This document shows, one piece after another, positions 1 to 64,000 of a stretch of DNA of 64,000 nt (position 1 is its first letter; every line of letters starts with the position of its first letter). The stretch lies in assembly GCA_003344405.1 (NCBI GenBank), contig NOWV01000018.1, positions 124,001-188,000 of the forward strand, written 5' to 3'. Below the pieces are notes generated by a model. It made no database searches, was not told the DNA's origin, and was given only the letters and a program-made list of their open reading frames with translations. This stretch comes from Trichoplax sp. H2. Taxonomy: Eukaryota. The position numbers and the translations under genes are program-made.

Positions 1-3000
1 TAATTAGTACCATAAATCTCAAATACTGATGCGCTCTACTAGTGGAGATGCACAAAACGAATTAAAGGATGAAACGGAAGAAACATTGTTTAGGTGCTGT
101 TTAGAAATCTAATAATAATCGTCCTTATGTTAGAATTTACATTCAGTATCGATATGTTCTTATATTTCTTATAGAACTACTGTGTTAAGATCTTATCTGT
201 TTTATATATATTCTAATGCTTTGCTTCAGAGTTCGAGAAGACATTGTCAAGCGATTGAATGCGGCATTTAAGTTAGTAATGAGCAAAATCACTTTTTCGA
301 GTCATACGTGAACGTATTTTAGCTAATTACGGTAATGTAGGTAACATAGTAATACTATCCCTCTGCCCCACATTAACGAAATGTATTATAATAGAAATAT
401 CAGCAAAATCCAAGCCAATGTAATATTGGCCCTGGGTGGTCTAGCTGTGGCTCTCTTAAATCATATCGAATCAAGTGAAAGTGATCGGACGAATCATCTT
501 GAATGGTTGATAGCATTAGCTGATCAACTTTTAGATATATATAAAGGGCAAACCACCTCAAAAATTAGTAGTAACTTAATTTTAGAGGTATTCTAGTAAA
601 TTAAATTTTAAAACTACATTCAATTCATTTTATTAACGGCAAAACTGTGTTTAATATGAGTTATGATAATATGTTTGAATTATTAAGAATTACTCTTCCG
701 TGATGTCACCAGTCGTTCGAGGGTGTGCTGCTCTTTCACTTTCTCAGCTGATAGCACATTTAGCAGAAATCGAATCAGAAAAATCACAGCTTGTTATGTA
801 TGCTTTAACAGAAGAATTTGCAACTACCAATAGGTGAGATACGACGTGAGAAGAATAAGCTAACAGTAAAATTTACATAACCGCTCAAAAACTTTTATGA
901 AGTTGATTAAACTACAGTTATCTAGAATTCTGTATTGAAATGCATGTTAGAGAAACTTTCTATGTCATTAATATATTGGCTCTTTTTAACCTATAGGGAT
1001 AACAGTTCTCCATTTCTGCTTCTATCGAATACTGCATTAGGGTGTCTGATAAACAAATTACTATCAGCTCCTAGTAGGTAAGTTTTCGCAATCTCCTTTA
1101 TAAAATAGATTGTGACAAAGATGACTTGCAATAACTTTTTTTATCCCGATTTAAATTTAGTGTGACCGCAAATCCAAAAGTAAGTAGTAATATTTCTTTA
1201 TTTAAGTTAAGGAATTGCTTTATTTATCGTAACTAGCACCGGCTTTCAGTGATAGTGACTGAATAACCATACTATTTTTGATAACCTAGTTGCATATCAA
1301 CATATCCATAGCCATAAAATCGCTACAGGATGCTGTGTGTGATGATACCTTTAAATTCAAGTAAGTCAGTAGCTTATTTTGATATCTTTGATGTTATTTG
1401 GTGTGTTTAGCGTATATCTTATATCATAATTATTCACAATATGTCTGAAGAAATGAAGCTGCTTGCAGCTTAGCTGTTGCTGTCGCTAAATTTTCACGAC
1501 ATGAAGACAATTTTAAATCCGTATCGGAGATTAAAAATATCTTAATTCAGAAGCTGAGTGAATGTAGCAACCAGTGTGATCAAAATCTTGTCCAAGTATG
1601 TATTGATAGTCGGAAACTATCTCGTTTTTGCGAAATTGATTAGTCAATAAGTGCATTATTAAAATTTTTGATCTGAAAATTATCAGAACCTCACTTATTC
1701 TCTAGCGATGATAATTTCGACAATGATACAAAATGAATGGATAAGTGCTAGCGAAATTTCACAACTAGATGATATGATTTCTAACATTATGGCTGGAACC
1801 GAGTCTATAAATCAGCGAGCTATTGGTATGCTGATGCGATCGTATCAAGTTTTGAATATTTCGGAATTAAACAATAAAAGTCTGCAAAAATTGCAAGAAT
1901 GGGGAAATATACTCAAAGGACAGGTAGACACCATAATTAGTCAGCCGTTTATCTATATATTTTATAAGGATCTCGGCATACCTTGCGTATTACAAAAATG
2001 GAGCTGCATCTGCTTTATTTTGCAAATTTTTTTTGGTTAGATCGTTAGTGCAGATGCTGAATTATCAATACTTGCAGGTCTGTGTGGATATTTTGGCAGT
2101 GAAAACATTTGGACCGTAAGTAAAAATTAGCTCGCGTACTGTTAATATCGCAAGCAGGCCTAGCCAAAGTTATGAAACAATAAATCGATTTTATAAATTA
2201 GCTCATGTTAAGTGGTTAATATTGCAAAAGTGCATACAAACTTAACGAAGATTAATTACGATATAGCGTCAATCGCAAGTCCAGTATACCGCTAAAGAGC
2301 TGTTATTCATTAAAGGCGTGTACCATAGATTAAACAAGGTAAGTTATACTCGCTACGAATCTAACTACATTCATCAGAACAGTGTCTGACAGGTAACACT
2401 TGGTAATTACTGTTATTAATGTTGTCGGCAGTTATTAAAAAAATCTAATGACTATCACCAATCTGGGAAAGCTGCCTGGCTGATGGGAATCGTTTCATCT
2501 GTGTTAAAGCCGGTTCTGAATGTTAACATAAACTGTAATTGATTTCGGAATTGATATCATGGTTTTAGCTTGTTTGTGAATTTATAGAGCCTATACTATT
2601 TTAGAACTAAATCTAGAGTAAAGGGTATTTCATGTTTTTAATTTCACTACCGTTGCGATAGTTTGCACTGATTACCAGTACCTGGTACGAGCTGATATAT
2701 TACCCAATATATTCGAAACATTACGGCAAGCAGCTGCAAGTATTAGAACTAATAATTATAATTGATATATTTGTGTACATATACTTTCTAATTAATACGG
2801 CTTGCATAAATTTTAATGCTTTACAACTGAGATACAAATGCACTATGTGTTATGCATGATAGAAGATTTTGCCTCTATGCCTGCAGAAAAGGTCAAAGCA
2901 ACATTATCATGCTTACTTGAAGCTACTAAGAATGAATCCGTTTCCCTACCACCAGCGGACTGGTCTTCTATTCTAAATCATATTGTAGAAATTGACAGTA

Positions 3001-5258
3001 AGTTATGACTAGCAAACTTGCAAATATTTTTGTAAGCATCTTAATAGGAAATAATACATGTAGACTGAAAGGTTTTATTTAATTTTTTAAATCAATTGCA
3101 ACGTACAGGAAGCCAGGAAATGGAAGATATCTGCTTAGAATTTGCACTGCAGAATATTAAATCTGGAGCTCTAAAATTTCTTCATGATAGGATAGCGCCA
3201 TCTAGATTTCGCACGCTTTCGGTAGTAGTTTTGTAATTTCTATCATTATTATCAATTTATATGCGTTTGGCTTTAAATGTCAGACATTTATCTTTCTGTT
3301 CTATCTTTAGCATCGTTCCAAATGTACATTGTTGTCATCTTATTTCACTATGATGACTGCCGTACCTGAATGGCAAATACAGTCTTTTACTGAAGGCCCA
3401 TTCCGAGATTCTTTCGATCTTTTGGTAATTATCAGATATAAAGGAGCAATATACTGTAAAAACTAGCTTTCTTTTTAACTAAGATTTTATCTTTATATCC
3501 GATTTTTAACAATTAGAAATCCGATTCGCTGTTGGTTACCAATGCTTTCATAGGATTAAGTCAAGCACTGAAAAATAAGTCGCACATTTATAAAAATTGC
3601 ATGAACTGTATCATTAGCTGCCTTGATTCGATAGTTAGTAATTGGACTATAGAACAAATTACGGTAAGATATGACCAAAATTTTTCAATGGTTAATAATA
3701 GTAATTTAAAATCGGTACGTCATATTGAAACCACTACAATCGATTTTATAGCATCATAGAATCTTTTTCGAATGTTTATCCTTGTTATCGGCAGTAGAGA
3801 TTAGGCTATTATTAAAGGTATGAATAGGATAACCTAAGTAAGCTATGATAAAGATCATGTTAATAATAAAACTTTGTACGCATACTATACTAGACTGTAT
3901 TAACCTTGATTTTGATTTATTTATACCATAACTTTGATAAATGACTAGGGTCAATTTAGTAAAGACATTAGCATTTGTCATCACTTGGTTAAACTATATA
4001 ATTATCCAGTAGAATTTTTGAGTGCCTATTTGCCATGGACAATTCAGGGTAATATCGCGCTACAATGTATACGAGTATATTACAGCCTCGATAAAAGAAA
4101 TGCTAAGATTGTTTTTCATGTTTTTTGCAAATACCGTCTTTAGAACATCATGACATGACTGAATTGGACATAGCTTTGCTAAGTACTATCGAAACCATAC
4201 TATGTTCCAGCAGTAATGCCATCGATACCCATCAGAGTCAATTTACATTGGAATGGCTTGTAGAACAATTAAATCCCATGAGTGACTTTTTACTAAACTT
4301 ACAAGTTACTTCCAATGATTTATCCAAGGTATAACCTACCTTTTCGCTAGTTATGATATATCATGGAATATAGCTTACAGCAAATGTAATAAGTATTCGC
4401 TCTGTTAGTGTACTATAACATTTATTTTGTTTTAAATAGATGTTAGAATGGACATATACGTACGAGTAGAATTTTTTGTTCTTTCTTCGCGTGTTAAAGC
4501 CACAGTTATTTATATTTATTACTTTCAACTAAGTAAACTTACTATGCTATGTAAAAGTCTTACAGTAGTCATTTATTGATTTCTTATTATAGGTAATAGT
4601 GGATTTTCTGGCCGTTATCTGCTCCGTTTTGATTTGCTTAGATCAACAAACGAAGATACTATTTTACTTTTATCCTTTTAATTGTCAGCTCCAGTTACAT
4701 GATCGATTTGTAGGTAGTTCCACGATTGTAGAGCGTCTCGCTAAATATCTACCCGATCGCATTAACCAGCTTTCAAGTCAGGCCTCTTTATATTTAAGTC
4801 AACCGGTATATACAATAGTTTAAGAAGCTTATATTTTTGTTCTACTCAAGTAATCAATCAATATCTTTAATATTTCTAGTTATTGAATTGGTTTACTGAT
4901 TTGCGTCAAAACTTTGGCGATCAACTAACGAAGCCATTGCGTCTAATTTTAAATGGTAAGGTTATTAAAGTAATTGATGAAAACTAGTTTTGTATAACTG
5001 TTAAATCATATGCCTTCGAAATAATGACAAGCTATTGCTTGCGATATATTCAAAGTATATATATGATACATACCGAACAGATGTATTGTATGTACTGTAC
5101 ACGTATCTGCTAATTTATATTTACAAGATAATTTTTACAATTCATTCTTTCATACTGTAGCATGTGAGCAAAGCTGCCTTGGTACTAATAAAGAAATTCA
5201 AGTGAAAAATACATCTAAATATTTATCCCATGTATTTCATGATATAATATCTAATTGA
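1..5258 (+). CDS. FOCAD: Focadhesin-like (FOCAD/KIAA1797, RST1-related) HEAT/ARM protein, multi-exon, 5' end outside window
   Basis: More than 20 short GT-AG exons. Spliced peptides VREDIVKRLNAAF..NISKIQANVILALGGLAVAL..EWLIALADQLL, SPVVRGCAALSLSQL and SLPPADWSSILNHIV resemble recalled focadhesin segments (VRDMLTDEI..SPVVKGNALLALSSLAV..EWVSMVLDTLL; PLPPVNWAALLSPLM). The last exon 5161-5258 ends in TGA. Confidence 0.6.
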
Positions 5259-5992
5259 TTCAAGGACTACTCGAAAATGGTAATCTTAATTCAAATACAT
5301 AGGCAATTAGGCATGCATTGCATACCCGACTATCCACAATGAAATCTATCAAAACTATTTATTGTAAACTGTTACCTAAAAAGCGCATAGAAATCAATAA
5401 ACTGGATATCAAAATTTTTAATTAAGCGCAATGCTTTATTGAATAATATCTAAATTTATCGATTTTAGCAATATAAGTTACGAATGGTATTCGCCCACCT
5501 GCCTTAAATAACGAAACTCTCATGTTGAACATATCCTATTCTAGGATACAAAAATGAAAAGTAGTAAAGCACAAAATGGATGGTTACAGAACCGAAGGAA
5601 TGCGTGCATGCTGTGTTTCACACCAACACATTTTAAATTACGGCAACAGAGTACAATTTGAAGTATTCGCACTGTATAGTAGAAATTTTGATGATATACA
5701 TAGCTATTCCTACAACGAAGGTTGAACCGATATACAAACAGCAGCAATACAATTTATCACACATTACTTGATTAGATAAAGGATACTGACGGCTTTACAT
5801 AACATTGAGTTTAGAATTCCCATAAAAAGATTTATTAATTCAATGGTTACTACTAAAGTTATCACTTTGCTATATATATACCATCGAGATAATACGCTTA
5901 TCAAAAATGTCGCAACACACACTACAATCCATTATACTTGTATTCATATACTTGGTATCTAGTCAGTGAAACTATTACAGATGTAAATTATA

Positions 5993-8900
5993 TTATGAAT
6001 GCAAAGGGTCAGCAACGATCTTAGCATTGTATTTTCTACCAATCAAGTCAACTTGTAGACTTTGACCCGCTTCTTTAACTAGATGTGGTGGCAAGTAAGC
6101 AAATGCTATTCCTTTCTTGGCTTCATAATCGAAACCACCGGAAGTAGTATAGCCTTGAACCTAAAGAAAAGAATTGAAATAGATTAGATTCCCAGTTAAG
6201 AAGGACGGTATTTAAGGAACTCAGTATTGCTTAATAATATTGTCTCTCTCAATATTAGGTGAACGCAATTACTAAGTGAGAGGATCTTAAATCCAGTCTT
6301 TCATATACAACAATAATGTTGCATAAGTACAGTATAATTAATTAAGAAATGTAGCTAAGGTCAGGTTAGATATAAAACTGGAGGCCATAGCAAGGATGTG
6401 AAGAATACTTACCGCATCGTTGACCCAAATAGATTCATTTCCTTCAGCGTCAACGTCAAAGGTATCTACGTTTAAAAATACCAACTGACGTGATGCTTCT
6501 TTAAGCTTTTCTGCTAAAACCGCTTCTTTTCCAATGAAAGGTTTTGTAAAATCTATGTATTTTTCTAGACCAGCTTCTATAGGATTGGTATTGACACTAA
6601 ACTAAAATTATGAAATACATTTGACAGATAATTAACTCCATTTCACTACTTCGGCATCTCTCATGTGACCGCGTGCACATTAACACCGTAATTTATAAAA
6701 AATTTAGTATTCTTGTATATGAATCACCTCAAGGCCAAGAGCTCTAATACCAGCTTTCACTCGCAAATTACTAAGTGCATAACTACCAACATGGCCTATA
6801 TCAAATTCACTTCCAGCTTCCCACAAGTTGTTATGAAGGGCTTCCATGTCACTAGATCTAACATAAAATTCCCAACCAAATTGTCCTAAAAAAATTCCGA
6901 CCGGCTTAGAACGAACGTATTAACATAGTAGCTAATATATTGCATTTTTAAACCTGTAAACGACATAGCTACAGCTCCAACTTCGACACCATTAATTAGC
7001 ACCATCTGGCAAGTGTGATTAGGAAAGTTTGCTTCACTGAAGTTAGAACTTCCAGTGGCTTTTGCTAATATTTCGCGAGATTTTGGCCCAGAAATTGCTA
7101 AACAATTCCATTCTTCAGTTACGTTGTTAATTTCGACGTCGTATTCTGCTGAGTTTTCAATCAACCAACTACGTAATAAAAAATTAATTAATACGCTATA
7201 GGAGCAATTTTGCTAATTTGAACTATGTAAGTAAGAAAATAGAATAAATCTCGAACTGGTACCGTAAATGATGCTTCTCAGCTGCGGCTCCACAAGTCAA
7301 AAAGAAATTATCTTCTTCAAGTCTTAGTACTTCGTATTCACCATAAACGCGTCCTTTTGGAGTTATCATGTGAGACACATTAACTTGGCCAACCTGAATA
7401 GAAGCGTACGAGTGCAATATTTATTTTTTAAATAATTGTAAGATGACGAATGCTGTCATGTATTGCTAGCATGACTTTCTTTGAATGCATTATTTATATA
7501 CCTCGGGTAATTTGTTAGCTAGTACTTTACTTATAAATTTGGCAGCATCTTTGCCCTTCACAGTAACTTTACCATAAGATGAAAGATCGTACAAGCCAGC
7601 CTTGTTAAGAACAAAGTTACATTCTCTACCAACAGGCCCAAACCAATTTGTTCTTTTATAACTAGGTATATATCCAGGTACATCACCGGGAAGACAGAAC
7701 CAATTTGGAACTTCCCAACCAGAACGAAAGCCGTAAACAGCACCATGGTTAGACAGACTAGAATAGAGTCCACTGACTCTCGATGTCGGACGCCCGGCAG
7801 GTCTTTCTTCTTTAGGATACATAATCATGTTATTCAAACCATAAGATTCACTAACTTTATCAAATAGATAATCCCTGGATAAATAAGTAAATGTCAAATA
7901 AGTCAATGTATCACTTATATCAATATCATAATTATTTGATATGCAATATTGGGAGATCGTTACACCATAGCTAACCTAGTCGCCCAAGAATCAAAGCGAG
8001 CACCATCAGTCTCCATTAAATCGTAAGGAGGTTCACCATCTACAATCCAATCTGCTAAATATCGGCCAGCACCACCTGAATGAATGATACCATACCCAAA
8101 ACCAACAGCATTCCAATAATTTCTTAATTCTGAAACAGGTCCGATTAATGGAATATTCTCTGGTGCAAAAGTTATAGGTCCCGAAATAAGGCGCTGAATG
8201 TCAGCATTAGCAAAAGCCGGAAAGCGAGACATGGCAATATTGTAGTGATCGACAATACGATCAATATCAGATTCGAATAGTTCTTTGCCAAAATCTGGTG
8301 GAACACCTTTATCATACCAATCCTTGCATACCACCATTTTATGAGGAGCTTCATAAGGTCCTACTACTAAAGCATCTTTCTCTTGTCTGAAATAATACGA
8401 GCCTTCCAGATCCCTCATAACCGGTATTTCACGTTTAAAATCTTTAAACTCTGGTATGCTACCAGTAACACAATATTGGTGATGAATAGCGACCAAAGGT
8501 AAATCTAAGCCAACCATTTGTCCAATCTTTCGACCATAAAATCCAGCAGCGTTGATAATATGTTTGGCAACTAGCATGCCTTGATCAGTATGAACTTCCC
8601 ATCGTTTGTCAGGTCGTTGTTTCAAGTCGGTTACAGGTGTATTGACATAAATTTCTGCGCCATACTGTCTAGCACCAATGGCTAATGCCTGAGTCAGTGA
8701 ATAAGGATCAATATGACCATCATTTGGGTTATATAATCCAGCTAAAACCGAATCAATATTGATAATTGGACATAATTCTTTAATTTCTTCGGGTGAAACT
8801 ATCCATTGAGGTGCTTTGTTCCATCCGTGACGACTCATGTGATAGTAGATTTCATTGACACGTTCTGGTGTTGTAGCCAAGCGTAGGCTTCCAGGCTTAT

Positions 8901-10237
8901 GGAAACCAACGTCCTAGTAAACAATGATTTTGTGCTCAGCTATAAATTCTATTCATTTTATAATAGGAGTCTAAAATTTGTTATTGATTTCTTTTAATTT
9001 TTCAGTAATAGAGTATGATATTTAATAATTAATTGCTAGTCTTGCAAATGTACAATAGTAGTAATAATGGATATATTTTACGTAGTAGAAGATTGTATAA
9101 ACATAAAATGTAATAATCGATACTTACTTGGCCCGTTTCTGCTTCTAAAACATTAAAGAGGTTAATACTATCCCAATGAATTCTTTTAAGATTAATGCCA
9201 GGATGGAAATAAGTTGCTAATCCAGCCTATAAGTAGATTAATTTTGTAAATAATAGCATAATTGTCAGCAATACGCATAGAATAGTAAATAAGGGTATAT
9301 TTCATAAGGTAGGATATTTGATTGATGTATCACTTTTATTTTTTTGACTATTTAATATTTATTTTTTAGGGGATAAATATGACTATCTGGTAGTATAGCA
9401 TCATATACGCGTAGAGATACAGCATCGACCCACGAGTAATTTCTAGATCATGGGCTACTAGTACTGTAGTAGGTACTTTAAGTTAATTATCAAGTAATAG
9501 TATAAGTAATGTTGGCTATTACCGTAGAGTAAGCATACAAATACGCATGCAGTAGTGTAGTTAAGATAATAATTTCCACTTAACATCATTAGAAAGAGTA
9601 ATGATATAGGGATAGTACGCGTATAGGCAATTAACGGAGCTGTCATTTCACCCATGAATATAATTACCGCGTGCCATGTTGATCCAGCAGTTAATTCTGA
9701 CTTTTCTAGCAAGACAACATCTTTCACTTCTCTCTTGGCTAAATGATATGCAATACTTGCACCTACAGCTCCTCCGCCAATAACAACAGCATCGCATTCA
9801 TCGCTTTGGCGTTTGCTTAACGATGATCTAGAAAAGGAGAACCATCAAGATCTATATCGACTGCAAGGTATTCATACTTAACGGTTATCCTTGATTAATT
9901 CATTATTAGGACGACTTTTGTATGTCTTCATTACATGCAATAGGCATACAATATAAGTAAAGCTACATTAAAAGTAGATTTAACGCAATACAGTGCATAG
10001 TGCATATATACGAGCTACGTCTGATGGCAAATCAATCATATCATTTGTTATTACAGCATGCTATTATTTTTCTGTTACAGAAGAGGTAGAATGCTTTACA
10101 TCCTTGTATTCTTTTTTTTCCCCTCTTTTAATGTCTTACCCTAGTGTCGAAGCGAAACGCTGAGGACCAAGCTTGAGTAACGACTGGCTCTTTAAAGCAG
10201 CCCTGCCACAATTTCTCAATGATGCAATGGATAGCAT
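5993..10237 (-). CDS. DMGDH: Dimethylglycine dehydrogenase, mitochondrial (multi-exon)
   Basis: ATG at 10237 gives an Arg/Ser/Leu-rich presequence-like [31 protein letters not shown]. Then the FAD-binding motif [19 protein letters not shown], the covalent-flavin motif [26 protein letters not shown], and a GcvT-like C-terminal half ([30 protein letters not shown]). TAA at 5993-5995. Confidence 0.93.
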
Positions 10238-12542
10238 AGTTACTGCATTAATAGAAGATAATAAACAAATACCCGTTCAACATGATTGACATGCCCGTGT
10301 ATAAGCGCTACAATCATTTTGGAAAATATTGAACACTGCAATCCGTTTCCTTTCATGTACAATCTCAAGACTAGCACTAAACCCATACGAATATAGTTGT
10401 AGTACTAGTAATATCATGATTTGTGCTATGCATTGGCTGCAGTAGAATACAGCATGTCAACAATATCAAAAGTTCAAAACACTTTTTTTACAGTATTATT
10501 TGCTGCGCAATTTTATCTTATCCTAATGAAGGAGTAGGACTGTCTATTATCTCCTCTCTTGCACTTATTAATCTATTTATTATTATGTTATCGTCAGCAT
10601 CAGCATTGGTGATCTCCTGTCGTATGGGCTTGCACTATCGACTGTATTTCTCAACTATCAACATACTAGCGTTCGGTAGAAAGTAGCGTCATGATGCGAT
10701 TTAGCACTTTAGCAACAGCATCCAAGCTGCAAGAAAGAGTAGGTCAACATTTTGTCAAAGCTGTAAAAATAAATATTACTATGAAGTTAAGAGTACATAA
10801 CTATCTATCCATCATTAACTGGATCCTGATAAGCTTTTAATCTGTTGTATTCCATGTAGAAACAAGAAAAAAAAAATTGCAAATCTCAACTTACGAGGCT
10901 TTAGGTTGGGATCAGCAAGGCTGCGGCGACGAGAAGACTCTTAAGAGTTGACGCCTGGAACTGACTTGTACGCAGTTCAATTTAATAGTTCACTGCTACA
11001 GTACATACTTGGTGCTTGCTTGTGGTCTTTCGTGCTTGGTACTTTTCTCTCATAGGCTAGTCCCTGTTTGGGTGCAGGAGGTCTACTATACAGTACAATC
11101 GAGTACAGTACTGTACACTGTACACTGTATAGTACTGCTTGAAGTCATATGGGCGCTGCCTCTGCAAACTATAAAAACTGGATTTTTTTTCCACAACAAG
11201 AGCATCAATTAATTATATATTATACTGTATTGATTTATTTATTTATTGAAGAGTATAATGTCGATATACTGCATAAAGAATGATGATCATCATAATAATA
11301 CAGGAATAGTAATAACTACCAGTACTTCTTGTTTGCACTCTATTAACATAAACAGTACTATACGTATGCCATAAGCTAGCGAATTATGTTCCCGCTCACC
11401 CGCCCGTCATCAGGCGACGATTTTTACTTTATTTGACATTTGATGGGAGGCAATTTCTACTAATCTGTGTTGCTATTATACAGTACAGACTTTAGATGCC
11501 AACCTTGTTGCCGTATGAATCGATTCCTATAATCTATCCTAGCAACTTATGGCAAAAATAGACTAATTCATTGAATCGATGTATACCTTATGGCGAATTG
11601 ATTAGCGTACAGTATATTGCATATGCAACATTCTGCTGATCTCATTTCAAGGGCACCCTGCAGAACAACTAAGATTGCACAACACAATTACCCAACAACG
11701 TTTTTTTTTTCCCTTCCGCACAACACGTGGATTCATTATAGAATTATAGGAAGAGAGAAAAACAGTTTACGGAGTACTGCAGTCCCGAAGTCGACTACTC
11801 TTCCACTTAGTGCTTGTCTCTTTTTATTTTGGGATTATTTTTTTATTTTTTTTTTGGATTCACTGTCGTCCTCTGCCTTTACGGTGTAGACCACTATTAT
11901 AACAGGTGTTAGGTGAGTTGGCAGAGATGAAAAAAAAAAAGAAGCATCCTATGTCTCCATTTCTCCGGTGAAATCAGTTGCACCAAATTGCAATAGCATT
12001 TGTCTTCTTGTGCCAAACGGTAATGTTATTATTGATACATGCGTACGTCATGGCTTATGTTGACAAATCAAGTAGTAAATTAATTAATTCAAATAGGGCC
12101 AGTGAACAGCTCTCACACCGGCGTCGTGTATTGACTCACTTCACGGCATTGTACTCTAATCATGGTGTCAACCTACACTATGGTCAAGTACGATACATAC
12201 GTGTACAGAGGGCTGAACTGTACAACAGACGCCCCCCCAAAAAACTCCTCTTTTTATTGTTTACATAACCAGTTATACCGGTTGCAACGTTCCAACGAAG
12301 ACATGGTTAACCACTGTCCATGTTGCTCATGATCAACCGACTGTATCATAATACTGCAAAACAATGCACCACACATGCGTAATACTATTATAATATTATT
12401 ATCTACTATATTATAATGTAGATATATAATCTACAACAAATTAGTTATGGCGTTGGAAAATTGCAAGCTACACTCATAGATTGGTAGACACTGGTATACT
12501 GGATGCATATTTATCCTTGTACTGTACGTGTACTTTTCCAAC

Positions 12543-13210
12543 TGGAAAAATTTCAATTTCAAAAATAAATAAATTTGAAATTATTTGACCCCAAAAACGA
12601 CAATAATAAGCCAGTCAGCGTTAAGCTCTACGTTTACTCGTCATGACACTGCATGAAGGACTGCCTTGCTTGTCCGGTCTTTGCTAATTGCAACCAATAC
12701 ATTACTCTACGTTATGCATTTCAATGACAATCGTTGAAGTACAGTATGCCAAATAGTGTATCACAATGACTACTGGCATGACCAAACCTGCTTTCATCCA
12801 AGCAAGGTAACTGTTGTAGTCCAACCTTCATTGCATGTCTTTGTTTTACAATGCTAATTGACATTAGTATTATAAATGGAAAAATTTCAATTTCAAAAAT
12901 AAATAAATTTGAAATTGTTTGACGTAAAAACGGCAATAATAAGCCAGTCAGCGTTGAGCTCTACGTTTACTCGTCATGACACTGCATAAAGGACTGCCTC
13001 GCTTGTCCGGTCTTTGCTAATTGCAACGAATACATTACTCTACGTTATGCATTTCAATGACAATCATTAAAGTACAGTATGCCAAATAGTGTATCACAAT
13101 GACTACTGGCATGACCAAATCTGCTTTCTTTCAAGCAAGGTAACTGTTGTAGTCCAATCTTCATTGCATGTCTTTGTTTCGCGGGCTAACTGACATTAGC
13201 ATTGTAACTG
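12543..13210. repeat. Direct tandem duplication, two copies of about 334 bp
   Basis: TGGAAAAATTTCAATTTCAAAAATAAATAAATTTGAAATT begins at 12543 and again at 12877. The copies stay collinear with few substitutions. Confidence 0.92.
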
Positions 13211-14611
13211 TATCGTTCAAATCGAGCTAACCAACCAGTGCTTCATGACAATATTGAATTAATCGAGTTTTATGCTTGCATTCAACATAAGCTTTTACTA
13301 CAACATGCAAACTAAATAAAAGATAGTTCTAATATATAGTCACGTATGTCGCGATTTAATTGGTGTGCGCTATTATGCAAGCATTATAAAAATTCTTTCT
13401 ATTTATTTTATTTTATTTAACCTATGAGTTCAAATCGGTAGGCTCGTGCTCAATAAGTTTTGTGTACGATGTACACTTATTGTACAGTATGTGATAATAC
13501 GTCGTACAAAGGCGACAAGTACAATGACTTGTATGGCTTCAATTCAATCTAACAAGACATTGAAATTGCTGTCATGTATCCCCATGAAATTCAAGTTTTC
13601 CATCTACTATCCAACGTAGTGGACGGTGATGATGGTGCAATAGTAGTTTTTATTTATGTTTGTTATGTATTCCTACACTAGCACCATTTCACTGTTGGAC
13701 TGTTAGCGCTTCCAAAATGATAAATAATACAAAGAAGTGACTGGCTGAAAGTGATATGAAATGACGGACGCTATAGCACCAGTTTACTGCATCAGTTATT
13801 CCGACATTTCTGTTGTCTATTCAACAAATGCCTAGAAACCTGGATAAAGCATTACTGCTCGACCATAAGTAAACTTCCATGTGAATGTATATCAATCCAA
13901 CTAGAGACTCTACCACCCACCTGGTCGGGGCTTTGAAATCAAGTAGTTGCCGTAGCAAATGAATACAGGAATAGCACGATGTTTATTTACAAACAGTGCT
14001 CCTTTGCGAGCTGTGAGTAGTAATTGGAGATCAAGGTCAGGATTCATTCCACTATGGAGTGTATGATACATTGGTATTTTTTTAACTGGACTGTACTGGA
14101 CAGAATAGTCGGAGTTTGTCTTTGCAACAGCAACACCGTCTACCGTATGGGTCAGTACTGTAGACTATAGTAGAAACGGTACACAACGCTATGCTATAAA
14201 AAGTAGAGTAACCGCTTGAAAATTATTCTTCCTCTTTCAGGATTTCGCATCAGCATCGACTGCAGCAGTAATAGCGAGCTTGGAAAATCTGTCCTAGCAG
14301 CGTTACAACTGATTCTCTTCACATTGATTCCAATTTTTCATCTTTTTTTCCTAACCAGGTAAGAGTATCATTGTTAAGAATAAAATGATGTATTGAACAA
14401 ATGAACAATTTATCTTGTGCAAGCAATTCACTGGCGTTGAAGTCTTTACTTCCAATTACTCTGCTTGCCCTAATGATGCAAAACTTGAAAGAAGTAGTGT
14501 CATTACTTGATGTAGCGAGTATGGTGTACCCATTGAATTAGAATGTGTTAGCCGTTTTTTCAAGATATATTTGCAACATTTACCAGTTGGTAAAGGAGTA
14601 AATGAGCGACG

Positions 14612-14885
14612 GTTGTCTTTGAAAATATTGTATATTTACCGTCCTTGCTATTTTCAATTTCAAACTAAAAGTCCGTTGATAACTTACGGCTACGATATGA
14701 TTGCCGTCATTGTTCAACTGGAAATATTGTTGATGTACAATGTACGTTGTCCTTGAAAATATTGTATATTTAGTGTTATTGCTATTTTCAATTTGAAACT
14801 AAAAGTCTGGTGCTAACTTACGGCCACGATATGATTACCGTAATGGCTCAACTGGAAGTATTTGTTGACATGCAATTTACGGTCC
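14612..14885. repeat. Diverged tandem duplication, two copies of about 134 bp
   Basis: GAAAATATTGTATATTTA at 14621 and 14755, each followed by collinear TTGCTATTTTCAATTT.AAACTAAAAGTC...TAACTTACGGC.ACGATATGATT. Confidence 0.85.
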
Positions 14886-16132
14886 ATCTATTGCTATTAC
14901 TCTACTCTACTCTACTCCGTAATTGGACACATTTGATGCGTGGTAACAAAGTTGATGCATAACCGTAGTTAAAAGATATTCTATATATATATATTGAACG
15001 TTCCAAATCAGTGTTATGCTAGTTATTGATGGCTACGCTGGAAAATTAGCATAATTAACATCAACAAAAGAAGCCATTAGGGTAAATGCAGTTTTAATGA
15101 ATAACTTCAGTGTTGTCTACAGTTGAAGAAATTTCCATGATGGACTGTGCTGTGCTGGGTTTGACATTGGACGCACTACAGTACAGTATACCATACGGGC
15201 TGTTACCGTATTTTACTGTAGTCTGTGACAAGATGCGTACTGTAACGTTGGACTGAACTGTACTGCGCAGTGGCGTCAACAAGAAGAGTTGAGGCGTCAA
15301 AGTGTCAGACCAGTTTATCAGGTTTTCAATAGTGAAAAGAGCTTCTATTGTAAATAAACATACTGCAACCGACGTTGTCGTATCCCCTGCGGTAGTAGTG
15401 GACAGTACAGTATAGCAGTGTAGTAATGTAAACATCAAGCTGGCTACAAGCAATGCTTCAAACGCCGGTGTAAACCTAGTCAAAATTCAAAATGGACCAA
15501 ATAACGTAGTGCAATCATATTGCGTGTGAACAAGAACTTCTTTCACCAGCATCAATTTGCAACATGAGGAAAAGGATCCATTTTTAGTTGTACTAGAACT
15601 TGGATGGTAAAAGCCAATGCGGTTTTTACCTCTATTGCACCCTGTAAAAAAGAGCCGTCGTATTAAAGTAATACAAGTCAAGATAAACGGAAAATAGTAG
15701 AGGCAACGCCCCATGTTTACTCTTGAATGTATTTACTGTGTTAAAAACTGCATTGGGGTGGACAACTTTAAACTACAATGGACAATAATACTATCTCTAT
15801 TTCCAGCCCTGATGAATTTGTGAGACTGCATCTCGCAGACAAGCAATTTCAATCCTAGGGTGTTGGTCCCAGTTTTCAGCAAGCAACATTCTAGTTCTTC
15901 CATCCTAGCACTTGTAATTTCCAATTATCAATCGTTTTCTATTGAATTGTTAAGGTTAATTGATCAAAAATAGTGTCAATATTAAGCCAGTTCAAAAGGC
16001 AAAGCAGAGTGAACATTGTCAACTTGCTTTTTTTATTTTGATGGTCAATCCACTTCTCTAGTTTGACTTGCCGTTAACCACTTGCAATTTCTTTCCACTT
16101 TAGAACCGAATTATTACAATTTCCACTACAAG

Positions 16133-18455
16133 ATGGGCAAGGTGAGCGATATTGTAGTTGTATGTGACTTGTTGAAATCGACAAATAAAGCAGCAGTATT
16201 GTAGGCAAATCAACAACCATTGTTTCCTTCTTGCAATCCAAACTAGGGAATTCTTGAGCGCTTGAATGAAGGTGTCGTTATTGGAGATGGCGGTTTCGTA
16301 TTTGCTTTAGAAAAACGTGGCTACGTCAAGGCTGGTCCATGGACACCAGAAGCCGTTATCGAATATCCAGAAGCCGGTAAAATATGTAGAGATGTAGACA
16401 CTTACCACCGCTATCTTACTCTAACTGTCAGCGTAAATGGTATCGTTTCACAAAAATAGGCAATGCCTTAGTTTCTGTACTTTGAAAGACAACTAAGATT
16501 TTGAACGCAAAAAATAAATACATTGACTAGTTTACGTACAGTACAATAAATTAATACTGAGTGGTAATAGCAGAGATTAATTTGGTAGAAGTAGTACTAT
16601 TTCTGATCAAGTGATTGATGCTAATACAAATGATCCTTTTCTCAGTCAAGCAATTGCATCGTGAATTCTTAAGAGCCGGATCGGATGTTATGCAATGCTT
16701 TACCTTTTATGCCAGTGAAGATAAATTAGAGAATCGTGGTAATAAAGCGGCTCAGCATGGTGTAAGTATTCACTTAATATCGTACAGTATTTTTCTTATG
16801 CTAAACTATTCATTTTTATGGAGATCATATGAAAGTCACTTTTACTATGCATCAATATATAGAGAGCTAACCATACGGCATAGCCAGCGTAGAAAGCCAC
16901 TTTCAATGTCGTCAATAATTGGTAATGACGCTGTAACTAGAAATGCATTCTTTGCGTATCTATAGGTCGGAGCAGTGAATGAAGCCGCTTGCAAAATTGC
17001 TCGTGAAGTTGCTAACGAAGGCGATGCTTTAATCGCTGGTGGAATGTGCCAAACCCCAACTTATCTATCTGGGGGCAATAAAGAAACAGTCCAGATAGAA
17101 TTTCAAAAACAGGCAGATGCTTTTGTAAAGTGCGGTGTAGATTTTCTCATCTGTGAGGTAAAACCTATTCTATCGTGTTATTCAATCATTGATTTCCATT
17201 CAATTTTGGAAAAGCTTTTTATCATAGTACGTACAATGATTTTAAACAACGCTACTCTCCTTAGTACTTTGAACACGTTGAAGAAGCAACTTGGGCTGTC
17301 GAAGTCTGTAAAAAGACCGGCATGGCTGTTGCCGCTACATTGTGTATTAACGATGAGGGAGATATGCATGGCGTATCCACCGCAGATTGTGCCGTAAAGC
17401 TTGCTAATGCTGGTATGGATTACCTAAAATATCAAACACACAATTCTATGCTACTTAAGACAAGTTACAATATGAGGGAGTAGTCGTCGTCGTTATCTTA
17501 GCTCCTATTGCCACTTTTACCTATTATAGGAGCTGATATTATTGGAATAAACTGCCATTTCGATCCTGATGCCACCTTAGCTGGAATTCGTGAAATGAAG
17601 AGAGGCTTAGATGAAGCTGGCTTGAAACGTCATTTGATGAGCCAACCGTTAGCATTCAAGACACCAGATGTAAACAAGCAGGGATTTATTGACTTGCCTG
17701 AATTTCCTTTTGGTAGGCTATATCCTAAACATACACAAATAGAGAAATGAATTGTTTGGTAATAAAATATTTCAACAATATTCATTTAGCTCTGGAACCA
17801 CGTATACTTACAAGATGGGATTGTCACCGTTACGCCAGAGAAGCCTATGATCTCGGAGTTCGATACATTGGTGCTTGTTGTGGATTTGAGGTAGGTGACT
17901 ACTATACCTCAACTAAGCAATATATATCGTCAGTCACAAAATTAATGCCCTGTAAAATAAGCTTTAACAATACCATTACTATTACTTAAATTGATCTATT
18001 GAATAATGATTCCTTCCTTATTCAGCCTTACCACGTTCGAGCTATGGCGGAAGAATTATCTAAAGAACGAGGATGTTTACCTGCAGCTAGTGAGAAACAT
18101 GATATGTGGGGAGGTGGATTGCAACTTCACACCAAGCCTTGGGTTCGAGCAAGGTAAAATATCAATTGGTCTTAACATATGGATACATACTATAAGCCAC
18201 AAACTTCAAATTACTAGTAGTACTGTAATATTTGTTATAAATGCAACGACGATGTATAACAAAGATATTCACAAAACATTCTCTAGAGCTCGACGTGATT
18301 ACTGGGAAAATCTAAGTCCAGCTTCTGGCCGTGCGGAAAGTTCTGCCTTTTCTAAGCCGAATGCGTGGGGAGTAACTGCTGGCGACGATTTATTAAAACA
18401 ACAAAAGGAAGCAACCACTCTAGCAGAAATCTCTAATCTAGCTGGTAGATCATAA
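16133..18455 (+). CDS. BHMT: Betaine-homocysteine S-methyltransferase, full-length copy A (9 coding exons)
   Basis: 9-nt first exon ATGGGCAAG|gtgag, then [36 protein letters not shown] and [30 protein letters not shown]. Zinc ligands in GINCHFDP and IGACCGFE. C-terminal tail [23 protein letters not shown]. Confidence 0.95.
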
Positions 18456-20155
18456 AGAGTTATATAGGAATCTAACTAAGCTAAACTAACTCCATGTTGA
18501 TAACATCTCGATAAGCAGCTGTTTGGATTTGCATCTATTCTTTTATTTAAATGTAGCTATGTGAACATCTGTAATCAGTAAATTATTCTCCAGGCTAACC
18601 GTCACTTAAACTTGCTTGTTACATTTGTAGCAATACTTGAGTAACATTCATGAAGCCATGATGCTTTGTTTGTTTACCTCATGGTTAAAAATATCGTCAA
18701 TTTATTGTCGAAATGCAATATCACTCATATGTTAAATATTGATATTTTGAATATTTAGCTAACTGTAGTTGTAGCCCAGCGTGATAATAAACCAATAAAA
18801 TACTAAGTTAATAATCCGCGGTTTGTGGATGATTTTGGTGTCTTGCTTTCAGAATGAAGCGGTCTTTGCTAATTGAAACTCTGAGTATTTATCTTGATGC
18901 TAAATACCTTGAATTACCTGTGCTGTTATCTCTGCCGCCCTTCGATAATTTATCATGTCGAGTTTAGCGAATAGCTTTCTTCGGGTACAGCATATGCATT
19001 AAAGGCTAGAGAATACTTATATACTCTACGCTACGAATCTATATTAGTAAAATTTAACTACAGAGTATATAGCATATGACAGTTGTTTATAACGTTTTCT
19101 TTATAAAAATGTGATCATACAGTAAGTTCAACTGAAGCAAGCATTTTTACTCAAATGAATCCGTAAAGTACTTTATTTATATCTTGATATAGTGCTAGGA
19201 AGTACACTTTTGCATTGTACCCTTTAGCTGTTTTCTAAGGTATTCAAACAATTCCTTTCTAATAGTTATCCAATTAACACTGAAATTACAATTGAACCTA
19301 TTACATGTCTAATGCTAAGGGCAATGCTTTAAATAATTCTGTTTCCGCCATATCGTAAATATGTTTAGTTATTGGGAGGTAGTTTTCCCTGAGGGCAATT
19401 GTCTGGGGAATTTTCCTAGAATTATTTCCACTATAACAATATTAAATTGATACCTGCATGTAGCAAGTGTGGCAGCGCTATTGTACGACAAACTGAACGC
19501 CAGCAGGACTTGACTAGTATATCAGAATAAAGGCACTAAATGAACATATCGCTTGGATGATCAATATTAAATACTGGAACCGAAATTATGATCCGCACCG
19601 ATTTGTTAGCCTGCTTTCTAGCAGTAAACTAAGCTTTGAAAAATATAAATGGATTATTCGGCATATGCAGATAGCATATTTGCAATGTTTTGGATAGCTA
19701 TCCACGTTTGTAATATTTCAGATGAAATCACACGAAACGCTAATCATTAATAACTAATACAACAAACAGAAAGAAAGTCCTATGTTGTTTAATACAAGTA
19801 ATTTGGCAAAGCAAGTAGTAAATTCAAGGCCGTAAGCAGCTCAAAGTCAACGCGCGAAAGCATTTTATTAAATAAGAAATTACTTAGCTTACACATAAAT
19901 ACCACACTACAAGGACTAAACCATAAAAGTAACTAAGATATATGCATTTGCCGTCACATTTCCGTAACAAAACTTGTACCGTAATAAGAAAGCCTTTAGA
20001 TATAAATGATGAATCCATTTATATCTAAAACATCGTAATAGTCAAAGCCTTCATTTACAGTATTACTGGTGCAACATGATAATCTATAACTAGCAGTTGC
20101 AAGATTAATCTTAGTACTGCTAATTTGATTCATGCTCTAGTCATCCGGTACTTCG

Positions 20156-23100
20156 TTAATCAGTGATATCGTGAGAACTAGGTTTCGAGTACGCAGGGCA
20201 TTCTGGTCGCCCAGTAGCAGGACGTAAGTTTTCCCAGTATTCGCGAGAAGCCCTATAAAAATACCGTACACATTAACAACACTTTAACACTTAATTGATC
20301 ACTTTAATCGGTTACAGGGTAGAATCATCCATCTTCGATAAAGCTTGAACATTGATTTTAACTACTATCGATATTACAGAATCCTTTCTGCTGTGGATAC
20401 GCATGCTTAATTTTAAATGTGAGACCGATAGTTCGTGAAGATAATTAACTGTTTAATAGTAAAATATCGTACAAAACTCTTTAATGCTTCGAGTAAGTAA
20501 ATATGCTTAAAATAAAATTATTCCAATTGTGTATGAAAATATAGCTACAATCATACAATATTACTTTATAAACGTTTAGCGTTAAATCTTTCAGCAATTG
20601 CACCCTTACCTAGCGCGAACCCAAGGTTTAGTATGTAATTTTAAACCTCCTCCCCACATTTCATGCTTTTCACTGGCAAGCGGCAATTTACCCCCCCGCT
20701 CAGTAACTAGCTCTTCAGCTATTGCTCGGACATGGTACGGCTATATACAAAAATAAAATAATACATCTATCACAAAATAGCATTACTGCTTTAAAAATTA
20801 TTTTTTTTTCCTTACAAACTCAACAAACTTGCTATTCTATATCGCGCAATCGAGATGTACACAGTACCTCAAATCCACAGCAGGCACCGATATATCGGAC
20901 TCCTAAATCGTAAGCTTCTCTAGCATAACGGTGACAATCCCATCTAGTCAACGTGCGTGGTTCCATAGCTTAAAAATAATAAATTAGTACTATTACTTGA
21001 ACGAAGATTTGAAATGACAGTATTTTCCAGAAAGGAATTTGAACAATAATATACCGAAAGGAAATTCAGGGATATCGACGAATCCATGTTTGTTTGCATC
21101 TGGAGTTCTATAGCCTAACGGTTGAGTTATTAAATGCCGTTTCAAGCCAGCTTCTTCTAAGCCTCTTTTCATTTCTCGTACTCCAGCTAGTACAGTATCC
21201 GGATCGAAATTGCAGTTGATACCAATGATATCAGCTCCTAAAATAAATGTTATCGCAGAAGTTTTTTAATATCTTGAATAAAAATCTATCTATAAGAAGC
21301 TATGCCATTGTCCGACATAACATATCAATGACAATTAATTCGTATCGTAATACCGATCAGTAACAACGTTATCAACACAACATAAGTTATCCATGAACAG
21401 AAACTACATAAAAATACCAGCATTTGCAAGTCTGACAGCACATTCAGACGTTGGAACTCCATCGACGTCTCCTTCCTTATTAATGCATAAAGTAGCAGCA
21501 ACAGCCAAGCCTGTTTTCTTACAAATTTCAACAGCCCAACATGCTTCTTCAGCGTGTTCAAAATACTTTGTAAACGTATAAATAGTAGAGTAAATAGCTA
21601 TTGCAAGCAAAATCAATCTTAAATATACGAACAAATACTGAAATTGTACTGGCAAGAGCTATAGACAATGGGCTGCATAATAAAATATAAACAATACCTC
21701 ACATATCAAGAAATCAACGCCGCATTTGGTAAAAGCATCTGCCTGCTTCTGAAAATGTTCTTGAACGGCTTCTTTGCTTCCACCTTCTGCATATGTAGGA
21801 GTTTGACTCATACCACCAGCAATCAATGCATCACCTTCATTAGCAACTTCGCGTGCAAGTAAGCAAGCAGCTTCATTTATGTTGGTAGACTATACAGTGA
21901 AAATAAAATAATTTCAATATATTGATTATGTAACATTGGATTTTTATCCGCGTCTAGACGATAGTAATTTTATTGGCAGTCCAACAACTACAATTACGAA
22001 GTAATTGATTTTTATAAGATATTTAAATTATTAGAATATATTAAAAGTTAATGCGTTCCGTATAGAGCATACCCCATGACGACCAGCCTTGTTGCCTCGA
22101 ACCGTCAATTTATCTTCGCTAGCATAAAATGTAAAGCATTGCATGACATCGGAGCCAGCTCTTAAAAATTCACGATGTAACTCTAGTACTGTTTAATGTA
22201 TAATAGGTCAAGATATTTAGTAAATTATTTCGCAGCAGGTACAGTAGCGTAATTAAGCTATAGCATTGCACATATAGTAAGATGCCTTTAATATACGGAC
22301 TGTACACTGTGCTTAGTGACAAGTGATTAAAAACAAATACGTGTGCATGTCTACGACAGTACAATTCATTAACCATGTAGAGATAGACCAGGCCGTTAAA
22401 CAATTTACGCAAGTCACTTTTAAGTTTTTATTGCCTATTCTAGAAGTCACCTACGTTATGCATATATGAAGGATATCCTAATCTTAATTTAAGTTAAACT
22501 TTCCCTTAAAACGTTTTGATTTTCTTTGAAGAATATTAAATCTCGTTTTACACTATTTAATCAAATAATAACTTTTTACAGTAATTATACACAGTTATAC
22601 AGTAGTCCATAATGCGTTAACACGTTCGAATTCTGCAACCATTAATATACATTGGATATATATTTGCTAATTTTTGACTACATCACCTGCTTCTGGATGC
22701 TCGATAACAGCTTCTGGTGTCCATGGGCCGGCCTGAACATAACCACGCTTTTCTAAAGCGACGACAAAGCCTCCATCACCAATAATGACTCCTTCATCTA
22801 ATCGTTCAAGGATTCCCTAAAGGCATATAAAATTGGGAATATACGGTTACCGTACATATTTTAGTATAGTATTGTCCATAATCTATTCTAATAACAATCG
22901 TTTGTAAGAGCTAAGGACTACAGAAATAATTGTTAGATCTATATGAAGAGTATAACTATACTGTAAATACTTGTATGAACGAGTATATTGGATATTGCGA
23001 TTAAGTTGTACTACCATACTCAAATATCGCGTTACTGCCACTGTAATTATTATAATCATTCATTTCAACCGCTACTTCATTGGTATGCGCTAGTGCAAAG

Positions 23101-23177
23101 TATTGTATAACGATAATAACAATTAGTTATTATAAAGTAAACTAGTTCATTGAAAGCAATATTCTCACCTTTCCCAT
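20156..23177 (-). CDS. BHMT: BHMT paralogue, copy B, C-terminally truncated (9 coding exons, same intron positions as copy A)
   Basis: ATGGGAAAG|gtgag at 23177, then [44 protein letters not shown] and IGACCGFE. The last exon reads [31 protein letters not shown] (TAA 20156-20158). All exons I spliced are open and in phase. Confidence 0.92.
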
Positions 23178-26100
23178 TTCAACGGTCTTGAATCGAACGA
23201 TAGAAAATATCAAAGATTACCGATTAAAATTGACTCACAATTCTGAATAAAATGATTCCACAATACAACTGCGGCGAGAATAACAAAGATTATAGAAGAA
23301 TTCTCGGTACAATTTCTATTGAATCTTATCCCTACGCTGCTTTATACGTATTAAGGTCAGACATGAGATGTATATTGGACATCACCGAAGCGTAACATTA
23401 CCATCGACAATTTTTTTATCTCTATCCATTAATGCTCATCGATGTTATCCATAATTATCAATATCGCGCTGAAAATGATTGATTTTAAATTTAAATGTCA
23501 CTGAAGAGTAGGTTTGATCTAAATGGTACAGTACTTTAATAACCAATTGTTGTTTCATTGTTGCAAATTCAAATTACTGTGATAGCTCAACAACATGGAT
23601 TACTAGAACCGTTGTTTAATAGTATTTTATACACGACGGTCTTGGCTATTTTTTCCTCAAAGATGACATGATCTACTTACTGTACGTACAAACGGTTAAA
23701 GTAGGAGATGATTATACTGTAAGATAGATTAGCGTATTCTGTAACAACTGTACAGTACTATATGTTACAGTTCAAATTTCACACCAGCCAGCTATACTCC
23801 ATACTCTACTGTTCGTCTTTTTCGAAGATAAACATGCAAACGGTGTTGATTTACTCAATCTCGGACGGTGTCGAAGCAGTCTTCGGCTCGCTCGATGGAC
23901 AAAATAGCAAATTGATCAACGAATAAACAATGATATTGATAACTATGATAATGCTTACTTATCGTTAGCTGTAGTAATTAATCAAGAATAAAGGCAAGTG
24001 AATAAAGTTGTGGAGAACTGAAGACTTCGCCGATGTTAATCTTCTACAATGGAAGCTAAGCGCTTTTTTCCAACGTAGTCGTCCGCGATGATAGCGTTAT
24101 GACAAGCCGATTGTTCCGACGGTAGTATTTACGTGAGGGAGGAGAACAAGATGCCACGGTGGATAGGTTAAAACTACTCTATCACACTGGTGTTTCCGCC
24201 ACAGTCGGTTATAGAGAAGCATTCAAATCACAATTGATGTCATGGAATAAATGCGCATGCATCACCTTTAACCTTTTAATGGCTGTGTTCCATTTCGTCA
24301 AGATGGTGCTATACTGTACGTCGTAGGATGCTGTTGTTTGCAATCTGAAGGCAGACTTTAGAACAGGATTAAGATAGGCGTTGCCTATTTGCCAAGAACT
24401 TTCCCAAAAGAATTAATTAATTCATTATGGATCAATTACTAGTCGTTAATACGTTCATACGCGTGCTTTGACTACCATCTGACTAGCTACGTCTTTGGTC
24501 TCTGTGGAATACTGCTGCAAGCCACGCTGGTCAAGAAAATTGTCAATTATGAATTATTCATCAATCCATTGTACTGTATTTCTACTTCTTTCTGACTGAC
24601 TTTGTTTGTAGTCTCTTTGAAAATACTACAAACAACGTAAACAACTCCATTAACAGTGGAGTACGATCATTGATCGAGATTATGCACGAATACTGTTTGC
24701 CAACTGCCTAAAATGTTGCCTATTTACAGCTCTCCATACAGTGTACACAACATGGCACTACTGTTCAGTAAACCGGTACAGAACAGGATGTTTCGGGTGT
24801 GCAATGGCTGTTTACTTGTTGATCATCAAGAAATAGTACTGGCATCAATCAGTAATCTGATAATGCAGCACTTTCAGAAATATAACAGTTGTAGCGGCTC
24901 ATGTTTTCTTCTACTGTAAAATTTCAACAACTCTCTTAGTCAATCATGGACTAGTCACTAGTCGTAACGATTGAGCAGTCCATCATTGTCCTCAAACGAA
25001 GATGGAAACCTTTCCTAATTTGATTGCAATTCAAGTTGTAGTTCAGCATGATAGCCATTCAACTAAGTTCAAGATCAACAGTGTATAAACAATTTATAGT
25101 ATAGTATACAATACTCGACAATAATAAAACCGCAGAACTCCAGTAGACACAAAGCACCAGCAGACACATGGACTAGACTATGGAATATGCCCTCGAGAAC
25201 ATACGCGTAGTTAGTAGTCCCATATGACTGCAAAAAAAACTGAAAGATCTCAGATGGTCGGACATTTTAAACCTAATAAAAGTGGAAAATGTTTAAAAAT
25301 ACTGGCTTAGTATCAATCTCTTGAAGAGTATCTGTTCTCTTCCTCATTCAAGACTATGTTAGACGGTATAGAATTACTTTCAAGGAGATTCTAGGTAAAA
25401 TAGAAGAGGATGCAATGAACTATTGCTTTCTTTAAAGCAATAATTCAATTACAAAATCCAACATCTGCTTACTAAGGCTATAACGAAGAGAAAAACTGTA
25501 TTTGGAATAGTTTCCAGCCGACATGACACCAGTTATCCGACCGTCCGAATTCGGTTACAATAATACATTGACTACTAGACACTAAAAACATGCCGCCGAA
25601 TGGTTGCTGGTCATTTCAAGTGAAGCGTCGATCTGAAACGATACACTGCAGTATGCTGTACACTGAGTGTACAGTACTGTCGACGATTGTAAGCCAAATT
25701 ACCGTCGCTGCTGGGTTAGTTTTGTACTCGACACTGTAAGCCTGTTCGAATTTTAAATTTGGTTCAATATCCAATTGCTTTACGACTAAAATGTTTCAAA
25801 ATGCAATAAAATCATTTTCTATCTAAAAATTGTTACCGCTTAGCGAACTAAAAACACGCGCAACCGTTTTTTGAAAATGCTTCTGTTGCTATTCGTCCAA
25901 TCTACAGTGTACAGTACAGACCCTTATACTGTAGTGTACAGTACAGTATACTGTAGTATGGGCTTTCAGTCGCAGTGTAACAGTACTGTACAGTACAGTA
26001 CAGTACAGTAGACTACAATGACCAGAAAATGATCGGGTAGGCGCGGCCCACCCCCCATACTGTAGAATAGTTTTTAGCAAGTAATGAACAGTCAGTTCTC

Positions 26101-26267
26101 ATCCACTCTCTTTCTACTGTACATCTGATAAAATCATGCCTACGTGTCTCCATACAGTACTATCAACTACTAAAGGAAGACCTTTTAGCAGTCCATTCCA
26201 CGCTAATACAAGCACTATTGACGACAGTCCATGTCATACAGAGAAGGCAACGCTCTGCCATGGACAA

Positions 26268-26370
26268 TAGGAGAAGTCCGTCCATCCGAGGAAAGTGTTC
26301 GATCCAGGTATGTCCAATGGGGGGACATACCTGGGTCGGACACTTTCCTCGGATGGACGGACTACGCCTA
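26268..26370. repeat. Near-perfect inverted repeat (arms of about 48 bp, 6-nt loop), possible short MITE or hairpin RNA
   Basis: TAGGAGAAGTCCGTCCATCCGAGGAAAGTGTTCGATCCAGGTATGTCC-AATGGG-GGACATACCTGGGTCGGACACTTTCCTCGGATGGACGGACTACGCCTA; TA at both ends. Confidence 0.9.
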
Positions 26371-26845
26371 CCCGTTGAAATCTTATATCACTGTTTTCTG
26401 AATCACTCGTATTAATTTCATTTAAATAGCATTTATGGTCTAATTTACTGCTTCCAAGCAGAGCTTAGCAATACTTAATACATCACAATGTGATATTACT
26501 TCATTCATTTAAAAAAATCAGTCAATTCACAATCGACTGTCTGCATACTAAAGTACTGTCACAACGAAGAAGTATTGGGCTGAATGAGGCCAAAAATATC
26601 CGTCCGTCCAATAAAGTGTTCAATGTTCAGTCCCGCCCAAGTATTCTTCTTCTAGTGGTCTATGGCTATGCAGTCGATGTGCGCAGATTCTTGTCAAGTC
26701 TCCAGAGAAACACTTACTGTAAACCTGCTCAGCAGTTGGCCATGGAGGATATGGTTTAAATTACTGGCATCCATTTTGATTCTATTTGTACCCATCCTAC
26801 CGGTATATTGGCAGAATTTGCCTACTGCAGCTTCCTACTGATTCA

Positions 26846-29800
26846 ATGGAAGGGGTCAATCTTCGTCAACGAAATTCACGCCCTTTAGATGAGCTAACCA
26901 AAAAGAAATCTACCTCTGGCGAGGGAGGTGAGCTACTCAATCACCGGCATGTGTAGAAATCTTTCCTCCTTTTTTTGTCTCCTAGTTAATCTGCTTATTA
27001 CACAGAAATTGACACTATCCAATTGGATCGAGTAGTACATAGAGTTGATCACTGATTCGCACGATTATCACCGTAGCCATGAGTTTACATAATCATTACA
27101 ATGTTTTTATAAATGGAAATTTGGTTTCGTTAAGGATATAGTCATTGAATACATTAGTCATCCTTGCATTTCCTGTTTTATAAACTTGACTCTCGCCCAA
27201 TTGTCCACTATTCCCATGCAGAAAGAAAGACATTCCATTTATAGCATAATACGGAACATAGCCGCCATATACAAGCTAAAAAAATGATACAATACAGACA
27301 GTATGTATACTACAGTACATCCTTCATGAATTGGGATATTGTCCAGTATCCAAGGTATTATAATGCGATAAATCTTCATCAATCTTTAGTCAAACAATTT
27401 AAACTGTTCGCAATCTATTGTTGTCGATGATTCGTATCTACTGTAGTAATTCATGTCATTATAGAATAGAAATAAGGAGTAGTTCAATCAAGTGTAAATT
27501 GATTGATGAACTTATTACACTTGTAGGGACACTAGAGATATTATGGAGACATTGACTTCCGTCATCGAGTAGGCTACGATAGGAATAAACTAATAGTCTC
27601 TCGATATTGTAGATATCGCTGCTAATGATAGATAGTACAAAAATGTGCGATTCTCCATCAACACATGGACCATGAATTTGTTCAGGGCATCCATTCTTTT
27701 TATGAACATTACAGACATAGTGTGTACATCTACTTCCATCATCGAGTAGGCTACGATAGAAATAAAGTAATATCCTCTCTAGAGTGTACACGTCGCTATC
27801 AATGACAGTACAAAAACGTACGATTCGACATTAATACGTCGACAATAAATTCGATCAAGATAAATCAGTTAATCTTTTATCAATTGTAGATTAATCATCA
27901 AAAAAAGAAAGGATTCTAGAATCGCCTAAACGACAAAATTTTATAGTAGTATTTGAGGAATGTCGATATTATTTTTCAACGGAATGATGGCCGCATTATA
28001 CTGTACATTGCAGTATAATCTGTTTGATGGACTTGCAGTATACGTGTGTATATATATACACACATATGGCAAAAATGAATCATCACTGAAAATGATGATA
28101 TAACACAGTGTTGTTTACAATACAATTACTTGTGATTGCAAATCACGCTAGACTTTGTGGTTGTCCTAAAACTGTAAAATCAAAGTCATTGGATAAAATG
28201 CCGCTCAAGGAGTTTACATAAGCTATAAACACCAATCGAGCAAACTTGGACAAATAAATACCGCTGTAGGGCAACTTTTGTCATCCTACGCATTATCAGC
28301 AATCTGCAATAACGAATGCCTTGCTAAAAGATAGAAGAGATACGCACTGTAGATAGAACTGTAATTTTAGACTATTGCTTGCAGAGTTTCAGTAATTGAT
28401 CTTACTCATCTAATTTTTCATCACCTTTTTCAACACTTTAGATAGAAAAAGTGCTCTATATCGCTTTACAACAGCAGGCAAATTGATCCTAACTGCTAAT
28501 CTATGGTATAATGCAATTCCTACACAAAATTGCGATGTCTTAGTCACCTTTCCAGAGAAAGCAGATGATTATGATGTCATGTGGATTTACAATAGAATAA
28601 CAAAAAGAGCTCCGCAATTACAAGTAACCGTACGCCGCCATGCTAATATTCCAGTATATGCCTTCTATATTACAGCAACCTTTGAGAATTTGCTACAAGC
28701 TGCTGAACAACTAAGTATGAGAAAACGACTCAAACAATCGCATGGTGGTGGTTGGAAAGAATTTAATTTAGAAGAATCTAAAATGTTTCTTAATATTGAA
28801 AACTCCAACGATTTCTTTACTACACGAGAACGTCAAACTATTGTCTTCAAAATGGTAGAAGAAATTCGAGCTGAACATGGGGATTCGGTCGGCAGACTTG
28901 TCTTGATTGAAGGAGAACCGATCGGTAAACTAAGTGTTATTTCATTCATTATCAACATACATGCTATTTTTGTCCTATTTATGCATTTACATATTATTAG
29001 CATTTTACACGTACTCATAGAGTCAGTATCTCAATCAATCGTATACCTTTAGCAGTAAACTATGTACTAGACGCATACAAGATATTCTCATAAACCACTA
29101 TCCTAAGTTTCCAAAATTTTATTTCCTAGTTCCCAAATGTTTATCTAAAGGCATTATAAAACAAATATTACCTCTCCATTCCAATACCGATTTAAAGAAA
29201 CTTGAAAAGGATTGGGTACAAGCATTTTTACGGCCTCAACCGTTAGGTAAAACCAAAAATGTGCAACTATTGTCCTATTTATTGTCAGGAGTTGCTGTAA
29301 CTATATACACCATACTCTTGCTTTATACAACCTAAACGTTATAATTAATCCATAGGCTAAATAAAGTAAAATTAGTCAATATCATTTACAATAATAAAGA
29401 CCTATGCCACCAAGCAAACAATAATAAACCCGGTGTATTTCTTTCACATATCCATTATAGATGAAATTAGCTCCTACTTTGGTGTTAAAATTGCCATGTA
29501 CTTCGGCTGGTTGGGTTTTTATACAAGATCATTAATAATACCAGCTATGATTGGTCTCTTATTCTATTTATTCGATACCGGTGATGCACTTTCACAAGTT
29601 ATTTTTGCTGTATTTAACATTATATGGGGTACAGTATTCTTGGAAGCCTGGAAAAGAAAAAGTCAAGAATACGCATATCGTTTTGGAACTTTAGATCTTC
29701 CTAACAATTTAGTCACAGAACCGAGGCCTTTATACCGGGTATTATAAAAATCTTCTGTAATTGAGGACATTTCCATTTTATAAGATAATTATACTAACCA

Positions 29801-31975
29801 TGTTAGTGTTACAATTTAGAAACTGAAACACTCATATGAACACAGTAGTATCAAACGATTAACTGTACAATTTTGCGCTAGGGAGACTATCAGCCTAGTC
29901 CCGTTACCGGAAGACTAGAACCTTACTTCCCTACTTGGAAACGAAGATTAATATACTGTGTCACCATTCCAGTTATATTATTTTGTATATCAGTGGTATT
30001 TGTGGTAATGCTTTTATGCTTTAAATTACAAGAATTTTTCAATGAACATGCACCTGCATGGACGGTCCATTTTCCTAAAATGTTATTAGCGTTATCAGTT
30101 TCTGTTATGGATGACGTTTATAAAAAAATTGCAGTTAAATTAAATGATTGGGGTAAGAAATTTTCAAAACTATAATCGTGTAATTATAATTTAATACTAA
30201 AAGTATAGATGTCCTCAAGTTACATAATGCCATCATTCGCCAGTGTTTTTCAATTTTACTAATTTCGGCCTTATTTCAATAGAAAATTATCGACTTGAAG
30301 AGACTTACGAGAATCACCTGATTGTAAAACTGCTTTTGGTAAAGTAGATGATTGTACAGTAAAATCTTAATAACATCACCCTTAACTGATCTATCATTCT
30401 TTCATACTCTCCTTCCTAGTTTCAATCTGTCAATTCTTTCTTGTCGCTGTTTTATATTGCATTTTACTTGCAAGATTTCCGTCGATTAAAACAGGTTAGC
30501 TACTAACATACGAGATAGATTACCATCTTCACATTTTATAGGATAATTATTGATGTAGCTTATCTCTATGAGCTACTGTAAACATTTCAAGTATTGCTAC
30601 AATATACTTTCATCTTAATTAAATTTTAATCACTTAAAAGCAATTGGTAGCATTGCTTATTGTTCGTCAAATTATTGGTAACATCAAAGAAGCATTGGTG
30701 CCATATGTTATGCAAAAAATAAAGTTTTATCGAATGTCGAAAAAGATGGAAAAACTCGAACAGCAATTATTAGAGAAACATAACAAGGGAGGCGATGAAA
30801 CTGAAGTAGAAGATAAGACTATGCTTACGCAAGCTGAAGTAGAGTGCCAAATGAAAGAATACGAGGTACTCTATTAATCATTCGGTAATTGAATACAGAT
30901 AGCGACTTTGTTTGAAGTACTGAGATTTCAATATCTCTCTACTCAACACTAGGACACCTTGGAAGATTATGCAGAAATGTTCATTCAATTTGGTTATGTT
31001 GTCCTTTTTTCATCCGCATTTCCACTTGCTGCGGTTTGTGCACTTCTTAATAATGTCATTGAAATAAGAAGTGATGCGTTCAAACTATGTAGCTCGTTTC
31101 AAAGACCATTTTCTCAAAGTGTTCGTGGAATCGGCGAGTGGCAGGTAGTAAACATGTACTAGATTTACGTATTACAAGATCATACCTTAATGCACCACAA
31201 TTTTTCTATGATTTTCGATAGGACATCTTACATTTCTACTTAATTGTTAATTTAAAATTGTCACTAGTTCATATCGAGATTCAATTTAATTATTAAAATA
31301 CGCGTATAATCATTAAAGCACAGTGGCTATCTACATTGTTGCTAGTCAAACTAAATAGTAAAAATTTTTACTAGTTTGCTCTAGAATCAATGGGCAACGT
31401 TGCAGTAATGGTTAATTGTGCATTACTTGCACTATCTGGTATCTTTCAAAAAATTTACCCCGGAATTACTCCTGTGGGAGTGGTAATGGTAACCATACTC
31501 CTTGAGGTGCTTAGTTATTGTTGTAAAAATGACCAGTTACAATTTTATGAATTAATATACGTAAGACATTATACGATCATACTAAGATGATTACTGTATG
31601 TCGTAATTTTTTTGTACTCCACTAGCATCTTGTCTTCGCGATCAAGATTTTGGTAGAGAAAGCAATTCCGGATGTCCCGGAATGGATTGAAACAGAATTG
31701 GCTAAATTAGAATACAGAAGAAGGACTGCATACATGGTTATTATATTGTATACATTAATACGTATCATATATATGGTTTCTTGTAGCTCCTTAACCAGTT
31801 TGATCGATAAATGAATACCACAATGTACATTAATTTACTCGTATTTACCGTATTGTATCCTTATTACTAAAACATAAAATAGGAATCTCAAACGGCGAAG
31901 CGCCGCAGCAACTCACCAGTAGTAAATGATGTACCCTCCGGAAATACCTCGGAAGAAGCTGGAGTACAACTATAG
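26846..31975 (+). CDS. ANO8: Anoctamin-8-like (TMEM16H) membrane protein, multi-exon
   Basis: Exon 1 26846-26927 ([10 protein letters not shown]..., phase 1) joins in frame to 28442. [39 protein letters not shown] and [22 protein letters not shown] match recalled ANO8 N-terminal motifs. Also [37 protein letters not shown] at 31973-31975. Confidence 0.88.
27545..27865. repeat. Diverged tandem duplication (about 177-bp period) in ANO8 intron 1
   Basis: CATCGAGTAGGCTACGATAG at 27563 and 27740, with collinear downstream similarity. Confidence 0.8.
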
Positions 31976-32732
31976 TTGTACTCCCGTCATCGTCAGCTTA
32001 ATTTGATCATATTAACTGCTTTCACAATTTTGAATTCATCACGTTCGGCTCAGAATTCCGTGTGTTTTACTTTATTTCGTAATTATCCAAACTGAGCACA
32101 ACAAGCTAGTCTATTTTCAATATTTAAATTTTAATAGTACAAAATTACTACAAATAAATGGTGTCATAATCAACAGAGATTACATGCAATACTGTGTTAA
32201 AGGTAGCTTTAGATGTACCGAAATTTTTATTTATTCAATGTTCTAAGTATAGATTCTACACTTACATATATTTGAAAAGGTAACGCATAAAGGGAATTTT
32301 TATAGCTGCTATAAGAATCGTCCATGATCCATCTTAATTTTTATCACACAAATTATTTTACACTCCACTCTGAGTATGGCAAGTATATACGCGTATTTTA
32401 GCAATCGATGGTTTATGTTCAAGCCGGTTTATATTTACTAATTTATTCTTACTATCAATCATGGTAATAACAATAAATGTTGAAGGTTATATTATCAAAT
32501 ATTTACGCTGAACAGAGTGGTGTATTTAAGTATTAAATCATGCAATTATATTACAATTCTGTACCGGAGTTTGTTAGGTGAGTGATAAGTTATCTAGTGT
32601 ATTGATTGATACTACTAGCAAGAACAAATATCTCAAGGTAACCATCGCTCATTCATAATACTATTTCAGCATACGATTACTACACTGGAACATGTAATAT
32701 TTTTATAAAACAACATGTAGCGATAGCTTATA

Positions 32733-35544
32733 TTAGTAGCAAGATTGCAGGAGATAACGTGTTACTCTATTACGCTTGAGGACAACTATCCTATCCGTAT
32801 GCCGTAAGACAGTAATAGCATTCTTTGTGCTAAGATCCATTTTAAGTTTTCCATTTTCACGAAGATCCTCATCGGTAATGAAAATGAAGCCTACAGAATT
32901 GAAAGTTTCTACTAGCTTTAGAACATGATTATCGGCTAGCTACCAACGTTTTACGCTTTTTAATATATATACACTACGTTTACGTACAATAAAATTAATA
33001 GTTATACTGTGATTGTATTATTTGTATACAGTATTTTCACAGAATGGATTTATTTATAACAGTTTCTTGCCTGCAGTTTCGTCACATTCGGCATCCTTGA
33101 ATTTCTAATTTACGTAAAGGAAAAATGTCAAAGGCGTGGTATTACAAATATGCATCAATTAGTTAGCCTTCTACCAATCAGTCATTCATGTTTACCCTGA
33201 ATTTAGCCAACGTTTGCTGATTCATAGCTGACTTTGGTTTATTTAAAATTTTATATTTAATACGTGCAACTTTTAGGAGATTTTCCAGTGTTGAATTAAC
33301 AAATTTTAATGACAATCGGCCCCTGATGTAGCTAAAGATTCGAATATCCGATACAAATCAATTAAAATATGACTAAAAAATCATAACTTGACCTAACAAC
33401 AATACAGCAATTACGAAAATCTTTTCAAGTACTAGCTAATTTGTTTTGTTCATATATCACCATAGCTTGCAATTGAAGCTACCCTAATTTGCCTTACTGT
33501 GGTATTGAATCCAATTCTTCAGGGGTTACAAGTTCAATTGCAGGAAGAATGCCTTGTTTCTTGTTTACTTCAGTATTACATACTGGTATATTCGAAGCTG
33601 GCTCATCCTTTACGTTTTCTTTTTCATCCTCACACGTTGAACTATTGTATCAGTAGAAAGTGTTAAGCCTTTACTGAGCTGCAATTATGTTTAATAAGAC
33701 TTAACGTAGTAAATATGAACATTATTATCAATTATGCTGCAACTCTTCCTACAGTACTACCTATGATGTATAAGTGATCCTGTTTTACTTAACGCTAAAC
33801 TACTCTATTTTATTATTCCATATCCTATAACCTTATGATGCAAATTATCATGTAATTAGTCTACAGTAAGTATAGCGTAGTTTTTTCGTCATTTTTTGCA
33901 TTTCTTATTCTTTGCTCGGCACTATTCTACGTGATACTTTGCAGTATATCTAGAGATGCACAGATAGATGATGCTTATCCAACATTAAATCTACCCCGCA
34001 TGTATTGCCTATATGATAACGAGCTAATGATATGTACTATTGCCTGGATAGTATAAATATAAGGTACAGTATTTCTTTCTTTTAAAATCATACATTTGCC
34101 GAAATTAATTTTACATGCTATCATTCTAATACCCGATCCGTATATAAACAATTTTAATCCTTAAACAATATCTATTTTTTTAATTTTAATAAGCTAGGTA
34201 GAGCAGAAACCAAAAATCCATATATATCAATAGAAAGACGATAATGTACGTCGCGGTCATTAGTTACAGTAGATACCTTACTGTCGATAGCCTTTCTAAA
34301 AGTTTAGCCGGTACATTGGCCTCTAGATGTTTGAAAGATTCCAAATTTGTCTTTAAATCTTGTTCTAATTTCTGTAATAGTGCGAATGTATACAATCAGT
34401 CCTATCATGTAAGCACTTGACTTCAAAATATTAAATCTAGAAAGTCATATAAGTCACAAGACTACTTGAATCATGCAGTCTATATCTCAAAATATTAATT
34501 TCCGAATGTGATAAATAATGGCCATCTATCGTAAATTTGCAGCGTAAGTGTATACTGTATACGTTAGGTGTTCATCTATCTTAAAATAATCTACTAAATA
34601 CTCCACAAGTTGTTCAATTCGATATTAGAGGAGTAAATGCAAACCAGAGCTTGGTTAATAATTTCTAATTTACCGTGTTTACAAAACGGAGAAAAATAAT
34701 CATCATGATCATTATACGAGTATTATTAACCTTGGCTTCTCCAATTGCATCTTTTTCACGCTGGATACATTGACTAAATTGCTGCAATAGTTGATCAATC
34801 TTATCCAATTCATGGCTTACTAACTTTAACTCTTGAAGGATCTTATCTTTATTGGCACCTAAAAGATAATTAAATATATTACGATTCTCTTTTTAACTCT
34901 ATTTGATCCAAATACATCATGCACTCTAGTAATCGAATACATCGTACGATTCTGTACTCTAAGAATACAAGTTAACATGTTCTTTCTCATCAACATTGCA
35001 CTGTCAGGGGCTAAATCTACGTTGATCGTTAATATGTAAGGGACAGTGAAATACGAGTACAGTACTGAGATGTAGTAAGAGAATCGCCATCATCATGTCG
35101 TACTGTATTTCTGTGTCTATAGCAGTAGGACACCGCCGCGTCTAAGATGTTGCTCCGTTTCATCAAGTACCACTATAAAATCTATCTTGTCCAGTTATAC
35201 AATCCAATAAACAGCATGGAGACCACAAAGGTGAGAATAAAAGTAATATAACTTGGAGTAAACACAGATAGTATTCCTAGTAAGAGATCATTTTCTACAT
35301 CCGTAGATAGCTAATTGAACTAGACGATGTGGAGGAAAATGGTTTAACGGTACATAAATAAAGCTAAATAATTTTTTCAATCGTGGAGAAGACGCAACAG
35401 CTATTTCCTAAGAGAAAATATCTTCATCTCCTTCCACAAATACTCACCCTTTGAATCTTGGCTATGATTTAGATACGCCAATACTCTTAAATGTTCATCT
35501 TTAGCTTGAAAATAACTGGTTAACTGAGAAAGAGCATTGGCCAT
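32733..35544 (-). CDS. SKA1: Spindle and kinetochore-associated protein 1 (7 exons; not in the ORF track)
   Basis: Spliced product: N-terminal coiled coil (MANALSQLTSYFQAKDEHL...HLEANVPAKL), then the microtubule-binding domain IELVTPEELDSIPHYIRGRLSLKFVN..KYKILNKPKSAMN..FITDEDLRE..ITVLRHTDRI..VTRYLL. This matches recalled SKA1 (FITCDEFNGVPSYMKSRLT..KYKILHQPKKSMN..ILRHCRRL..LTRY). Confidence 0.88.
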
Positions 35545-36134
35545 TTCCGTATTTTCGATTCGATAGGCTTATTTAACGAAATTAAGAACGAATCAATCAA
35601 TCTTCCGATGTTACCTTCAATTTCAGATCAAGATATCAAAGAAACCAGTACAGTATTTACTCGATTGACTTAAGACTAAGCAACGATGGTAATATCATGT
35701 CATGGGATCAGTATATATCGATCGGGGGAATTATCCAGATTTTTATTTACAAAATGCTGTCTCTAAATAATAATTTTATGGAGGAAAAAACTGCTTCCTA
35801 CTGCCACTTTGATGCTTGCTCAGCTACTACGTTTGGTGCTAGGTGCTACTATACCGATACAGTACTCTCCAGTCATATCAACTTCTAGCAATAAACAGCG
35901 AAAAGGGTTCCTGTATCACTTTCTTGTAACAGCAAGACCGCGAATTTTTGAAAATCACGTGATCGGCACCGGGTGGATGGGCGGACAGCCTCATCTCGTC
36001 CTAGTTCGGTTGCAAACACTTGGATTCATTATGAGGTCAGTATGGGAAATGCTCGTCTCCGAATTTGACTTCCTTTTCTAAAGAAATACTATACGAAATC
36101 TCTTCCATTTTATTACTCTTTAGCTCCCAAGCTA

Positions 36135-36975
36135 TACAGTACTACAGCCATTATGTAGTGATAGTCCAGAAATCGACTAAAAAGGTCGCAAAAGTAACAA
36201 CAAACTTAAATAGATATTGCGTCTTGAGTCATCGTACAACCATTTATAGCTCACAGCTGGTCGGATGTACAGTACTATACTACAGCAATGATGCAGTGAT
36301 AGTCCAGAAATCGACTAAAAAAGGTCGCAAAAGTAGAAGAAACTTAAATAGATATTGCGTCTTGAGTCATCGTACAACCATTTATAGCTCACAGCTGGTC
36401 GGATGTACAGTACTATACTACAGCAATGATGCAGTGATAGTCCAGAAATCGACTAAAAAAGGTCGCAAAAGTACAACAAACTTACATAGATATTGCGTCT
36501 TGAGTCATCGTACAACCATTTATAGCTCACAGCTGGTCGGATGTACAGTACTATACTACAACTATTATGCAGTGATAGTCCAGAAATCGACTAAAAAAGG
36601 TCGCAAAAGTAGAAGAAACTTAAATAGATATTGCGTCTTGAGTCATCGTACAACCATTTATAGCTCACAGCTGGTCGGATGTACAGTACTATACTACAGC
36701 TATTATGCAGCGATAGTCCAGAAATCGACTAAAAAAGGTCGCAAAAGTACAACAAACTTAAATAGATATTGCGTCTTGAGTCATCGTACAACCATTTATA
36801 GCTCACAGCTGGTCGGATGTACACTCATTGTACAGTACTATACTACAGCTATTATGCAGTGATAGTCCAGAAATCGACTAAAAAAGGTCGCAAAAGTACA
36901 ACAAACTTAAATAGATATTGCGTCTTGAGTCATCGTACTACCATTTATAGCTCACAGCTGGTTGGATGTATAGTA
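36135..36975. repeat. Tandem array, six copies of a 138-bp unit
   Basis: GATAGTCCAGAAATCGACTAAAAA at 36160, 36298, 36436, 36574, 36712 and 36861. The last interval is 149 bp because of an 11-bp insertion. Confidence 0.97.
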
Positions 36976-38853
36976 CTGTTATTCCTTACAATTGGTTATA
37001 TTGCGGTATTATACTGTAAGGTGATACCACCACGTGACTACCTTATAGACTTGTTATTACCATGGATACCATACCGTAGCAGCTAATTCTGATGTCAATC
37101 GTAGACAATATACAGTAGTATACAAGTCTAGTTGCAGATATGCGATGCAGCTGAAATCAACCGGTAAAATAATCGGCCTGCACATTTTTAGTATAGTGAA
37201 CGACCGCTTTCCATAAAATTTTTAGGCTTTGCAAATGTATATTTTACCCAAAGATAGCTGACTGTAGCAGATAGTTAACAGGTAGTGTACAGGAGAGACT
37301 ACTTAGCACTTTCTAACACTATAACAAAACAACACGAAAACGTTCGCCATTGACCTAAATAATGTGACAGTAGTTATCGCAAAATAGTTTAACTGTCGAG
37401 AATCTCCTTCATGTTCACATTAACCTTAATTCAATAGAGTCGCACCTTAATTAAAGGACTGTCAATAAATGTTGTCATAGCCATGGCTAATATAGTATTA
37501 TAGAAGGAAATGTTGGCTTTTCCGTCAGTCCAATTATTGCTCAAGCAGAGATTAATATCTTGTGATTTTAAACTTAGGGTAGTATCTTAACTACGAGAAA
37601 GATGTAAACCAGAGTCCTCCAATGGAGCGAAAACGCAATTCGAACCCGATCAAATTGGTCATTTTTTAACCCGAAATGAGTACAATCGCGATAAAAACAC
37701 TGTATCACCACAGAGATTCTTAACCCGAATCCCGCCCTCGAGTCAGGTTCAAGTCGGGTTTCGGATTGACTTTGCAGGATACTGATGTGAATCTTTCAAA
37801 TGAAAGCATGATCTACAATATGGGATGATGTTGATGGCTCTTTATCCTTCTAAGCTACCTCACATAATCGAGACTGTTGCATTTTTTTTTTTCAATGCCA
37901 TCACTCAATCTGCAACTTACTATATCAATTCAATATTGTCAGGAAAAATAAGTACTAAAAAGAAAACAGTCCTTTGATTCCGTGAATGACAGCTATAGAC
38001 TCCCTCTACAACAACAATATAGTACGGTAGTTATCCCATGCTTCAGGGCTAGCATTGGGCTGCGCTGTTTACTTGCATGGCCTGATAGAATCGTTGGAGA
38101 AATGCCTTTTCCTTATGAACGCTACGTAGCATAAGTACAAACTTGGGAGTTTCTACTATCTACTTTCGATACTGTTGTTGGTAAATCAACCAACAAATGA
38201 TGCAGTTCCGTAAACAACTCGAGATTATTCTAAGGCGGACTTTAAATCTTCAACACGTTGTGTATGTAACATGCATTATGCAGCGGACTCAAATTGAAGA
38301 ACTGATATAGCAGTTCAACTACATGATCGGTATGAAAACTTCCTAGGAAGAAAAAAAGGGGTGCTACCCATGATGTTCGCATGGCAGGTGTGGTAAATGC
38401 TAACCAAATCAAATAATTTACTACTATATTCAGTACTGTACAACATAAGAGTTTGATCTTTATAACATCGTATCAGGCCTCCATGTCCACTCCACCCTCT
38501 TAGTATCAATTGCTGTATTTCAATTCTAAACTCTATTCCTGGACTACAATCCTATCCATTCGTTAAATGAATAAATAATTCGGAAACGGCGTTCTATTTC
38601 TAAGTATTCCAATCATAAATTGTATTCGATACATATACTCGCACATATAATAATCTTCGACGTAGAATAAAATACTTAAATTGAAATACGCGTAAAAGAA
38701 ATCGTACTGTGGAAAAACGAAGCGTAACTTTCCAAACTGGATTGTTATATTCAGTACTGTGGTATACGTAACAACTTATAAGTATCAAATTATTCCATCC
38801 TTAAAAAAAAGCTGGTCACGAAATTGGAAAATCGATTAAAAAGGGATCTAGTT

Positions 38854-41800
38854 ATGTCAAACGCCTCATATGTCGATAAGGATGTCAATCTAAACTACCT
38901 TTATGATGAGGTACATATTTTACAAGTCTGGCAGAGCTATATTTTACGGGAACTGCAACAGGTGCGATTTTACGTTGGTCACACAGTTGATGGCACTTCA
39001 CAAGATGGTACCTTGTCGCATTTATTGGATAACATGTCTCTATCTGGAAGAAGCGGTGCGTTATTAGTCACTAGCGATGGTCAATTATATCAATGCGCTG
39101 ATTATTCTATTTCTATCTGCGGCGCTGTGAACTACGAAAGTAACATACAAGGCGGGTATGATGCAGTCACAAGCAATTTGGAAACCGTATTCAAACAAAT
39201 AATAGAATGGAATAATTTGAATCCAAGTGCTTCCATCATCTCACAAAAAATAATTTTTCCCCTTCAAACGCGTTATAACCATTGGACCTTAGGCTGTCTC
39301 ACACTAAACTTTTCAGGCCAATCTTTGCTCAATAAAGCTGAGATAAGCGTTTATGATCCATTTGGTGAAGGTAGTATCCGCGATTCGGTAAAGGTTAGAA
39401 TAGAAAATTTACTGAAAGAGGTCTTTAACTCCTCGGCCTCAAATGTTCAACTCGATATGAAGGATAATTCAGATCATATCAGACAACAATATGACGGTAC
39501 CTCTTGTGGCGCTATTACTGCAGAGAATGGTAAAGACTTGTTGAACGGCGGTAAGGAACGATTACAAAAGGAATACTACAATCATATATCGAGAAATGAT
39601 CTTCGCTTACGACATTTGAAAGAAGTCAATACTCCTCAATTTGCTCGAAGGCAATGGCAAGCACAATATAGTGATATAAAAGGCGATAAAGAAATCCAAA
39701 ACAAAGAACAAGTCAAGGAATCTTTGATAAAATGGATGAAAAATCTACAGGTCAAAGATAAATATAAAGTAAAGATGTCATTCAGAGCTTTATACAACAT
39801 TAGTAAAGAAATGATGAAAGATAAAGGAGAAAACCTGTTTAAAAGATTAGCTGTCTTACGGAAGAAAGAAAGGGAGAAACCGAATAAAAAAAATCAAAAA
39901 GAGTCAGGAAATGGCGAGACGAAAACACTAAATCAATCAGGTTTAATTACCGCAGAAATAAACGAGATAGAAAAATGCCTACACATACCATTCGGTAATC
40001 CGGGCCAACTTGATGCTTTATCTCAAACTGGTGTAGACCCTGCCAGATCGATATTGACCTATTTAAAAAAATTTTTTAATAATCATAAACAATCACTAGT
40101 TGAAGCTAATATTTATAGTTCAATTCTGGACGGCGCCAATCAATGGCAAGAAGGTAGCAGAAAATTTCTTGAGGATTTCTCCAAAACTTACGAAAATCAC
40201 AAAAACGCAGGTGTTGCATCCGCCGAAGGAACTGACCATCAAACCAGACAATTAAAATTAAAACTATTCTATTTCCCATCGCTAAATTCACTATTTCAGG
40301 ATTGTGGCTGCTCTGATGCAAGCTATATTCAAATAGAAAATGATATCACTACGATAAAGTCAGATGATGAAACTGCGATTAATCTTCTACGCAAACAGAT
40401 TATTCTTGAACTAAAAGACAAGACAGCCGGTCTTGGACAATGGGTTTGCACCGAAAGTAATTATCAAACTGGTGTTAAAGAACTGTTAGATGAGAAAATC
40501 ATTGCACAAGCCCAAATGTTCTCTCTAAGCTTTAGTCGAAAAGTGACAGACTTACTCGTTAAGAGTATCGATATATATTACCGAAGGCAAATTAGAGCAA
40601 AACCACATCCCCCGTCACAAACAGGGTCTGCTGGGACACACTTAGAAGAAAACGTGCAAGCCTACTTTTTAGCATACATGATTACCGGCACTGTAGATCC
40701 TATTTTAGAACGAGATGATTATGACAGTTTAACACTGCAGGCCGAACCCCAAGGGTTTAAAACAGACGATTTTGTTGTTACTTTTGGAAAAGAAAGTGAA
40801 GGAAATAGATCCCGTCTCGTATGCCAAGTTAAACGTTCCTTAAAGAATGGTCTTGGGAAAGCAATCAGCCAGGCCTGGGAGGATTTTGACAACCCACAAA
40901 AATTTAACCCCAAAAGAGACTATATTGTATTTGTGACCGAAACGTACTCAGGATTAGAGAATCTAAAACAAATGATAAAAGGAGTTCATTCATCGAGCGA
41001 CGATGTAAATCACTTTCGCAATAGCATTTTTGGAGAAGACGAGAAAGCATATAGTAATATTCATGACATTATCTTAGAAGAGGCATGCATAGATAGGCAT
41101 GACGGTCAGATTAATCAAAAAGTGTTCAATTTCTTACAAAGAGTAAAAATTTTAGAATTTACCCAAGGTCATATAAGTAATATCAAAACTATAATAGGCA
41201 ATTACAAAAATTGCAATACAGATGAAGCCCTAAAAACGTGGAACTCACTGTGTAAAGAAGTCGCCAAAGATAACGAAAGGGCTGGAATAATCACTCGCGA
41301 GCCCTTACCGGAACGCTATGAAAAACTCTTCGCTAAAATACAAATCGTCACTATATCAGACATAGATTTATTTGGAGAAGAAAACTTTCCACCAGTAAAT
41401 GATTATTTTACCGGCAGACAAAAGGACTTAATAAAAATGAAAGAGAAGCTATTCTCTCCAGATCCTAAAAAAAAGGAAGAAGAGAAAAAATTGCTCACCC
41501 TTCTAGGTTTAGGTGGAGTCGGAAAAACTTATTTAGCGCTGAAATTTCTTCATAACGCCAAAGACCACCACGAAAGCATAAAATGTAGACTATTTTTTAA
41601 CGCCGACGATGAGGAAACTTTAACCAATTCATACATTGAATTGGCTCGTCATCTAAATATTCTATCAGGAAACTTGCAAATAGTAAGTCAAATCAGGAAA
41701 GTCAAAGGATGGCTTTGTAATAATACAGGCTGGATCATTTTATTCGATAATGCAACAATGAAATATAAAGACCTCATTAAATACATACCTCAAAAGGGAG

Positions 41801-43599
41801 GGTATATTGTTATCACAACACGCTGCGATAGCTTTGATGTCAACAAAATCCAAATTGATATAATGACAATAGAGGATTCCATCGAACTACTGGAGAAGGA
41901 AATAGGAGATTTCGAAAATGTCCTTGAAATGAATAAAGATGAACTCAATGAACTAGTTCAATTACTTGACTGTTTACCTTTAGCACTTGTTCAAGCAGCA
42001 GGCTATATTAAATTTAAATACATGAAAATCAGAGCATATATCAACTTATATAAAGAGAACTATGAGAAGCGAAAAGAAATGCTGGAATTTAATACCCCGG
42101 AACGCCCTAATCAACATATCCCAGTTTATCTCACTTGGGATATGAGTTTCAATGTAATTAAAAACACAGACTATGCTGAAAATATTATAACACTGTGTGC
42201 CTATCTGTCACCTAATGGTATCCACGAATCACTCTTGCTTCCTCTAACAGAGGGAAATCACAAAGCTCTAGATGAAGTATTAAAGACTCTATTCAGTCTA
42301 TCATTGGTTAAAAGAATAGGATATGAAGTAATTAGCATTCACAAAGTTTTACAAGAGGTGATTCAAGTCAAACAAAGGCAAGACGAAAAACATAAGCAAT
42401 GGATCGAGAAAGCAATAGATATCCTTGCCGAGAAATTCAAATGGGACAGAAACAAAAAGGACTCTATCGATTTAGCTAAAAGTTTAATTGTCCACATTAC
42501 ATGCGCCTTAGATCTGGCCAAAGAAGCTAATCTTAATTCTAATAAAATAACGTTTTTATTACATAGAATTGGTGTCTACTATTTGGATATCGAAAGCCTA
42601 AACTCACTGGCTGAGGGCTATTTAAGGCGTTCGTTAGAGGGAAATACTGGCGACAGCGATATTAGGCAAAGAACATATCGACAACTATTTAAGTGTCTAA
42701 TTCGTGCAGAAAATTATACTGAAGCAAAAGAAATACTTGAAATAATTTTACCGGCAGACGAAAAAAATTATTCAATAGATGATCACTGCAATTTGGCTCT
42801 CTTATTAATGAATTCCAAAGGCGTACTAGTTGTCAAAGCTATCATTGGATACTTCACTTTACCGCCATCAAGGCATGGATCAGTCGAGATCTATTCGGGA
42901 CAGAAAAAGCGAGAACATTTAAAGGAAGCGCAAAAGCAACTAGGCGAGGCACGAAAAAAGATTGAAGAAAATAACAGTCATCAAAATGGGGCGGTACATG
43001 CCAAGGTACTTCATTACTCAGGCCTCTGTTTATATAAACAGAAGCAGTATAATGAAGCAAAAAGTTTTTTTGACAATTCCTTGAAACTAAAACGCGATTA
43101 TTACAATGAAGATCACTTTGAAATTGCTCGAACCCATCATGAAATTGGGCGTTGTTACTATATACAAAAGCAGTATGAAAACTCTATAAAAGAATTCGAC
43201 GAAGCTCTTAGAATCAGGCGAAAATATTATAATAGTACGCAAACATTATCCACTTTAATTTATTTAGCTAAGTCATATAAGAACACCGGTGAAGTAGAAA
43301 AGCGTAAACTGGCAATAACGCTATTAGAGGAAGGACTCAAAATTCAAGACAGATTAAAGCTTTCGCAAGATATTACATTGACATTGCTTGCAAAAATTTC
43401 TTTTGATTTAAAAAGAAGAGAGGATAGTATCCGTTACATTGAAAGAATAAGCAATAAAAGTAAATTATCTAGGGAACTCAAGTCCGTTGGCGAAACCGAC
43501 GTTATTAATTTTTCTAAACAAGAACCCAAACTCTCAACTGAAGAAGCCTTAACTGACAACTCCGAAAACACGGACAGTGTAGAAATATCCGATGATTAA
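38854..43599 (+). CDS. Intronless ~1580-aa NLR-like STAND protein: CE-clan/Ulp1-like protease + PD-(D/E)xK nuclease-like domain + NB-ARC + TPR repeats
   Basis: Single open frame (first ATG 38854). Protease motifs NHWTLG (His 39280), VYDPFG (Asp 39355) and QQYDGTSCG (Cys 39505). Nuclease-like motifs E..VQA, GFKTDDFVV and CQVKRSL. Walker A GLGGVGKT (41506), Walker B WIILFDNA, VITTR and CLPLAL. TPRs such as AKVLHYSGLCLYKQKQYNEAKSFFDNSLKLK and ARTHHEIGRCYYIQKQYENSIKEFDEALRIR. Confidence 0.88.
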   Translation: MSNASYVDKDVNLNYLYDEVHILQVWQSYILRELQQVRFYVGHTVDGTSQDGTLSHLLDNMSLSGRSGALLVTSDGQLYQCADYSISICGAVNYESNIQGGYDAVTSNLETVFKQIIEWNNLNPSASIISQKIIFPLQTRYNHWTLGCLTLNFSGQSLLNKAEISVYDPFGEGSIRDSVKVRIENLLKEVFNSSASNVQLDMKDNSDHIRQQYDGTSCGAITAENGKDLLNGGKERLQKEYYNHISRNDLRLRHLKEVNTPQFARRQWQAQYSDIKGDKEIQNKEQVKESLIKWMKNLQVKDKYKVKMSFRALYNISKEMMKDKGENLFKRLAVLRKKEREKPNKKNQKESGNGETKTLNQSGLITAEINEIEKCLHIPFGNPGQLDALSQTGVDPARSILTYLKKFFNNHKQSLVEANIYSSILDGANQWQEGSRKFLEDFSKTYENHKNAGVASAEGTDHQTRQLKLKLFYFPSLNSLFQDCGCSDASYIQIENDITTIKSDDETAINLLRKQIILELKDKTAGLGQWVCTESNYQTGVKELLDEKIIAQAQMFSLSFSRKVTDLLVKSIDIYYRRQIRAKPHPPSQTGSAGTHLEENVQAYFLAYMITGTVDPILERDDYDSLTLQAEPQGFKTDDFVVTFGKESEGNRSRLVCQVKRSLKNGLGKAISQAWEDFDNPQKFNPKRDYIVFVTETYSGLENLKQMIKGVHSSSDDVNHFRNSIFGEDEKAYSNIHDIILEEACIDRHDGQINQKVFNFLQRVKILEFTQGHISNIKTIIGNYKNCNTDEALKTWNSLCKEVAKDNERAGIITREPLPERYEKLFAKIQIVTISDIDLFGEENFPPVNDYFTGRQKDLIKMKEKLFSPDPKKKEEEKKLLTLLGLGGVGKTYLALKFLHNAKDHHESIKCRLFFNADDEETLTNSYIELARHLNILSGNLQIVSQIRKVKGWLCNNTGWIILFDNATMKYKDLIKYIPQKGGYIVITTRCDSFDVNKIQIDIMTIEDSIELLEKEIGDFENVLEMNKDELNELVQLLDCLPLALVQAAGYIKFKYMKIRAYINLYKENYEKRKEMLEFNTPERPNQHIPVYLTWDMSFNVIKNTDYAENIITLCAYLSPNGIHESLLLPLTEGNHKALDEVLKTLFSLSLVKRIGYEVISIHKVLQEVIQVKQRQDEKHKQWIEKAIDILAEKFKWDRNKKDSIDLAKSLIVHITCALDLAKEANLNSNKITFLLHRIGVYYLDIESLNSLAEGYLRRSLEGNTGDSDIRQRTYRQLFKCLIRAENYTEAKEILEIILPADEKNYSIDDHCNLALLLMNSKGVLVVKAIIGYFTLPPSRHGSVEIYSGQKKREHLKEAQKQLGEARKKIEENNSHQNGAVHAKVLHYSGLCLYKQKQYNEAKSFFDNSLKLKRDYYNEDHFEIARTHHEIGRCYYIQKQYENSIKEFDEALRIRRKYYNSTQTLSTLIYLAKSYKNTGEVEKRKLAITLLEEGLKIQDRLKLSQDITLTLLAKISFDLKRREDSIRYIERISNKSKLSRELKSVGETDVINFSKQEPKLSTEEALTDNSENTDSVEISDD

Positions 43600-45739
43600 C
43601 GTATTTAGACGCGATCATCTGCATACCCTGGAAAAAAATATTACAAAAAGACCTTCAATTTCACTCCATCCAATAAAATAACAGACGCAGTCGTTGCCAT
43701 AATTTCTCAATGATCAACTAATTTACGTAATTTAAAATAGAACCTTAGTCTGAAAAGATGACGCGCTACAACCTATTAATAGGTACACTTAATTTAAATC
43801 AAGCTAGCACCGTAAGGAAATTTTTTCACTATCCTATCTGAAGACTAGCATGGCAAGTTTAGAATAAGAATATAGAACAGAAAAAAAGTGATACAACACT
43901 AACCCATCACTATTCAGATATTTCGGACAATTTTTCTCCTACACTTATTTTACATTTGATCGTTATCATTACAATAAGCATATTCCGACGGTATAGTTTG
44001 TAATTGGTTCTATGACAAGAATTTGTGATCTATATCTTTTCGGTTCCCAACGCTATACAAATCGATGACTACAATTTATATATATAGACTGTCGTACTAT
44101 CATACTATGCTATCCTTTACAAGCACTATTGCAACTACTGGTAAATACATAACACTTAAGATTTTCTTCTTTTAGTCAAGTTTACAATACTTTAAATAAA
44201 CTGAAAATGAATAGACAAGTAAATGAAATAATGATGTCAGTTCTAGAATATACTTGTATGTTTTTTTCTCGGTGTCGTTGTCACACTATTAAGCTATGTG
44301 TATCAACTGTTATTAGTGATCACGCAATATTTGATCAGGTAATCATTCCTAAGAAACGTTTGGGTGCATATCAAGCCCAGTCGTAGAGAGATTTAGCATC
44401 TTTAGCCTTTGCCTGTACAAGACAAGAGTTAATTATATCTTCGATCTACATAAGATGCGAGCTCCAAAATCCAGTGTTTTAGGACTATCAGTAGCGAAAC
44501 ATATAAACCGGTGCTAAGTGGAACAACCTTTTATTGTATTAGTCTTAAAAAGGAATGATCTCATGTTTAATCATATTATTATCATCACTTATAAAAATGT
44601 AGTGAATAGGCTTGTCATAGAACTATAAGATAGTTATCACTAGATAACTTATCTTAAAATTTGCTGATAGCAATTTTATCTACGATTTTATTCATCAGTA
44701 ATGTTAGCTTGGTGTTTTGTAGCTAAACTATAAATTCGTTGATATTTCAATAAATTTGGATCTTATAGTTTAATCTGATTAGAGACATATGTCAACCATG
44801 AGTATATCTTCCTGAGATAGGGATAATCAGCACAGTATTTAGAGTAGCATAGAGACAGATGCCAGGAAGTGTACAATAGGTGCAGATTTGTTATTTTGAT
44901 ATCGTTGCAAACTTCAATTTGTAACAGGGCCATATTGGTTTAATGCCTAACAGATATTGGATTGATTAAGTGAGTGAAATAGCTGTCGTAGCAAATTTAA
45001 TGATAAAGGCAGGCTAATTGGATAAAATTGAAATATTTCACAACCGCGCTGGAAAGTATCCCTGCTAACTCCCAGCGGATATCATAGAGTTCTTGCTATC
45101 TCGTCCATCAGTTAGCGGCTCCGTAAATTGACCACAGACGCTAACTCAGTCAAGTCCGGTAATATTATGTGTACAGTAGTCTAGTGCGACGTCTGGAGAC
45201 AGGGACAAGGATTGCAATATATGGAATAATACCTGAGTTCTTAGAATCACAATCAATGGTAACTAGGGCAGTTCTTGTAAATGCAATACTGATAGAACCT
45301 TATCCTTCTAAATATTATTGACTTCATTAATAAATGTAATTTAGTATATCTCATTAGAAGCAAAACGTTCATGTTGATGAATTAATTTATAAATACAATA
45401 CTGATTTGTCATGGAACACCTTTTCATTTTTTGCTACCATAAAGTTGGATATACGCGTATTAAGAACATATATACAGTACGTAGTTGTGATTATGATATT
45501 AGTAATGGTATGAATGGCACATGACTACTAATTTAAAAATGACCAAGTCCATCTCGATAAGCATGCTTTTGCATGAAATAATATCTACATTGATGCTTAA
45601 TCAATCCTAACTCAGTAATAAGTTGAATTCACGATATATAGCAATAGCAAATATTGTAGTGTAGTATTATAAATGATTGGATCCATGGCATAACTTCGTA
45701 AACCAACTCTATTCTACTATAGCGCTGCATAGTATACTG

Positions 45740-47040
45740 TTCCGAATTTTCATGTTAACATTAATTACACAATGCATTTTTTGTCTTTAAATCTGAAAGA
45801 GTAACGAAAATGACCTTTACTTGTAAGGCTTTGATTCACAATAACAGATAGCTAACATTGTCAGATTTGATATCCTACTCATCAGCTACTTAAATTTTAT
45901 TACGAGATACTAGTCTAATGTAAACTGCATCTTAAAATTAATTTCCTCTTAATAATGCAAACACAAGAATTCTTAAAGCTTTCAACATGAATCAATTAAC
46001 ATCATATTCAGATTCTAATACATCATAATCTTACACCGTAATTAATAATGCTATACATCATACCTTTTTCATACATTTCGTTTCACATTAAACATTATTG
46101 CACATGTAAACTCCCTCAATTATAGTGGTTTATTTAAGCCAATAGACAGGAGTATCACAATAGTGTTTCGTTTACTTGCATCGTATAGTAAGAAAGTGGC
46201 ACAGGTGTAATTTCCGCTTACTGCGACCGACCATACAATAAAGTAATTTTACTGGTGACTGATACCAAAATCAGAAATCACGAATATAAGTAACCGACTA
46301 AAGGAAACGTAAAGGGAAAATTTATACTAAATTACTAAAGAAAAGAATGATAAATGTAGAAATTAGTAGTAGATTTAATACTGTAGTCCAGACTGGGGGC
46401 ATAATTAACGAATTCTACACTATAGTATCCCGCTAAGTACTGTTGTATACTGTACAAGTGTACATCAAGCAGATATAATCGTTCGTGAAAGTAGCTGGGA
46501 CTACTGTACTAAAGGAAAGAGAAAGATAGAATAGAATTAGCAATAGATTCATTATGCTGTACCTGATTTTCATATTAAGGTTAATGCACAATATATTTAC
46601 TATGTCTTTAAAGTCCGATAGAGTGACAAAAGTGACCCTTTTCTTGAAAGCTTTAATTCACAATAACTGAACGAAAATGGTCAGACTCGATATTTTACTC
46701 ATACAATTAATTAATTTTATTAAGAGATACTGGTCCAGTGTAAACAGCATTCTAAAATTAAATTTCCTCTAAAAATGCAAGCACAAGAATTCTTAAAAAC
46801 TTTCGACAGGAATCAATTAATACCGTATTTAGATTCTAGTATATATTATAATCTTACACCGTAATTAAGAATACTATATACCGCTTCTGTCATACATTTC
46901 ATTTCACATTAAACATTTTCTTGCATATGCAATGGCTGTCAATTACAGTGGATCATTTAAGCTAACAGATATCATGCAATACCGTAAATTTACTGGATAT
47001 CAAATCAAAAATTACCAACATAAGAAATCAATTATTTTTA
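45740..47040. repeat. Diverged direct duplication (about 45740-46290 and 46580-47040) of the region 3' of HAL
   Basis: Shared collinear blocks ATTCACAATAAC, GAGATACT.GTC, CACAAGAATTCTTAAA, ATAATCTTACACCGTAATTAA and TTTCACATTAAACATT in both copies. Confidence 0.85.
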
Positions 47041-47135
47041 GTAAGGGTATAAATAAAGTTTTTTCCTCAATAAAATTACGATATTCATCGGCGAATTAAT
47101 TTCAAGAAATTAAGCACAGACTGGCTCGAAGGCAC

Positions 47136-50100
47136 TTATGGCTCTACTGCAGAATTGTATTTTTCCACATAAGGTTCTACAGCCTCCCAGACCTAAACAT
47201 TACCAACACAAGGACTCATTTACTCACAGCGAGCAATAACCGTTAAATTTATACTACAATACTAACTCGTAGCATTTATTTCCTCAATGATTAAAATGCT
47301 TATTAATAACGAAATTGAATGCGAAAGTTAGCGCGAAGGTATTTACCTTATTTTCTTTAAGCAACCTCGTAGCGGCTTCTATATCAGGAGAAATATATCT
47401 ATCCTTGTCCCAAGACCTAAAAAATATTAAAATTGGCGTAATCATCGTAACTTTCATTCGTTTATTATAAGTAGATTTGCTACTTTTCATTTTATAACTC
47501 ACTTGACTACACTGCGCACCAAAGCATGTACTTTTTCTAAAGGTTCTGTTGTCTTGAGAGGGCGTTGTAAATCGATTGCTTGACAAGCAGCGAGCAATTC
47601 AATAGCAACAACCTGTTCAACGTGCTCAACTACCTGTAATGCTTTCCTAGCAGCAAAACCTCCCATTGATACATGGTCTTCTTGGGCAGCAGAAGTTGAA
47701 ATGGAATCAACGGACGAAGGATGGGTTAGAACTTTATTTTCCGAAACTGAAAAGACAAGTAATACAAGTTAGCAGCTATTGAAAGTAGTCTTTGAAAATT
47801 TTACTCTATTATCACATATAATAACCAAATATAATCAACACCCAAATAAAGTAAAAAAATGTAGCAACTATGAATTACGTTCTGTATTGCTAGTACATAT
47901 ATCAACGGAGCGACATGATCCATTAAAGTATTACCTAACGCGGCTGCAGTACAGTGAGCAATCATAAAACCTGAAATAAAATATAATATTATACTCATAT
48001 ACATAACATGTTAATAGTCAGCTAAAAGGAGAACAAATCATACAGCAATTTTACGCGTAATACCGGAATTTAGGCCGCCCTCTTTAACAAGAAAAGCAGG
48101 AAGATCGTTCAGTCCTATAATAGATAACACATGGGAAAAAGTAATAGTACACCGCTAGTTAATATTTAATATCATGAGATTTTTAGTTTAGACGATAGTC
48201 TTGATAGTCAATCTAATTAATAACTGATGTTTAGAGTAGTTGGCTGTTGCGAAATGTACGCACGACGTTGTTGCTAGCAATGACGTAGCTTACCAGGATT
48301 TAGCATCCTCTCAATTCTTCGTTCGCTAATATTTGCAAGTTCGTGAACGCCAATTGCAAGATAGTCTAACATCTAACGTTATAATAAGTATGAACAATTA
48401 CTGGCATAGCAATTTCAGAATAACAACAGAGGACGCAGAATCATAAATTCAAAGTTCCATGTAAATCTAGAAATGATCCTAAATACTATGTTCCTACTAT
48501 CAATGAATACGTGTATATCAATTATATAGTACAATTTACCTTTGCAGGATATTCCCCGTGAAAATTTCCTCCAGATATTATTTCTCGATTTTTCCAAAAA
48601 ACAATCTACGATATAAATGCTCAGGAATTTTATCCGCTCAATTTCTAAATTCTACAACGGGTTTTATCATTTATAACTCAGCGATGAACATCAAAAAAGT
48701 CCGTACAGAATAAATTAATTTCAAGATTTTAAGGATACAGGGTTATCAGTGGCACTATTCATTTCGTTTGTTATTGTTTCGCTAACAAATTTTATCGTAT
48801 CATGAACAACCCCATGTACTTGCGGTATACACCGTAGGGAATAACAGTCTTGAACACGCGCGTAATCATTTTCATCGCCTGTAGTTGCATTAATCATTTT
48901 AAGACTTAAACGCTAGTAGAATTGATTAACATTACAATGCACTCCCTCTAATATCTTCAATTGTTACGTTTATATTCCTAACATTATAATTTAATAATTT
49001 AGACTACAATTTACTCACTTGTTAATCCAGATGGGTACATAGAAGAACGTAAGACGGCCCTTAATCTAGCCGCAACTTCATTTTGACCTTTATGGAGCCG
49101 AACAGCGTGCAGCTTGGGATCAAAAGCTTTAACAATTCCTTTCAGGCTTTCTAAAGTGAGGGCAGCTACAATATCTGCTTGACGAGCAATCCTTTGGGCA
49201 CGGTAAACAGCTAATAACAACATAAAAATCAATATGGAATAAATTTAAGTATATTTTTAACGGTAACATTTACAAATCGTAAATGTCATAATATTATAAA
49301 AGTATGAGAACGACATCACACTAGCGAAATAGTTCAAGCATTATGTCATGTAATCATGGTAAAGCATAAATAGAGTATAAAAATTTACCAGTACATCCAA
49401 CAGAAGTTATTAATTGAGTGCCGTTGATCAATGCCAATCCCTATAAAGATAAAATAATTTTCATTGTACATATATATTCTCGATATTCATCTCCAAAAGC
49501 CAATCATTAATAAATTGTATAACATTACATCCATACATCCAACAAAGTCTAACAAGATTTACCTCTTTAGGTCCGAGATTGACCGTCTTAAGACCATGAA
49601 ATTTTAGGACCTAAAAAAATATATTTAATATTAAAAATTTATGGCAGAGCTAATATCGATATGTATAATTAATTCAAAACTGTCGTAGGACCATCTTAGA
49701 TCTCCATTTGCAGTCAAAATTCGCTTAATGCTACCACAGGTCAATAGTCAGAGGAGGTTATTGATTGTGTGGATTAGCTCTGTATGTAAGAACATGTCTT
49801 AAATACCGCAACGTGGATACTAAAATAACTCACTAATTTCACTAAACTTTTAAAACATTGCGAGTATTATAACTAAAAATTTCGATAACACGAATAATAA
49901 CATAATCTGTCTACTGCATGCGAAATACCGAGTGTGTAAGGTATCTCTAAGCGAGTATAATCTGGAAAGGGACAAGAGGAATACATTGCAAATTAGACAA
50001 ACTATCATAACCAGCAAACATGTACCACAACTGCACTGAGTAAACCTTCATGTACTGAAATGGTCATCTAGATTAGGTAACGGATTAAGGGAATTCGACT

Positions 50101-53100
50101 GCCTTCAGTTTCAATGATTATCCAGTGGTGTTAAATTATTTAAACTAACTAACCTCTGAGGAATTTGCCCATCCTGTTTGAGCGCTCCACATTTTACCTT
50201 CACCAAGCAATCCTAATGCGAGATGTGAAAGCGGAGCTAAATCACCACTAGCACCAACTGTTCCTTGTTCTGGCACTAGAGGCATACAGCCAGCTAAAAC
50301 AATTTTGGTCAAGTAAAAAATTTTTTAGATCATTTTAAAAATATGCACACGAATGTTATTTTGTAGCGATAAATTCGATAAGATATCAAGGTTAAATATC
50401 TTAAAAATAACATACCATTAAAAATATCTACCATTCGTAAGACATTTTCCGCGCTGATTCCGCTAATTAGTATGAAAATTTACTAAATTTAAGAGTTGCA
50501 ATATACTGTACATATATTCGTACGCATGTAGGCAGAATAAATACATAAATTATAGTACACCGTTATTACGATATGAATTATTTTCTTGGAATAGCATTAA
50601 CTACAAAAATAAAGAATCATTTCTAAAGATTTATAATCATACTATCTAATACGGCAAGAAGTACCTGTAACCTTTTGACAAAATATTGATACGTAAAGCA
50701 AATAGCATTCTGGTCTGTTCAATTGATAGGGCTCTACCGACACCTGTCGTCATTACAAAAGATCAATTTACTGTAGAATCATTTGTCATCAGATTATTTT
50801 ACAATACCATAAATATACAAAGTTAGTGCTTAGATAAACTAAAAATTACCTGCAGCATGAGACCTGATGAGATTTTCTTGTAATTCACTACATATTTGAA
50901 CAGAAATAGCAACGGTTACTAGTACTATTTTATTTCGGCGTTACATGTTATGGAAAGTCACAATATGCAGCTAATCAAATTTCATTTAAACAGACTACGG
51001 CATAACATAATTTGATATCTTACATCAGATTTTTATCACTGATGATGGTCCTAGCAAATTTTCCAAATCCCGTATTTACACCGTAAGTAACTGCAAGTGT
51101 ATTAAATCAAGAAATTAACTAAAGTATAATTGATATCAAAGGTAGTAAATTATTTTTTTAATCTGTTGTTAAGCTTAATGAATAGCTATAATAGATTGCA
51201 ACTTAGATTATGACGAATTATGAGCACTCTACTATAGCTCTATAAATGATACAGTACACGAAGTTCAACGGTAATAAATTGATAAATCTTTATGCGTAGT
51301 GTACGGTGGTGTCAATCCTGATAAATAGCTACCTTTCTTTGATCTAACAATCTCATCTAAGAATTCCCTAGCTTTTGATATTCCTTGTAGCGCTAAATTA
51401 GAGACCTATTATAGAATAAAATTATAGACATTGCGTTCTAAACATTGCACGTTTGTTTATGCTTGATTGATTAAAGACTTGTCATCAATAGCTATAGTTA
51501 AAGTGCCCAAAGAAGTAATAGAGCATAATTGCTATTAACTGCTGAGCAAACTAAATTCTACTTACGACAAGCTTCGCTTGTCCACTACCAAGGAGCACAA
51601 GATCATCGATGGTCAAACTGCATCCATCAACTTCAACATTTATCTTCTTTGTTAGAATTAGTATTAATTTAAGAAATCAATACCAATCAGTAGTGAAGAA
51701 AATTGCATACCGTTTGCTTAATATATGAGTAAATAATAATATGACTTACTTTGTCATTAGGACTTTACAAAAGTTGCCGAAATCCATAAAAGTGGTAGCA
51801 TTGCCAATAGATTTATTAACCAATGTTTATTATCAATTTATGATCAATGTAGAAAACAGTAACAATCTAAATTATTTAACTTACATATTTCTAATAATGT
51901 GCTTCATTTCTCTTGACAGAGCTTTTTCATGGCTGCGTTCTAAAATATTAGGAGAAATAAATTACACGCATATTTTTTACTGCATGATGCCATCAAGACA
52001 AAGGAGCTGATATCACATTAAGCCAAGAAATTTATCCTAGGAATATTATCAACTACCGTTGCGCACTGATGAATAAAACTATCCGGTACAACAACAGCAT
52101 AGACGAAAAAAAGATAGTTTCTTTTATCTTTGTACTTTACGAGTAAAAAATGGAGGGTGAAAAAGTGATAATTCCCATGGAAAACTAGAAGAAGATCTGG
52201 TTGTGGTGGCGGAAAGCTTTCGCTTTGCAGATAAATTTATTTATAGCAAAAGCAAAGATTCATCGTGTCTTTTGCTCTTTAACCTATTGCTGCTAGAAAA
52301 TTTGTCCCTTAACGCTCGAGCTTTATTGTTTAGTTAATCTATCTATTTTAATTTTAAATAACCAGCAGTAGTTTATCAGACTCTCTCGATCAAAATTTGG
52401 TAAAAGATTGACCTAAACTACTGTAGATTCCTTGCTTTTAATATGTGCTTATAATACGTATTAGCCTCATCATGTCAAGAAAAATTGATGATGGAAACAC
52501 TGAATCAGTCACATCCGTTAATCTTGTCGCGAATAATTATTAAAATATGTGTATCGCTAGACTAATACACTAAGTCCGAACTGCAGCGTAATGTCATGTC
52601 TGATAATTATAATTGTAATAGATAAGTGCTAATAATCATAGATTACAAATTATCAACATGTTATGTTATCAAAATGCTTGTCTGTGCCGTGTCTAGGAAT
52701 TGAGTCAACTTCAGTATCTGTATCGTACAACGCTGCTAAGTTCCAAAACGATCCGTTGCTATTACAGCTAAAATCTTATAAAAAGGAAAGTCTTAAGACC
52801 TCTTCGGCATTACTTCACACGATCATTCAATTACTCTGCTAATGTGTGTACAGTATTAACCTTCCATAAAGTCAATTCACTAGTAGCAAAGCGCGAGCTG
52901 GATTTTATGAAAAGTATCACTAGTCAACCTCAAGATCCATCACAAACGTCATTCTATGTATGCGTAAAAGATATCGAAGTCTACTGTATTCACTAGCACC
53001 ATTGAGATTTTTCAGTATGACATTTTATTCTCACACTATTTCCAGCTTAGTATAGACATTTTCCATTGACTAAGTTCTCACTGTCATTTCTGACTCCATC

Positions 53101-55963
53101 ACTTTGATACCAACTCCTAACACTCTTATTGGCTGATGTTAGAAATGAAACAGCGTACAGTACAGTTAGTGTAAGTATTGTGTCCTGTACAACGTGATCC
53201 TACAGTACTGTATACTGTACAATGTACACTCGATATGACAATTTTTGCATCAATTTGTACAAAATTGTTCGTAAATGCATCATTTTAATATGTACGGATA
53301 GCTCTTGACTTAGTGGTTAACTTACTACCATATGAGACCTATGTGTATATATAATTAGTTAGTTTTTGCGACGAAAACCGATCACATTGGACAGTACAGT
53401 ACTGTAGTTCATGGTACTGTACAGTGTACAGTCTGTACCATAACATTTTGTCACTTTCGGGCAATATCTTTCTTTAAAAAGACAGTAAAGCTATAATAGA
53501 ATGATATATTAGGTTGATAAATGCTCAGGAATGTAACAACTCTTAATCAGTATTTGCTTATTAAGATCACTGGTTGATGCTTTTCAAAGTGACAAAATAC
53601 TTTGATACACACTGTACTGTACTGTAAAATACTGTAGTACTCAGGATCATTCAAAAAGTGTCCTGTACTGTACAGTGAGTTAAAAGTCCCCGTTATTGTT
53701 ATTATAATCAACACACCTATCCTGGAGGCGCGCCACATGTCAATACAGTCATGTTATTGGTCAATTTCCCTCATATGATTTGTAATCTGCAATCTAGAAG
53801 AAGGCGGTGTCACCAACAACAATGCCTAGGACTATTCAATTTTCTTGACAGCAGTAATAAAATAAATAAAATAAAATAAAATACTGTATTATGCTGTATG
53901 TGGCGCTTTCTAAAACACGATTAGGATTCAGAACGGTGATCCAATCTCTTCGTCAAAGATCTACAGCACAGTCAATACTGTTATTACGGAGGGTACAGCC
54001 ATGAACTACTAGGAATTTTGACCTTGAAATTTCGAGTGGTCCATGGTAATGTCACCTACATAACTATGGTTGCTCAAAAGACTGCTAAAACAAAGACTAT
54101 AGTACTTTTTAATTTGTGTGATTTGAATTAATTATATGGTTTACAAGCTTCGTATAAATGGATGGTGATGGTTTGTCCGTTAATACTTTAAGGGCAGTTT
54201 TGCCCGCGCGTCCAAATTGAACGTCGCTGCCGGACAAACTTTGTACCAACTATGCAACGAATGCAGTAGCAATGCTGCTCTTGTTTACTGATGTACTGAT
54301 CGTGTAAGATATATCACATAAAACAGAAAGCGTGGCAGTATGACAGCAAATTAGAATGTGTTACATTTACAGCCTAGATTAAAAAGACCAAAGTACAGTC
54401 TGTACAGTCTATAACTGAACATCAATCATGACATAGTTGTGAAAAAATTACAAGAATTAATACCACCCATATTGATAACGGATAGTCCACTACTAATGTG
54501 ATACCGAGGTGCATAAGCGTGCAAGTCTACCAGCATCCAGCTAACTGCTTACTGATGATGCAATTCAATTTGATTTCTGTGATACAGATTTTCTTAACAT
54601 ATGTGGAGGGAGTGCCATTATTAAATTAGTTTACTCTTTTTAGTCTAATAGCAGCGAAGCACGGCTGTACAGCACGTTACGATAAGTTTATACGAGTATT
54701 TATATACTGTACTTAGATCAACGGCTGTCTTTGACTATTTTGTACCGTATTTGTTTAGTCATTGGAAGTATCCCTTATTCTAGGCACGGCACGGCTATTA
54801 TGTCTATCGGTAAACTATTCTGTAGCCGGAAGTGTGTCCATGCCTACAGTACTGTATTTAGGAATCTCGAAAATCCTAGGATACTTCTGTCTACCGTACA
54901 CCTTGCCTAACGTATATCATAACGTTACGAGATGTAAGTCTAACAGCGACACAGCAAGACACGATCATGATCGTTAATCATCAACGAGTAAGACAATCAT
55001 AAACAAACAAAAGATGAGCTGCAAGCCCGATCCTACAGTACACTTCTAGTACTATACCACCTAAAACTTTATAACTAATGTGCTATAAAATTGAAGTTAT
55101 GACAGAAACATTTTTTCGACCTTTATCAGGCCGAATATAAAATATCGATTCACGAGTGACCCAATTCGAAACATAAAGTCACAGTGTAGGCCTACATGTA
55201 GCATTGTGATTTCGTAGAATTTTAACCTTTAGCTTAACAGAGTGGCCATTAAATCCTGTCATTTCCCTAGGGTATGTTTCAATCTAGTGATCATTGTACT
55301 GCATTACAGGCTGAAAATAAGACTTTGATATACTTGAATTTATAGTGGTAGATTGCTTCATCGACTTTTTTTTCAGATATGCAGTATAGAACAGGTTGAT
55401 TAAATAAGAGTGTATCATGTACTGTAGATATACCTTATATCACTTTCTATAATTAATTCATGTTTTTTCATAAGGAAACGAAAGACAATTCGATTAAAAC
55501 AGTGAAACAAGTTCTGACTTGAAACTGCTGATAACTGTTTTACAGCATGGTAACATCGCAATGCCAGTGTTAACCGTATTAAAATTGGCCCATGATAAGA
55601 GTGTATTGAAGATGTCATTTTTTATTTACAGTAACGCGTCAAGCACTTGCAATTTTACATGCTATTTCTAGCTATTCCAAAGTAGTAAGATACAAAATGA
55701 ATCGTAAACTTACCTAAGATCACTTCTTCATCATCCACTAAAACATCCGCAACGTGATCGTTTTCGTATAATATTGCCCCCTTTACGTTACGTAATCGCA
55801 CTTGTGTACAAACGTGTAAAGTGAAATCTGCAGGACTAACAGTTCTATCCGCTTTACTCATATGGCGTTTCACTATTTCAGAAATTAGCCAATCGATCTT
55901 TTGATTGCCCTCTTTACAAGGAATAACGTAAGTATCATTCGAAATTCGAGCTAAGATTTTCAT
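47136..55963 (-). CDS. HAL: Histidine ammonia-lyase with animal-type N-terminal (Par3/HAL-N) domain, multi-exon
   Basis: Exon 1 [29 protein letters not shown]... Then [24 protein letters not shown], the MIO-forming [17 protein letters not shown] (about 50220-50265), [43 protein letters not shown] and [15 protein letters not shown] at 47136-47138. Confidence 0.95.
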
Positions 55964-56104
55964 GATTTTGATCTCGTCCAAGTACAGAATAAGGAACAAA
56001 CAACCGCGACGCGAAAACAGTAGCGTAATTGGTCCGTAAATAACTTTTTTTCTCGCGGGCCGCAGTTCCCAAGTCTGAGTTGTACAGTACATTGTACTGT
56101 ACAA

Positions 56105-56285
56105 CAATTTGCTTTTATTTGTACTTTGAGAATTTCTATCCAAAAGTCTGTGTCATGTCTTTCTTCTTATTGTGACAGTTCTCTGCGATATTGTACAAGA
56201 ATTTTCTGTTATTTGTACTTTGAGAATTTCTATCCAAAGTCTGTATCATGTCTTTCTTATTATTATGACAGTTCTCTGCGATATA
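56105..56285. repeat. Tandem duplication, two copies of about 94 bp, just upstream of the HAL start
   Basis: ATTTGTACTTTGAGAATTTCTATCCAAA.GTCTGT.TCATGTCTTTCTT...GACAGTTCTCTGCGATAT occurs twice. Confidence 0.88.
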
Positions 56286-58006
56286 CAGTACTGTACTTTA
56301 CATTGCCATACAGTACTGGATACTATGCGGCCATCGAGGTACAGTACTGTAGTTTGTTTCTTTTTTTCTTGCCTTCTATGCTTGAGGCTGGAGGTTCTTT
56401 TTCAATACTTCCAGTACTGTACTGTACAGTGTACAGTACATACTCTACAGTACAGTACTGTAAAATTCACGACACTGGTTATTATATGACATTGAGAGTT
56501 CTTTGAAACAATAAACTGTAAACAGTTAAATGTCAATCCATACCGTAACACCAAGTGATTCTCTTTCATAGCATCGAGAGAATTAATCATTATATTATTT
56601 ACCGATATCATGGACTAGCAGAAGGGTTTCTTCTAGTAGTCTATGCTAATTTATTGATTTATTTTTTTCCCCCTCCCTATAAATTATCCAGTACTGGACT
56701 ACACAGTTGGATACCATAAGTGAAGTTATCGTATGACAAATTGCAACCATCAAGTGGTCGCGTCACGTGATCATCATCGCAGGGACAACAGCGGTGGTTT
56801 GGGTGGTGGCGTTGAAAAATGGCCTCCATGGAACCGTCAACTTACTCAATTTTTTAGCTACCTAGTGCTAATATGGACTACTCAATACCATTAAAATAAA
56901 ACCCTATACAGCATATCTATTGTTAATAAACTTAGCTTCAATCTTAACTAACTGTAAATTATAATTATCATTATCAAAGTTTCGTTCTTCGTGTCATCTT
57001 TCCTTATTCAAATTGGCAAAGCAATATTACATTCGTACATTGTACAGTATTATTAGCACTGTAATAAGTTCTCGAGCAATTGTAGAGACAGCGTATTAGC
57101 AAAGAATAGAACTTTATTAAGACTTATAAGTGCCAATTAATACAGTATGACAGCAACACTCATATATAGTCTATCATGGAATATTCTAGAACTTATTAGT
57201 AGTTATTATAATATACATAGACTGAGTATTCTAAAAGGTTCTACATGCATATGATGTTCAAATACGTGCGCATCTATAATTACGAAGTCACTCTACTAAT
57301 ACTACGACATCCCCCTCTTTATCGAACAAGCTGTGCAGTTACAGGTTGTGTGTGCTAACGCAATCACTCGTATAACAATTAAATCATTATTTTAGTAGGC
57401 AAAACGCGAGTTATCAGGTTAGTCTTAAATCTAGAAATTTCAAAGGTACACGAGTAGTTCTTCCAACCCTGGTAATCTGGCTTTTCGGTTTATAGATACA
57501 TTCTCTTTCTTAGTTGCTGATATGGGTTCCTTCGATGGGCAATGAGTCCAAATAGGCAGTATTTCATGTGCTATCGTGTGTTGTATTTGTGATTGATTAA
57601 ATTTGGCTGGTGTATCACAAATGCTATCTTGTAATGCTATCTTGTACTCTACTAATACTATGACAAGCACAATGAGTAATAGGCTGAATTAAAAATTGCT
57701 TGCTAGTAATTGAGACAGCCAAAACAATCGATATAGATGATTGTCATTGCTATACACACTGTAGCGTTTTCTTTATCAATATACGAATACTTTCCGGTAC
57801 ATTAGATAGAACAAATCCGATATAACAAGCATGAACGTGAATTAATTATATGAGTATGTATAATTTAATGGGAATCAAACTAGTTAACGCAGTTAGTAAA
57901 TTATCCTAGATGATGACATACAGCACTAGTTCTTAATGTAGGCCTTAAGTGGGTCCACTTACAGACTTTGACCAATAATCCAGTATAAATGTATCATTTC
58001 GGTAAG

Positions 58007-58505
58007 TAGTGACTAGCGAGTACAATGCAGTACTTTTACGCATTTATAGACAGTATTTGCTACTACATTAGATTTCCGATAATGACTGTACTATACACCC
58101 AGTATACAGTACGTACAGTATGTTCGTAAATTTATACTTATTACGTACAATATATACAGATTAATTAACTATATATATAATTATTTACAATATATAGTGA
58201 CTAGCGAGTACAATACTTTCACGCGTTTATAGCTAGTACTTGCTACTATATTAAGTTTCCGATATTGACTGTACTGTATGCACTAGACTCTATTCGTAAA
58301 TTTATATTTATTACGTATATATACAGATTAATTAATTATACTGTATATTTATTTACAATATTTAGTGACTAGCGAGTACAATACTTTCATGCGTTTACAG
58401 CTAGTACTTGCTACTATATTGGGTTTCCGATATTGACTAGACGTGCACTAGACTGTATTCGTAAATTTATACTTATTACGTATACAGTATACAGATTCAT
58501 TAATA
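58007..58505. repeat. Diverged tandem repeat, about 3 copies of 168-188 bp
   Basis: TAGTGACTAGCGAGTACAAT at 58007, 58195 and 58363; TTCGTAAATTTATA.TTATTACGTA in each copy. Confidence 0.88.
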
Positions 58506-58520
58506 CTAGTACAAACTCCA

Positions 58521-58785
58521 GTCACTATGCTGACGGATTACGTTATTATGATATTCCAAACTCCCATCGCTTTGCTGACGAACTATGTTCTTATAATATT
58601 ATACTTCTAGAATATTATTTTACAATAATACTTTAAACGTGACTCGGTCTTGCGTCGCTACGCTGACGGATTACGTTGTTATAATATTACAAACTCCCGT
58701 AGCTTTACTGACGGATTATGTTCTTATAGTCTTATACTTCTAGAATATTATTTTACAATAATACTTCAGACGTGACTCGGCCTTG
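58521..58785. repeat. Tandem duplication, two copies of about 133 bp
   Basis: GCTGACGGATTACGTT at 58529 and 58662; TTATACTTCTAGAATATTATTTTACAATAATACTT and CGTGACTCGG in both copies. Confidence 0.88.
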
Positions 58786-59437
58786 TCCTCATTAACTATA
58801 CTAATCCATGATGGTTATTTGACGGATTCCGGTAATACTCTTATATACGTTAACGTTACAAAATATATTACAGTTACTATTCAGGAATTTGATTTTACCA
58901 AATTTTATTGACATCCATTCACTATCTTCCACTGTATAGTAGAAACCAAATCATACGCAAAGCCATGCTAATAGTCTATGCATTACATTCAAAAATTTCA
59001 TAGCGTTGGAACTAAAGTTCTGTAAAAATGTTTATTACTAAAAATTTCAAACTTGTAAATCAGCATTATTACAATACTTCTACACTGCTGCAATTGATGA
59101 TAATTTCAGTATACGAATTAAATAAACCCTTTATACAAATGACAATGCTTCCTAAAAATGACAATCTCGACATGCTTAAGTGCACGCAGATTGTGGTAAT
59201 TACATTCAAGCTTTACATACATCAAGGAATACTTTAAAACAGGATTAGACAATTCTAATCATTCTATATACAAAATACTGTATATACGTATATGTATGAT
59301 AAGAGTTTGCAAGCCTTTGTAAAGTGACGTTTTTTTCTCTTAAATTACCTAAATCTGGTAAGGTAATAGGACCAAGAATATTTGTTACTGCTCTGTTTCA
59401 TTCCTATAGGTATTTCGATTTTCATCCTTTATATTAT

Positions 59438-60585
59438 TTAGTCGCTATCGTCGTCATAATTCGTATGATGTTCTTCCGTATTACTCGTATTAGTATCATC
59501 ATCATCATCAGGCTTTTCTGTTTTTTTCGTCATATGTCTTAACAATGCTCCTACAATAACATAGAACTTAATAAGTAACCTCTAATATCGATTAAAATCA
59601 ATAACACTTTACTTCGTTTTCGTTCTGATAATTCGTTCAATTCTCTTTCAAAAGCAGCGTCTTCAGACTGTTGCTGTGATTTGGTTAGGAGAGGTCTGCG
59701 GGCACCATTGCGATAAACATTACATCAGTTCTTATATAGCAGAGATTATAAACTACGAAATTCTTATAATTAATATTAGTCATTTTCTAAGTACACTAGT
59801 GCAGTATCATTTTCATTCAGTAAACTTACTTATCCATATTTTCAAATTTCTTGCCACATTTGGCACAATAACCGTGTGTAGTTGAGCAATTAGAACAAAT
59901 TACATAATAACTTTGCATTATGTTTCGTTCCAAGCATTTAACACTATCAACCAGTAAATTGGTTAGAGTTAGTCATTCCATATACAATACAAATACAGTA
60001 GCTAAATATCTTGTCACTTGTTAAACATCCAATCATTAGAAAGCCTACAGGCTAGCCACCGAATGATAGAAGTTTCAATTAACTAACAGTGATTTGTAAC
60101 GCAAATTGAGTAAGGTAAAATTACGCTGTCTTTACTTTAAAGATCAATTACATTATGGCATGATATTTTACGATCGCTTACCATTTACCCGGTTGAGTTA
60201 AGGGTTTATATTTCTTATATCGAATTTTCCATTCGATGACGTCTTTGCAACGACTGCAAACACCCTGTATCTGTGTCTCCATAATCTGCTTGGTCTTTCG
60301 TGATGTATCATGTAATGTCGGATTAAAAGCCCGAGTATTTTTATATTTCTGGCCTATGATGTTTCATGTTTATCATCGTTAAATCTTATAGTGAATACTA
60401 CGTATCCCACAGAGGTATAAAAACAGCTACTTTGTTACTCGATATAGTGCAAAACTTCAATCCATAGCTCTACGATCTGTTGCAGAGTTCGAACTCAAAA
60501 TTACATGCACATGCTATGCTAATAACCACTGTAAAAATGGATATAGACAGCTTATGTTACCTTTTTTCTTGTGTCCCGAATTCAT
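59438..60585 (-). CDS. C9orf85: C9orf85-like / DUF2039 cysteine-rich protein (5 exons; not in the ORF track)
   Basis: Spliced: MNSGHKKKGQKYKNTRAFNPTLHDTSRKTKQIMETQIQGVCSRCKDVIEWKIRYKKYKPLTQPGKCVKCLERNIMQSYYVICSNCSTTHGYCAKCGK..., with an acidic tail. This matches recalled C9orf85 (QKHQN..GVCQRCKEVLEWRVKYSKYKPL..CVKC..CAKCGK). Confidence 0.9.
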
Positions 60586-60977
60586 TCTGAATAAATTCTA
60601 CTTTACGTCTTGTGTTACTTATTTCCTCGGAAATATTACTTTGCCAAGTAGGTAAATTGCACTAGCATCAAGATTGCAAAAGATAGGCAGATGGTATGAG
60701 TGTCTTCTAGACTAAGGATGGCAGTTATCTATTTTCACTCCAGATATTCATAGTATAGTACAGTATGGAGGCTGTTGCCTGTTAGAGTACTTCTAGTAAC
60801 TCCATATAGCCACTCACTAGCAGGATGTATAATACTATACTGTTCGATAACACAGTACATGTGTTATACCGTATCCTATAATTGAGCCTTTTCTACTGAC
60901 ATTGTACAGTACAGTAGTGCACAAGGTGGAGCTGAAGATGTCCCATCATCAGGATTACCTGTTGTAAACAACGATTG
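60586..60977. promoter_or_regulatory. Probable bidirectional promoter region between the C9orf85-like and SHLD2-like genes
   Basis: The two divergent start codons are only about 390 bp apart. Confidence 0.5.
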
Positions 60978-63900
60978 ATGGAGGAAATACCAACTATTCT
61001 CATCTTCTGTAACCCTCCATCGATTAATAATAAGCATTTATCCCATCAGACTGACCACCAAAGTAAAAAGAGAAAGTTAAATCCAGCGAGCATTCAATGG
61101 AAAAGGAAATTATATCGTCATCCGTGCAAACCAATGCAACCATCGACGAGTGCTTGTCAACATGATGATAAAGATCGAAGCAGCAACAATAGTGGCCCGT
61201 CTACATTTGAATATATTAATACTGTTATAGATCATGGCAGTAATTTACAAAAGGAATTTGATCGATTGATGAGAGATAGCCAAGCGATAATGCCAGGTAT
61301 TAGTAGTCAATCTGGCTTTCAAGATACCGATCAGATCCTATGTAGTGATAGTAATAGTCACGATTTCGACTACCATACTAGCTGGAATGACAGCCTTCCC
61401 ATCGACAATTTCAACTCAATACCAGATAGTTGCGAAATAGAAGAGTTTACCAGTAGCACTTATAGTAGTTGTGATAGTGTCAAGACTTGCGATAGTATCT
61501 CATCAGATGATCATTGTAATGAAAATCAGCTATTGGCAAACAAAACAGAAAATCCGATCGCTAGTGATCAAGCTGCAGAGACCTCATCAGGTAATTCTAG
61601 AGGTACACACGTACGCTGCATCAGGACAGCTACAGTTGTCTATTTTCATCTATCAAATACGATCCAGGCCATTGCTTCATCATACAATGATAAAACGAGA
61701 TTTGCATAGTCACATTTTGCTTACTCCGCAGTATACGCGTATACATACTACCATTATCAATCTACTCTACCAAAATGCTATACATAGCAATCCGATAGCC
61801 TCCTTTGTAATGTATTTCTATCTACAAGTCAGATGGATCATATTACAAATAAGTTCTTGCCCTCAAGATGTACAAAATAAATATCAATCTAATTAACTAA
61901 GCTCGCAATTCTTCATGCAGTTTCACTATCTAAGAAGTATCTTCAAGCATTGCAGTATATAAATGATAGCTCATGCGCATGTATTCATATGTTTTGGTGA
62001 TAGATAAGCTTCACCAACCGACAAGAAATCAAGATTCGCAAGAACTTTTACCTAATTTCAAGGTATGAAATCTTAATCAAATTAAAAGCAAGAATGTAAC
62101 ACTAGCACAATACTGTAAATGTTGATTTAAAGTAGTAACTACTACATCAAGTTAAAAATTGTAATAAAATCTTAAAATGCATTATTCAATTTCACACTAT
62201 TACTTTACCTGATATTCAATCGTGCAGTATTGTATATTATCAACCCATGTATATCTTTATAGTATATGTTATACGGTATTACTATTAGGGTATGCTTCTT
62301 TCATATAGTAACAAAAGACAACGATTATTTATATACTTCCTATATCACTTCTAAATCTATCTAAATTTCTCCTGCAGATTTCCAAGATTGCCAATTGTAC
62401 CCAAAAGTCTCAATTAGTCAATTTACTGGTAGTAGCACTTCAAGGTGATTGAACAATTAATGTAATTAACCTCAAGTAACATGAAACTTTCTTCTTTCTA
62501 GTATAAAAACAAATTACTTTAATAAATACCTTATTTGCAATCCTTTAATTGTCAAATTTTAGTGAATCCAGCTCACGAAATTCAAACTAAATCAGGCAAA
62601 AATGTAAGTTTAAGCAATACACCAAGCTTGCTTTTACAGTTAATGTATTAGCTACATAAATAAAATGCTAATTTTAGGCAGGACAGATGATTTTAATTGG
62701 ATCTATGCTAGTTGGTGACCCAACTCAGAGTTATTTTAAGGTGAAAAAATAATGCCGTTAATGCAATATAGCAATTATAATAACTATGACTGCTAAGATT
62801 CAAACTTCCTAGGCTTCTTTCTACACTTAGATTACACTCTGGAGACAAAATACTGCATGGCTTGAAAGGATAAGCCTCGGAGATATTCTATTACTTGCAG
62901 GTTTAGGATCATATTTCATATCGTAGATGGATAATAAAAACTTTATGTCAAAATCTATTTTTTTCGAACCTTTTGTGATTATAAATACGAGAAAAAAATA
63001 ACAGTCGTCTATACTTGCAATTAATACGGATATCTTTTACATATCCTCACTTGATGTAATACTTCAACCCCTAGATTTAGAAGTCGACGAGTGGCGTGGA
63101 AAATATTTTGCTCAAAGTATTCATTCTTCCTGGGTAGTTAACCTTCATAAATGTAGAGATATAACTGGTAAAAGAGGTTAGCTATCAATTTTTCTAATAT
63201 AAATATTATAAGCTAAAATATCAGTGCTCTTCAGGATAGTACAAACCATTTTTAATACAAATCCTCATATATATCGTAAATTCCTTTTTCCAATACTTAG
63301 TTAGACATTATATTCCATCAAAAACCATGGATGATGTTTACACATGGGCATCGAATTACTTGCCACATATATATAATACAAATGATCAATCAACCTTGCA
63401 AGTACAAAGCAAAGGTAATTCACCCTCGTCACTATAGCTATATATGTGTTTCATCTAGTAATTCTAGTAATATCGTCTACCTGATGTTTTGATATTCAAG
63501 GAGAGGTTCAATTTGTTACTTACAAGAGCTTAACTCAGGACGTTGTAGTTCATTTCAAGGCCAAGTTGCTATCGATCAAATGCTATACTAGTAAATAAAT
63601 AAAAGCACTATTTCTACACGTAATGTAAAAATTAACTCGCTCTTTCTTACCAGTTGTTTTATCTTGTATTAATAATGCACTCTAGTTGGAAATGTTACCT
63701 ATCAGTATGAAACTAAGCGCCTCCCAAAAATGGTTGCTAGTAAGTTGAAAATAGTAATAACAGTTCAAATTTTAATTTCGCTCATATTTTCATTCTCTAT
63801 TTTAGCATTAGCGGAATCATCTGTACAAAGAATTAAACTACAACTGTAAGTGAACGATCTTAAGAAATGTTTATGGTGAATATAAATATATCACTTCATA

Positions 63901-64000
63901 TATAACTGTATTGCAGTTGGGGCAGACAGGCTAGATGGTTCTCAGAATTAAGAGCTAATATCAATCGAGTTTGGAAGTGGTCCTTTCTACATGTTCACTA
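60978..64000 (+). CDS. SHLD2: Shieldin complex subunit 2 (FAM35A/RINN2) homologue, 3' end outside window
   Basis: Exon 1 (60978-61590) has an N-terminal motif plus a Ser/Asp-rich linker. In-phase exons follow: KIANCTQKSQLVNLLVVALQVNPAHEIQTKSGKNAGQMILIGSMLVGDPTQSYFKITLWRQNTAWLERISLGDILLLADLEVDEWRGKYFAQSIHSSWVVNL, then VQFVTYKSLTQDVVVHFKAKLLSI..YQYETKRLPKMV..LQLWGRQARWFSELRANINRVWKWSFL. These align to the recalled first two OB folds of human SHLD2. Confidence 0.82.

What the first reader, a model, noticed from the sequence alone, without database searches (positions are those of the whole stretch)
60978..64000. SHLD2 (shieldin) homologue with its N-terminal partner-binding motif in an apparently early-branching animal
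Seen in sequence: about ten small exons missed by the ORF track splice in phase into two OB-fold-like regions. These match recalled human SHLD2: LWRQNTAW..SLGDILLLAD vs LWRTAAFW..FLGDIILLTD; LWGRQARWFSEL..VWKWSFL vs LWGPGAAWYPQL..IWEFKYL. The N-terminus ILIFCNPP...WKRKLY parallels human VHIFWGAP...WKKIQLLY, the segment that binds REV7-SHLD3. Established: shieldin was originally described as a vertebrate-type complex linked to class-switch recombination. Inference: the SHLD2 architecture (motif, disordered linker, OB folds) and possibly a REV7-based shieldin are much older.
Basis: partly seen in the sequence, partly recalled or inferred. Interest (0 to 1): 0.72.

Follow-up and report, generated by a model that had tools for sequence, protein, structure and literature searches.

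The report
Placozoan shieldin SHLD2 DNA-repair gene
This is an intact, spliced gene of the very simple animal Trichoplax that encodes the counterpart of human SHLD2, a protein that likely shields broken DNA ends together with REV7; databases already name it, but several papers still call this system vertebrate-only.

Summary
Confirmed. The gene runs past the window edge: 22 GT-AG exons, 697 aa, in agreement with RNA-type contigs. It is a full-length SHLD2 orthologue: all three SHLD2 Pfam domains pass cut-off, a CxxC-CxxC ribbon is present, and RPA1 and CTC1 are separate loci. The protein is already deposited as 'Protein FAM35A [Trichoplax sp. H2]', and RefSeq names a Nematostella SHLD2. The N-terminal ILIFCNPP starts at residue 7, like human VHIFWGAP, and keeps F10 and P14. 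It is not significant against a vertebrate-type profile (66/1000 shuffles) but is against a broader one (0/1000). REV7, RIF1, 53BP1 and CTC1 genes are in the genome; SHLD3 and SHLD1 were not found, by weak searches. Weaker SHLD2-like proteins with the motif occur in a choanoflagellate and chytrids. Three papers read say vertebrate-only, one says 'a few invertebrates'; none of my searches found a study of a non-bilaterian SHLD2. The scan noted fungal and oomycete look-alikes before on other DNA. Verdict: a real, annotated but unstudied orthologue that undercuts a repeated claim.

The parts
60978..61590 (+). Exon 1 (coding part): N-terminal motif plus most of the polar linker (aa 1-205)
   Evidence: First ATG after an in-frame stop; covered by RNA-type contigs from 60909/60949 to the exon end; 100% identical to the start of deposited P0001
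60996..61019 (+). Motif ILIFCNPP (aa 7-14), likely counterpart of the human strand V7-H-I9-F10-W11-G-A-P14 that docks on REV7
   Evidence: Same residue numbers as PDB 6KTO chain D; P14 invariant in 29 aligned proteins; 0/1000 shuffles against a 31-sequence non-placozoan profile but 66/1000 against a vertebrate-type profile
61098..61115 (+). Second motif WKRKLY (W41), likely counterpart of the human SHLD3-facing strand WKKIQLLY
   Evidence: W41 nearly invariant in alignment A1; the hydrophobic register after the W matches only partly
62004..62062 (+). Exon 2 (linker end, aa 205-224)
   Evidence: 59 exonic nt in this depth bin in two runs; keeps frame
62378..63414 (+). Exons 3-8 (62378-62444, 62563-62603, 62678-62740, 62831-62900, 63075-63176, 63301-63414): first OB fold
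   Evidence: PF21669 SHLD2_OB1 E 3.8e-40 on P0001 230-361; exon sizes fit depth bins
63501..64000 (+). Exons 9-12 (63501-63590, 63686-63739, 63806-63845, 63917 to 14 nt past the edge): second OB fold. Exons 13-22 (third OB fold with CxxC-x15-CxxC ribbon, stop at G000:C219:189860) lie beyond the window
   Evidence: PF22779 E 1.7e-8 and PF15793 E 8e-26; junctions of exons 13-22 read directly in contigs of three runs; model

Best explanation
This is the intact, spliced SHLD2 (FAM35A) orthologue of the placozoan Trichoplax, whose three predicted OB folds likely grip single-stranded DNA at resected breaks while its N-terminal strand likely docks on REV7. Shown: gene structure, domain order, orthology, and presence of REV7, RIF1, 53BP1 and CTC1 genes in the same genome. 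Inferred from the human system: 53BP1-RIF1 marks the break; the I7-P14 strand packs against REV7 with F10 in REV7's hydrophobic pocket; the W41 strand closes a beta-sandwich over a strand supplied by a diverged SHLD3-like bridge that I did not find; the OB folds then hold the 3' tail, limit resection and favour end joining or CST fill-in. Confidence in orthology alone is about 0.97; the figure given is for the whole mechanism.
For: Pfam SHLD2_OB1, OB_SHLD2_2nd and SHLD2_C all over cut-off, against 6.9e-7 for REPA_OB_2. A profile of 10 named vertebrate SHLD2 proteins scores the model 281 bits, above Ptychodera 241 and Nematostella 219. Of the 10 best non-self clusters, 8 are named SHLD2/FAM35A and 2 unnamed. 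Atlas top three feature hits are SHLD2 clusters, 0.95-0.96. PF21669 hits only this locus in the genome (2 of 2 candidates). F10 contacts O-REV7 and the second strand pairs with SHLD3 in 6KTO (PMC7181697 passages); P14A/P17A abolishes REV7 binding (PMC6156606 passage); F10 and P14 are kept here. Trichoplax REV7 (E 1.4e-72 to human) keeps Y63, R124, K129, W171, P188, K190, Q200, Y202 equivalents and a hydrophobic F10 pocket. 53BP1-type Tudor plus BRCTs, Rif1_N and CTC1 found.
Against: No SHLD3: 0 of 5 FxPWFP hits and 0 of 12 relaxed-motif hits look like it, at or under the control counts of 5 and 36, and no candidate was recognised in the first two introns of TRAPPC13. No SHLD1_C hit. The N-terminal motif is weak: W11, G12 and P17 are not kept, 2.7 bits against a vertebrate-type profile, no hit to 6KTO by direct phmmer and no Atlas feature hit for aa 1-60. 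REV7 has S where human D66 bridges SHLD3 R10 (31 of 46 aligned have D, 10 N). REV7, RIF1, 53BP1 and CTC1 have shieldin-independent roles, so their presence is weak support.
Confidence: 0.5

Rival explanations
1. Two-part ancestral shieldin: SHLD2 binds REV7 directly, its I7-P14 strand sitting under REV7's safety belt like an ordinary REV7-binding motif, with no SHLD3 or SHLD1.
For: No SHLD3 or SHLD1 found. In 6KTO the SHLD2 strand occupies the site that RBM2 takes in closed REV7. Non-vertebrate motifs often end in PP (ILIFCNPP, ILVFLPPP, LLLFMGPP, LLLFPPP), like the 'pP' of the general REV7-binding consensus (PMC9926120 passage). D66-to-S in REV7. A fungal Rev7-Rif1 end-joining factor unrelated in sequence is described (PMC11526942 passages).
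Against: The W41 strand, which pairs with SHLD3 in the human structure, is kept. The first P of PxxxpP is missing. The absence searches are weak: the same kind of search missed the 53BP1 Tudor that is present.
Confidence: 0.18
2. True SHLD2 orthologue, but working apart from REV7 as an RPA/POT1/CST-like ssDNA binder (telomeres, forks or meiosis); the N-terminal motif is vestigial or binds another partner, and vertebrates recruited it to REV7 later.
For: Weak motif match to vertebrates. SHLD2-like three-OB proteins without the motif exist, e.g. a lycophyte protein of 438 aa. Next Atlas neighbours are CDC24-OB, POT1, MEIOB and CTC1 clusters at 0.90-0.93.
Against: The motif is kept at the extreme N-terminus, at the same residue numbers, across placozoan, cnidarian, hemichordate and vertebrate proteins, beside a linker that does not align; its only known partner in the papers read is REV7-SHLD3.
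Confidence: 0.3
3. A different OB-fold protein (RPA1, MEIOB, RADX, CTC1 or POT1 paralogue) that resembles SHLD2 only through shared folds.
For: REPA_OB_2 passes its cut-off (29.6 vs 27 bits); pairwise identity to vertebrate SHLD2 is only about 26%; the OB1 tree is unresolved.
Against: Three SHLD2 models in the right order score far higher; no MEIOB, CTC1 or POT1 model appears at E<=1; none of 30 clusters looked up is named as such a protein; RPA1-type and CTC1 genes lie elsewhere and their exons score at most 4.8 bits against the vertebrate profile, versus 16.8 here.
Confidence: 0.02

Closest known systems
Vertebrate SHLD2 / FAM35A / RINN2 (human 904 aa; N-terminus in PDB 6KTO)
   Same: Order: short N-terminal motif, polar linker, three OB domains (PF21669, PF22779, PF15793), CxxC-CxxC ribbon in the third; F10, P14 and the downstream W kept; about 26% identity over some 470-490 aa to bird, bat and shark proteins.
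   Different: 697 aa with a linker of about 165 aa; motif diverged (C11, N12, P13, N17); 22 small exons; no SHLD3 or SHLD1 found in the genome; no function tested.
Nematostella vectensis 'shieldin complex subunit 2' (XP_032235417.2) and Ptychodera flava SHLD2-like
   Same: Best non-self full-length hit (E 2.3e-53), same three Pfam domains, short linker and ILVFLPPP-type motif.
   Different: 27% identity; named by automatic annotation, and no study of it turned up in my searches.
RPA1 (RPA70), POT1, CTC1, MEIOB OB-fold ssDNA binders
   Same: Tandem OB folds; zinc ribbon like RPA1's (PMC6003645 passage); weak REPA_OB_2 match.
   Different: Much lower scores; lack the N-terminal motif; RPA1-type and CTC1 genes are separate loci in this genome. 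MEIOB, POT1 and RADX loci were not searched.
Cryptococcus Njf1-Rev7-Rif1 'shieldin-like' pathway (PMC11526942)
   Same: Shows that a Rev7/Rif1/53BP1-type end-joining pathway can exist outside vertebrates.
   Different: Njf1 is described as detectable only in basidiomycetes and not as an SHLD2 homologue; I did not compare sequences.

Membership tests
SHLD2/FAM35A | Three C-terminal OB domains matching SHLD2_OB1, OB_SHLD2_2nd, SHLD2_C in order | tested here: met
   137, 34.8 and 90.9 bits against cut-offs 26, 27, 27
SHLD2/FAM35A | CxxC...CxxC zinc ribbon in the third OB | tested here: met
   C575, C578, C593, C596 of P0001, invariant in 29 sequences
SHLD2/FAM35A | Best relatives are SHLD2, not RPA1/MEIOB/RADX/CTC1 | tested here: met
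   8 of top 10 clusters named SHLD2/FAM35A, 2 unnamed; vertebrate-only profile 281 bits; only locus for PF21669 in the genome
SHLD2/FAM35A | Disordered linker between motif and OB folds | tested here: inconclusive
   aa 61-224 are 65% S/T/D/N/Q/E/P/K, 27% hydrophobic, no Pfam domain there; disorder itself was not predicted
SHLD2/FAM35A | N-terminal REV7-interacting motif (V7-I9-F10-W11, P14, P17; second strand I39-L41-Y43) | tested here: inconclusive
   I7, I9, F10, P14 and the W kept; W11 and P17 not. 66/1000 shuffles, 9/1000 and 0/1000 with broader profiles; no Atlas hit
SHLD2/FAM35A | Binds ssDNA through the OB region | not testable with these tools
   Needs a binding assay
Shieldin complex | REV7 present with dimer-interface and safety-belt residues | tested here: met
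   G000:C198, single exon, 215 aa, named MAD2B
Shieldin complex | SHLD3 present (FxPWFP plus PxxxpP) | tested here: inconclusive
   0 of 5 and 0 of 12 exact-pattern hits fit; patterns miss diverged or intron-split motifs; no SHLD3 profile was available
Shieldin complex | SHLD1 present | tested here: inconclusive
   No PF15021 candidate; the same search type missed a Tudor domain that is present
Shieldin complex | Upstream 53BP1 and RIF1, downstream CTC1 | tested here: met
   Tudor_3 E 5.5e-8 with BRCT and BRCT_3 E 1.7e-13 at one locus; Rif1_N E 8.2e-9; CTC1 E 1.2e-11
Shieldin complex | SHLD2 N-terminus physically assembles with REV7(-SHLD3) | not testable with these tools

The most novel reading that the evidence does not exclude
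Shieldin is older than animals and began as a two-part SHLD2-REV7 clamp: SHLD2 with its docking motif, OB folds and zinc ribbon was present in the ancestor of animals, choanoflagellates and fungi (Salpingoeca kvevrii HVFTGAP protein; Borealophlyctis protein), and Trichoplax keeps the form that works without SHLD3 and SHLD1, which were added later.
Probability: 0.15. Interest if true: 0.75.

Novelty: new member of a known kind. Interest (0 to 1): 0.4.

Why it matters
Papers from 2018 to 2024 state that SHLD1-3 arose in vertebrates or are undetectable outside them (PMC6003645, PMC9926120, PMC11526942). A full-length, spliced SHLD2 in a placozoan, beside REV7, RIF1, 53BP1 and CTC1, means the DNA-binding subunit predates bilaterians and antibody class switching, and that its reported absence from flies, worms and yeast is probably loss. 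It makes a concrete question testable: in what order were the subunits assembled, and can SHLD2 engage REV7 without SHLD3? The gene itself is not a discovery, since databases already name it.

Tried and rejected
Structure prediction of the protein and of the SHLD2(1-60)-REV7 pair: tools not available, so no model of my own and no fold search. Direct PDB searches with the N-terminus, one exon and the whole protein found no SHLD2 chain (best hits archaeal SSB OB folds, E 0.11); the hit of profile A1 to 6KTO chain D (E 8.3e-7) reflects its vertebrate rows and is not evidence for the placozoan motif. Word-indexed homologue searches returned only the two Trichoplax records. A tree of the first OB (38 rows, 148 columns) left the deep branches open and had no true RPA1/MEIOB outgroup; not used. 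SHLD3 by synteny (nested in TRAPPC13, recalled from the human locus): the first intron here is about 130 nt, and 14 frames from the 1.4 kb second intron gave no Pfam match under E 0.07; by-eye likenesses there were dropped. L015, the most SHLD3-like FxPWFP hit, is a short frame among stops without a downstream PxxxpP; rejected. The 9-aa extra exon of the deposited model P0001 (62263-62289) is not in the RNA-type contig. The motif regular expression (34 of 46 long hits; 0.07% of shuffles) was written after seeing the sequences and is descriptive only. Gupta 2018, Noordermeer 2018, Dev 2018 and Setiaputra and Durocher 2019 were not held; their species figures and supplements may already list invertebrate orthologues.

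Full report
Observation. The window is G000:C219:124001-188000. Of 10 translated pieces scanned, four matched SHLD2 models on their own. I fetched 6 kb beyond the edge and laid four of the 20 listed runs on the locus; one is on record as RNA, three are guessed RNA. Three runs (three studies) show the same nine GT..AG skips across exons 13-22; the fourth shows none and looks partly genomic. Nineteen joints were not printed, so the in-window exons were derived from depth per bin. After correcting one acceptor by a base, the model has 22 exons, all GT-AG, no internal stop, 697 aa, and predicts 1335 nt between two anchor points where the contig has 1335 nt. The gene is therefore intact and spliced; contigs cannot show its level or ends.

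Identity. The first exon retrieves two records at 100% identity: 'Protein FAM35A [Trichoplax sp. H2]' (RDD45147.1, P0001, 706 aa) and an uncharacterised T. adhaerens model. P0001 equals my model plus one 9-aa exon that the contig length does not support. It passes the cut-offs of SHLD2_OB1 (E 3.8e-40), OB_SHLD2_2nd (1.7e-8) and SHLD2_C (8e-26); REPA_OB_2 is 6.9e-7. A scan of 1.84 billion representatives gave 155 hits at E<=0.001; I looked up 30 of the 150 listed: 14 carry an SHLD2/FAM35A name, the rest are unnamed or hypothetical, none is named RPA1, MEIOB, RADX, POT1 or CTC1, though one weak hit (P0143) is RPA-like by Pfam. A profile from 10 named vertebrate proteins only scores the model 281 bits, Ptychodera 241, Nematostella 219. 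In the genome SHLD2_OB1 hits only this locus (a lower bound), and RPA1-type and CTC1 genes lie on other contigs. Orthology is secure.

The N-terminal motif. In 6KTO, SHLD2 strand 1 (V7, I9, F10, W11) pairs with open REV7 and SHLD3, F10 fills a REV7 pocket, and strand 2 (I39, L41, Y43) pairs with SHLD3 (PMC7181697, abstract and passages); P14A/P17A abolishes binding (PMC6156606, passages). The placozoan protein has I7, I9, F10, P14 at the same numbers and a W-K motif at 41, but C11, N12, N17 and a shifted hydrophobic register after the W. Against a profile of 33 vertebrate-type N-termini (several unnamed, classed by likeness) it scores 2.7 bits, reached by 66 of 1000 shuffles; against 12 non-vertebrate N-termini 5.7 bits (9 of 1000); against 31 mixed ones without placozoans 13.9 bits (0 of 1000). 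I chose those rows after seeing them, which favours the result. Direct PDB and Atlas searches with the N-terminus found nothing. I put homology of the motif at about 85% and retained REV7 binding lower.

The rest of the pathway. REV7 is a single-exon gene, E 1.4e-72 to human MAD2B and about 1e-12 to MAD2A; 17 human interface positions checked are identical or similar except D66 to S, but most also serve polymerase zeta (my knowledge). RIF1, 53BP1 (Tudor_3, BRCT, BRCT_3 at one locus) and CTC1 are present. SHLD1_C gave no candidate, but the 53BP1 Tudor search also gave none although the gene exists, so this is weak. For SHLD3 I had no profile: the exact FxPWFP pattern gave 5 hits (control 5) and a relaxed one 12 (control 36), none SHLD3-like in frame, and the TRAPPC13 introns gave nothing. 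SHLD3 is neither shown nor excluded.

Deeper range. Weaker hits include two choanoflagellates, five chytrids, a mortierellid and a lycophyte. The Salpingoeca protein has HVFTGAP near its start (17.5 bits against the vertebrate-type profile), SHLD2_OB1 at E 5.9e-16 and a zinc ribbon; the Borealophlyctis protein aligns across all three OB regions and is already named SHLD2. Their whole-protein scores are 21-62 bits against 219-281 for the placozoan, cnidarian and hemichordate proteins, and the Didymoeca protein had no stretch over 5 bits. The tree did not resolve them. A pre-animal origin is plausible, not shown.

Mechanism. Most likely the protein works like human SHLD2: OB folds on the 3' ssDNA tail, N-terminal strand on REV7, with a diverged SHLD3-like bridge, downstream of 53BP1-RIF1 (0.5). 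Rivals: REV7-independent ssDNA role (0.3), direct SHLD3-free binding (0.18), mis-assigned paralogue (0.02).

Literature. [quoted passage not shown] PMC6138439 and PMC7407515 (passages) add nothing on range. Nine searches listed no study of a placozoan, cnidarian or choanoflagellate SHLD2; four key papers were not held and no supplements were read, so an earlier mention is possible. That shieldin was first tied to class switching as a vertebrate novelty by Gupta 2018 is recalled.

Verdict. Real, correctly identified, already named in databases, apparently unstudied. It contradicts a repeated statement and opens a testable question on subunit order. Interest 0.4.

Noticed in passing
L002:5214-9501 (G000:C219:189713-194000), minus strand: A FAN1 nuclease gene (FAN1_TPR E 1.2e-27, VRR_NUC E 0.001) converges on SHLD2; one contig runs without a break from SHLD2's last exon into FAN1's spliced exons, so the 3' ends seem to touch or overlap. 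Two DNA-repair genes tail to tail; probably chance.
   Followed up: partly
window 59438-60363, minus strand: A DUF2039 gene (E 1.9e-18) lies head to head with SHLD2, within about 600 bp.
   Followed up: partly
window 62263-62289: The deposited model P0001 has a 9-aa exon here that the RNA-type contigs do not hold; the T. adhaerens model P0002 lacks several real exons.
   Followed up: yes
window 55658-56152, minus strand: A frame matching Par3_HAL_N_term (E 1.8e-7).
   Followed up: no
window 58010-58790: Imperfect AT-rich direct repeats seen by eye (about 190 nt three times, then about 130 nt twice).
   Followed up: no
L008:6650-8080 (G000:C408), TRAPPC13 second intron: A 1.4 kb intron, long for this genome, with coding-like pieces broken by stops on both strands; no Pfam match. 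Unexplained.
   Followed up: partly
L036:3853-9041 (G000:C1018): A 53BP1-type gene (long polar exon, Tudor, tandem BRCT) that the 53-BP1_Tudor genome search missed.
   Followed up: partly
proteins P0075, P0093, P0080, P0076, P0103, P0107: Proteins of 440-550 aa with SHLD2_OB1 near the start and little or no linker; P0075 is from a lycophyte. Possibly a motif-less SHLD2 relative outside animals.
   Followed up: partly
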